NCBI RefSeq assembly: GCF_035594765.1
Contig: NC_085847.1
Span: 5,828,001 to 5,892,000, forward strand
Direction: 5' to 3'
DNA from: Anolis carolinensis
Taxonomy: Eukaryota
Length of the DNA: 64,000 bases
Part shown: positions 1 to 64,000 of the stretch, in pieces
Layout: each line of letters opens with the position of its first letter
How positions within the stretch are numbered: the stretch's first letter is position 1
Translations under genes and position numbers: made by a program
Notes under the pieces: model-generated
What the model saw: the letters and a program-made list of their open reading frames with translations, nothing else
What the model was told of the DNA's origin: nothing
The model's database searches: none

Positions 1-3
1 TTA

Positions 4-222
4 GTCATCAGGGTTCTGTGTGCCATGTTTGATCCCGATCTGTCATTGCTGAGGCTCAGAGTGCCATCTGGATGCAAGGGGAACTACAACTCCCATGCAG
101 GTGGACCAAGGTCTCCAGTATGCTTTGGTGGTCATCAGGGTTCTGTGTGGCAAGTTTGATCCAGATCTGTCATTAGTGGGATTCAGAATGCTCTCTGGAT
201 GCAGGGGGAACTATAACTCCCA
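4..222. repeat. Two ~127-bp tandem units, followed by three TGTTTGGTGGCC units with (GAT)n/(AAT)n up to about 640
   Basis: GTCATCAGGGTTCTGTGTG at 4 and 131; TGTTTGGTGGCC at about 295, 460 and 616. Confidence 0.75.
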
Positions 223-783
223 CCGAGAAATAACAATAGAAATGACTATATTATAGAAATGAAGCAAATACTAATGCTCCCACCCTCTCTCCCTGTTTGG
301 TGGCCAAAAGCAAGGTGACTTTGGGAGATAGAAGTAAAGTTAATCATCATCATAATAAAGATAATAAACATAAAGCTAATAAAGATAATATATTGATGTT
401 AATAAAATAATAATAATATAAAGATGATGATGATGATGATGATAATAATACTTCATCTCTGTTTGGTGGCCCAAGACAAGGGAACTTTGTGGGATAGAAA
501 CAAAGTGAATAATGATGATGATGATGATGATGATGATGATAATAATAAAGATAATGTTAATATATTGATAATAATAATAATATGATGATGATGATGACGA
601 TAAATATTTCCTCCATGTTTGGTGGCCCAAGGCAAGGAGACTTGTACCCACGTTCACCTTGGCCTTTGTTGACATCGGGAAGGAGCTTCTATTACCAAAA
701 CGCGGCTAAATATAACTCACTCGTAGCCTGAAATAGAATATTATGTAAGAGTTTTGATATAGTATAAAATACAATAATATATA

Positions 784-1106
784 CAGTAGAGTCTCACTTA
801 TCCAAGCCTCGCCTATCCAGGTTTCTGGATTATCCAAGCCATTTTTGTAGTCAATGTTTTCAATATATCGTGATATTTTGGTGCTAAATTTGTAAATACA
901 GTAATTACTACGTAGCATTACTGCGTATTGAACTACTTTTTCTGTCGAATGTGTTGTCTAACATGATGTTTTGGTGCTTAATTTGTGAAATCATAACCTA
1001 ATTTGATGTTTAATGGGCTTTTCCTTAATCCCTCCTTATTATCCAAGATATTCACTTATCCAAGCTTCTGCCGGCCCGTTTAGCTTGGATAAGTGAGACT
1101 CGACTG
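784..1106. mobile_element. Tc1/mariner (Tigger/pogo-like) MITE
   Basis: TA-flanked TIRs CAGTAGAGTCTCACTTATCCAA ... TTGGATAAGTGAGACTCGACTG. The family recurs across the window. Confidence 0.85.
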
Positions 1107-1319
1107 TAATATGAAATGATAATGTAATAGTACAGTAGAATATAAGAAGATGCTGGCCAAGGCTAGGATGGTAGTGGCCCAAGGCTTTGGGGTCAAACCA
1201 GGGGAGGAAAATGCGTGACCTCGGTTGCCGTGTGACCTTTGGTGACCCTGGCCTGGGGCTGAGAGAGTGTGGCCCTTTGGGGATCCAGGCCCTCAAGGAT
1301 TGGGCATCTCTCCTTCTAG

Positions 1320-2252
1320 GTTATGCCAACGAGGTCGGGGAGTCCTTCCGGGCCATCGTCCCGGTCTCTTTGGTCTGGGCCAGTTATGGGGTGGCCACGG
1401 CGTACGTCACCGCGGATGCCGTCGACAAGGGCAAGAAGGCCGCCGCCCTCCAGGTAGGTGCCTTGACCCCACACGAGGCCCATTGCTTGGGTTCCGATGA
1501 CCCAAGGGTTCCCTGGACTCTGACGCCGCGTCCTTCCTCCTCCCGCAGGCCCAGCAGGGGGGCGGTGTGGCCAAGGAGGCCACGCTGGCGGTGGTGGACA
1601 CCTTCATCTGGCAGGCGCTGGCCTCGGTCATCATCCCCGGCTTCACCATCAACCGCATCTGCGCCGCCTCCCTCTACCTCTTGGCCTCGCGGACCCGGTG
1701 GCCCCTGCCCGTCCGCAAGTGGGCCACCACCGCCCTGGGCCTCTCCGCCATCCCCTTCATCATCAAGCCCATCGACCGGTAGGTTGCCCCTCCTCGGGGA
1801 TGATGGGACATTGGGCGGCAAGCAGAACCATCGATCCAATTCCAGCCATTTCCCCTTTTCACGAGGAATCTAGGGCAGCCATAAATCCATGTTCCCGGGT
1901 CCCATTGATCGCTCGCCTGCATCAGGACTTATCGATTGACTTTGCCCTGAAGCCGAGCATATAGCAGCTCACAAGCGCCACCTAGTGGCTTGGTTGTTAC
2001 AGCAGCTCCTTGTGACCCACTGGCACCACCTTGTCATCAGTGGCCTTAATATAAAATGAAATTAAAGAGAATTAAAGAGAATTAAATTAAATATAGAATT
2101 AAATTTCATATTTTAAAACCTTGTTATTCTTATGGGGAGTTTAGTACAGAGACGTTTTCCTTTTCTCATCCCGTAGGTCGGTGGATTTCTTGATGGACTC
2201 CAGCCTCCGGAAACTCTACAAAAGGGACGAGAAGCCCCCAACCTCCTTCTAA
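1320..2252 (+). CDS. MTFP1: Mitochondrial fission process 1 (MTP18), exons 2-4; exon 1 not found in the window (probably upstream)
   Basis: Exons 1320-1453, 1549-1778 and 2177-2252, all GT-AG and in phase. They translate GYANEVGESFRAIVPVSLVWASYGVATAYVTADAVDKGKK...VVDTFIWQALASVIIPGFTINRICAASL...KPIDRSVDFLMDSSLRKLY..., which closely matches MTFP1. AATAAA at 2389. Confidence 0.96.
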
Positions 2253-3282
2253 GGATGGCCGGGAGCCCACGGACTGTCTGCCTTCCCCAGGGCATTACCG
2301 TATGATTGTATTTTGGGGCGGGGGGTGAGGGTCTGGCCCTCGCCCCTTGTCTTTGGCAGGGAAGAGAACAATGTGAAATTCAACGTGCAATAAAGGAAAA
2401 CAACCACTTTCCACGGGGCCAGGACAATCTTCCTTCAGGTGGAAACAATGCCATCGGCCTCCGCTTGGGTCCGGAAACCCAAAAGGGAGGCAGAACTGGC
2501 TCTTAGTCTCAACATAAACACTTTGGTTTTATTTCTAAACTGGTTTTCGAAATAAAATAGTGTATATATGTTTATCCTTGCCTGTCTTTCTCCTTTCTCC
2601 AGCTCTGGGAATGTCTGCGTCACCACAACAGGCCAATCTGCTTGCTCATTTTCCTTCCCTCCTTGGCGGAGAAGGGAGAAAGCAGAGGGGCAGCAGTCCT
2701 GTGGAGATATTCCGAGGGAGGCCCTCTCAAAGCTGGGGAAGGGGGAATGTACGCCCTCTCAGAGGTGAAAGGAACAGGCCTTTTCAGAGCTGGAGGAGGG
2801 AGAAAGAAAGTGGGTAGGCACCAGACCCATAGAAACATTGTGTAATGGAGAAAAGAGAAAGTGGGCTCAGAACTGGAGAGGGGAGAAAGTAGACCCTCTT
2901 AGAGCTGGAGAACGTAAGCAGGCAGGGGTCCCAGAAACACATGATGTGGGCCCTCTCAGAGCTGGAGATGGGAGAAAGTAGGCCCCTGGGAGCTGGAGAA
3001 AGGAGAAAGTAGGTAGGCAGTGGCCCCAATGACATATGGCAACGCTGCGTAGATACACTGGTATCGATAGATAGGGAGACCCGGGACTGTGCTAGAATGG
3101 GAGGGGGTTCTCAAGAGCATCCAGTCTGACCCCTTTCGATAGGCAAAGCATGGGTTGGTCAAAGAGGACCCAGAGGCGGAGACATTTGGGAAATGGCCGT
3201 GGGCCTTTTTATTGACACTTCTGGGATGCAGTCCTCCTCCTCCTCAGGTGTCCTTTTTGGGGCTGTTGTTCTGGAGCTTGCA

Positions 3283-5512
3283 CTAGTTGAGGGGGGACTC
3301 CTGCTCGATCTCCTCTCTGATGGCCAGGGCCCCGGCCAGCGTCTGCAGCTCCATGTGCTCGGCCCGGTCCCCACTCAGCAGCCAGTATTTCCTGCTGTGG
3401 CGCAGGTGGTGGAAGAGGGCCAGGCCCAGGGCCACGAGGGTGCCCAGCACGCAGCTGCCCACAAAGACCGCGCTCACCACCAGCAGCTTCTTCACCGTCT
3501 GGCCGTGCCCTGGGGGGGGGAGGGGGGGCACACAGAGGCAGCAAAAGCTATCAGCACACGCCAGCGCTTGCACCATGTCATCCCCCTCCTCCTCCAATGA
3601 GGAGGAGCCCCACTGGTGTCCAAGGGGGAGGACAGGCCACCTACCTTCCAACCAGGGCAGCCCTTCCTTCCTTAGGCGCAGAGGACCCAGGGCCACCCAG
3701 TGGAGCTGCCCTTTGCCCACAAAGCCTGCAAGGAAAGAGAGCAAGAGGGCGGTTGGGGGGGCTGGCGGAGGGCGGTTGGGGGGGCTGGCGGAGGGCGCCA
3801 GGCCTTCCCGGGAGGGTTGGGCTGAGCAGGAGGAGGCCAAGGCCGAGGCACCTTGGGGATGGTCAAGGGGACCGGGCTCCGAGGGGCAGACGCCATGGCA
3901 GCAGAGGCAGACCGAGGGACGAGAGGGCTCATCCACGTTCTTCCATCTAGGAGAGAAGAGCGTTTGGTAAGACAGAGCTGGGGAAGGGAGGAAGGAGGCC
4001 TCCTTCTCAAGGCTGGAGAAGGGAGAGAGAAAGCAGAACTCACAGGGCTGAGGTGACGTTGTAGGAGCAGGTCTTCTTCCCAGGACTGGCTGGGCTCTTC
4101 TGACTCCAGGCCGCAAGTAAACAATGAACATGGATCTGGCGGAAGAAACCCCAACACACACCACTTTGGCATCTCGGCTTAGCAAAACGAGGGGTGTCTG
4201 GGGAGCTGCGGCCCATTGGGAGGGACACCTGCCCGCCTCGTGCCTACCTCGGGGGTTTTGTCATCCAGCCAGAAAGCGCGGGTCTGCATGGTCAGCACCA
4301 CGGCCGGGTCCTCTTGACGGAACCAGGCCGCCTTCAAGTTGCCGGGGTAGAGGCACCTGCGGGGCAAAACCAGGGGTCACTTCACCCCAGAAATGGTTCC
4401 AAAGTGGAAAGGACATCCATCCGAGCAGCAGAAAGGAGTCCCAATGGGAAGGACATCCTCCAGGAGAGTCCAGTTTTGTCCAAAGGATGAATGGATAACC
4501 TTGGGATTGGTCAGACGTATACTGATAGATACCAACTAGACTGTTGGGACTGCTGCCTTCCCCCTTCCCCAGCTCTGAGGAGGCCTCCTTTCTCCTGCTA
4601 CAAGAAGACTTCCTGCTTTTTCCCTTCTCTAGCTCTGAGAAAGGCCTACTTTCTCCTTTCCATAGCTCTGAGGTCCACTTTCTCCCTTCTCCAGCTCCAA
4701 GATATCTATGAATGTCCCCTTTCTCCAGCTCGGAGGCCTGCTTTCTCCCTGCCCCAGCTCTGAGGGTGGCCTCCCAGTGCCGCCCAGCTCACCCATGGTT
4801 GTCCACAATGAAGAAGAGTGCCCGGGACTGGCTCTGTTGTGGGTTGTCCAGCACGTAGCATCTGTCTATGAACAGTTTCGGGAAGAACCCGGCTTCTGCC
4901 TGGAGGGAGGCCTGGATCCGGATGGCTTCGCCTTGGAGGTAAGCGCCGGGTTCCACCGAGACACTGAGGTCCTCTGCGGGAATAATCATAATAATAATAA
5001 TAACAACAACAACAACAAGTACCACCTCCCAGCAGCAAAGAACTGGTGAGATCACAAACCTGCAAAACTATTGGAAAATGAGCACACAAAGATACTGTGG
5101 GAACTGACAAAGTTATGGAACACAACACACCAGACATCACAGTGGTGGAAAAGAAAAAGGTTTGGATCATTGATGTCGCCATCCCAGGTGACAGTCGCAT
5201 TGACGAAAAACAACAGGAAAAACTCAGCCGCTCTCAGGACCTCAAGACTGAACTTCAAAGACTCTGGCAGAAACCAGTGCAGGTGGTCCCGGTGGTGATG
5301 AGCACACTGGGTGCTGTGCCAAAAGATCTTAGCCGGCATTTGGAAACAATAGACATTGACAAAATTATGATCTGCCAACTGCAAAAGGCCACCCTGCTGG
5401 GATCTGCGTGCATATCCGAAAATACATCACACAGTCCTAGACACTTGGGAAGTGTTCGACTTGTGATTTTGTGATACGAAATCCAGCATGTCTATCTTGT
5501 TTGCTGTCATAC

Positions 5513-5573
<61 letters not shown>

Positions 5574-5658
5574 CACACAGTCCTAGACACTTGGAAAGTG
5601 TTCGACTTGTGATTTTGTGATACGAAATCCAGCATATCTATCTTGTTTGCTGTCATAC

Positions 5659-5696
<38 letters not shown>

Positions 5697-5783
5697 ATCA
5701 CACAGTCCTAGACACTTGGGAAGTGTTCGACTTGTGATTTTGTGATACGAAATCCAGCATGTCTATCTTGTTTGCTGTCATAC

Positions 5784-5841
<58 letters not shown>

Positions 5842-5928
5842 CACACAGTCCTAGACACTTGGAAAGTGTTCGACTTGTGATTTTGTGATACGAAATCCAG
5901 CATATCTATCTTGTTTGCTGTGTCATAC

Positions 5929-5966
<38 letters not shown>

Positions 5967-7162
5967 ATCACACAGTCCTAGACACTTGGAAAGTGTTCGA
6001 CTTGTGATTTTGTGATACGAAATCCAGCATATCTATCTTGTTTGCTGTGTCATACAATAAAATAATAATAATATTAAATTGATTTGTATCCCGCCCAATC
6101 TCCCAGTGAGCAAACCTTCAATGCCTAGATAGAATGAAAACCAGAAAGGAGAGAGTTGGGTGTCATCTGCATATCTGAGATACCGAACTCCAAGACTCCG
6201 GGTGCGAGGTCTGCATGAAGCCCAAGAGACTCACCGTTGAGGAGCTGGAGAGAGAAGTTCAGCTCCGGCCCCATTTTGACGCGGGTAGCACAGACATGGG
6301 CCTGGGTTGGAGATGGTGTCGTCGTCGTCGCCGCTGCCACCGCCGGGGCCTTGGGTGCCGCCACTTGGGTGGCATTGGCAGAACCGCTCCACACCAGATG
6401 TATGGCCGCTGGTGAACAGAGGGAGAACAGAGGGGTCACAATGGAAATCTTGAACAGGACAGGTCCCCAGAAAGCGGGGAAGGAGCCCATCTCACCGTGA
6501 AACATCTTTCTGAAGAAGCCCGTCTTCCCCTTGGCAACATCCACGGGGAGAGTCAAGGAATCATCTTCAGCCAAAACTTGGGCAACTGGAAAGACACAAC
6601 AGGGATTGGCATGGCTGGGAAAGGCTTTGGCCCATGGGTCAGACTAGAGGGCCTTTGGGGGTCCCTTCCAACTTCTAAACAGTTCTCTGGGGCAGCCCTT
6701 AGATACCCACTTGGCACCACTCTTATTATTATTATTATTAATAATAATAATTATTATTAAATATAAAATATAAATAAATATAATCATACTATAATTATAT
6801 CATATAATGTAATACAATATATATTTACACTTTTCTTGGCACCATTCTTATTATTAGAAGGAGTAAATATAACAATATCAATAAATATAATCATACTATA
6901 ATTATATCATATAATGTAATTCAATATATATTTACACTTTTCTTGGCACCATTCTTATTATTAGGAAAAGTAAATATAACAATATCAATAAATATAATCA
7001 TACTATAATTATATCATATAATGTAATTCAATATGTATTTACAGTTTTCTTGGCACCATTATTATTATTAGGAGGAGTAAATATAACAATATCAATAAAT
7101 ATAGTCATACTATAATTATATCATATAATACAATATATATGTATTTACACTTTTCTTGGCAC

Positions 7163-7200
<38 letters not shown>

Positions 7201-7312
7201 GGAAAAGTAAATATAACAATATCAATAAATATAATCATACTATAATTATATCATATAATATAATACAATACATATATTTACAGTTTTCTTGGCACCATTA
7301 TTATTATCATCA

Positions 7313-7351
<39 letters not shown>

Positions 7352-7385
7352 GGAGGGTAAATATAACAATATCAATAAATATAAT

Positions 7386-7445
<60 letters not shown>

Positions 7446-8061
7446 ATCTCAGTGGCAACCCTTAAGATACCAATTTGGTACCCTTGTTATTGGTAGTAGT
7501 AGTAACAGTAGCAAATATAACAATATAACTAAACATAACCATACTATAATACTCTAATGCAATAATAATACAGTATATAATTATATAATATATAATATTA
7601 GATAGCCACTTTCCATTATAATTAATTATTATTATTATTATTTACAATAACAATGTAATAATATGATACTATATCAGTATATAATATACTATACACACAC
7701 ACACACAATTCTCTGTGACACCCCTTGGCATTATTATTATTATTAGTAGTAGTATTCAATATTAGAGAATAATAATATAAAACAATATCATGTACCACTT
7801 AAAATCTATTCATCTTGTATTTAATTCTATCTATGCTACTTTTCTCTTAAAAGAAATACAATTCAAAAAGCAGTCCAAGACAACATGAAAGCTGCCTTAA
7901 AATGAATTCCATTGTGGACCCCAAGAAAGTCCTCAATGGAAGGGCTTTGGTCCAACGTCAAGTGGTGGGGAGTTCCACAGCGTTCGAAAGGCAGATACAA
8001 AGGCAGACTTACGCAGGACGAAGGCCCAAAGGGCCACGAGGTCTCTCCGGCCACAAGCCAT
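3283..8061 (-). CDS. ZP3-like gene B: signal peptide + Ala/Thr linker + stand-alone ZP-C domain + TM helix (about 365 aa, 9 exons)
   Basis: Exons 8061-8013, 6585-6496, 6408-6235, 4973-4793, 4356-4248, 4135-4044, 3946-3852, 3725-3645 and 3509-3283. All are GT-AG and sum to 1098 nt with no internal stop. Signal peptide MACGRRDLVALWAFVLLAQVLA. ZP-C motifs LNFSLQLLNED, KLFIDRCY, FIVDNHGC, IHVHC, KTCSY and ZP3-type CLCCHGVC. EHP-like VALGPLRL. TM LLVVSAVFVGSCVLGTLVALGLALF. AATAAA (- strand) at 3213-3208. Confidence 0.88.
5018..6072 (+). mobile_element. R4/Dong-type 3' fragment followed by four more tandem copies of its 3'-terminal ~90 bp, separated by (TAA)n
   Basis: 5018-5512 is near-identical to 9165-9660. 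The unit CACACAGTCCTAGACACTTGG...GCTGTCATAC recurs at about 5572, 5695, 5839 and 5964. Confidence 0.9.
6710..7445. repeat. AT-rich ~105-140-bp minisatellite (about 6 copies) ending in (TA)n(TG)n, intron 1 of ZP gene B
   Basis: Unit TTTTCTTGGCACCATT(ATT)n...AAATATAACAATATCAATAAATATAATCATACTATAATTATATC. Confidence 0.92.
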
Positions 8062-8242
8062 TCTAAAGGACTGAAGCCAAGGAGCCTTGGGTCCTCTTTA
8101 AGACACCTTCCCATCCAAGACAAATGGGAGGCACCTGGGCCCAGAGTGGGAGTCACTGGGAGGCAACAGGTGCAAAAGAAATGGTAGGAAATTGCCCTTG
8201 AAAATGTACCATGAATACTAATAGGGTCAATAATAATAATGA

Positions 8243-9662
8243 TATCAGCATGGAGTTTGGTTTGGACAAATGTTGGACAGTGGCATTGAAGAAGGGAAAA
8301 ATCATTGAAAGTGAGGGCATCAATATGCCCAATGGCCAAACAATAAAGTGTCACCAGCCAGAGGCCTATAAATATCTGGGCATATTACAACATCAAGCAT
8401 GAACATGTGAAAACCGTGGTCAGCAAAGAATACACACAAAGGGTCAGAAAAATTCTCAAAAGCAAGCTCAATGGAGGCAACACCATCAAGGCCATAAACA
8501 CCTGGGCCATACCTGTCATAAGATATACTGCTGGCATCATAAACTGGACACAGGCGGAACTGGACAATTTGGACAGAAAAACAAGAAAACTCATGACCAT
8601 TCATCATTCCCTGCACCCCCGCAGTGATGTTGACCGGCTATATCTGCCTCGAAGATCAGGGGGCAGAGGACTCTTACAAGTAAAGCAAGCAGTCAAAGAA
8701 GAAGAACATGCCCTGGCAGAAGATGTCAAGCAAAGTGAAGAACCTGCTTTGATTGAAGTCAAAAATCAGAAACTCCTCAAAGCACAGCAGACAAAAAACC
8801 AGTACAAGAAAACCGCACTGCAAACTAGAGCTGACAGCTGGCACAAGAAAACATTGCATGGAAAGTTCCTTGACAAAATGGAAGGAAAAGCTGATAAGGA
8901 GAAGACCTGGTTATGGCTCACAAATGGGACCCTGAAGAAGGAGACAGAAGGCCTGATCCTTGCAGCCCAGGAGCAAGCCATCAGAACAAAGGCAATTCAG
9001 GCCAAGATTGAAAAATCAGCTGATGACCCAAAATGCAGACTGTGCAAGGAAACCGACGAAACCATGGATCATATCCTCAGCTGTTGTAAGAAAATCGCAC
9101 AGACAGACTACAAACAGAGGCACAACTATGTGGCCCAAATGATCCATTGGAACTTATGCCTCAAGTCCCACCTCCCAGCAGCAAAGAACTGGTGGGATCA
9201 CAAACCTGCAAAAGTATTGGAAAATGAGCACGCAAAGATACTGTGGGACTTCCGAATCCAGACTGACAAAGTTCTGGAACACAACACACCAGACATCACA
9301 GTTGTGGAAAAGAAAAAGGTTTGGATCATTGAAGTCGCCATCCCAGGTGACAGTCACATTGACGAAAAACAAGAGGAAAAACTCAGCCGCTCTCAGGACC
9401 TCAAGATTGAACTTCAAAGACTCTGGCAGAAACCAGTGCAGGTGATGGGCACACTGGGTGCCGTGCCAAAAGATCTCAGCCGGCATTTGGAAACAATAGA
9501 CATTGACAAAATTACGATCTGCCAACTGTAAAAGGCCACCCTGCTGGGATCTGCGTGCATCATCCGAAAATACATCCCACAGTCCTAGACACTTGGGAAG
9601 TGTTTGACTTGTGATTTTGTGATATGAAATCCAGCATGTCTATCTTGTTTGCTGTGTCATAA
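8243..9662 (+). mobile_element. 5'-truncated R4/Dong(Rex6)-type non-LTR retrotransposon, inactive
   Basis: RT C-terminus (YKYLG, GGRGL), CCHC knuckle (CRLCKETDETMDHILSCC) and REL endonuclease (RHN, PDITVV...IIEVAIP). Premature TAA at 9529-9531. TAA-rich flanks. Confidence 0.88.
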
Positions 9663-10786
9663 AATAAAATAATAATGAAATAATAATGAAATAATAAATA
9701 ATCAAATAAGATGACTACTCATACCCAAATAATAACTAACAAGGAAGTAACAACCATCCAAGAAGGCTGCTACTAATAATCAAATAATAACAACAACTAG
9801 CAATGAAATAGTAAATAATCAAAGAAGATTGCTACTAATAGATAAACATAATCAAACAATAATAACAAAAAATTAAAGAATAATGTATCGTCAAATAAGA
9901 CTGGTACTGCCATTACTATTATGTACTCCTACTAATGGATAATCAAATAGTAATAATAATAACATAAATATGGCTACTATTACTAACACTGCTAGTGATA
10001 AAGTTTCCAAACAATGCATATGGAAATCAATTCATTCACATATATGTGTGTGTTATATCTAGTTGTTAATAAATAAATAATAAATAAAAATAAATGTGAG
10101 ACTCCATAACCTTGTAATGTACTTAGAGAAGGAAGTCATGGAACTCTGGGATTTGTAGTTTGAGGAGATGCTGGCCCTAGCTCACCAAACTGCAAATCCC
10201 ATGAGTGTAAATGGCCTCAGAACGTTATCCCTGGGGCAACATAAAGGCCGTTGGAATAATTTTAAAAAATATTTCCTGGCCCCCTTGTGGGATATATAGT
10301 TCTGCAAGGGACTTAGACCTGGATGTTTAGGGGCTTTCCAGTTTCAAGAACCTTTGGGGGAGATTCCATCCCAGAGATGTCCCTTGAAAACCCTTCCGAC
10401 AGAGAGAGGCTTTGTAGGGCCAGCTAAACTACAAATCCCAGGGTTTGATGAGCATTGATATGAGTCATAAGTGTATGTATCATAAGGCTTTGGGAATGTT
10501 ATTAATCATAGTATTGCTATTTATACCCAGCTTTCCTCTCTTCAACAAGGCTCAACTGTGGAGTACAACTCCCAGAACCCCCGTTTCGAGCCAATCCACG
10601 GACAATGAAGTCACATACACAAACAGTCATGTTTCAGGGCTTTATTATGAGGATTTTGGGGGACATTCCCCTTGGCTTGGATAGTCCGTGGCCGTTGCTT
10701 CTCCAGTTGCCCAGGCCTTGTTTTGTAGAAGCAGGAGCCCAATAAGAGGAGGGGTGAAGTGGCCATTTCCCCGACGGACGGCGGCA

Positions 10787-13700
10787 TCACACCTGAAAAA
10801 AAGAGGAAGAAGTGTGGGAAGAAGAACACCGTCACCAGATGCTCACTTTCCAATAGCTGGCTAGAGAAAGTCAAGTAGAGGATGGGTGAAGATGTAGTTT
10901 GCTCTAGATTACAGTCAAGAGGATCATCAATAGGATCATGAGGAACATCTAGAGAGACCCGATTGACCAAAGCTGGTCTACGTGATGGCCATGAGGAATA
11001 TATTATCCAAGGTTGGTCTGCATTGTGGCCACGAGGGACATCTAAAGGAACCATAACAACCAAGGTTGATCTACATTGTGGACCTGAGGAACATAGAGGG
11101 ACCATAATTCCAGGTTGGTCTACATTATGGAGCTGAGGCAAAGTCTCACCTGGCCTTTGGGTCTCCTCCGGAGGGCAAAGGAGCTGTTGGCAACCCACTC
11201 GTAATGCCCGGCGTTCGGAGACCGTCTCCGAACGGTCACTTGGCCCACCCCCATCTCGGATGCCAACCTTGGAGAACCTGAAGCAGGATGAGAAGGGAGA
11301 ACTTGGAGGCCGGATGGAGAGGGGAGAAAGGGCCCCGACTCGGCCTTGAACGGGCACCGCACCTTTGAGGCCCCGCTTGTGCCGAAAGCTGGGCGGTTGG
11401 CACACTGAGTCACAGCATTGGCAGAAGGGACTGTTGAGATCATCCAAGAGTTCCCACCTAAGAAGAAAGGAAGAAGGTCCACCTGGAGGTCGTCTTCTCT
11501 GCACTTGGAGGGCATCCATGTTATCCAGCAATAGCACTCGAATCCCTCTTTAATGGCCCAGCTCTATTTTATGGGATGCTGGGATTTGTAGTTTGGTGCC
11601 CCCATTAGAGAAGAGCTGTCAGTTCAGGGCAGCGAACCAGAGCAATGGTGCTCCACCTTGGGTTCTCCAGATGTCTCATACTACTTTGGACTTTAGCAAG
11701 CAAGAGATAATTCTACGTACACCCCAAACTACAAAACCCATGGCAGCCAAGGTTATGGAAATGTGGACTCAGGGTCAAAGGAGCATTACCGCTTGAGGTC
11801 CCGATGAAAGGAACACGCTTTCCTGGTGGGGTGAGCGAGGATGTTGGGGTCCCAGGCTGAAATCCGGCAATGGAGGTAGACCTGGAAAAGGGGAAGTCCA
11901 CATTCCCCATCAGCTCCAAGGCCCCAGGCATCCCTCTTCCATACAATGGTCAGTAGAGACCCTCTTGACCTTCCTCAGGTCTACGCCATGGCTGTGAGGA
12001 ACATCTGGAGAACCTCCCGTTGTCCCCAGACCACACAAGGCTAGGCTCTAAGGGGCTTTGATGTCTTCCGTCCATGTACTTACATCATTGTGAAGGCCAA
12101 GAAATTCAAAGGCTTGCAAAGAGAGGCGGAGGGTTCCAGGGGTTCTTCTTGGGAGAAACTGTGAATCGGCCCCCTTGCCGTCCACAAAGCACCTGCCCCG
12201 AGACAAAAGAAGGCGCCTTTGAGTGGCTGAATGAGGAAGGAAGCTGAATTCGCCACAGAAGGGGAAAGGAATCCAAAGCATATCTTGAGATGGACCCTTG
12301 GATGCCTCCTCCAAAGTTCAGGCTAAACCCCGGAGTGGATTCACAGCTCTGCCAGCCAGGACAGATGCCCCTAAGTGTCCACTCACCCATAGTTGGCAAT
12401 AACGGTATAATTCCTGAGGGACCGGCTCAGTTCTGGAGATGTCGCTGCCACACATTCGTCAACAAAGACCCTCAAGGGCTGGTGGAAGGAGGCCTTCACC
12501 CCAAACTCCAGGTGGATCTGTGAGCCTAGGAGGAAGGCTGCCGAGGCGGAGGGGGCACGGAAGTCCTCTGTGGAAGGAACCGGTGCCAGGGACTTAGGAT
12601 GGGCATTGCCAGCTCCTGTCCCTCAAGGAGCTTTCCCTTACCTTTCATGAACGTTGCCGTGAACACCAGCCCACCGGATGCCAAGAGCTGGCCCTTCACC
12701 GATGTCACCTGTGCTGGAACCCATGGCTCGGACCTAGAAGGCACAAAAGGGGAAGGCACAAAAGGGGGAGACCCAAGGAGGTGTACCCAAGGACACCCCT
12801 TCCCAACATCCCCATGAAACCCCCTTGAAAGAGCCTGGCAACATTGGGCACAAGGACCCAAGGCTTACCCGTAACGGGTGCAGTTGATCCGCTCTGTGAA
12901 CGGGCGGTTATAGAGTCCGCTCTGGCTGTACAGGGGGCTGTGGACCAGGTAGGCGGAGTACTCCACCATCTTGACAGACCTCTGCAAGAACCCAAAATAA
13001 TGTCCTCAAGATGCCCAAGGAACCCTCCGTGGTTTGAGAGTTCGCCTACAGCGCCCATTGCCGTAATCGCACACAACCCAACACACACCCTCCCCAAGGT
13101 TGGGGATGTTCCTCATGGCCATGATTTAGACCAAACTTGATCAGTAGAGTCCCTCTTGACGTCCCTCTGGTCTACATCATGCCCACAAGGAAGATCTGGA
13201 GGATCACACCGACCAAGGTTGGGCTACTTATGACTATGAGGACCATCTACAGGGACCACATTGACCAAGGTTGGTCTACATGATGGCCACGAGGAACAAA
13301 GGGACCATATTGACCAAGGGTGGGCTACATTCAGGACAAGGAACATCTAGATGGACCATATTAACCAAGGCAGAGCTATAGCATGGCCATAAGGAAGCTC
13401 TGGAGATCTCCAGGCCATGCATAGCCCACCGAAGCAAGCCCCTCCCCATTCGCCCACTGGGTCTGAGGGCCCAAGGTGGGCTCCCCTCCCATCGCCAGGC
13501 CTTTGGCCACTCACTCACCAGCCGAGCAAAGCCACACTCAGTCAGGCGGTACTCAAAGTGGAAGAGGCGCTGCTGGGCGTTGGCGGAGGACGGGGGACAG
13601 GTGCCCAGGCGCAGGTCCTGGGGGTCCAGCTCCATCCCGGTGCCCCATGGGTCCATTGGAAGCACAAGGTGGACGCTGGTCTGGTTGCACTCATACAGCA

Positions 13701-13899
13701 CCGAGGTGGAGGGCACTACGGGAAGGAGGGAGGGGAGATGATAGCAGCTGTAGTCCAAGGCAGCCCCTTCCCCAGCCTTGAGGCAATGGTTTTGGGGAGC
13801 TTTGAGGAGGCCAATGCCTGTCCCCTTCTTACCTCTCTGAGCCACAGCGAGCGCCAGGCTGCAGGCCAGGCCCACCAGGCCCATCACACCAGACTCCAT
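10787..13899 (-). CDS. ZP3-like gene A: signal peptide + ZP-N + ZP-C + furin site + EHP, no TM (about 359 aa, 10 exons)
   Basis: Exons 13899-13833, 13715-13519, 12981-12869, 12733-12642, 12567-12387, 12192-12084, 11881-11790, 11457-11363, 11277-11150 and 10792-10787 (GTG TGA), 1080 nt in frame. ZP-N Cys in YECN, GTCP, TECG and INCT. ZP-C motifs FLLGSQIHLE, PLRVFVDECVA, VIANYGCFVDG, VYLHC, KACSF and CQCCDSVC. Furin site RHKR. EHP-like MGVGQVTV. AATAAA (- strand) at 10646-10641. Confidence 0.9.
10930..11130. repeat. Degenerate ~50-bp tandem repeat in ZP gene A introns (also about 11950-12010 and 13140-13410)
   Basis: CCAAGGTTGGTCTACAT..TGGCCAC.AGG.ACATCTA.AGGGACCAT recurs. Confidence 0.75.
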
Positions 13900-16840
13900 C
13901 TTGGTCCTTCCTGCTTTCCTTCCTTCCTTCCTTCTTTTCTCCTTTAAGCCCTGGAAGAAGTCAGGCTCTCTGCCCCAGCTGTGCCTTGGCCCTTTCTGCT
14001 TCCCAGTCTGACCCAGGTGCTGGGCATTCTGGCCCAATCAGCTTCCCTTCCAGCAGGCTGAGGAGGCAGCAGCAGGACTCCAACTCCCATCACCCCATGT
14101 CAAACTCAAGCAAGGCTGATAGAAAGAAATGGCTCTGGTTCCTTGCGGGGTCTGGTTGCCGGCCTCCAGGTCCTGGTGGGCTATGCTGCTGGGGGAGGAT
14201 GGGAGCTCTTCCCTCGCCTGCACTCTGCACATGCTCAGGGGTGCTGTCCCTTTCTGTGTAGGGCTCCTCAAACCAAGAGTTGCAACAGCTGCAAATGGTT
14301 CAGGAAAAGACCACTGGCTCACACTGGGATTCTTGTTCCTGGGTCAGGAATGTTCTTCTTTCCAGGAGAGGAGGCCTTCCTTCCCTTTGAGCAACACAGG
14401 GATTGCTTACAGGCATGCTTCAGGCAGGACTGGGAATGGTTTGACTACAACTCCCAGCATTCCTTATCTCCACCTGGGTTTGTAGGGACTGCAATTAAAC
14501 CACTCACCCTGCCCCCCACTGAGAACTGTATTTGCCAACCTCTGTTTCAAGTTCTTGCAATATTTGATAATGAGATGTCTTTATATCCCTGTCACTCTAT
14601 GCATTCCCGAGGGCTTTCCGAGCCAAGGGAGTGCGGAAAGAGAGCCTGGTCTTTGCTGGTGGGAGACCGCCAGCAAAGACCAGGCTCTCTTTCCGCACTC
14701 CCTTGGCTGCAGCCCAACCAGGGCTGACCCTGCTTAGCTTCCAAAACAAGGCCTTTGGGGTATTGTTTTCACCTCAGTGGCAATGCCATAGAGGACTCTC
14801 CAGAGCCTGTTCCTTCCCCTGATATACCTTGGTCGGCCTCCCATCCAAGTCCCAACCAGGGCTGTCCCTGCTTAGCTTCCGAAATGATCATCCAAGGCCC
14901 CTCAAAAGACTTTGATGCCAGTCCCCTTCCTCCCCAAGAAGAAACGGAGGCAAGGCTGGAAAACGGTGGAACAAAACCTCTGTATTCAAAAAAACCAGTC
15001 TGATATACAGTATAATGTATTTTACAACACTCTAGTGAACTTTTTATTGTATTGTATTGGACACACGCAGAAGATGGGACAGTGGGGAGAAGGAGTGGGG
15101 GAACGGAGGCACGGAGAGAGGCTCCCCTGGTTGACCTGGCACCGCAAACGTCGGGGGCCTCGGAAGGGCTTCCCCCCATTTATGCCTTCAGTGACCCCCC
15201 CCCCCCCAATAAAGGAAGTATGCTGGTCCTCACCAGATCCTATCATTTGTGTCCAAAGAGGGAAATCCTGGGATCCTCAAACCATGGGTTTTGGAGGAAG
15301 ACGTTTCTGGGCCCAGATCTCAATTCGACAGGGTTTCCATATCAGTCGGCCCTTCTACCTGCTGGAGATTGGGGTGTATAGCACACACAAATAGGCAAGA
15401 CTTTGGACCTTTGTTCCTATATATATATATATATGTCTAATACTATATAGAGAGTACAGTTTCCCTTAACTGGGTTGTCGGCAGAGACTCAAAGGTTGTC
15501 GTCTCCTGTCCATTTAGGCTGAAACAGTTTACGAATAAATAAAACAAACACTTACAACGATGAGAAATAGATTACGGCGCATGCCTCGAGGCGGCTTAGG
15601 AAGGGGAAACATGGGGGCAGGGGGCACAAACAAGTGGTCTTCACCGGTGTTGGACAAGAAGGTTCCGGATCAGAAATCGGTAAGCACCAGAATGTGATTA
15701 GAACAAAACAGGCTTGTGAAGAGCTGGTGGCCCCGCTCTTGAGTCCCAGCAAAAGGCATCACTTTGGGAACGAGAGGGAAAGAAATGCCTGAGGTCGGCC
15801 TCGGCATCCCTACGCTGCAGCCTTGACTCGGTGGGACGGGTTCTCTAGGCTTTTCCAAGCTCTCCATAAAGCATCCCAACGGGGGCCATTTCCTTGGGGC
15901 GGCTTCTTCCATTCTGGACCCAAGGAAATCGGAAAACACGCTCAGTAACGCACTCGGTAACGCACTCGTAATCAACCCGAACTGGGAAAAGGCCTCTCTT
16001 TTGGGATTCCACCTCCCAGAGAACCCTCCTTCAGGAGTTGTTTCCCCCCAAAAGGGTGGCTTTTCCAAGCTTGAAGCAAAATACTCTTATCGATTTGGTC
16101 TTAGGCATTAACAACACATTGGGGGGGGGGGGGGGGGAATAACACTTTGAGAAGGGTCGACATACAAGGGGGACAGACAGACAAACAGTTACGGCTTATC
16201 CGTTCCCTTGTGTCTACACTGGGAACATAGGATGGTTTTCTAATGATCTAAAAATGGACGCTTTCTGTCGAAAGACTGAACTGTAATTCTTGTTCCTTCA
16301 GATGTTGCCAAAATATCTGTAGGACCCAAGACGGAGAAGCCGTAACAGAATTGCTTCCGGTTTGTGATGTAGTGAGGCCCATATTGTACGGTTCTTAAGG
16401 AACGTGCTCTCGACTGTTGCTTAAGAATCACACAGATGGGGAAATAGGCAACTGTTTGTCTGTCTACAAACACTGGAAACAGAGGAAGCAGAAACAAGGG
16501 AAGAGAGAATATTGCGGACGACCACGGTGTCTTTCTTGGTGTTGTGGTCTGTTATTGTTTGCTCTGCTCTTTAGTGTTGCAGCTCAGAATCTGCACAGCA
16601 TCAGGTTCACACAGAAGCCTTTGCCAAGGTGACGGGGAGATATTTTGTTTCTCGGCTGCTCAATCTAGTTGCTTCTCGACGTGGTCTGGTGTTGAAACCG
16701 GTCGGCACACTCTCGGGTGGCACGATGGCAACATGGCCGACCCCCAAAAAATACGAGGAAGGATTGAAGGAAGGGGAATGGGAAGGATAAGCACCAGGCG
16801 GTCCTCGCGGTGGGTCAGGGAGAGGGGCCGGCGCCCACGC

Positions 16841-18916
16841 CTACCACTTGAGGAAATCCCGCACTCGGCTCCAGAGCTTGGTGATCCACAGGTTGACTCC
16901 TAAGTCCGTCAGGTACTGGATCTCGGGGGTCAGCATCTTGCGGCACAGCTTGCGGTGCTTCTTGTGGATGCGCTTCTTGAGGTTGTAGCCCAGGATGGAC
17001 TTCTCGCCCAGGGGCTGCCAGGGCTGCATGGCGGACTCCTGGATGGCGTTGGCGTCCACGGGGCGGCCCCCGTCGATGCAAATGCGGGTCATCTTCTCGT
17101 TCTCCTCCTGGAGGCGGGCCACGTCCTCGGCCATGCGCTCCCTCCCGTAGGCCTCCACCTTGCGCCAGAACGTGGCGTTGAAGTGCCGGTAGAGCTTGGC
17201 GTCAATGAGGTTCCAGGCGGTGGCCTTCTGGTAGAGCTCGCCCGTCAAGCGGGAGACGGTGGAGTCCTTCCGGGCGTTGAGCTTGAAGTAGAGGACGTCC
17301 TCCAGCTCCCAGCAGAGCAAGTCCTTGAGGAGCACCAGGGACTCGTCAAAGTACTCCAGGAGCATGACCAAGTGGAAGCGCTGGTCGATCTCTTGGATGG
17401 ACTGCTCCACCCGGGGGCTGCTGGGGTTCAGGGTGTTGTCGTAGCCCAGGTCAAAGAAGAGCAGGTTCTGCAGGTAGTGGGCGTTGAAGCCGTTGGGGTC
17501 GTAGTAGCGCCAGGGGTCCCGCAGGAACTCGGCCAGCTTGTCCTCCCCGGAGAGCTTCCAGGTCAAGGGAATGATGCGCCCAAAGTAGTGGAAGGAGGAC
17601 TCAAAGAGGTACGCCGGGTCCCGCAGCACCGTCACAAAGGTGGCGCCGGCCGGCAGCAGCTTGCGCACCTCCTCGTACTGGAAGCGCATGTGGTTGCAGA
17701 TGATGTTGAAGCACATGCCCGGGCGGTAGTCCCGCACCTGGCTGCGCTCAAAGAAGGACGGGTAGTAGAAGTCGTTGCGGCCGTTGGGGAAGGCAAACTT
17801 GAGGCGGTGCTTCTCCCCAAAGCGGAAGAGGATGTTGAGGATGGTGCTGCTGGCTGTCTTGTGGGTCTTCATGAACATGATGTCCCGCTTGGGGAGGCAC
17901 CTGCGGCCCGAGAGGCTGCGGCTGGCGTTGGAGGAGGAGGGCAGGCGGGCCGGGGCACGGAGGGAAGAGCAAGCCGAGGGGATGGGCGTCCTGGAAAAGA
18001 AAGGCCAAAGGTCAAGGCCTGCCCCTCGCATCCACCCTCAAGAATGCTCCGGCTCCTTTCCCAAAACTATGCCTTCTAAGCATTGAATGCTCACATGTGG
18101 GACTCTAGGACTATCCTGTGGTCAAATTAGACAACTGTCAGGTGAAAATAGACGAGTTGAAGTGCAATGACACCCATCTCCTAGTAAGGAGGTGTAGGAT
18201 TTCCCTAGTTCTCCAACCCAGCACTCTTCACAGAGGGAACTGCAGGGACTGCAAGGGGCATCTAGTCTAACCCTCCTACTCTTTGAGGAACTGCATTGAG
18301 GAGGCCCTTACTGTCTGAAGAACCATGTCCCACTACCAGCCGCCCACGTTTTGCAGATGGGCTTGCAGTGAGCAGAGCCGGTCCAACAATGAGGTGAATT
18401 AAGCGGTCGCTTCGAGCGCAAAACATACAGGAGCGCAGTCAAGACTGCTTTTTCTGTTGATTTGTTGTAAAACATGATGTTTTGGTGCTTAATCTGTAAA
18501 ATCTTAATGTAATTTGATGTTTAATAGACTTTTCCTTAATCCCTCCTTATTATCCAACATTTTTGCTTATCCAACGCTTTTATTTTTCAGTGATTGGTTT
18601 GGGGGGGGGGGTGCCAAAATTCTGTCCGCCTACACTTGAAAAATACCTAGGGCCAGCTTTGGCAGTGAGGCAGCTCACGCCGATCAGGGAGACCCTTCCC
18701 CGCTCCCGTCCTGTGGCAAGGATGCCCGAACTCCCCTTCCAAAGGGAAAGACCTCCCCTCCGCCCCCCAGGGCCAGCTCACTCACTCGGTCATGCTGACT
18801 TGCAAGGGCGAGATGGCGTAGGAGTAGAGCAGCAGCATGAAGCTGGTCAGGAGGGTGCCCAGCGCCAGGCCCTTGCCCATGGAGCGCCAGTTCTTCCCCT
18901 GCGGCAGCATGGCCAT
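16841..18916 (-). CDS. GAL3ST1: Galactose-3-O-sulfotransferase 1 (cerebroside sulfotransferase), about 426 aa
   Basis: Coding exons 18916-18786 (MAMLPQGKNWRSMGKGLALGTLLTSFMLLLYSY, type II anchor) and 17990-16841 (PAPS motif FMKTHKTASSTILNILFRFG, TVLRDP, C-terminus LCRKMLTPEIQYL...DFLKW). Syntenic with PES1. Confidence 0.97.
18445..18580. mobile_element. Internal fragment of the same Tigger-like MITE family
   Basis: AACATGATGTTTTGGTGCTTAAT...TTCCTTAATCCCTCCTTATTATCCAA is shared with 960-1050. Confidence 0.7.
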
Positions 18917-19529
18917 CACCTGCAAGCGGAGGAGTCCGGGGGAAAGACAGTCAACATTGGAGGCAGAAGGAGCAATGAGGGGTGGCGGCAGGAAGGGTGG
19001 AGAGCGGAGGGTGGGCCTTGAGGCATGCTCTCTCCATGCTTCTCTTTCCACCCTTCTTTTCAGATCCTCTCCCAGAGGGTGAGCCTTCTCTCATTGGGTG
19101 AGGAGGCGTTTAAAAATACTAATACACGTTAGGGAGGATTCCAACAAACAAAGGAAAGCACAAATGCCTTCATACACATTCAAATAGCAAACCAACTGGT
19201 TCCCAACAGAAGCCAACATCGGAGACCAACTCATAACCCCCAAATTAAATAATAACATCACCTATCACATAAGATAACATCACCTAACATCTAACCTAAA
19301 CACACTCAAGACATTAAGCATCTATTTATATGAAACCACCACACCTAAAAATTCAATCAAAAATCGTGATTAAAATGATGATGCACCCAAAACACCAACA
19401 GAGCCAACAAAGCTCACCGAACGTGAACCAGCACAGCCAGAGTATAATACGATTGCTGGCCGGTGGTATATTAACTATTTGTCAACATCTAATCCTCCTC
19501 CTCTCCATATGAAAGCGTACAAAGGTAAT

Positions 19530-19830
19530 TGGTTTGCTATGTGTTTTCGGGGCGGTCTGGCCATGTTCCGGCAGCATTCTCTCCTGACATTTCGCCCACC
19601 TCTATAGCAGGCATCCTAGAGGTTGGGAGGCCTGTTGGAAACTAGGTAAGTGGGGTTGATATATATCCCTGTGGAATAACATCCAGGGTGGGAGAAAGAA
19701 AGAACTCTTGTCTGTTGGAGGCAAGTGGGAATGTTGCCATTGGCCAGCTTGATTAGCATCGAGTAGCCTTGCAGCTGCAAAGCCTGGCTGCTTCCTGCCT
19801 GAGGGGAGAATCCTTTGTTGGGAGGTTAAG
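19530..19830 (-). mobile_element. Penelope-like element terminal fragment (degenerate)
   Basis: Collinear with 33049-33320 (GAAAGAACTCTTGTCTGTTGGAGGCAAGTGGGAAT). Ribozyme core is mutated. Confidence 0.68.
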
Positions 19831-22800
19831 GAGAGAAGAGAGGGGGCTGTTTTTCTTTCTTTCGGGAGGGCATTCCAGAGATGGATGAGCCTGCATTCCC
19901 ATCGGTCTTTGAGAGGATGTATGTCTGCCCCTTGGAGTCCGGCGCACCTCGGCCTTCCCATCCACTCAAGGTGCGACTAAGGGGAGAGGCCATGCTGCGC
20001 CCCTTGGTCCACCTGGAAGCCATGGGGACAGCCTTCCTGGGACCACCGGGAGCCAGGAGCACGTGCAGAAAGCCAAGGCTCTCTGGCAAGCTTTCCCAAG
20101 CGCATGCAGCCCTCCCTGGAGCCAGCGTCAGTCCCACAGGCAGAAGCAAACCTTCCATGCTGTCATCAGTGAACCAACCAAATACATCAGAATCAACGCC
20201 ATACATAAAAGCGACATCAGTGTCAACATCCTAATTAAGAATTCCAACCAAGAAGCCTCCTCATCCCATCTAGCGCCTGTCTCTCCCTGCCAGCCCAAGC
20301 AAAAGCGAGGCCGGGAAAGTGGAGCGCACCTGCCGCAAGCGTGCCGGGGCCCCTTTCCCCCGAAGCAGGCGTCCTTTGGGAGGCAGGAAGGGCCGGAGCA
20401 GAGGCGGCGGAGCGCATGCCGGAGACTGCACTGCAGCCGCACTGAACGGCACCGTCCTCTGCGGCTCAGGCCAAGGAGACAGGCTTCCTTCCCAGGCCTG
20501 GCGGGAGGAGAGCGGAGAGGCAAGCAAGGTTCGGGGCAGCCAATGAAGCGCGGGAGCCTTGGGCCAGGGCCAGCGCCAGCGAGCATCCCTCGGAAGCCCA
20601 GAGGTGCCCCGTCTTTTGCTCAGCGGGCAGTGCCTGGCAGCTGTGATGGGCTGGATGGGGGCTAGCAAGCTGAACCTCAATCCAGACCAGACAGAGGTGC
20701 TCCTGGTCAGTCACGAGTCCCGCTCCCGCTGAGGACACAGGTCCATTGCAGCCTGGGCCTCCTCCGGGACTCAGCGCTGCCATTCCCAGTTCAGGCGTCG
20801 GCGGTGGAGACATGAGACACGCACCCACCCTCCCAACATTTAGGAAGGAGTTGAAAACCTGGCTGTTTAAGCAGGCTTTTGATGATGGCGAAGAGTCTCA
20901 ACCACCCAATGGGACAGGGCTTGAAATGGTTCTTGGAGCTCGGTTTGAGAATGCTGGGGACCCTGATCATAGGAATTGGCTGGTGTTAAACAGTGTTCAT
21001 ATATATCTTGTTTCTAGAGAGCCAAATAGTATTTTATATTGTTTACACCACTGTGCTATTCTGTTTTTATTAATTGATGATATGTGATTATTGTCTGTGT
21101 GATATCATTTCCTGTATTTGTAATTTTGTTGTATTAATATTATTATAATATTATTATTCCCCCCCCCCCCCCCCGCAAGGCCTGAGGTGGCCAACCAGGG
21201 GCAAGAGTGTCTCCGGGGGCCTTCTCCCCGTCCCCCGACCTGGGCTACCTGGCTCCTGTGGGGCACCCCGTGAGAGCCAGCCCCTCTCCCTTCTGCTGGG
21301 TCCCTCCCTGTCTCAGCTGACTGCGTCCTGCAGCTGAGATTACCATTGCCATGAATAATGAATGGATAGGGTCAAGCAATCCCCGGCTGGGTAACAAGAT
21401 GCCCTTATCCTCCCTGGCATTCAAAGCGCCTGCCTCCAAAGGCCTCCGGAGTGCCAGAGAAAGCCAAGGGCAAGCAGGGGAGAAATGGGCAGGGGCACTA
21501 GGCATTTGGGGGCCCCTCTTGCTCTGCCTGGCACCTGGCTGGGCACTGGCACCAGGGATGGGAGAGGAGGCCCCTGTGGGCATTCAGCATGGAACACTTT
21601 GCCCATGCTCTGAATCCAGCATCTGCTTAGAAAAGGTTCCCATCCTTCCTTGGTGGGATGGAAGGAAGGATGGCGCTGTTCCCCATTTTGGTGGAGATGT
21701 ATGAGGAGGAGAGAGCGAGGCCCCGCTTGCCAATGAAACGAGCCAGGACCATGAGGATAAACAGCCCAAGTTCCTTTCGAGTGTTTACTTAACTCAGAGG
21801 AGGTTTGGGCACTCCCAAGCAGGGCGTTTGGGCCTGGGAAATCTGTTCACCCGACAATGCTTCCTCTCCACTTTTGGCATGGCCCTCCTCAATATTGACT
21901 TTGCATTCAATCTGCAGTTAATCATTACAGCACCCGGGGAGGAGGCAAGAAAGGCACCCACTGCGCCAGGGGTCTCCGGGTTACGACTTGCCAAGGGAAG
22001 TCGGCACAGAAAGAACCAAGGGGCGTTGTCGGCCCGCTTTCTTGTCGTGCCTCCAATGGATCCAGTCTCCATTATGCTGAACAGATCACAACTGAGAGTT
22101 GACACTGCTGAGCCTATCCTAGCTGCCAATTTGTGCCTGGGCATTTCAACCAGGGGGTCTTTCTCGCGTGTACATTCTCCCTCAAAAGTTGCCCCACTTG
22201 ACAAGGGAGAAGAGCAACCTGTCCTGGCAGAATGTGGGGAGTTTGGCCTTTCAAGCCGTGCAGGCATCAAATGTAATACAAGGGCACCCACGGTGGCATG
22301 GCCAAGAATTATAGTGTATTGGGTGCATTCCCCTGACTGTCGTGCAGAACAACATGCCTTCTGTTCCCTCATCCAATACAGTCCTGGCAACAGCGGCAGC
22401 ACAGAGGGACCCCTTGGCATCCTACGTTACCTTTCCCGCGGTTCAAGCGCCGTCCTGCCTGCCTCCTCTTGCCCTGTCGGTGCCCAGGAAGCCTTGAGGA
22501 TGCTCCTCCGACATGGAACAGGCTCTTTCCAAGCAGCTTGGCCCCTGCGCCCCCAGAACCCTCTGCCACCTTGGAGGCCCCTTGCCACCCGGGGCCCTCG
22601 CCAGCTCTCTCCCCCCCGACCGAAAATGCTCAGGGACTGGGTTTCGGCATTGCCAAGCCAGCCTCGGACTCGCTTTCTCCTCCCACTTTCGACGACACAA
22701 AGCCTTCATTGACTGGGCTCCCAACTCAGCGGGAGAACAACGCCACTGTTTGTACCGACGGGGCAGCGCTGGCACCAACAAAAGACATTGTCTCCAGGGC

Positions 22801-23071
22801 AGAATCAGGTTTCCTGGCCTTGCTGCTCCTGCAAAGAGCAGCAGAATCCAGCCAGGCCCCGGGGACAAAAGCCCGGGGAGCCGGCAAAGGCTTGGCGGGA
22901 GAAAGGCACCAGCCTCAGCCTCACTCCCGCCAGGCAGGACCAGTGGCACCGTGCGGGTGGCATGAGACCGGGGTTGGCACCCAAGGTGGACCCTGCGGAG
23001 GGGGAGCAGCCCTCGCCTTGAGACAAGAGACCTCCCTCTCAATCTCCGCCCTTGCCTCCCAAGAAAATGGG

Positions 23072-23115
<44 letters not shown>

Positions 23116-23439
23116 GGTAAGGAGATAGGCTGGATCGCCACTGGCCTCGATGCCAGAATATGATCCCAGATTATCTGGCCGTGTAGACTCATACAATCCA
23201 GTTCAAAGCAGATAATCGGGGATTGGATCCTGGGATAGAGGCCGGTGCGGATCCAGCCCTAGATAAGAAAATAGATCAGTCTCTGGATAGAGAGGTCTGT
23301 GGACGGATAGAAAGGTAGATAGTATTTGTTTGTTTTATGGAGGCATTGAATGTTTGCCATTGTATGTTGGAATCCGCCCTGAGTCCCCTTGGGGAGATAG
23401 ATAGGGCGGAATACAAATAAAGTTGTTGTTGTTATTATT

Positions 23440-47116: not shown

Positions 47117-47683
47117 TTACAAGGCGATCATGAGGCGGACTTCAGTCTGGTAGAGGTCGGGGACGGGACCCAGCGGGGAGTGGACCATGCGGACGCTGGT
47201 CTTGCCAAAGAGCTTGTGCTCGTACTGGATGAGCTGCTGCCAGAAGCCATTGTTGGGCCGGATGATGGGGCGGCAGGCCTTGACCCAGGCGTGAGCGTCC
47301 GCCAGGGACATGTCGTGGTACTTCATCAGGTAGGCGATGCAGAGGGCGGCCGAGCGGCTGATGCCGGCGGCGCAGTGGACCAGGGTGCGCCCATGGCCCT
47401 GCTCCACGGCGTGGATCTTATCAGCTACGGGGTCAAAGAAGTCATAGATACAGGCGGAGGGGCAGTCGGGGACCGGCACGTGGATGTAGTAGATGTCCGG
47501 GAAGTAGGTGTTGACCACCTCCACCGAGACGTTGATGACCGTGGTGATGCGGTTGGCGTAGAGGAAGTACTTGTTGTTGGCCACCTCGCCATTGCCGAGG
47601 AAGAGGCTGTCAGTCACCCGGGACATACCATAGACGGAGGGGTACTGGACCAGGAGGGGGATAGATCCCAACGTGGCACTCAT
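47117..47683 (-). CDS. DUSP18: Atypical dual-specificity phosphatase 18, 188 aa, single coding exon
   Basis: MSATLGSIPLLVQYPSVYGMSRVTDSLFLG..., catalytic VHCAAGISRS, AYLMKYH and IRPNNGFWQQL. A splice acceptor lies just upstream of the ATG (about 47733). Syntenic between SLC35E4 and OSBP2. Confidence 0.92.
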   Translation of the reverse strand: MSATLGSIPLLVQYPSVYGMSRVTDSLFLGNGEVANNKYFLYANRITTVINVSVEVVNTYFPDIYYIHVPVPDCPSACIYDFFDPVADKIHAVEQGHGRTLVHCAAGISRSAALCIAYLMKYHDMSLADAHAWVKACRPIIRPNNGFWQQLIQYEHKLFGKTSVRMVHSPLGPVPDLYQTEVRLMIAL

Positions 47684-49029
47684 GGAGGCGGGCTTCAGGC
47701 GGCGGCCAGGAAGGGAGGCAGCATGCTGGCCAGCTGAGGCGGGAGGCACAAAGAGAGAGAGGGTGGGCCTTGGCGCAAAGGGCACGGCACCACGCTCTGA
47801 AAGCAACACTCTCAGGAACAACAACAACACTCTCATAGCCTTGTGGGATCATCTCCGAAAAATGATCACACGGCACTGTGAAAGCGCTGCCGCTCCACTT
47901 TTAATCCAACAGCTGCCTCTTGGGGAATGCTGGGTTTGTAGTTGAGCAAGGCCCAAGGCCTCTCTGGCTGAGAGCTTTAGAAAACCTTCCCTAAACTGCA
48001 AATCCCAGCATTCCGCAGCCATCAAAGCTAAAGCGGATCAACAGCATTCTCACAGCATCGTGTGATTATATCCTCAAGAGATCATCACACGACACCATGA
48101 AAGAGCTGTGGTTCCCAGGATCCCATCACCTGGAGCTACGTCAGCTACAATGGAGTCCAAGTGCATTCATTCCAAAGCGCCTTTGCCAGTTGAGCTCCCC
48201 CCCCCCCCCCGATATACCTGTGCAAACTCTATGCCCCAAAGCCGTGGCATTGACCGGAGCCCTCCGTCCTTGCACTCCTTCAGGGAGAATGGCCCTTGGA
48301 CATCATCGGTGGAGTCTTTTGAGAACGTCTGGAAGGAGAAGACACGGATCACTTAGTGTTTGACCATCCTGAGACATTTTGGTGCCTGAGGCAGGGTGGC
48401 AGGGTCTCGCTCGCCAACACATTGGGCAGGAAAAATAAAATAGCATAGGGTTTATATTTTTTGCCTTAGAGGTATATCAATCACCTGGGCTTACAATGGA
48501 TGCTTTTATGGTATAGTTCACTGTGGCTTCTCATGGATGCCAACCCTACCATGGGGTTCTCTGGGGCGGAGAGAGTGTGACTCCCCAAATGTTTATCTGG
48601 TTTACTTGTGTTATATTACTCAGTTGTTTATTATGTATGTCTGGCATTGAATGGCTGCCATTTTTTGTTGAGGGTTGTCCCAAGTCTTCAGTGGGATCCA
48701 AATAAAGTCATTATTAACATGATTATTAAATTCAGGTTTGGGGGGCTGAGCAGAGATCCGAAACCACATCTCCCAAGTCAACAGGGATATTTTTCCACTG
48801 GACAGGGACACATTCCTACCGAAACGCTGGCCACCTCTTTTAGAGACGGGCATTTGGGTGCCATTGCTTCCGTATTCTGCACCCTTGGCGCTCTTCTATG
48901 GGAAGCCAGATAGGGCTTTGCGTGTCCTTGCAAGGGCCTCCAACCCCTGCCAGGTGGGCATTGGAGGGGCACAGCTCTGACGCCTTTGCTAGAGGGCAGC
49001 GGCGGACCCTGGCATGAGTGGGTGAAAGC

Positions 49030-49590
49030 TCACCTTTTTTTGTGTTTTTTTGAATTTTTTTTTTTTTGGCCTTGACACCACCAGAGCTTCACATCCCTCC
49101 ACGGGTCCCTTCTGGGGCGAAATGGGACCTTCCTGTGCCAGGAGCAAAAGAGAGAAGGGTGTCAGGGGGTGGCAACAAACCCTGGCACAACCATTCCCAA
49201 CCGTGACCCTCCAGGTGGACTCCCAACTCCCAAATGAGCGGAGGTCCACACGAGGAGTCTGGGAAGACCCCTGCTCACGAGAAGGTGCCAACCTTGGGAC
49301 AAATGCCACCACGCCAGCCCTGCCATCCCTCCCTCCCACCCTCTGCCCAAGCCTAAGGCGTCCCAGTGCCAGGGGGTCCATAGGAAGCGTGGCAAGGTCC
49401 TCCACCGCCCGGCAGTGCCCCCTTTGTGCCCCTTTGGTGCCCACCCACCCCACGGGGCTCCTGCCCTGGGCTGCCTCCTCCTGCTCTATGGAATGGAGAG
49501 CTGAAGGGAGGAGGGGGTGGCTGTTCTGAGCCCATCGCCCGGGCAACCCCGAGGGCCCCGATCCATTGTGACCCAGGTGGTGCCAGGATG
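49030..49590. promoter_or_regulatory. Probable bidirectional promoter of DUSP18 (-) and the C5orf52 homologue (+)
   Basis: Head-to-head genes. Minus-strand donor AG|GTGAGC at about 49033 fits a DUSP18 5'UTR exon. X-box-like ATCGCCCGGGCAAC at 49534-49547. Confidence 0.5.
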
Positions 49591-51229
49591 AGGAGGAAGG
49601 AGGACGAGGAGGAGGAGAGGAAAGAGGAGAAGGAGGACGGGGGGCCCCTCCCCGGGAGGCACGTCCGCCCCACCGTCACCTCCTTCCAGCCCTCCGGACC
49701 CCAGGAGCTGGTGCTCTACAGGTGGGGGGCCCGCCACACGCTCACTTGAGGACCAGCCGGACGCACCTCTGAGCGCGTGCAGAGTGCTGTCATCTACCAA
49801 ACAGAGCACCTGCCCCCCCATTCTCTTCTACATTTATTTATTTATTTATTTCAATCATTTATACCCCACCCTTCTCACCCAAGGGGACTCAGGGCGGCTT
49901 ACAAGTGGCAATTGATGCCGTTACACTGATATACAATGAACGAAAACGTTAAAACAGTTAAAACAGTCATAAAATACAATATACAAAGTTTAAAGCAATG
50001 CAAAGTGCTTATGCCATTCACCCACCAGACCTTATACAAGAGCCATAATTCATTGCCTTGGTTTGTGAGCCCCTTCCCTCTTGAACCTATATCCCTTCTC
50101 TCTCTATCGGATGGCAAAATATTCATGCCTCTGAGCATGTGCAGAGTATCATCGTCCCCCAAACAGAGTACACCCTCCCCAATTCTCTTGGTTTGTGAGG
50201 GTCCATTATCTTCCCGTCAGAGCAGTACCTATTCATCTACTCACATTTTGCATGTTTTCAAACTGCTAGGTTGGCAGAAGCTGGGGCTAACAGTGGGAGC
50301 TCACCCCACTCCTCAGATTCAAACCGGCGACCTTTCAGTCAGCAAGCTCAACAGCTCAGTGATTTAACTCACTGCACCATCGGGGGCTCCATGTGTAATA
50401 TATAATCTACAATTATTATATTATTCTATTCTATTACTATTATATTATCTCCCCATGTAATGCCTGAATCTCTGGAACCCGCTACCTCTCCTTACCCTCC
50501 AGGGCTTTCTTTTGGACCCCAAGACATTGCCAACGGCCACACCTCTGAGCATGTGCAGAGGGAAAACAGCTTGGTTCCCCCTTGTCTTCCCTGTGGAAGG
50601 GTCTTGGTTGGTGAAACCCAAGGCTCTCGGAGGCTTGCTCGGCCCGTCCTTTTGGCATTGCGGGCCAGTGTGTGTCTGAGCACGCACAGAGTGTTTTCTG
50701 CCTTTCTTTGCAGCTTGTTCCATACGGGCGAGAGTGCCGTCAAGCGCTTCCTGCCCAAGAGCCACCTCTCCAAGGTGATCATCCAGGACAACGCCAGCGT
50801 CCAGCGGGTGCAGGACATTAAGGTGAGGCCTCCCTTTCCGCCAGCCCTGTGCGCCCAAAATAAAACGAATCCAATGATGATAATAATGATGTCTCTGCAA
50901 GGACTCCAGTGCTGAGTGGGTCCTAATGGCGTCTCTTTCCCTTTGTGCCCAAGCTCCAGCACCTGGAGAACAGCAAGCGCAAGGTGGGCAGCATGCTGGA
51001 CCACATGAAGAAGACCTTCCTCCACGACCAGCAGAAGAAGATGGCGCGCTGGCGCAAGGAGTACCAGCACTACCAGCGCATGCTGGAGAAGATCGACCAG
51101 CGGGCCCAGGCCAAGGAGCACCGGCACAGCTTCTCCGCCCCCGAGGCCCCCAAGGCCCCCTTCGGCGAGTGGGAGGAGAAGACCCCCGGAGAGGCCCCGC
51201 CGCCCAAAGAGAAGCCGGCCTCTCTGTAG
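49588..51229 (+). CDS. C5orf52: C5orf52 homologue (uncharacterised protein), about 172 aa, 3 exons
   Basis: Exons 49588-49721, 50714-50822 and 50954-51229. [30 protein letters not shown]...LENSKRKVGSMLDHMKKTFLHDQQKKMARWRKE matches the recalled C5orf52 motif LPKSHLSRVIIHDN...KKKFMTEQLRKLGRWREE. ATTAAA at 51343. Confidence 0.82.
50220..50390 (-). mobile_element. tRNA-derived Sauria-SINE-like 5' fragment
   Basis: Minus strand GGAGCCCCCGATGGTGCAGTGAGTTAAA...GGTTTGAATC shows A-box/B-box-like elements. Confidence 0.65.
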
Positions 51230-51828
51230 AGCCTGGGAGGCCCTCACAAGGCCCGCGGCCTCCCCCCCCCCCCCGCCTTCGGGGCCATTCCTCCCCATTG
51301 AGAGAGCGTGGCTCCTCCCAAGCACCACGTTTGTTTTCCCACATTAAAGCATGTGAGTCTAGTTTGCCATAATTGGAGTCGAGTGTCTCACTGGGACTCG
51401 TATTCCTGCCATTTGGAGCCTTTGGGAACAGAAACACCTCCTCTCCCTGGGTGGTCAGTGTCCTTTCCTACTCGGTTCTCTCATAAGCACATGGAGAAAG
51501 TTCATTCAACGGCCCCAACTTGATCCACGATCCTGCAATTGCGCCGTTGGATATAGTTTCACAATGACCGGGTATCGTGAAGAGTCTCCACCACTTTCAC
51601 ACAGTTTGTGGGCACAAAAACTACACCATTAAACAGGAAATAGTACTTGCAAACTAGGAACACATTATTGTTATTATTATTATTAAATATTCAGAGGCAG
51701 GATGGTCATCTGTCGGGATGTTTTGGTTGCTTTTTGAACCCCAAGATACCTGTACCCAACACTGGAAGGCTACGTCATGTGACAAAGTCAGTAGGTTGCT
51801 GTTTTCTTAAATGGGTGGCTCAGTAGAA

Positions 51829-52149
51829 CAGCAGAGTCTCCCTTATCCAAGCTAAATGGGCCAGCAGAAGCTTGGCTAAGCGAATATCTTGGATAATAAG
51901 GAGAGATTAAAGAAAAGCCTATTAAACATCCAATTAGGTTATGATTTTACAAATTAAGCACCAAAAATCAAACATACCACAAATTTGACAGAAAAAGTAG
52001 TTCAATACACATTAATGTTATGTTGTAATTACTGTATTTATGAATTTAGCACCAAAATATCACGATATATTGAAAACATTGACGACAAAAATGGCTTGGA
52101 TAATCCAGAACGTTGGAAAAGCGAGGCTTGGATAAGTGAGACTCTACTG
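51829..52149. mobile_element. Tigger-like MITE copy
   Basis: TIR ...GGATAAGTGAGACTCTACTG-TA; degenerate left TIR. Confidence 0.85.
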
Positions 52150-52679
52150 TATTTAATGCACGTGATGAAGTGGTACGTCTGTGGTACGTCTCTAGAACCC
52201 CCTCCATTCTCACTGTTCCCATGAAAGGGATTTAGGGGTCTCTGTGGGCTACAAGCCAAACGTGACCCAAGAGTGTGACGCGGCGGCGACAAAGGCCAAT
52301 GCGATTCGATAGGAGTCGAGTGAGGGAAGTCATAACGCCACCACGCCACGCTGGTCAGGCCCTGCTTGGAATCGAGATTCAGCTCCACGGTGCCCGCAGA
52401 AGGTCTGGGCACGGCGGGTGCCGGCAGCGAGGAGGCCTGAGAGCCCTGTTCAGATCCTGGAAGGATGTGGCCCTGAGGGAGGAGCCATCTTCAGAGGCTT
52501 GAGTTGGAAGCAAGACCATGACAAAGAGCCCCAAGAGGGCCGCTGAGGGGAGCTCTCCAGGGCAAGGAAGGCTGGAAATCCCTCTGAGGGAATTCTCCCC
52601 ACACAGCAGGCCATCCAAAAATACCCACATGAAGCAGGCAGCTCCCAGCTAGCAGAAGGTGAAGTGTCCACACCTCGAT

Positions 52680-53010
52680 GTTGTGCTCAGGCGGAGGAGG
52701 GGCGTGTCTTGAGGGAGGCTCCTCCCCTTGATCTGTCTCTTGCTTTGGCTCAGGCTGAGAAGGGGCGTGTCTTTACAGAGGCCCTCCCCTTGATAGACCT
52801 CTTGCTTTGGCTCAGGCTGAGGAGGGGCGTGTTTGTGCAGAGGCCCCGCCCCTTTAATAGACCTCTATGCTGGACTCAGGCTGAGGAGAGGAATGTCTTA
52901 GCGGAAGCCCCTCCCCTTCATAGGTCTCTTGCTTTGGCTCAGACTGAGGAGGGGCGTGTCTTGGCGGAGGCCCCTCCCCTTCATAGATCTCTTGCTTTGG
53001 TTCAGGCTCG
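52680..53010. repeat. About 62-bp GC-box-containing tandem repeat (about 5 copies) directly upstream of the OSBP2 start
   Basis: Unit TGCTTTGGCTCAGGCTGAGGAGGGGCGTGTCTT...GGCCCCTCCCCTT.ATAG..CTCT. Confidence 0.88.
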
Positions 53011-53088
53011 GCGGTGGCCCCGCCCCCCGTGCCTGTCCCCGCCCCCGCGGCCGCTCTGAGGCGCCAGAGGCGGGAGGGAAGGAGCCTT

Positions 53089-56000
53089 ATGGGGAAGGCG
53101 GCGGCGGCGTCGTTGTGTGGCGCCGTCCCCCGCGGGCTGCTCTCGCTGCTGGGCGCCGCGGCTTGCCTGTCGCGCAAGGCCAAGCCCCGGCTGGGCCCGC
53201 TGCCTTCGGCCGGCTCGTCGTCGTCCGCCATGAGCCTGGGGCCTCCCCCTCCGCCGCCGCCCTGCGAGGGCCCGGCCTCCGCCGCCGACACCTACAAGGG
53301 CTGGCTCTTCAAGTGGACCAACTACCTGAAGGGCTACCAGCGCCGCTGGTTCGTCCTCAGCAACGGGCTGCTCAGCTACTACAGGTACCGCAGGGCCCAG
53401 CCGCAGAGCACCATGGGAGTTGTAGTCCGCCCATTGGACAGAGGGACCCTTGCCGCCCTCAGCCACTGCCCTCCTTGGCCTCACCTTCATCTCACTCATC
53501 ATAATAACAATACATCATAATTAATATTATTGTTCTCGCTAATCATCATATATTGCAGATCATCGTTACTGATCTGTTATTCTTCATATTCATGATCATG
53601 AAAATAATAACAATATATCACCCTTATTAATACAGTAGAGTCTCGCTTATCCAACGTAAACGGGCCGGCAGAACGTTGGATAAGCGAATATGTTGGATAA
53701 TAAGGAGAGATTAAGGAAAACCCTATTAAACATTAAATGAGGTTATGATTTTACAAATTAAGCATCAAAACATCATGTTATACAACCGATTTGACAGACA
53801 AAGTAATTCAATACACAGTAATGCTATGTAGTAATTACTGTATTTACGAATTTAGCACCAAAATATCATGATTTATTGAAAACGTTGGCTACAAAAATGT
53901 GTTGGATAATCCAGAACGTTGGATAAGCGAGGTTATGAATAATATTTATGATAATGAGAATTATATCATTATGTTATTAATAACGTATCATAATATTCCT
54001 GATAAGGATAGTAATATATTAATATGGTATTACTAACACATCATCTTTATTAATATGTTGTTATGAATAATATTCATGATCATGAGAATTATATTATTAT
54101 GTTATTAATAACGTATCATAATATTCCTGATAAGGATAGTAATATGATATGTAATCACCCTTATTTATATGTTATTTATAATATTCATGGTGAGAATAAT
54201 ATATTCATTATATTAATACTATATCATGATATACCTGATAATGATACTAACCTATTAATATGTTGTTGAGGATAATATAATAATATGTTATTAATTAGAA
54301 GAAATATGGGCCTTGGCCCTCTCCAAAGGCTGGCAGGGGGCATCCAGTGGGACAAGGGGTCCAAATGTTGGCTTATCAATATTGGCTTCCGTCCCCAAGC
54401 CAGGCCTGGAGACTAGACAAGGCTCCTGAGGGGCTTGGGATGGGAAGGGACGCCATGTGGATGATGGGAACTGCATGAGGAGGGCGGCAGGGGTCTATTT
54501 ATTTCTTGGGTCTTCGATCAGCACTCTGCGTCATGACATGGGCCTTTGCTTTGCCCCCCATTGAGTCCGGATTTGGACTTTTGGTGCCCTCTCAGCTGGG
54601 CCCCAGTGCCACAAAGGAGCTTTGTTGGCGCCACAAAGGGGCATTGGAGGCGGAGGACAGATACAACCCTTCAGCGTCTTGTCTCCGCCGATGCATCTTC
54701 CCCTTGAAATCCCAAGTCTTTGCCTTATTATTATTATTGTTGTTGTTATTATTTGTACCAGGCTTAAGACCCCAAAAGCTGTCAAAGCTGTGCCAATCGC
54801 TTTGCTCCCATTTCCCGAGGACTCTTAATGCAAGGGCTTTTGGTGCCGTGCGATCGTGGCGTCTCGTCCGGAGCCTTCTTTTCCCTTAGCCGAAAGGAGC
54901 GACACTTCGGTTTGGAGTCCAAAGCTGTGGCGTAGACTCTCATCGAAACCCGTGTCGCATTGCCATCGAGTGCCGGTGGGAAGTGGGACTTTTGCGACAA
55001 AGGCCGTGTCAAGGTTGGAGGGGCACGGGCGGGATCTTAGTCTAACCTTTGGGTCTGGATTTGGAGATCTGCATCCCAAATATGCCTTGGCGTGGACTGC
55101 GAGAATGGGACTCTCCTCTTGGCTGCCTTGCTCACAAACTTTCACGCTAAACCTGGACTTGACTTTATGCGTTTCAGGAAAGGCAAACATGGCTTCCAAA
55201 GGTGGTCCTCCCTCCCTGAGAGCATCCATTGAGAAGAAACGCCCGGTTCCGCAGCCAGTCTTTTCCCCACTGGACTCTTTCATTGGCAGGTCGTAACCTT
55301 TCTCAGATGCCGCCCGGTGCCTTTGACTCTAATGGTGGCCTCTAGCTCGAGAGCAAGGCGGGCGCTTCCTCGGAAGACAGGCACGCTGCCATGGCGACAG
55401 GGATGGGGATGGTACGCCCGGGATCCTCCTTCCCAGACGACGCTGGCTTATGTAAGCAAGCCTCCAGTCAGCCAGACGTAACATGGCAAACAAACTTAGC
55501 CCACTTGGGTGCCAGGCTGGCCCGGTTCCCTTGCAGGCGTCGGCAGTTCTCGTCGTGTGAATCCATCCATCCATCCAGGAATTCTTTCCCATCCTCTTTG
55601 CTGGCGGGTGACATGACTGCAGGAAATGCTGCGCCTTGAACCCGGGACCTTTGGCAAGCAAGGGTGCTCTCTCCCCCCAAAAATGCCTTCAGTGTTTTGC
55701 AGAAATATGGGAATGAATGAGGCACAGATTGGGGCAATTTGGCTACGCTTTGCAAGATGTGTCAGCCTCTTGCTTGTTCGCTTTGTGCAAAGGTCAGGCA
55801 GGATTGGAATTCGTGTTGGCGGGCGGTTGCCAGCGATGGAAATAGGTCCTGCTTGAGGAGTTGGCTTGCTGTTGCCTTTCCAAACAGACTTTCAAATGCA
55901 CTTCTTGTAGCCAGACCAAGAAGGGCTCCGTAACCTTTCAGGATCTTTCTGCTGGTAATTGGAATCCATCGCTCTGCGTCTAAGGTTGTACCCACCCCAG

Positions 56001-57892
56001 TGATGCCCAGACTTTCATCTTTTGGGACTCCCAGAAGCCTCCTCTGTTTGGACCAGGGATGAGGAATTATGGGAGATGAAGTCCAAAAACCCCCTGGAAG
56101 AAGATCAGAGTTTGGGAAACACCCATCTACACTACCCAACAAATGCTAATTGACACCACTTGAATCCCCATAACTCAGGGCTACGGACTCAAAGGAGAGA
56201 AGGCTTGGGACCTTGTCAAACTACATCTCTCTGATACATCTGCTTTGTCCCCTAGTCCATTTGTCTCTGGATCTTGTATCCCTTGCGGAACTGGGAAGGG
56301 TGACAGTGTCCTCAATTGACCAGCAATAATCTTTTGCACCCTGGGGTCGACACTGTAAGGATCCTTGTTGATGGTGAGGCGGATGCGGACAGGAATGCCG
56401 CCTTTCCCCCCGAAAAGAAAGCCCCGTTGTTGGACGGCCTGGCAGACAAGACCCGCTTGGACTTCCTTGCAAACAGCTGGCGTTTTCCAACCTCATCCCC
56501 CTTTGTGTTGGGCTTCAGGGGTTACGTAAACACTTGCCTTTTGCAAACAAATACATCCCGATGACAGTTGCTTCCTAATTTCATCTCTCGCTGTCCTCTT
56601 TCGCCTCTTAATCCCAGCAAAGAGGGGGGCTGGGCTTTCTCCCACGCACCACTCCCCCTTGGGATGCCTCTTTCTTCCGCAGAACTGGGCCCCTTTTCCC
56701 CTTCCTCGGCGGCTCCTATTCACTTGCCCTACTTGCAGCTTTGGAAACTGGGGCATCCTTCCCATGATAAACAGAACTGCCTTGGGGCGTTCTTCTCCAG
56801 GAGTGTTCAGTGCCTGAGTCTGTTCTGGCTGCCACGAGAGGAAGTTTAAAGCAGCCTTAGCAAAGAGCCTGACCAAACCAGGCCTAGATGCCGGATGCTT
56901 GGCAGGCCGTTGGAGAGGACGCCAGAGTCTTTATCTCTCTCCAACAGCTGGGTTTGAAACCCCAAAGCAGCCCCAGGAGCCTTGGTTGAAAACGGCAAGC
57001 AGTGCTCTAACCCCTTTGCTCCTGCTAAGCTGCTTCCCAGTTGGCGGGTTGTGAGAAGAGATGGCTGCTTCTCCCTTTGCAAAGAGCAGGATCTTTCAGA
57101 AGGATCTGGAGTGGGCAAGCAGGGCTTCGCGACACAAATCTTGGGTCCAGGCTGAGGGTTTGGTGCTCTCCTTCAGGTTACGGCTGATTTGGGGCTCTCC
57201 TGAGAGAGAAAAGGCAGAATATAAAGGAAATAATANNNNNNNNNNNNNNNNNNNNNNNNNNNNNNNNNNNNNNNNNNNNNNNNNNNNNNNNNNNNNNNNN
57301 NNNNNNNNNNNNNNNNNNNNNNNNNNNNNNNNNNNNNNNNNNNNNNNNNNNNNNNNNNNNNNNNNNNNNNNNNNNNNNNNNNNNNNNNNNNNNNNNNNNN
57401 NNNNNNNNNNNNNNTAAGGTGACCAATTTCCATTTTCAGGGCAGATTGGCTCTCATCACAAAAGAGCTTTGATTACGTGTTGGAGATGCAAATCCTGCCC
57501 GTTCTTCCCCTCGGTCCAGTTGTGCCTGGTTTGAACATACCCCTCCCCCCAAAATCCACAAAGCAGACCTTGGTTTTATGCCATGTTATTGCACCATGAG
57601 TGTTGTATGGATACGGATCGGGGAGGGGTTCTTGGGCCCGTTTCCCCGAAGGCGCTGACGCCCTTTTCGCCTTGCTTTGGCAGGACTCAGGCAGAGATGG
57701 CACACACCTGCCGGGGCACCATCAACCTCTCCACAGCCCACATCGACACGGAGGATGCCTGCAACATCGTGCTGTCGAACGGGGGCCGCACCTACCACCT
57801 GAAGGCCGCCTCGGAGGTGGAGCGCCAGCGCTGGGTGACCGCCCTGGAACTGGCCAAGGCCAAGGCCATCCGCATGCGCCACGACCAGTCAG
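53089..57892 (+). CDS. OSBP2: Oxysterol-binding protein 2 (ORP4), exons 1-2 (PH domain); gene continues beyond the window
   Basis: Exon 1 53089-53384 (MGKAAAAS...[29 protein letters not shown]). Exon 2 57684-57892 ([26 protein letters not shown]...[25 protein letters not shown]). CpG-rich 5' end. Confidence 0.95.
53633..53931. mobile_element. Tigger-like MITE copy, right TIR truncated
   Basis: TA-CAGTAGAGTCTCGCTTATCCAA start; internal sequence shared with the family. Confidence 0.8.
57236..57414. other. Assembly gap (others at 58168-58296 and 62759-62905)
   Basis: Runs of N. Confidence 1.
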
Positions 57893-59699
57893 GTAGAGTC
57901 TGGAGGGGGTTCAAGGCCAGAGCGCCGAGCAGGACCACCTTGGGGATCCGCCACACGGAAGACCCTTCTCAAATAGGCCGCTTCCTTGGCATGGGGTGGT
58001 TACCGGAGGTCTGCAAGGTCTCCCGTAGGAGGGCTGGCACTAAGCACTTGGGGAGGTTTGCATGACACCCGTGTAGAATGGCTTCCCTTCTCACCTGGAA
58101 GCCCCCAAGGAAGCCTTTTTCAGAATGCTCATTGCCTGGCAGACACTGTGCCACCCTTGAGTGGCATNNNNNNNNNNNNNNNNNNNNNNNNNNNNNNNNN
58201 NNNNNNNNNNNNNNNNNNNNNNNNNNNNNNNNNNNNNNNNNNNNNNNNNNNNNNNNNNNNNNNNNNNNNNNNNNNNNNNNNNNNNNNNNNNNNNNNCCAC
58301 CATCTCCCCAAAGGGACTCAGAGCGGTTTCCAAAGCACTCCAGGGTGCAGCATAACATAAAAATGGTCCTAAGGTTACATTTGACCCAAGTGGAATGAAG
58401 CCTTGGTCCCGCTTTGCAAGACTTGGGGTATTAAGTTCTCCTTGGTGCCCAAGTTGGCAGACCTTTGCAGCCTTTGCCGTCGATCCCTGGATCCTTGTCC
58501 TCTGAAGGGGATCCTTTTCCAACTCAACTTCTCCCAGTTGGCCCTTCCCTTTCCAGATTCCCTTTGAGTGGAGCAGTCTGTGCCTTTTTTTGCATCCCCT
58601 TTGGTGGAGCCTTTCCCTCCATTGGTCAGCGCAACGGCTTCCTTTGCCAAGGCGTTTGTGGGCATTCACGTTCCTCCTGTTTCCACCCGCACGCAATGTC
58701 ATAACACGGATTAAGGGGGTGGATAATCCTCCAGGCCATGTTTTGCCCACATCTGGCACTCCAAATGGGTCGCTTTGATGCGTTCCTGCTGATTTCAGAG
58801 GGATACGATGTGGATTAATCAACCGTCAGAGCGGGCACAGCGTCCAAATGCCAGGGAAGGGGCCCAGGGAGGCAGAGGGGTGGGTCATGCCTTACAAATC
58901 CCCCCTTCCAGGCATTAGACAGCAAATGCCACTCATTTGGGGCCAGGGTCACATCAGGTTGCCACTTCCCTACTTTGCCAGCCAGGTTGCGGACGATGGG
59001 AGTTGTAGTGCCAAGCTGGATCCGATGCCCCCTCACTCTCTGCAGGCTCCAGAAGTCCATCTCTGGGCTCGTTTCACAGCCTTTGTCTAATATTGGATAT
59101 ATTTCCTCCTAATGTTGTATCTATTTTGGCCTGTTTGGGAGTGTCCTCACTTTTGTATCCTGCCTCGGTCTCTCGCTGATGCTGTCCTTGCCTTCCAGTG
59201 TCCGGATTCATCCATTGCACTCTCTTTTTCTAATGCCATTAACCGCGTTCGCCTTCACCTTCAGCCTTGCCTTCCTTCATAATAAATGTTGCATGCTGCC
59301 ATCTTGGGTCGTTTCTTTGCTTTCCTTTTCCTTCAAGTCATCTGCCGCCTAAGGATTGGGCGTCCCATCCTCCACAGAGCTGGCAGTCCTCAACTCTTCA
59401 CATTGGGTTCTTCTGGGACCTCATTTGTCCTCCGTTTCCTCCATTAAGACCATATCTACACTGTTGAAATAACCTCGCTTGAGCCACAGCTTGGGGACCA
59501 TTCTTTCCGACTAACAAAAGTTCTTATGGCATGCCATCGTACACACCATCCATCATCCTCATTATCCGTACCAAGTCCACTGCATGATGCCATTGGGGAG
59601 CTGTGACTTTTAGAAAGATCCTTTGCCAGGAGCTGGTGCTGTTAAATTATATATGTTCTATAGACAGAATGGTGTTGCATCAAGGCTTGGGTTGTGTTT

Positions 59700-59840
59700 T
59701 GCAGGGTCAAGCTAAGCAGGGTCAGCTCTGGTTCACCTTTGGATGGGAGACCCACAAGGAATCCCAGGCTCGATTTCAGAGGAAGGTGCCCACAACACCC
59801 GCCTCTTGACTATTCCTTGCCTGAGAAAACTCTAGGAAAT
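59700..59840 (+). mobile_element. 5S rRNA-derived SINE fragment (related fragments on - at about 14715-14745, 14820-14890, 62910-62965 and 63085-63160)
   Basis: AAGCTAAGCAGGGTCAGCTCTGGTT...TTGGATGGGAGACC resembles the 5S internal control region, but it is degenerate and partial. Confidence 0.65.
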
Positions 59841-59846
59841 GAATTA

Positions 59847-60169
59847 CAGTAGAGTCTCGCTTATCCAAGCCTTGCTTATCCAAGTTTCTGGATTATCCAA
59901 GCCATTTTTGTACTCAATGTTTTCAATATATCGTGATATTTTGGTGCTAAATTCGTAAATACAGTAATTACAACATAACATTACTGCGTATTGAACTGCT
60001 TTTTCTGTCAAATTTGTTGTATAACATGATGTTTTGGTGCTTAATTGTTAAAATCATAACCTAATTTGATGTTTAATAGGCTTTTCCTTCATCCCTCCTT
60101 ATTATCCAAGATATTTGCTTATCCAAGCTTCTGCCGGCCTGTTTAGCTTGGATAAGTGAGACTCTACTG
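59847..60169. mobile_element. Tigger-like MITE copy
   Basis: Both TIRs and TA flanks intact. Confidence 0.85.
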
Positions 60170-60927
60170 TAGTTCCCCGTAAACTTGAAAGCATGTGTGC
60201 ACGCACAGGGGTTGTTTTGAGAGGACCGCGTCCTCCTAAGCTGCCCAAGTGACCTGGCCGAGCGATGGGTGAAATTCTGGGGGCATGAAGGTCCATTGAC
60301 CCTCGGCCGCTGGCTTAAACCTTTCAGCATAGGATTACGAGCGGAGCCTGGGAGGCGAGGTGGCTCAGGCGCACCATTGCTGGCTCCGGGACACTCTTGC
60401 CGGAGGGCTTGGGGGGATTCCTGAGCACATCTCCCGAGCCTGGCAGGTGGGCCAAGGGGGCATCCAGAGCGCTTGACCCTGCTTCCATGAAGCAGGTAAA
60501 AACCATTTGGCGGCACCAAGAGAATATGAGGCACCAATTGATGAATGGGAAATATCCTTGGCAGCATTCGAACCTGTGTCCACTTGGGGATTTGAACCAA
60601 TAATAATCATAATATCTTTGGCTTGAACTATGGTGATGTAGTGCCATCTTCTGGAGTTGAGAACAAATGGCTCCCATTTCTAAAATGATATTGTTATTAT
60701 TATTATCAGCAGTAGCAGCTTTGGCTGGAACAATGGTGACATGGTGTCAACTTCTGGAATCGGGAACAAATGGCTCACATTTGGAAAATAATAATAATAA
60801 TAATAATAATAACAACAACAACAACAATAATGAATTAATGGTACATGAATGAAGGATGGCTAATGAAGCCTCCTGGTGTGTGTGGAGCTCCTTCTGGTGG
60901 CTCTCGGTGGTACTGAAGGGAGCATCT

Positions 60928-60960
<33 letters not shown>

Positions 60961-63900
60961 CCTCTCTGCCAGGTTTGCTCTGCCAGCCAGGCGTGGCAGC
61001 GGCAGTGGAGGGGTGGCGGAAGGCTGGCGAGAGAGGAAGCCAGGCCGAAGGATGAGCAGAGCGGCTGAGAGGCAGAGGAGGGAGGCCCAGCAGCCTCTGG
61101 AGGCAGCCCTGGCCCGGTGAGTGGGTCCCCTGCCAAGGGGAGGCGGGTGGGAGAGGCTCTACTGCCCCTTTGCTCCCTTGCCACCCAAAGATTGGCCCGA
61201 TCTGGTGCCAGGGAAGCCTCGGAGTTGCGCTCTCTCTCTCTCTTTCTCTCAAAGTAATTCCTTGCCATCAAAACTGACCCAGCAGTGACTCAGGAGAGGG
61301 AGCCCAGCCAACTCTTTTTGGAGGCTCAAGAGAAGCTCCAGTGGCCGGGCAGCTCACTCCGATGCCAGGGAGCCGGCGGGTGGGCGAAGGACCTGCGTGG
61401 GCTCCGGAGACTGTTCTTAGCCAGGAGCCGCCTTCTCTCCGAGGTCCCTTTTGGAAGTGGGACCCTGCAGCACGCCTCGCTGCCCCTGCCCCCCCCCCCC
61501 ACAGGCCTGCCCTCGCCCGCCGGCTCTCCTCTCCATGGGGGAGATGTGCCTGAACCTCATGGGCCACCTCTGCCTGCGGCCCCATCAGAGCGACATCTCT
61601 GTCACCTGGCAAGGTCAGGGGGGCCTCCGGGGGAAGGCTTGGGGGGGGCGGCGGCGGGGGAGGGGCAGAAAGGAAATTGCTCCTTGCTGCTCCTGGCTCA
61701 GGCTGCTTTTCCATCTCCCTGTAGAACCAGGTTCCGGATAGGTGTGGGCATTGCCCCAGGTTGGCACGGCTCCCTGAAACCCACCCTTGCTTCTTGGGCC
61801 AAACTGAAAGAAGAAACCGCCATAAGGAGTCCCTTTGGTTGGCCAGAATGAGTGTGCTGAGCCCTTCCAGAGGTCTAGGGACTGGATTTTATCACCCAGG
61901 CCTGCCCTTTTGTTTGGCACCATGTATGGCATTGGCACAGTTTGAATGCCAGGTTGAACTGTCTTCAACGGTGGGCACTCTGCTCGGGTGCCAAAGGCCC
62001 TCTTGGGTTTTTGGGGTGTCTTTGAGTGTTGAGAAGGGGAAATACCAATTGGACGGGAAATGTCTAGGCCTTCCTCTCCTAAGTGGTCCCTGTTGTTGGC
62101 ACAGGAAGTGCCGTTTGCAAAAGGTATAATGAAGTTCCTAAATGGGAGGCTGGTACTGGGTGTTGCTCTTGGGAAGGCATTGCAAAGGCGAGCCTGGCTT
62201 GCAATTTTGCCCCTTTCTCCTCCTCGCCGGGATCAATATTGATTTGCTGGAAGCCTCCCTTCCGAAGCCAAGTGGCGCAGCAGGACGGCTGAGCTCAGGG
62301 AATTACGTATATCAATATAGAGAGCTCTGCGATTGATTTCTTTTAAGCCCAGCCGTGGTGATGATGGGAGCGGTAATCCAAGGCCCTGGAAGATGTAGGG
62401 AAGGAGGCCCATGATGGCAAAGCATCTCGGGTTACAGGGAGAGCCCTCGCAGCCGCAGGAAAGGAGGAGAAATGGCTCAGAGGAGGTGGATGGAAGAATA
62501 GGCTGTGAAGCTGGCCCTGTGTTTGGACACATTGGGCACTGCCAGGGACAGCAACAGGTCGCTCCCAGTTTGTGCGTCACCCGTTCTTTGCCAGGGCATT
62601 GAAGTGGTTGCATTCTTTGGAAAGCGCTATCCCCAAAGAACGCTATTTTGGGCCGGGTGGCATTTTGTGGAATGGGGTGGCACTCGGGAACGCCCGCCAT
62701 GAATCATATTTGCCAAGGCTCCATCTGGCTTGTCTGGCGTTGGCTTGCATGAATATCCNNNNNNNNNNNNNNNNNNNNNNNNNNNNNNNNNNNNNNNNNN
62801 NNNNNNNNNNNNNNNNNNNNNNNNNNNNNNNNNNNNNNNNNNNNNNNNNNNNNNNNNNNNNNNNNNNNNNNNNNNNNNNNNNNNNNNNNNNNNNNNNNNN
62901 NNNNNTTTGGCTTTCTCCCATTCAAGGACCAGCCAGAGTTGACCCTGCTTAGCATCCAAGATCAGAGAAGAGGTGGTGCCTTCAGGCTGCTGGTCACCTT
63001 ACGGCACCCCCATGCATTCTGTAGGGTTTTCTTAGGGATTGTCAGAGGTGCTTTTGCCCCTCCCTTCCTCTGAAACACCGCCTTCATCACCGGGTCTTCC
63101 ATGCTGGTCTCCCATCCAAGGGCTGACCACGGTAGGGCTTGCTTGGCCTTCCAAGATGGATGAGAGATCAATGCCAAGCACCTCCAGTTGTCACCATAAC
63201 TGCATGAGCAGTGCTTACTTCCTTTGGACCAGCGGCTCATTTTAAGCAGAGGTGGGATGGCCACCTGTCAGGAGGGCTTGGATGGTGTCTTCCTTGATGG
63301 CAGAAGGGTCTGGTACTGGATGGCTTTGGAGTCCCCTTCAGACTCTAGGGGTGAGCGCTGGCCTTGTTGGGTGATGGATGCCCTTGGAGGGGACGGGATC
63401 TCTACCCGGAGCCTCCCTTCAGGACCAAACTCCAGGGGAAGCTTCCTCCTCCCTCCTCCTCCTCCTCCCCTTTCCAGCTCTGAGGCCCGTGTCCTCCAAA
63501 GAACCTCAGGGGGCTGGAGAGGGACAGGGCTCCTTCCGAGTCACCTTCCTGACTGGCTGGGCTCGTCTTTGGGGGGACGTTGCCTCGGCTGTCAGGGGTG
63601 CGACGTCAGCCGCTCACTGCAGCAGATGGCTCCGCCGGGCCCGCTGTGCATGGTCCTCCTTCCCTTCCCGGCGCCAGCAGCGACAGAGTTAAGCCTCTCT
63701 CCTTCAAGTTCAGGCGCTGGTGCATTGTGGTCTCTTTCCCATCACGCGGAGGAGGAGGGTCGCCGGGCGAACCCACGGGCAGAATCGGTAATGTGGGACG
63801 CGGCGACGCGCTGCCTTGGCTGCGGGGTGGAACGAGGCGCTCCCTCCCTCCCGTAGTAGTGCCTTTGCCCGCATCCTCCACCCGGCCGGCCGCCATGCCC

Positions 63901-64000
63901 AGCGCCTGTGCCAGGGCCAGCCGGTGGCGGGCATGAAGGGCCGGGGCTGCTGGGAGACGGGATCCGTGCGCTCCTTCTGCCACTCCGGCTGCCTCAATAA

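What the first reader, a model, noticed from the sequence alone, without database searches (positions are those of the whole stretch)
3283..13899. Complementary tandem pair of ZP3-like genes: anchorless full ZP module plus membrane-anchored ZP-C-only partner
Seen: two adjacent same-strand genes, each with its own ATG, signal peptide and AATAAA. Their ZP-C exons have identical sizes and phases (181/109/92/95 nt) despite low protein identity. Gene A = SP, ZP-N, ZP-C, RHKR, EHP, stop, with no TM. Gene B = SP, linker, ZP-C, EHP, TM and a ~40-aa tail, with no ZP-N and no furin site between the Cys cluster and the EHP. Established: canonical ZP3 carries all of these parts in one chain, and ZP filaments assemble at the membrane after cleavage releases the EHP, through ZP-N/ZP-C contacts between subunits. 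Inference: an old duplication partitioned ZP3 functions. A may be the soluble polymerising subunit and B a non-shed membrane tether, nucleator, end-cap or secretion chaperone, together forming an undescribed two-component egg-coat or apical-matrix system.
Basis: partly seen in the sequence, partly recalled or inferred. Interest (0 to 1): 0.9.

Follow-up and report, generated by a model that had tools for sequence, protein, structure and literature searches.

The report
Lizard ZP3.2 plus ZP-C-only neighbour
In the green anole, an egg-coat gene (ZP3.2) that has lost its membrane anchor lies next to an old, unnamed land-vertebrate gene encoding only the second half of the egg-coat module tied to the membrane, and separate events millions of years apart shaped the two, not one division of labour.

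Summary
Two minus-strand genes lie between GAL3ST1 and MTFP1, and both are RefSeq models of Anolis carolinensis. Gene A (13899-10620) is XP_008118026, the published "ZP3.2". It has a signal peptide, ZP-N, ZP-C, RHKR, the external hydrophobic patch (EHP) and a stop, with no transmembrane helix (TM). Gene B (8061-3283) is XP_008118025. It has a signal peptide, a Ser/Thr/Pro-rich linker, ZP-C, EHP, TM and a 42-aa tail, with no ZP-N and no furin site. The ZP-C exons measure 181/109/92/95 nt in both genes.

The "partitioned functions" reading is not supported. ZP-C-only B genes occur at the same locus in newt, crocodile, turtles, birds, geckos, monotremes, opossum, tenrec and sloth. They form one clade that follows the species tree. 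A orthologues in geckos, turtles, Phrynosoma and amphibians still carry a TM exon. Both anoles lost it through a 5-nt donor shift, so the next exon reads GTG TGA over a decayed TM relic. Duck, opossum and tenrec have B with no A beside it. Between the two anoles A has omega 0.21 and B 0.51.

B is best read as a ZP3-lineage counterpart of TGFBR3L: an uncleaved, surface-retained, stand-alone ZP-C protein. I found no paper describing it.

The parts
13833..13899 (-). Gene A (ZP3.2) exon 1: ATG and signal peptide
   Evidence: Exact match to P0001 aa 1-22, GT donor
13519..13715 (-). Gene A exon 2: first half of ZP-N
   Evidence: P0001 aa 23-88. PDB hit to fish ZP3 8BQU at E 2e-9. Pfam ZP-N
12869..12981 (-). 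Gene A exon 3: second half of ZP-N
12642..12733 (-). Gene A exon 4: interdomain linker and first ZP-C strand (internal hydrophobic patch)
   Evidence: Ends in the same phase as gene B exon 3
12387..12567 (-). Gene A exon 5, 181 nt, ZP-C
   Evidence: Pfam PF00100 at E 8e-7. PDB ZP3 at E 5e-11
12084..12192 (-). Gene A exon 6, 109 nt, ZP-C
11790..11881 (-). Gene A exon 7, 92 nt, ZP-C
11363..11457 (-). Gene A exon 8, 95 nt: C-x-CC-x3-C cluster and RHKR furin site
11150..11277 (-). Gene A exon 9, 128 nt: EHP and the conserved GHYEW segment. Its donor lies 5 nt further 3' than in gecko, so the exon ends in phase 0 instead of phase 1
10620..10793 (-). Gene A last exon. It reads GTG TGA (V, stop). In the +2 frame it holds a decayed homologue of the ancestral TM and tail exon. 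AATAAA is at 10646-10641
   Evidence: Same state in A. sagrei (L001 about 16053-16210)
8013..8061 (-). Gene B exon 1: ATG and signal peptide
   Evidence: P0185 aa 1-16, GT donor. Conserved ORF and donor in A. sagrei L001 18127-18175
6496..6585 (-). Gene B exon 2: end of signal peptide and the conserved GFF motif
6235..6408 (-). Gene B exon 3: Ser/Thr/Pro/Ala-rich linker and first ZP-C strand (LNFSLQLL). Positional homologue of A exon 4
4793..4973 (-). Gene B exon 4, 181 nt, ZP-C
4248..4356 (-). Gene B exon 5, 109 nt, ZP-C
4044..4135 (-). Gene B exon 6, 92 nt, ZP-C
3852..3946 (-). Gene B exon 7, 95 nt: C-x-CC-x3-C cluster, no furin site after it
3645..3725 (-). Gene B exon 8, 81 nt: EHP (…VALGPL…)
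3283..3509 (-). Gene B exon 9: juxtamembrane segment, TM helix, 42-aa cytoplasmic tail with the ELQ..AL motif, stop
3208..3213 (-). Gene B polyadenylation signal AATAAA

Best explanation
The stretch holds two separate, functional genes whose complementary look comes from two unrelated events.

Gene A is the anole orthologue of the known ZP3.2 egg-coat subfamily. In the Anolis lineage the donor of its EHP exon moved 5 nt. The ancestral TM exon is still spliced on, but it is now read as V-stop and serves as 3'UTR. The protein is therefore secreted without an anchor, as teleost ZP3 proteins are.

Gene B belongs to an old, unnamed, tetrapod-wide family. It was born by tandem partial duplication of a ZP3.2-like gene, from the linker/first ZP-C strand exon through the TM exon. 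It then gained new 5' exons for a signal peptide and a mucin-like linker.

Inferred function of B: it is a type I membrane glycoprotein. With no furin site it keeps its EHP clamped on the ZP-C domain, stays on the cell surface and does not polymerise. It would act as a docking or receptor protein, working like TGFBR3L, betaglycan or endoglin, and not as A's dedicated partner.

Shown: gene structures, orthology, synteny, domain content, the cause of the TM loss, and purifying selection. Inferred: surface retention, the non-polymerising state, and the receptor or docking role. The tissue of expression is unknown.
For: - Identity: A's exons equal XP_008118026, which Feng et al. 2018 (PMC6262864) use as Anolis ZP3.2. 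B's exons equal XP_008118025.
- A orthologues with a TM exon of the motif MPPAVGALLLEV…FCFYNG occur in 15+ species.
- Gecko's EHP exon ends in phase 1 (AAA G|GT) and its TM exon starts GT GGA AAA CAG AAC GTG ATG. Both anoles have AAA GGC CAG|GT and then GTG TGA. The TM frame is shortened and polar.
- B family: 13 orthologues from newt to sloth have no Pfam ZP-N (0 of 12 scanned) and ZP-C in 10 of 12. No ZP-N relic was found in B loci of 5 species.
- B-family features: 8 ZP3-type Cys, a conserved EHP, a TM and a tail motif. RX[KR]R is present in 0 of 13 B proteins against 20 of 25 A-family proteins.
- A B-family profile hits only the ZP-C halves of ZP3 chains in the PDB, at E 2e-28. The B model's best fold matches are ZP3, then betaglycan and ZP2 ZP-C.
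- Tree: the B clade and the A clade each have support 99*, and each mirrors the species tree.
- Synteny: the order GAL3ST1 - A - B - MTFP1 holds in the window. Parts of it are seen in A. sagrei, crocodile and gecko (A - B - MTFP1) and newt (B - MTFP1).
- B gene structure is conserved in gecko, crocodile and opossum.
- Selection between the two anoles: A omega 0.21 (CI 0.13-0.31), B omega 0.51 (0.38-0.69), B ZP-C plus EHP 0.37. All B exons, splice sites and the ORF are intact in both species.
- B without A: duck, opossum and tenrec.
- Architectural precedent: TGFBR3L has a signal peptide, one ZP-C, a TM and a short tail, and is an inhibin B co-receptor (PMC8673766).
Against:
- All B orthologues are computed gene models. 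The current RefSeq version of anole B (P0002) starts at MFH and lacks the signal-peptide exon.
- Gnomon fuses A and B in A. sagrei, platypus and echidna, so read-through transcripts may exist.
- B of A. carolinensis evolves faster than B of A. sagrei: 43 against 17 unique changes, p 0.0008. It has lost a near-invariant juxtamembrane Cys and 5 TM residues, which could mean relaxed constraint.
- The B structure model is of low confidence (mean pLDDT 55.6).
- The receptor or docking role rests on architecture alone. A dibasic K-K next to the TM could still allow shedding.
Confidence: 0.7

Rival explanations
1. A and B are an obligate two-component system made by splitting ZP3 functions: soluble A polymerises on a membrane-bound B tether, nucleator or chaperone.
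For: In Anolis the parts are complementary: A lacks a TM, B lacks ZP-N and a furin site. The genes are adjacent on the same strand. Gnomon fusions in three species hint at co-transcription.
Against: B lacked ZP-N long before A lost its TM, and most A orthologues keep the TM. B persists where no A gene lies beside it: duck, and opossum and tenrec within the 10 kb fetched. The rates of evolution are very different. The complex prediction gave no answer.
Confidence: 0.1
2. B is a general egg-coat assembly factor. It sits on the oolemma and, with or without shedding, caps or anchors filaments built from any ZP subunits through ZP-C contacts.
For: B is of ZP3 lineage with an intact ZP3-type Cys set and EHP. 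Chicken ZP1 and ZP3 are reported to associate through ZP-C domains (PMC4475693, abstract). B is conserved in egg-laying lineages and monotremes.
Against: With no furin site the EHP should stay bound and block strand exchange (mechanism from the UMOD filament work, PMC7737619, listed and not read in detail). B models also exist in tenrec and sloth. There are no expression or proteome data.
Confidence: 0.15
3. In Anolis carolinensis B is a decaying partial duplicate with no function.
For: Its rate is accelerated against A. sagrei. It has lost the near-invariant juxtamembrane Cys and has a 5-aa TM deletion. The current RefSeq model lacks the signal peptide. No RNA evidence was obtained.
Against: The 365-codon ORF is intact, all nine exons have canonical splice sites, and ATG and AATAAA are kept. 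Omega is 0.51 with an upper confidence limit of 0.69, and 0.37 in ZP-C plus EHP.
Confidence: 0.07
4. A and B are one transcription unit that makes a ZP-N, ZP-C, ZP-C, TM fusion protein, as in the Gnomon models of A. sagrei, platypus and echidna.
For: Fused models of 744, 720 and 722 aa exist.
Against: The A. sagrei fusion skips B's intact 92-nt exon and part of its 181-nt exon, and it runs through cryptic pieces. Anole A has its own stop and AATAAA. B has its own conserved ATG and signal-peptide exon. Duck and opossum B stand alone with their own signal peptides. Older platypus models are separate (P0034, P0191).
Confidence: 0.05

Closest known systems
ZP3.2 subfamily of vertebrate egg-coat genes (Feng et al. 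2018, PMC6262864; Xenopus zp3.2)
   Same: Gene A is the very protein used there as Anolis ZP3.2. It has ZP-N, a ZP3-type ZP-C, a furin site and an EHP, and it groups with Xenopus, newt, turtle and gecko ZP3.2.
   Different: The anole copy has lost the C-terminal TM through a splice-donor shift. Most tetrapod orthologues keep it.
TGFBR3L (inhibin B co-receptor; PMC8673766)
   Same: It has the same architecture as gene B: signal peptide, one ZP-C domain, a TM and a short cytoplasmic tail. It arose as a partial copy of a full ZP-module protein, and it is membrane-retained and non-polymerising. It is among the nearest clusters in the ESM Atlas.
   Different: B derives from ZP3.2, not betaglycan. 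The B profile hits only ZP3 in the PDB, and B carries the ZP3-specific C-x-CC-x3-C subdomain. Its ligand, tissue and function are unknown.
Nematode stand-alone ZP-C proteins (Weadick 2020, PMC7456536)
   Same: ZP-N was lost and ZP-C kept. A signal peptide is retained, basic cleavage sites are mostly lost, and the proteins are under long-term purifying selection.
   Different: The origin is independent. The nematode proteins are truncated or GPI-anchored cuticlin-type modules, whereas B is a vertebrate ZP3-type domain with a TM and a conserved tail.
Canonical ZP3 (chicken 3NK3/3NK4; fish 8BQU)
   Same: It shares the ZP-C fold, Cys pattern, and internal and external hydrophobic patches. Teleost ZP3 proteins also lack a TM, as anole A does (own knowledge).
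   Different: Canonical ZP3 has all parts in one chain. B lacks ZP-N and the cleavage site. A lacks the TM.

Membership tests
ZP3.2 subfamily (gene A) | Orthology by tree with Xenopus ZP3.2 and other tetrapod ZP3.2 | tested here: met
   The A clade has support 99* and includes Xenopus P0051. The accession equals the ZP3.2 query of PMC6262864.
ZP3.2 subfamily (gene A) | Conserved genomic neighbourhood | tested here: met
   GAL3ST1 - A - B - MTFP1 in the window. A - B - MTFP1 in A. sagrei, crocodile and gecko.
ZP3.2 subfamily (gene A) | Full ZP module: ZP-N with 4 Cys plus a ZP3-type ZP-C with 8 Cys | tested here: met
   Pfam ZP-N and ZP-C. Invariant Cys columns.
ZP3.2 subfamily (gene A) | Consensus furin site followed by the EHP | tested here: met
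   RHKR, then GVGQVTV.
ZP3.2 subfamily (gene A) | C-terminal TM helix | tested here: not met
   V-stop at the start of the former TM exon in both anoles. No hydrophobic C-terminus.
Polymerising ZP-module protein (gene B) | ZP-N domain | tested here: not met
   No Pfam ZP-N in 12 B proteins. No ZP-N relic in the DNA of 5 species.
Polymerising ZP-module protein (gene B) | ZP-C domain with internal and external hydrophobic patches | tested here: met
   Pfam PF00100. PDB profile hit at E 2e-28. Foldseek match to ZP3. Conserved MNFSLRVL and VGPL motifs.
Polymerising ZP-module protein (gene B) | Basic cleavage site between ZP-C and the EHP | tested here: not met
   RX[KR]R in 0 of 13 orthologues, minimal RXXR in 1 of 13.
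Stand-alone ZP-C membrane proteins of TGFBR3L type (gene B) | Signal peptide + single ZP-C + TM + short tail | tested here: met
   Signal peptides were judged by hydrophobicity only.
Stand-alone ZP-C membrane proteins of TGFBR3L type (gene B) | Descent from the betaglycan ZP-C | tested here: not met
   The nearest relatives are ZP3.2-type proteins.
Stand-alone ZP-C membrane proteins of TGFBR3L type (gene B) | Cell-surface residence and ligand binding | not testable with these tools
   Needs expression, surface biotinylation and binding assays.

The most novel reading that the evidence does not exclude
Gene B marks an undescribed, tetrapod-wide class of egg-coat-lineage proteins: a surface-retained, uncleaved ZP3-type ZP-C domain with a conserved cytoplasmic motif. 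It would work at the oocyte or another epithelial membrane as a receptor or assembly organiser. It is kept even in some placental mammals and in birds that have lost ZP3.2.
Probability: 0.3. Interest if true: 0.8.

Novelty: new variant of a known kind. Interest (0 to 1): 0.6.

Why it matters
ZP-C was long held never to occur without ZP-N. Nematode cases (2020) and TGFBR3L (2021) broke that rule. A conserved ZP3-derived, membrane-anchored ZP-C-only gene present from newts to mammals would be a third, independent case, and it sits inside the egg-coat family itself.

It gives a natural test of what an uncleaved ZP-C does on its own, whether docking, receptor or assembly control. It can be approached by knockout in species where genome editing has been reported, for example frog, chicken or brown anole (own knowledge).

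The anole ZP3.2 case also shows, base by base, how an egg-coat protein becomes anchorless, as teleost ZP proteins are.

For annotation, RefSeq names B "ZP3" or "uncharacterized" and sometimes fuses it with ZP3.2. Both practices hide the family.

Tried and rejected
Later work ran beside them.
- The look-up of sequencing runs. Runs are coded and their kind is only guessed. Shares of 0.14-0.24 could be exons or the high-copy repeats in the query, so this is not used as evidence of expression.
- Logan contig L005 encoding a duck B fragment. It is collinear with genomic DNA including introns, so it is not cDNA.
- Complex prediction, A ectodomain with B ZP-C. Verdict "no answer", so no evidence either way.
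- Single-exon searches of B against Pfam and the PDB found nothing. Only the full RefSeq proteins and the family profile did.
- The supplement of PMC6262864 held as text does not list the accessions.
- Paper searches for LOC ids, and for ZP-C-only wording in vertebrates, found nothing beyond nematodes and TGFBR3L/betaglycan.
- Joined step. No self-joined spliced model was handed to a search tool. RefSeq proteins returned by the tools were used instead. Joined A. sagrei coding sequences were built only inside local scripts, for dN/dS and the tree.
- Position of the B clade relative to lungfish, coelacanth and ray-finned ZP3.2-like genes is not resolved (support 84-88).

Full report
**What is there**

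The window is Anolis carolinensis. Exon translations from it are identical to two RefSeq proteins returned by the protein search: P0001 (XP_008118026.3, 359 aa) and P0002 (XP_008118025.2, 322 aa; older version P0185, 365 aa). Both genes run on the minus strand.

MTFP1 exons lie on the plus strand at 1187-1873. The main GAL3ST1 exon lies at 18031-16841 on the minus strand (Pfam E 2e-156). A cobalamin-binding-protein exon lies near 36.4-37.6 kb.

**Gene A**

Splice-site refinement that reproduces P0001 exactly gives ten exons:
- 13899-13833 (signal peptide)
- 13715-13519 and 12981-12869 (ZP-N)
- 12733-12642 (linker and first ZP-C strand)
- 12567-12387 (181 nt), 12192-12084 (109), 11881-11790 (92)
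- 11457-11363 (95; Cys cluster and RHKR)
- 11277-11150 (EHP)
- a last exon from 10793 that reads GTG TGA, with AATAAA at 10646

The exons hit ZP3 chains in the PDB, with fish 8BQU scoring better than chicken 3NK3, and Pfam finds ZP-N and ZP-C. XP_008118026 is the protein that Feng et al. 2018 (PMC6262864) name the Anolis ZP3.2.

**Gene B**

There are nine coding exons:
- 8061-8013 (ATG; n-region with two Arg, then a 15-residue hydrophobic core)
- 6585-6496
- 6408-6235 (Ser/Thr/Pro/Ala-rich linker, then the first ZP-C strand)
- 4973-4793 (181), 4356-4248 (109), 4135-4044 (92), 3946-3852 (95)
- 3725-3645 (EHP)
- 3509-3283 (TM, 42-aa tail, stop)

AATAAA is at 3213. The four ZP-C exons therefore have the same sizes and phases as in A. 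The junction phases before the first of them and after the EHP exon also match the ancestral A structure. A and B are 26% identical over 176 residues. Pfam sees only ZP-C in B.

**Why A has no anchor**

A orthologues in geckos, a skink, Elgaria, Varanus, Phrynosoma, turtles, a caecilian, newts and Xenopus end in a TM exon with the motif MPPAVGALLLEV…FCFYNG.

The anole window holds a homologue of that exon at 10793-10620, in a frame the mRNA does not use. It is five codons shorter and has polar replacements.

In gecko DNA the EHP exon ends AAA G|GT (phase 1), and the TM exon begins GT GGA AAA CAG AAC GTG ATG. In both A. carolinensis and A. sagrei the EHP exon ends AAA GGC CAG|GT (phase 0), and the next exon begins GTG TGA. 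The anchorless state is thus a frameshift at a splice donor. Both anoles share it, and Phrynosoma does not.

A is otherwise under purifying selection, with omega 0.21 (CI 0.13-0.31).

**B is an old family, not a local by-product**

An exhaustive HMMER search with P0002, plus naming of the hits, found close relatives in these species:
- Squamates: Hemicordylus, Paroedura, Phrynosoma
- Crocodile, turtles and birds: Crocodylus, three turtles, Anas, Pogoniulus
- Amphibian: Lissotriton
- Mammals: platypus, echidna, Monodelphis, Echinops, Choloepus

These relatives align from a short N-terminal extension onward.

Family-wide features:
- No Pfam ZP-N in any member; ZP-C in 10 of 12.
- Eight ZP3-type cysteines, a conserved first strand (MNFSLRVL), EHP (VGPL), juxtamembrane segment, TM and tail motif ELQ.VV.AL.
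- No RX[KR]R between the Cys cluster and the EHP in 13 of 13, against 20 of 25 in the A family.
- No significant ZP-N relic in the B loci or upstream spacers of five species.
- The family profile hits only the ZP-C halves of ZP3 chains in the PDB (E 2e-28).
- A low-confidence AlphaFold model (pLDDT 55.6) finds ZP3 first, then betaglycan and ZP2 ZP-C.

In a tree of 84 ZP3-type proteins, B forms one clade (99*) and A forms another (99*). Each follows the species tree. B joins the group of A, lungfish, coelacanth, gar/bichir and shark ZP3.2-like proteins at support 88. The duplication therefore happened at or before the tetrapod ancestor, but its exact node is unresolved.

The locus is conserved:
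- A - B - MTFP1 in A. sagrei, crocodile and gecko
- B - MTFP1 in newt
- GAL3ST1 - B - MTFP1 in duck, with no A relic
- B next to a SEC14-like gene in opossum and next to an unidentified minus-strand gene in tenrec, with no A relic within 10 kb

. The nine-exon structure recurs in gecko and crocodile, and eight exons in opossum.

**Is anole B alive?**

In A. sagrei all nine exons, the ATG/signal-peptide exon, every splice site and the ORF are intact.

Between the two anoles omega is 0.51 (CI 0.38-0.69), and 0.37 over ZP-C plus EHP. B evolves about four times faster than A at amino-acid level but is still constrained.

The A. carolinensis copy is the faster one: 43 against 17 unique changes, p 0.0008. 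It has lost a near-invariant juxtamembrane Cys and five TM residues.

The 744-aa A. sagrei Gnomon model that fuses A and B skips B's intact 92-nt exon and runs through cryptic pieces. I take it, and the monotreme fusions, as annotation chaining or minor read-through.

The anatomy is right. The history is not a partition. B lacked ZP-N while A kept its TM for the whole of tetrapod evolution; the amphibian-amniote split is roughly 350 My old by my own knowledge. A's loss is specific to the anole lineage, and B survives without A. An A+B complex prediction returned "no answer".

**How B most likely works (inference)**

In ZP-module proteins, cleavage at the basic site frees the EHP and licenses polymerisation through ZP-N and the linker. 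This is established knowledge, summarised in PMC7456536.

B has neither ZP-N nor the cleavage site. It does keep the EHP, a TM and a conserved cytoplasmic motif. It should therefore stay on the surface with a closed ZP-C.

The nearest working model is TGFBR3L. It has a signal peptide, one ZP-C, a TM and a short tail, and it is a non-polymerising co-receptor (PMC8673766). Betaglycan and endoglin are similar. A role as a membrane dock for egg-coat subunits remains possible.

**Novelty**

A is known. For B, full-text searches found stand-alone ZP-C proteins described only in nematodes (PMC7456536), and a 2022 vertebrate ZP paper cites only those (PMC9154058). Nothing was found on the B accessions or LOC ids. 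The library does not cover all journals.

**Limits**

- The sequencing-run table is ambiguous.
- Signal peptides were judged by hydrophobicity only.
- I handed no self-joined spliced model to any search tool. Joined A. sagrei coding sequences were used only in local scripts.

Noticed in passing
window 10620-10793 (-): The former TM and tail exon of ZP3.2 survives as a 3'UTR exon. Its old frame is still open (…MPPSVGEMATSPLLLLGSCFYK…) but is shortened and polar. The AATAAA lies inside that old frame.
   Followed up: yes
L002:2627-2854 (Crocodylus porosus): Downstream of crocodile ZP3.2 lies a diverged TM-like exon with an 11-aa insertion. The RefSeq crocodilian, snake and kiwi ZP3.2 models are TM-less. 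TM loss may have recurred, or those models may be incomplete.
   Followed up: partly
L001:10001-25713 (A. sagrei); P0037, P0188 (monotremes); P0212 (gar, 760 aa): Gnomon fuses neighbouring ZP3-type genes into single 720-760-aa 'uncharacterized proteins'. The A. sagrei fusion omits an intact B exon.
   Followed up: partly
window 6409-6495 (-), intron 2 of gene B: This 87-nt intron is open in frame and hydrophobic in both anoles, so intron retention would insert 29 residues without a stop. It can be mistaken for a signal peptide.
   Followed up: partly
window 5421-6077 and 6758-7351: Tandem arrays of 125-146-nt and 107-130-nt units, each carrying (AAT)n/(ATT)n runs, fill introns 3 and 1 of gene B.
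   Followed up: no
window 8407-9531 (+) and 5071-5474 (+): Retrotransposon fragments lie inside B introns. One is a 374-aa ORF with a weak zf-RVT hit (E 7e-4, below the Pfam cut-off). A second, shorter copy is nearly identical in its last 100 residues.
   Followed up: no
They lie in intron 1 of gene B and were left alone afterwards.
   Followed up: no
window 3283-3509 (-): A. carolinensis B has Gly where 90% of B proteins, including A. sagrei, have a juxtamembrane Cys. It also lacks 5 TM residues, and its branch is significantly faster than that of A. sagrei.
   Followed up: partly
window 16841-18031 (-), 36378-37583 (+), 1187-1873 (+): Neighbouring genes: the main GAL3ST1 exon, a cobalamin-binding (transcobalamin-like) exon, and MTFP1 exons. 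MTFP1 converges tail to tail with gene B.
   Followed up: partly

What the first reader, a model, noticed from the sequence alone, without database searches (positions are those of the whole stretch)
3283..8061. Vertebrate stand-alone ZP-C domain membrane protein
Seen: between the signal peptide and the IHP-like strand (LNFSLQLLN) there are only about 75 residues, largely Ala/Thr/Pro-rich (AAPKAPAVAAATTTTPSPT) with a single Cys. A ZP-N domain needs about 100 aa and four Cys. Intron 2 is 87 nt and intron 1 is AT-rich minisatellite, so there is no room for hidden ZP-N exons. All eight ZP3-type ZP-C/subdomain Cys are kept (DRCY, GCLY, VHCL, KTCS, CLCCHGVC) and the frame is intact over nine exons. 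Established: isolated ZP-N proteins are known (PLAC1, OOSP family), whereas isolated ZP-C is exceptional; I know of it mainly from nematodes. Inference: a functional ZP-C-only receptor-like protein.
Basis: partly seen in the sequence, partly recalled or inferred. Interest (0 to 1): 0.85.

Follow-up and report, generated by a model that had tools for sequence, protein, structure and literature searches.

The report
Lizard membrane protein with lone ZP-C
This Anolis gene encodes a membrane-anchored protein that keeps only the second half (ZP-C) of the egg-coat "zona pellucida" module. It belongs to a conserved family, not found described in the papers searched, in amphibians, reptiles, birds and some mammals; the only lone ZP-C proteins those papers report are in nematodes.

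Summary
A nine-exon, minus-strand gene (window 8061-3283, 365 codons, all GT-AG) encodes these parts in order:
- a signal peptide;
- a cysteine-poor Ala/Thr/Pro linker of about 73 residues;
- an IHP-like strand;
- a ZP3-type ZP-C with all eight Cys;
- an EHP strand, a TM helix and a cytoplasmic tail.

The organism is Anolis carolinensis. The RefSeq model "zona pellucida sperm-binding protein 3" (322 aa) equals exons 2(end)-9.

There is no ZP-N:
- Pfam finds only PF00100.
- ZP-N-bearing ZP3 proteins hit only the upstream paralogue (gene A).
- AlphaFold2 leaves the N-terminus disordered.
- Complete orthologues in 12 or more tetrapods (newt, squamates, turtles, crocodile, birds, platypus, opossum, tenrec, sloth) have the same build.

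These orthologues form one clade (SH-aLRT 99). All lack the furin site, and nearly all share a juxtamembrane Cys and a long conserved tail.

Most likely this is a surface-retained, non-polymerising ZP-C binding module. That function is inferred, not shown.

The Anolis copy evolves about three times faster than its relatives, with a branch dN/dS near 0.3. It has lost the juxtamembrane Cys, and a Tyr-to-TAG change removed the last 12 tail residues.

No RNA evidence could be obtained. The papers searched report stand-alone ZP-C only in nematodes. The scan had flagged this same stretch before (s1-528317).

The parts
8013..8061 (-). Exon 1: ATG plus the n- and h-regions of the signal peptide; phase-1 donor CGTAAGT
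   Evidence: The junction phase and position match exon 1 of the Hemicordylus RefSeq model. Similarity to the crocodile signal peptide is weak (z 3.5; 2 of 500 shuffles reach the score).
6586..8012 (-). Intron 1: AT-rich, with a 107-130 bp minisatellite at 6758-7351.
6496..6585 (-). Exon 2: end of the signal peptide (QVLA/EDD) and the conserved GFFRK motif
   Evidence: Homologous to exon 2 of Hemicordylus and Paroedura (z 7.1 and 5.2; 0 of 500 shuffles reach the score).
6409..6495 (-). Intron 2, 87 nt
6235..6408 (-). Exon 3: Ala/Thr/Pro-rich linker with one Cys and an NAT sequon, then the IHP-like strand LNFSLQLLN
   Evidence: In the AF2 model, residues 1-28 and 32-48 of P0001 have pLDDT below 50, and there is a strand at 54-60.
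4974..6234 (-). Intron 3: a retroelement fragment (plus-strand ORF 5097-5474) and a 125-146 bp minisatellite at 5421-6077
4793..4973 (-). Exon 4: ZP-C strands, Cys5 (DRCY)
   Evidence: PF00100 matches residues 53-181 of P0001.
4248..4356 (-). Exon 5: ZP-C, Cys6 (GCLY)
4044..4135 (-). Exon 6: ZP-C, Cys7 (VHCL) and Cys8 (KTCS)
   Evidence: 35% identical to the corresponding exon of gene A at 11881-11804.
3852..3946 (-). Exon 7: ZP3-specific subdomain with Cys9-12 (CLCC..GVC). No furin site follows.
3645..3725 (-). Exon 8: external hydrophobic patch strand (HWVALGPLRL)
   Evidence: AF2 strand 227-239; the 10-residue block 231-240 has mean pLDDT 93.
3283..3509 (-). Exon 9: juxtamembrane segment (the family's conserved Cys is Gly here), TM helix, cytoplasmic tail, and a TAG stop at 3285-3283
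3244..3282 (-). Vestigial tail codons after the TAG, followed by a second stop. They are still alignable to the CKLKSD..PEK end of the orthologues, so the TAG sits where the orthologues have the conserved Tyr.
   Evidence: compared.

Best explanation
The gene is a genuine member of a conserved tetrapod family derived from the ZP3 lineage. The family lost the ZP-N half of the ZP module and kept a complete ZP3-type ZP-C.

Domain order: signal peptide; disordered Ser/Thr/Pro/Ala-rich stalk; IHP strand carrying a conserved N-glycosylation sequon; ZP-C with its four disulfides; EHP strand; TM helix; cytoplasmic tail of about 45-65 residues.

How it most likely works:
- Polymerising ZP proteins have a furin site between the CxCC motif and the EHP. 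This family has a conserved EFPGEG-type segment there instead.
- Without that cleavage the EHP should stay bound as the last strand of ZP-C. The protein should then remain on the membrane in the closed, precursor-like state. With no ZP-N either, it should be unable to polymerise head-to-tail.
- It would therefore act as a cell-surface binding module, in the manner of the non-polymerising ZP co-receptors betaglycan and endoglin. The conserved tail would supply trafficking or signalling contacts.

Shown here: exon structure, domain content, fold, family membership and family-wide conservation of these features.

Inferred: signal-peptide cleavage, glycosylation, surface retention, binding function and tissue of expression. 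The oocyte is a guess, based on ZP3 ancestry and the ZP3-like neighbour.

In the Anolis lineage the protein is under weaker or changed constraint. Amino-acid change is about three times faster, the juxtamembrane Cys is lost, the TM has a 5-residue deletion, and a Tyr-to-stop change removes the last 12 residues together with the conserved Tyr of the YxxL motif.
For: Gene model and identity
- The model is identical to RefSeq P0001.

Domain content and fold
- Pfam finds only PF00100, at residues 53-181, E 7.9e-8.
- phmmer against the PDB aligns residues 51-209 to the ZP-C part (130-290) of chicken ZP3 3NK3, E 3.9e-11. Nothing aligns to its ZP-N.
- AF2 model of P0001: the block of residues 51-60 already has mean pLDDT 93, with high-confidence strands out to residue 192 and the blocks to 210 at 78-95. 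An EHP strand lies at 227-239, a long helix at 244-293 includes the TM segment, and residues 1-28 and 32-48 have pLDDT below 50.
- The best Foldseek hit is 3NK4, rmsd 2.2 A over 166 columns. ZP2 and betaglycan ZP-C domains follow.
- The full-length Hemicordylus orthologue also shows no folded N-terminal domain.

Family
- The family is one clade with SH-aLRT 99, and its branching broadly follows the species tree.
- 12 of 12 members lack RX[KR]R between the CxCC motif and the TM, and all have a TM followed by a long tail. 9 of 14 ZP-N-bearing relatives have such a site, mostly about 10 residues after the CxCC motif.
- The gene order A, B, MTFP1, with a SEC14L-type gene beyond where the locus reaches, is kept in Anolis, Phrynocephalus and Hemicordylus; the Phrynosoma locus shows A, B and a SEC14L-type gene with no MTFP1 call.

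Selection
- Pairwise dN/dS is 0.21-0.34. Anolis branch: dN 0.22, dS 0.64. Phrynosoma branch: dN 0.07, dS 0.54.
- Tajima relative-rate tests count 45 vs 15 and 63 vs 9 unique changes.
Against: - There is no RNA evidence. Exon 1 and expression therefore rest on homology and gene models.
- The Anolis copy shows signs of loosened constraint: the nonsense codon in the tail, the lost Cys, the DRCYV motif in place of DECYG and the long branch.
- dS is near saturation, so the dN/dS values are rough.
- Lack of an RX[KR]R motif does not exclude cleavage by another protease.
- Monotreme RefSeq models join gene A and gene B into one 720-aa product.
- No ligand, tissue or phenotype is known.
Confidence: 0.7

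Rival explanations
1. The Anolis copy is a decaying or recently inactivated gene. The family is real, but this member no longer works.
For: - Amino-acid evolution is three times faster than in Phrynosoma (Tajima chi2 15 and 40.5).
- The end branch is 0.67, against 0.32 for Phrynocephalus.
- A Tyr-to-TAG change removes the conserved tail end, while the downstream codons are still recognisable.
- The otherwise nearly invariant juxtamembrane Cys is lost, and the TM has a 5-residue deletion.
Against: - All nine exons are open with canonical splice sites.
- All eight ZP-C Cys, the IHP and the EHP are retained.
- Branch dN/dS is about 0.34, well below 1.
- The ectodomain still has an odd Cys count, because a new Cys sits in the linker.
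- The AF2 model is confident over the domain.
Confidence: 0.12
2. The protein is not retained on the membrane. A non-furin protease frees the ectodomain, which then joins egg-coat filaments as a terminator or cap, because it can accept but not donate a ZP-N contact.
For: - It descends from ZP3 and sits next to a ZP3-like gene.
- The IHP and EHP, the elements used in polymerisation control, are both conserved.
Against: - None of the 12 members has a dibasic or furin-type site between the CxCC motif and the TM.
- A long conserved cytoplasmic tail, which ordinary ZP3 proteins do not have, argues for a role while still membrane-bound.
Confidence: 0.1
3. Gene B is really the 3' half of one long A-B transcript, as in the monotreme RefSeq models. 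On this reading the ZP-C is not stand-alone.
For: - Platypus and echidna models of 705-722 aa join an A-type ZP-N/ZP-C to the B-type ZP-C and TM.
- Anolis gene A has only a weak hydrophobic segment where relatives have a TM.
Against: - In platypus, gene A's own TM exon (L005 18436-18555) and a B-specific first exon (L005 30796-30879) both lie between the joined parts. The fused model skips both.
- Complete B models with their own signal peptides exist in crocodile, duck, newt, opossum, sloth, Hemicordylus and Paroedura.
- Anolis B has an ATG and signal-peptide exon with the conserved junction phase.
Confidence: 0.05
4. ZP-N exons exist but were missed, either lost from the assembly inside the repeat-rich introns or lying further upstream.
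For: Introns 1 and 3 are repeat-rich.
Against: - There are no N runs near the gene.
- tblastn finds no ZP-N between 4974 and 10600.
- Intron 2 is only 87 nt.
- Orthologues from independent assemblies run from signal peptide to ZP-C without a ZP-N.
Confidence: 0.03

Closest known systems
ZP3 (ZPC) egg-coat proteins, e.g. chicken ZP3 (PDB 3NK3/3NK4)
   Same: - ZP-C with the ZP3-specific subdomain and the eight-Cys pattern, including CxCC.
- IHP and EHP strands and a C-terminal TM.
- Best sequence and fold match.
- Nested among ZP3-like sequences in the tree.
   Different: - No ZP-N.
- No furin site.
- A long conserved cytoplasmic tail and a juxtamembrane Cys.
- A mucin-like N-terminal stalk in place of ZP-N.
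Stand-alone ZP-C proteins of nematodes (T01D1.8, F46G11.6, CUTL-19; Weadick 2020, PMC7456536)
   Same: - The same architectural event: a ZP module reduced to ZP-C.
- The signal peptide is kept and R/K cleavage sites are mostly lost.
- Maintained over long evolutionary times.
   Different: - An independent origin is inferred, because this family sits within vertebrate ZP3-like proteins. The nematode proteins were not compared here.
- ZP3-type Cys pattern with the subdomain.
- Always has a TM and a long tail, whereas two of the nematode subfamilies are C-terminally truncated.
Betaglycan (TGFBR3) and endoglin, the non-polymerising ZP co-receptors
   Same: - Type I membrane proteins.
- Per the literature, they are non-polymerising co-receptors; the parallel in cleavage state and binding use is my own reading.
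- Betaglycan ZP-C domains are structural hits (3QW9, 8DC0, 4AJV).
   Different: - They keep a ZP-N and large orphan domains.
- Sequence identity is only 14-15%.
- No ligand is known for the present family.
Upstream paralogue in the same window (gene A, about 13899-10611, minus strand)
   Same: - ZP3-like ZP-C with CxCC, on the same strand.
- The tandem arrangement is conserved in four squamates and in platypus.
   Different: - Gene A has a ZP-N (13743-13510 and 12978-12646) and an RHKR furin site.
- It is only 35-40% identical to B in the two exons that could be matched.

Membership tests
ZP module proteins (ZP-N + ZP-C) | ZP-N domain (about 100 aa, four conserved Cys; Pfam PF23344) | tested here: not met
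   - No PF23344 hit in P0001 or in six complete orthologues, while ordinary ZP3 relatives hit it in the same search.
- 0-3 Cys before Cys5.
- No ZP-N-like exon by tblastn.
- The N-terminus is disordered in AF2.
ZP module proteins (ZP-N + ZP-C) | ZP-C domain (Pfam PF00100) | tested here: met
   PF00100 E 7.9e-8, 32.9 bits, above the 24.6 cut-off, covering profile positions 5-132 of 133. Foldseek matches ZP-C domains.
ZP module proteins (ZP-N + ZP-C) | Consensus furin cleavage site before the EHP, which licenses polymerisation | tested here: not met
   No RX[KR]R between the CxCC motif and the TM in 12 of 12 family members. 9 of 14 ZP-N-bearing relatives have one.
ZP3 subfamily | Eight-Cys ZP-C with the CxCC-containing subdomain; closest sequence and fold relatives are ZP3 proteins | tested here: met
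   - The eight Cys are at conserved columns.
- phmmer hits only the ZP3 chains 3NK3 and 8BQU.
- Foldseek's best hit is 3NK4.
- The clade is nested among ZP3-like sequences.
ZP3 subfamily | Component of the egg coat, expressed in oocyte or follicle | not testable with these tools
Stand-alone ZP-C proteins (architecture class, Weadick 2020) | Secreted or membrane protein whose only ZP element is ZP-C, conserved across species | tested here: met
   The class definition comes from PMC7456536. Common descent with the nematode proteins was not tested. An independent origin is inferred from the family's position among vertebrate ZP3-like sequences.
Non-polymerising ZP co-receptors (betaglycan/endoglin type) | Membrane-retained ZP protein that binds a soluble ligand through its ZP region | not tested
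   Only the architecture (TM, no furin site, tail) and a distant fold match are available. No ligand is known.

The most novel reading that the evidence does not exclude
Gene B and its conserved neighbour, gene A, work as a pair. The membrane-anchored lone ZP-C would hold or nucleate the ZP-N-bearing, furin-released neighbour (or other egg-coat ZP proteins) at the oocyte surface. It would act as an anchor, cap or assembly regulator of egg-coat filaments. This function would have been lost in boreoeutherian mammals along with the gene.
Probability: 0.1. Interest if true: 0.85.

Novelty: new variant of a known kind. Interest (0 to 1): 0.66.

Why it matters
Until 2020 the ZP field held that ZP-C never occurs without ZP-N. 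The only exceptions in the papers I could search are nematode proteins (PMC7456536; still cited as the only case in PMC9154058 in 2022).

This finding adds a ZP3-derived, membrane-anchored, furin-site-free ZP-C-only family. Among the hits it runs from newt through reptiles, birds, monotremes and marsupials to a sloth and a tenrec, and no boreoeutherian mammal was among the hits. If human and mouse indeed lack it, that would explain why it has been overlooked.

The family is a natural experiment on what ZP-C does by itself, and a candidate new player in egg-coat biology or surface signalling of egg-laying tetrapods. It is directly testable in species where genome editing is possible.

Tried and rejected
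- **RNA support.** Splice junctions therefore could not be seen.
- **Per-exon Pfam scans.** They were nearly blank; only exon 4 hit ZP-C, E 0.11. The exons are too short to score alone.
- **Joined spliced model.** I did not search with it. I searched exon by exon, with the stop-free ORF 3286-4185, and then with the database protein P0001, which equals exons 2(end)-9.
- **Recent partial tandem duplication of gene A.** Rejected. A and B are only 35-40% identical in the two exons that could be matched, and B is a separate clade present from the newt (amphibian) to mammals.
- **Complex prediction.** Platypus A ZP-N against B ZP-C gave no answer (score 0.00). This is evidence neither for nor against binding.
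- **A duck Logan contig** carrying the last exon turned out to be unspliced or genomic DNA, so it is no evidence of expression.
- **Short fish and other ZP-C-like hits** (P0107, P0126, P0041, P0046, P0049). P0107 and P0126 are fragments of ordinary ZP3 proteins that have full-length versions in their clusters. The fish models look like short or truncated ZP3-like predictions and do not carry the family's motifs. None was counted as a member of this family.
- **Literature.** Six searches found no paper on a vertebrate ZP-C-only protein or on the LOC/XP identifiers. Subscription journals are not covered.


Full report
**What is there**

The finding lies on the minus strand. Motif anchoring gave nine exons:
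- e1 8061-8013
- e2 6585-6496
- e3 6408-6235
- e4 4973-4793
- e5 4356-4248
- e6 4135-4044
- e7 3946-3852
- e8 3725-3645
- e9 3509-3283

All introns are GT-AG. The exons sum to 1098 nt, that is 365 codons plus TAG. Intron 2 is 87 nt. Intron 1 holds a 107-130 bp AT-rich minisatellite (6758-7351). Intron 3 holds a 125-146 bp minisatellite (5421-6077) and a retroelement fragment. The only N runs in the window are far away.

**How the spliced model was handled**

I searched exon by exon and with the stop-free ORF 3286-4185, which happens to hold exons 7, 8 and 9 in one frame.

That search returned P0001, a 322-aa RefSeq protein named 'zona pellucida sperm-binding protein 3 [Anolis carolinensis]'. 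All later protein work used P0001 or other stored proteins by reference.

**No ZP-N**

- Pfam on P0001 gives only PF00100 (ZP-C), residues 53-181, E 7.9e-8.
- phmmer against the PDB aligns residues 51-209 to residues 130-290 of chicken ZP3 (3NK3). Nothing aligns to its ZP-N.
- An AlphaFold2 model built on 46 aligned sequences (mean pLDDT 78) leaves residues 1-28 and 32-48 below pLDDT 50. From about residue 50 it folds a beta-sandwich, with strands out to 192 and block pLDDT of 78-95 out to 210. It has an EHP strand at 227-239 and a long helix at 244-293 that includes the TM segment.
- Foldseek's best match is 3NK4, rmsd 2.2 A over 166 columns. ZP2 and betaglycan ZP-C domains follow.
- tblastn with seven ZP-N-bearing ZP3-type proteins finds ZP-N only at 13743-13510 and 12978-12646. 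Those exons belong to the upstream paralogue, gene A. Nothing hits between 4974 and 10600.

**Exons 1 and 2**

- Exon 2 is homologous to exon 2 of the Hemicordylus and Paroedura RefSeq isoforms (QV.A... GFFR; z 7.1 and 5.2; 0 of 500 shuffles reach the score).
- Exon 1 is short, and its similarity is weak (z 3.5 to the crocodile signal peptide).
- Its phase-1 donor sits at the same position, one to two residues before the QV(L/W)A motif, as in the Hemicordylus gene.
- Signal-peptide cleavage after QVLA is my inference.
- On this model, about 73 residues separate the signal peptide from the IHP-like strand. They contain one Cys.

**A family, not an oddity**

An exhaustive phmmer search of 1.84 billion cluster representatives, two word-based searches and cluster look-ups gave proteins of the same build from:
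- squamates: Phrynocephalus, Phrynosoma, Hemicordylus, Paroedura and Gekko;
- Crocodylus;
- birds: Anas and Pogoniulus;
- three turtles;
- the newt Lissotriton;
- platypus and echidna;
- Monodelphis;
- two placentals, Echinops (tenrec) and Choloepus (sloth).

The sources name them only 'ZP3-like' or 'uncharacterized'. Complete models carry their own signal peptide and only PF00100.

A full-length AlphaFold2 model of the Hemicordylus protein again shows a helical signal peptide, about 75 disordered residues, ZP-C, an EHP strand and a TM-plus-tail helix.

On a ZP-C-only alignment the family is one clade (SH-aLRT 99). Its internal branching broadly follows the species tree. It is nested, without resolution, among ZP3-like proteins that include the gene A type, lungfish, coelacanth and Xenopus sequences.

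Gene order is conserved. Anolis, Phrynocephalus and Hemicordylus show A, B, MTFP1, with a SEC14L-type gene beyond where the locus reaches. Phrynosoma shows A, B and a SEC14L-type gene. Platypus has the same set of genes.

No fish member and no boreoeutherian member appeared among the hits. That is not proof of absence.

**Derived features shared by the family**

- 0-3 Cys before Cys5, mostly inside the signal peptide.
- A conserved N-glycosylation sequon inside the IHP strand (NFS or NFT).
- All eight ZP3-type Cys.
- No RX[KR]R between the CxCC motif and the TM in 12 of 12 members, with a conserved EFPGEG-like segment there instead. 9 of 14 ZP-N-bearing relatives have a furin site, mostly about 10 residues after the CxCC motif.
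- A Cys just outside the membrane (C[RH]T.KK).
- 68-92 residues from the start of the TM to the C-terminus, with conserved ELQ.VV.AL and, in many sauropsid members, YxxL-type motifs.

**Mechanism**

The following is inference from established ZP biology. Polymerisation needs ZP-N, and it needs release of the EHP by cleavage at the furin site. This family has neither.

The protein should therefore stay on the membrane with its ZP-C closed by its own EHP, and should be unable to polymerise head-to-tail. In architecture this is closest to the non-polymerising ZP co-receptors betaglycan and endoglin. It goes one step further, because the ZP-N is gone altogether.

The odd ectodomain Cys suggests an intermolecular disulfide. 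The long conserved tail suggests trafficking or signalling contacts. Ligand and tissue are unknown.

**The Anolis copy**

It is the most divergent squamate member: 41-44% identical to the others, while they are 47-70% identical to each other. Using exon-wise codon alignments from the fetched loci:

| Measure | Result |
|---|---|
| Pairwise dN/dS (dS about 0.85-1.4, near saturation) | 0.21-0.34 |
| Anolis branch | dN 0.22, dS 0.64 |
| Phrynosoma branch | dN 0.07, dS 0.54 |
| Tajima relative-rate test, outgroup Hemicordylus | 45 vs 15 unique changes (chi2 15) |
| Tajima relative-rate test, outgroup Phrynocephalus | 63 vs 9 unique changes (chi2 40.5) |

Other Anolis-specific changes:
- It lacks the juxtamembrane Cys (GHGQTVKK against GQCHTMKK) but has a Cys in the linker, so the odd ectodomain Cys count is kept.
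- It has a 5-residue deletion in the TM.
- Its stop codon is a TAG where relatives have the conserved Tyr. The next 12 codons still read like the orthologues' tail and end at a second stop.

I read this as weakened or shifted constraint rather than a dead gene. A recent loss of function cannot be excluded.

**The monotreme fusion models**

RefSeq joins A and B into proteins of 705-722 aa in platypus and echidna. On the platypus locus, gene A's own TM exon (L005 18436-18555) and a B-specific first exon used by an older 404-aa model (L005 30796-30879) both lie between the joined parts. The fusion is therefore most simply a read-through or chimeric model.

**Literature**

- Stand-alone ZP-C domains were first reported in 2020, in nematodes, as 'never before found in isolation' (PMC7456536).
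- A 2022 paper still cites only that case (PMC9154058).
- The vertebrate ZP gene survey of Feng et al. 2018 (PMC6262864) splits ZP3 into ZP3.1, ZP3.2 and ZP3.3. My term searches of it found no mention of domain architecture or transmembrane segments. I could not map gene B to their classes.
- Six searches found nothing on a vertebrate ZP-C-only protein.
- The library lacks most subscription journals, so this is absence in what could be searched.

**Limits**

- There is no expression evidence. No run is on record as RNA.
I worked beside those places and sent them to no search tool afterwards.
- A predicted complex of platypus A ZP-N with B ZP-C gave no answer.

**Verdict**

The gene is a member of a conserved tetrapod family of lone-ZP-C membrane proteins that I could not find described in the literature available to me. 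It is a new variant of the ZP3 and ZP-module kind, and its function remains to be found.

Noticed in passing
window 10611-13899 (-): Gene A is a ZP3-like paralogue with a signal peptide, a ZP-N (13743-13510 and 12978-12646), a ZP-C, CxCC and an RHKR furin site. The Elgaria orthologue (P0020) has a 22-residue TM. At that position Anolis reads only a short, interrupted hydrophobic stretch (VGEMATSPLLLLGSCFY), so the anchor may be weak or lost.
   Followed up: partly
window 8407-9531 (+) and 5097-5474 (+): A 374-aa retroelement ORF lies between genes A and B. A closely similar fragment of the same element lies inside intron 3 of gene B.
   Followed up: no
L005 6001-37451 (platypus): The RefSeq 720-aa model fuses the A-type and B-type genes. 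It skips gene A's own TM exon (18436-18555) and a B-specific first exon (30796-30879). Echidna has a matching 722-aa model.
   Followed up: partly
window 16841-18031 (-) and about 27395-29723 (-): There is a single-exon galactose-3-O-sulfotransferase-like ORF (396 aa) and pescadillo-like exons. With MTFP1 and a SEC14L-type gene beyond gene B, this resembles, from my own recall of the mammalian map, the GAL3ST1-PES1 / MTFP1-SEC14L neighbourhood of mammals, which (also from memory) holds no annotated ZP gene there.
   Followed up: no
proteins P0014 (Echinops) and P0175 (Choloepus): The only placental members found are a tenrec and a sloth. No boreoeutherian appeared among the hits, which suggests loss in that lineage. 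This was not tested at the DNA level.
   Followed up: partly
proteins P0041 and P0046 (Danio aesculapii, Brachyhypopomus): These are short fish ZP3-like models with little or no ZP-N and a shared C-terminal motif (CFWRGGRLGYRPSRDLL.KY). They could be truncated predictions or a separate reduced lineage.
   Followed up: no
window 6235-6261 (-), the IHP strand: The N-glycosylation sequon inside the IHP-like strand (NFS or NFT) is kept in most family members aligned: 11 of the 13 rows that cover the strand; the exceptions are the newt Lissotriton and Echinops. That is unusual for a strand that is buried in ordinary ZP-C domains.
   Followed up: no
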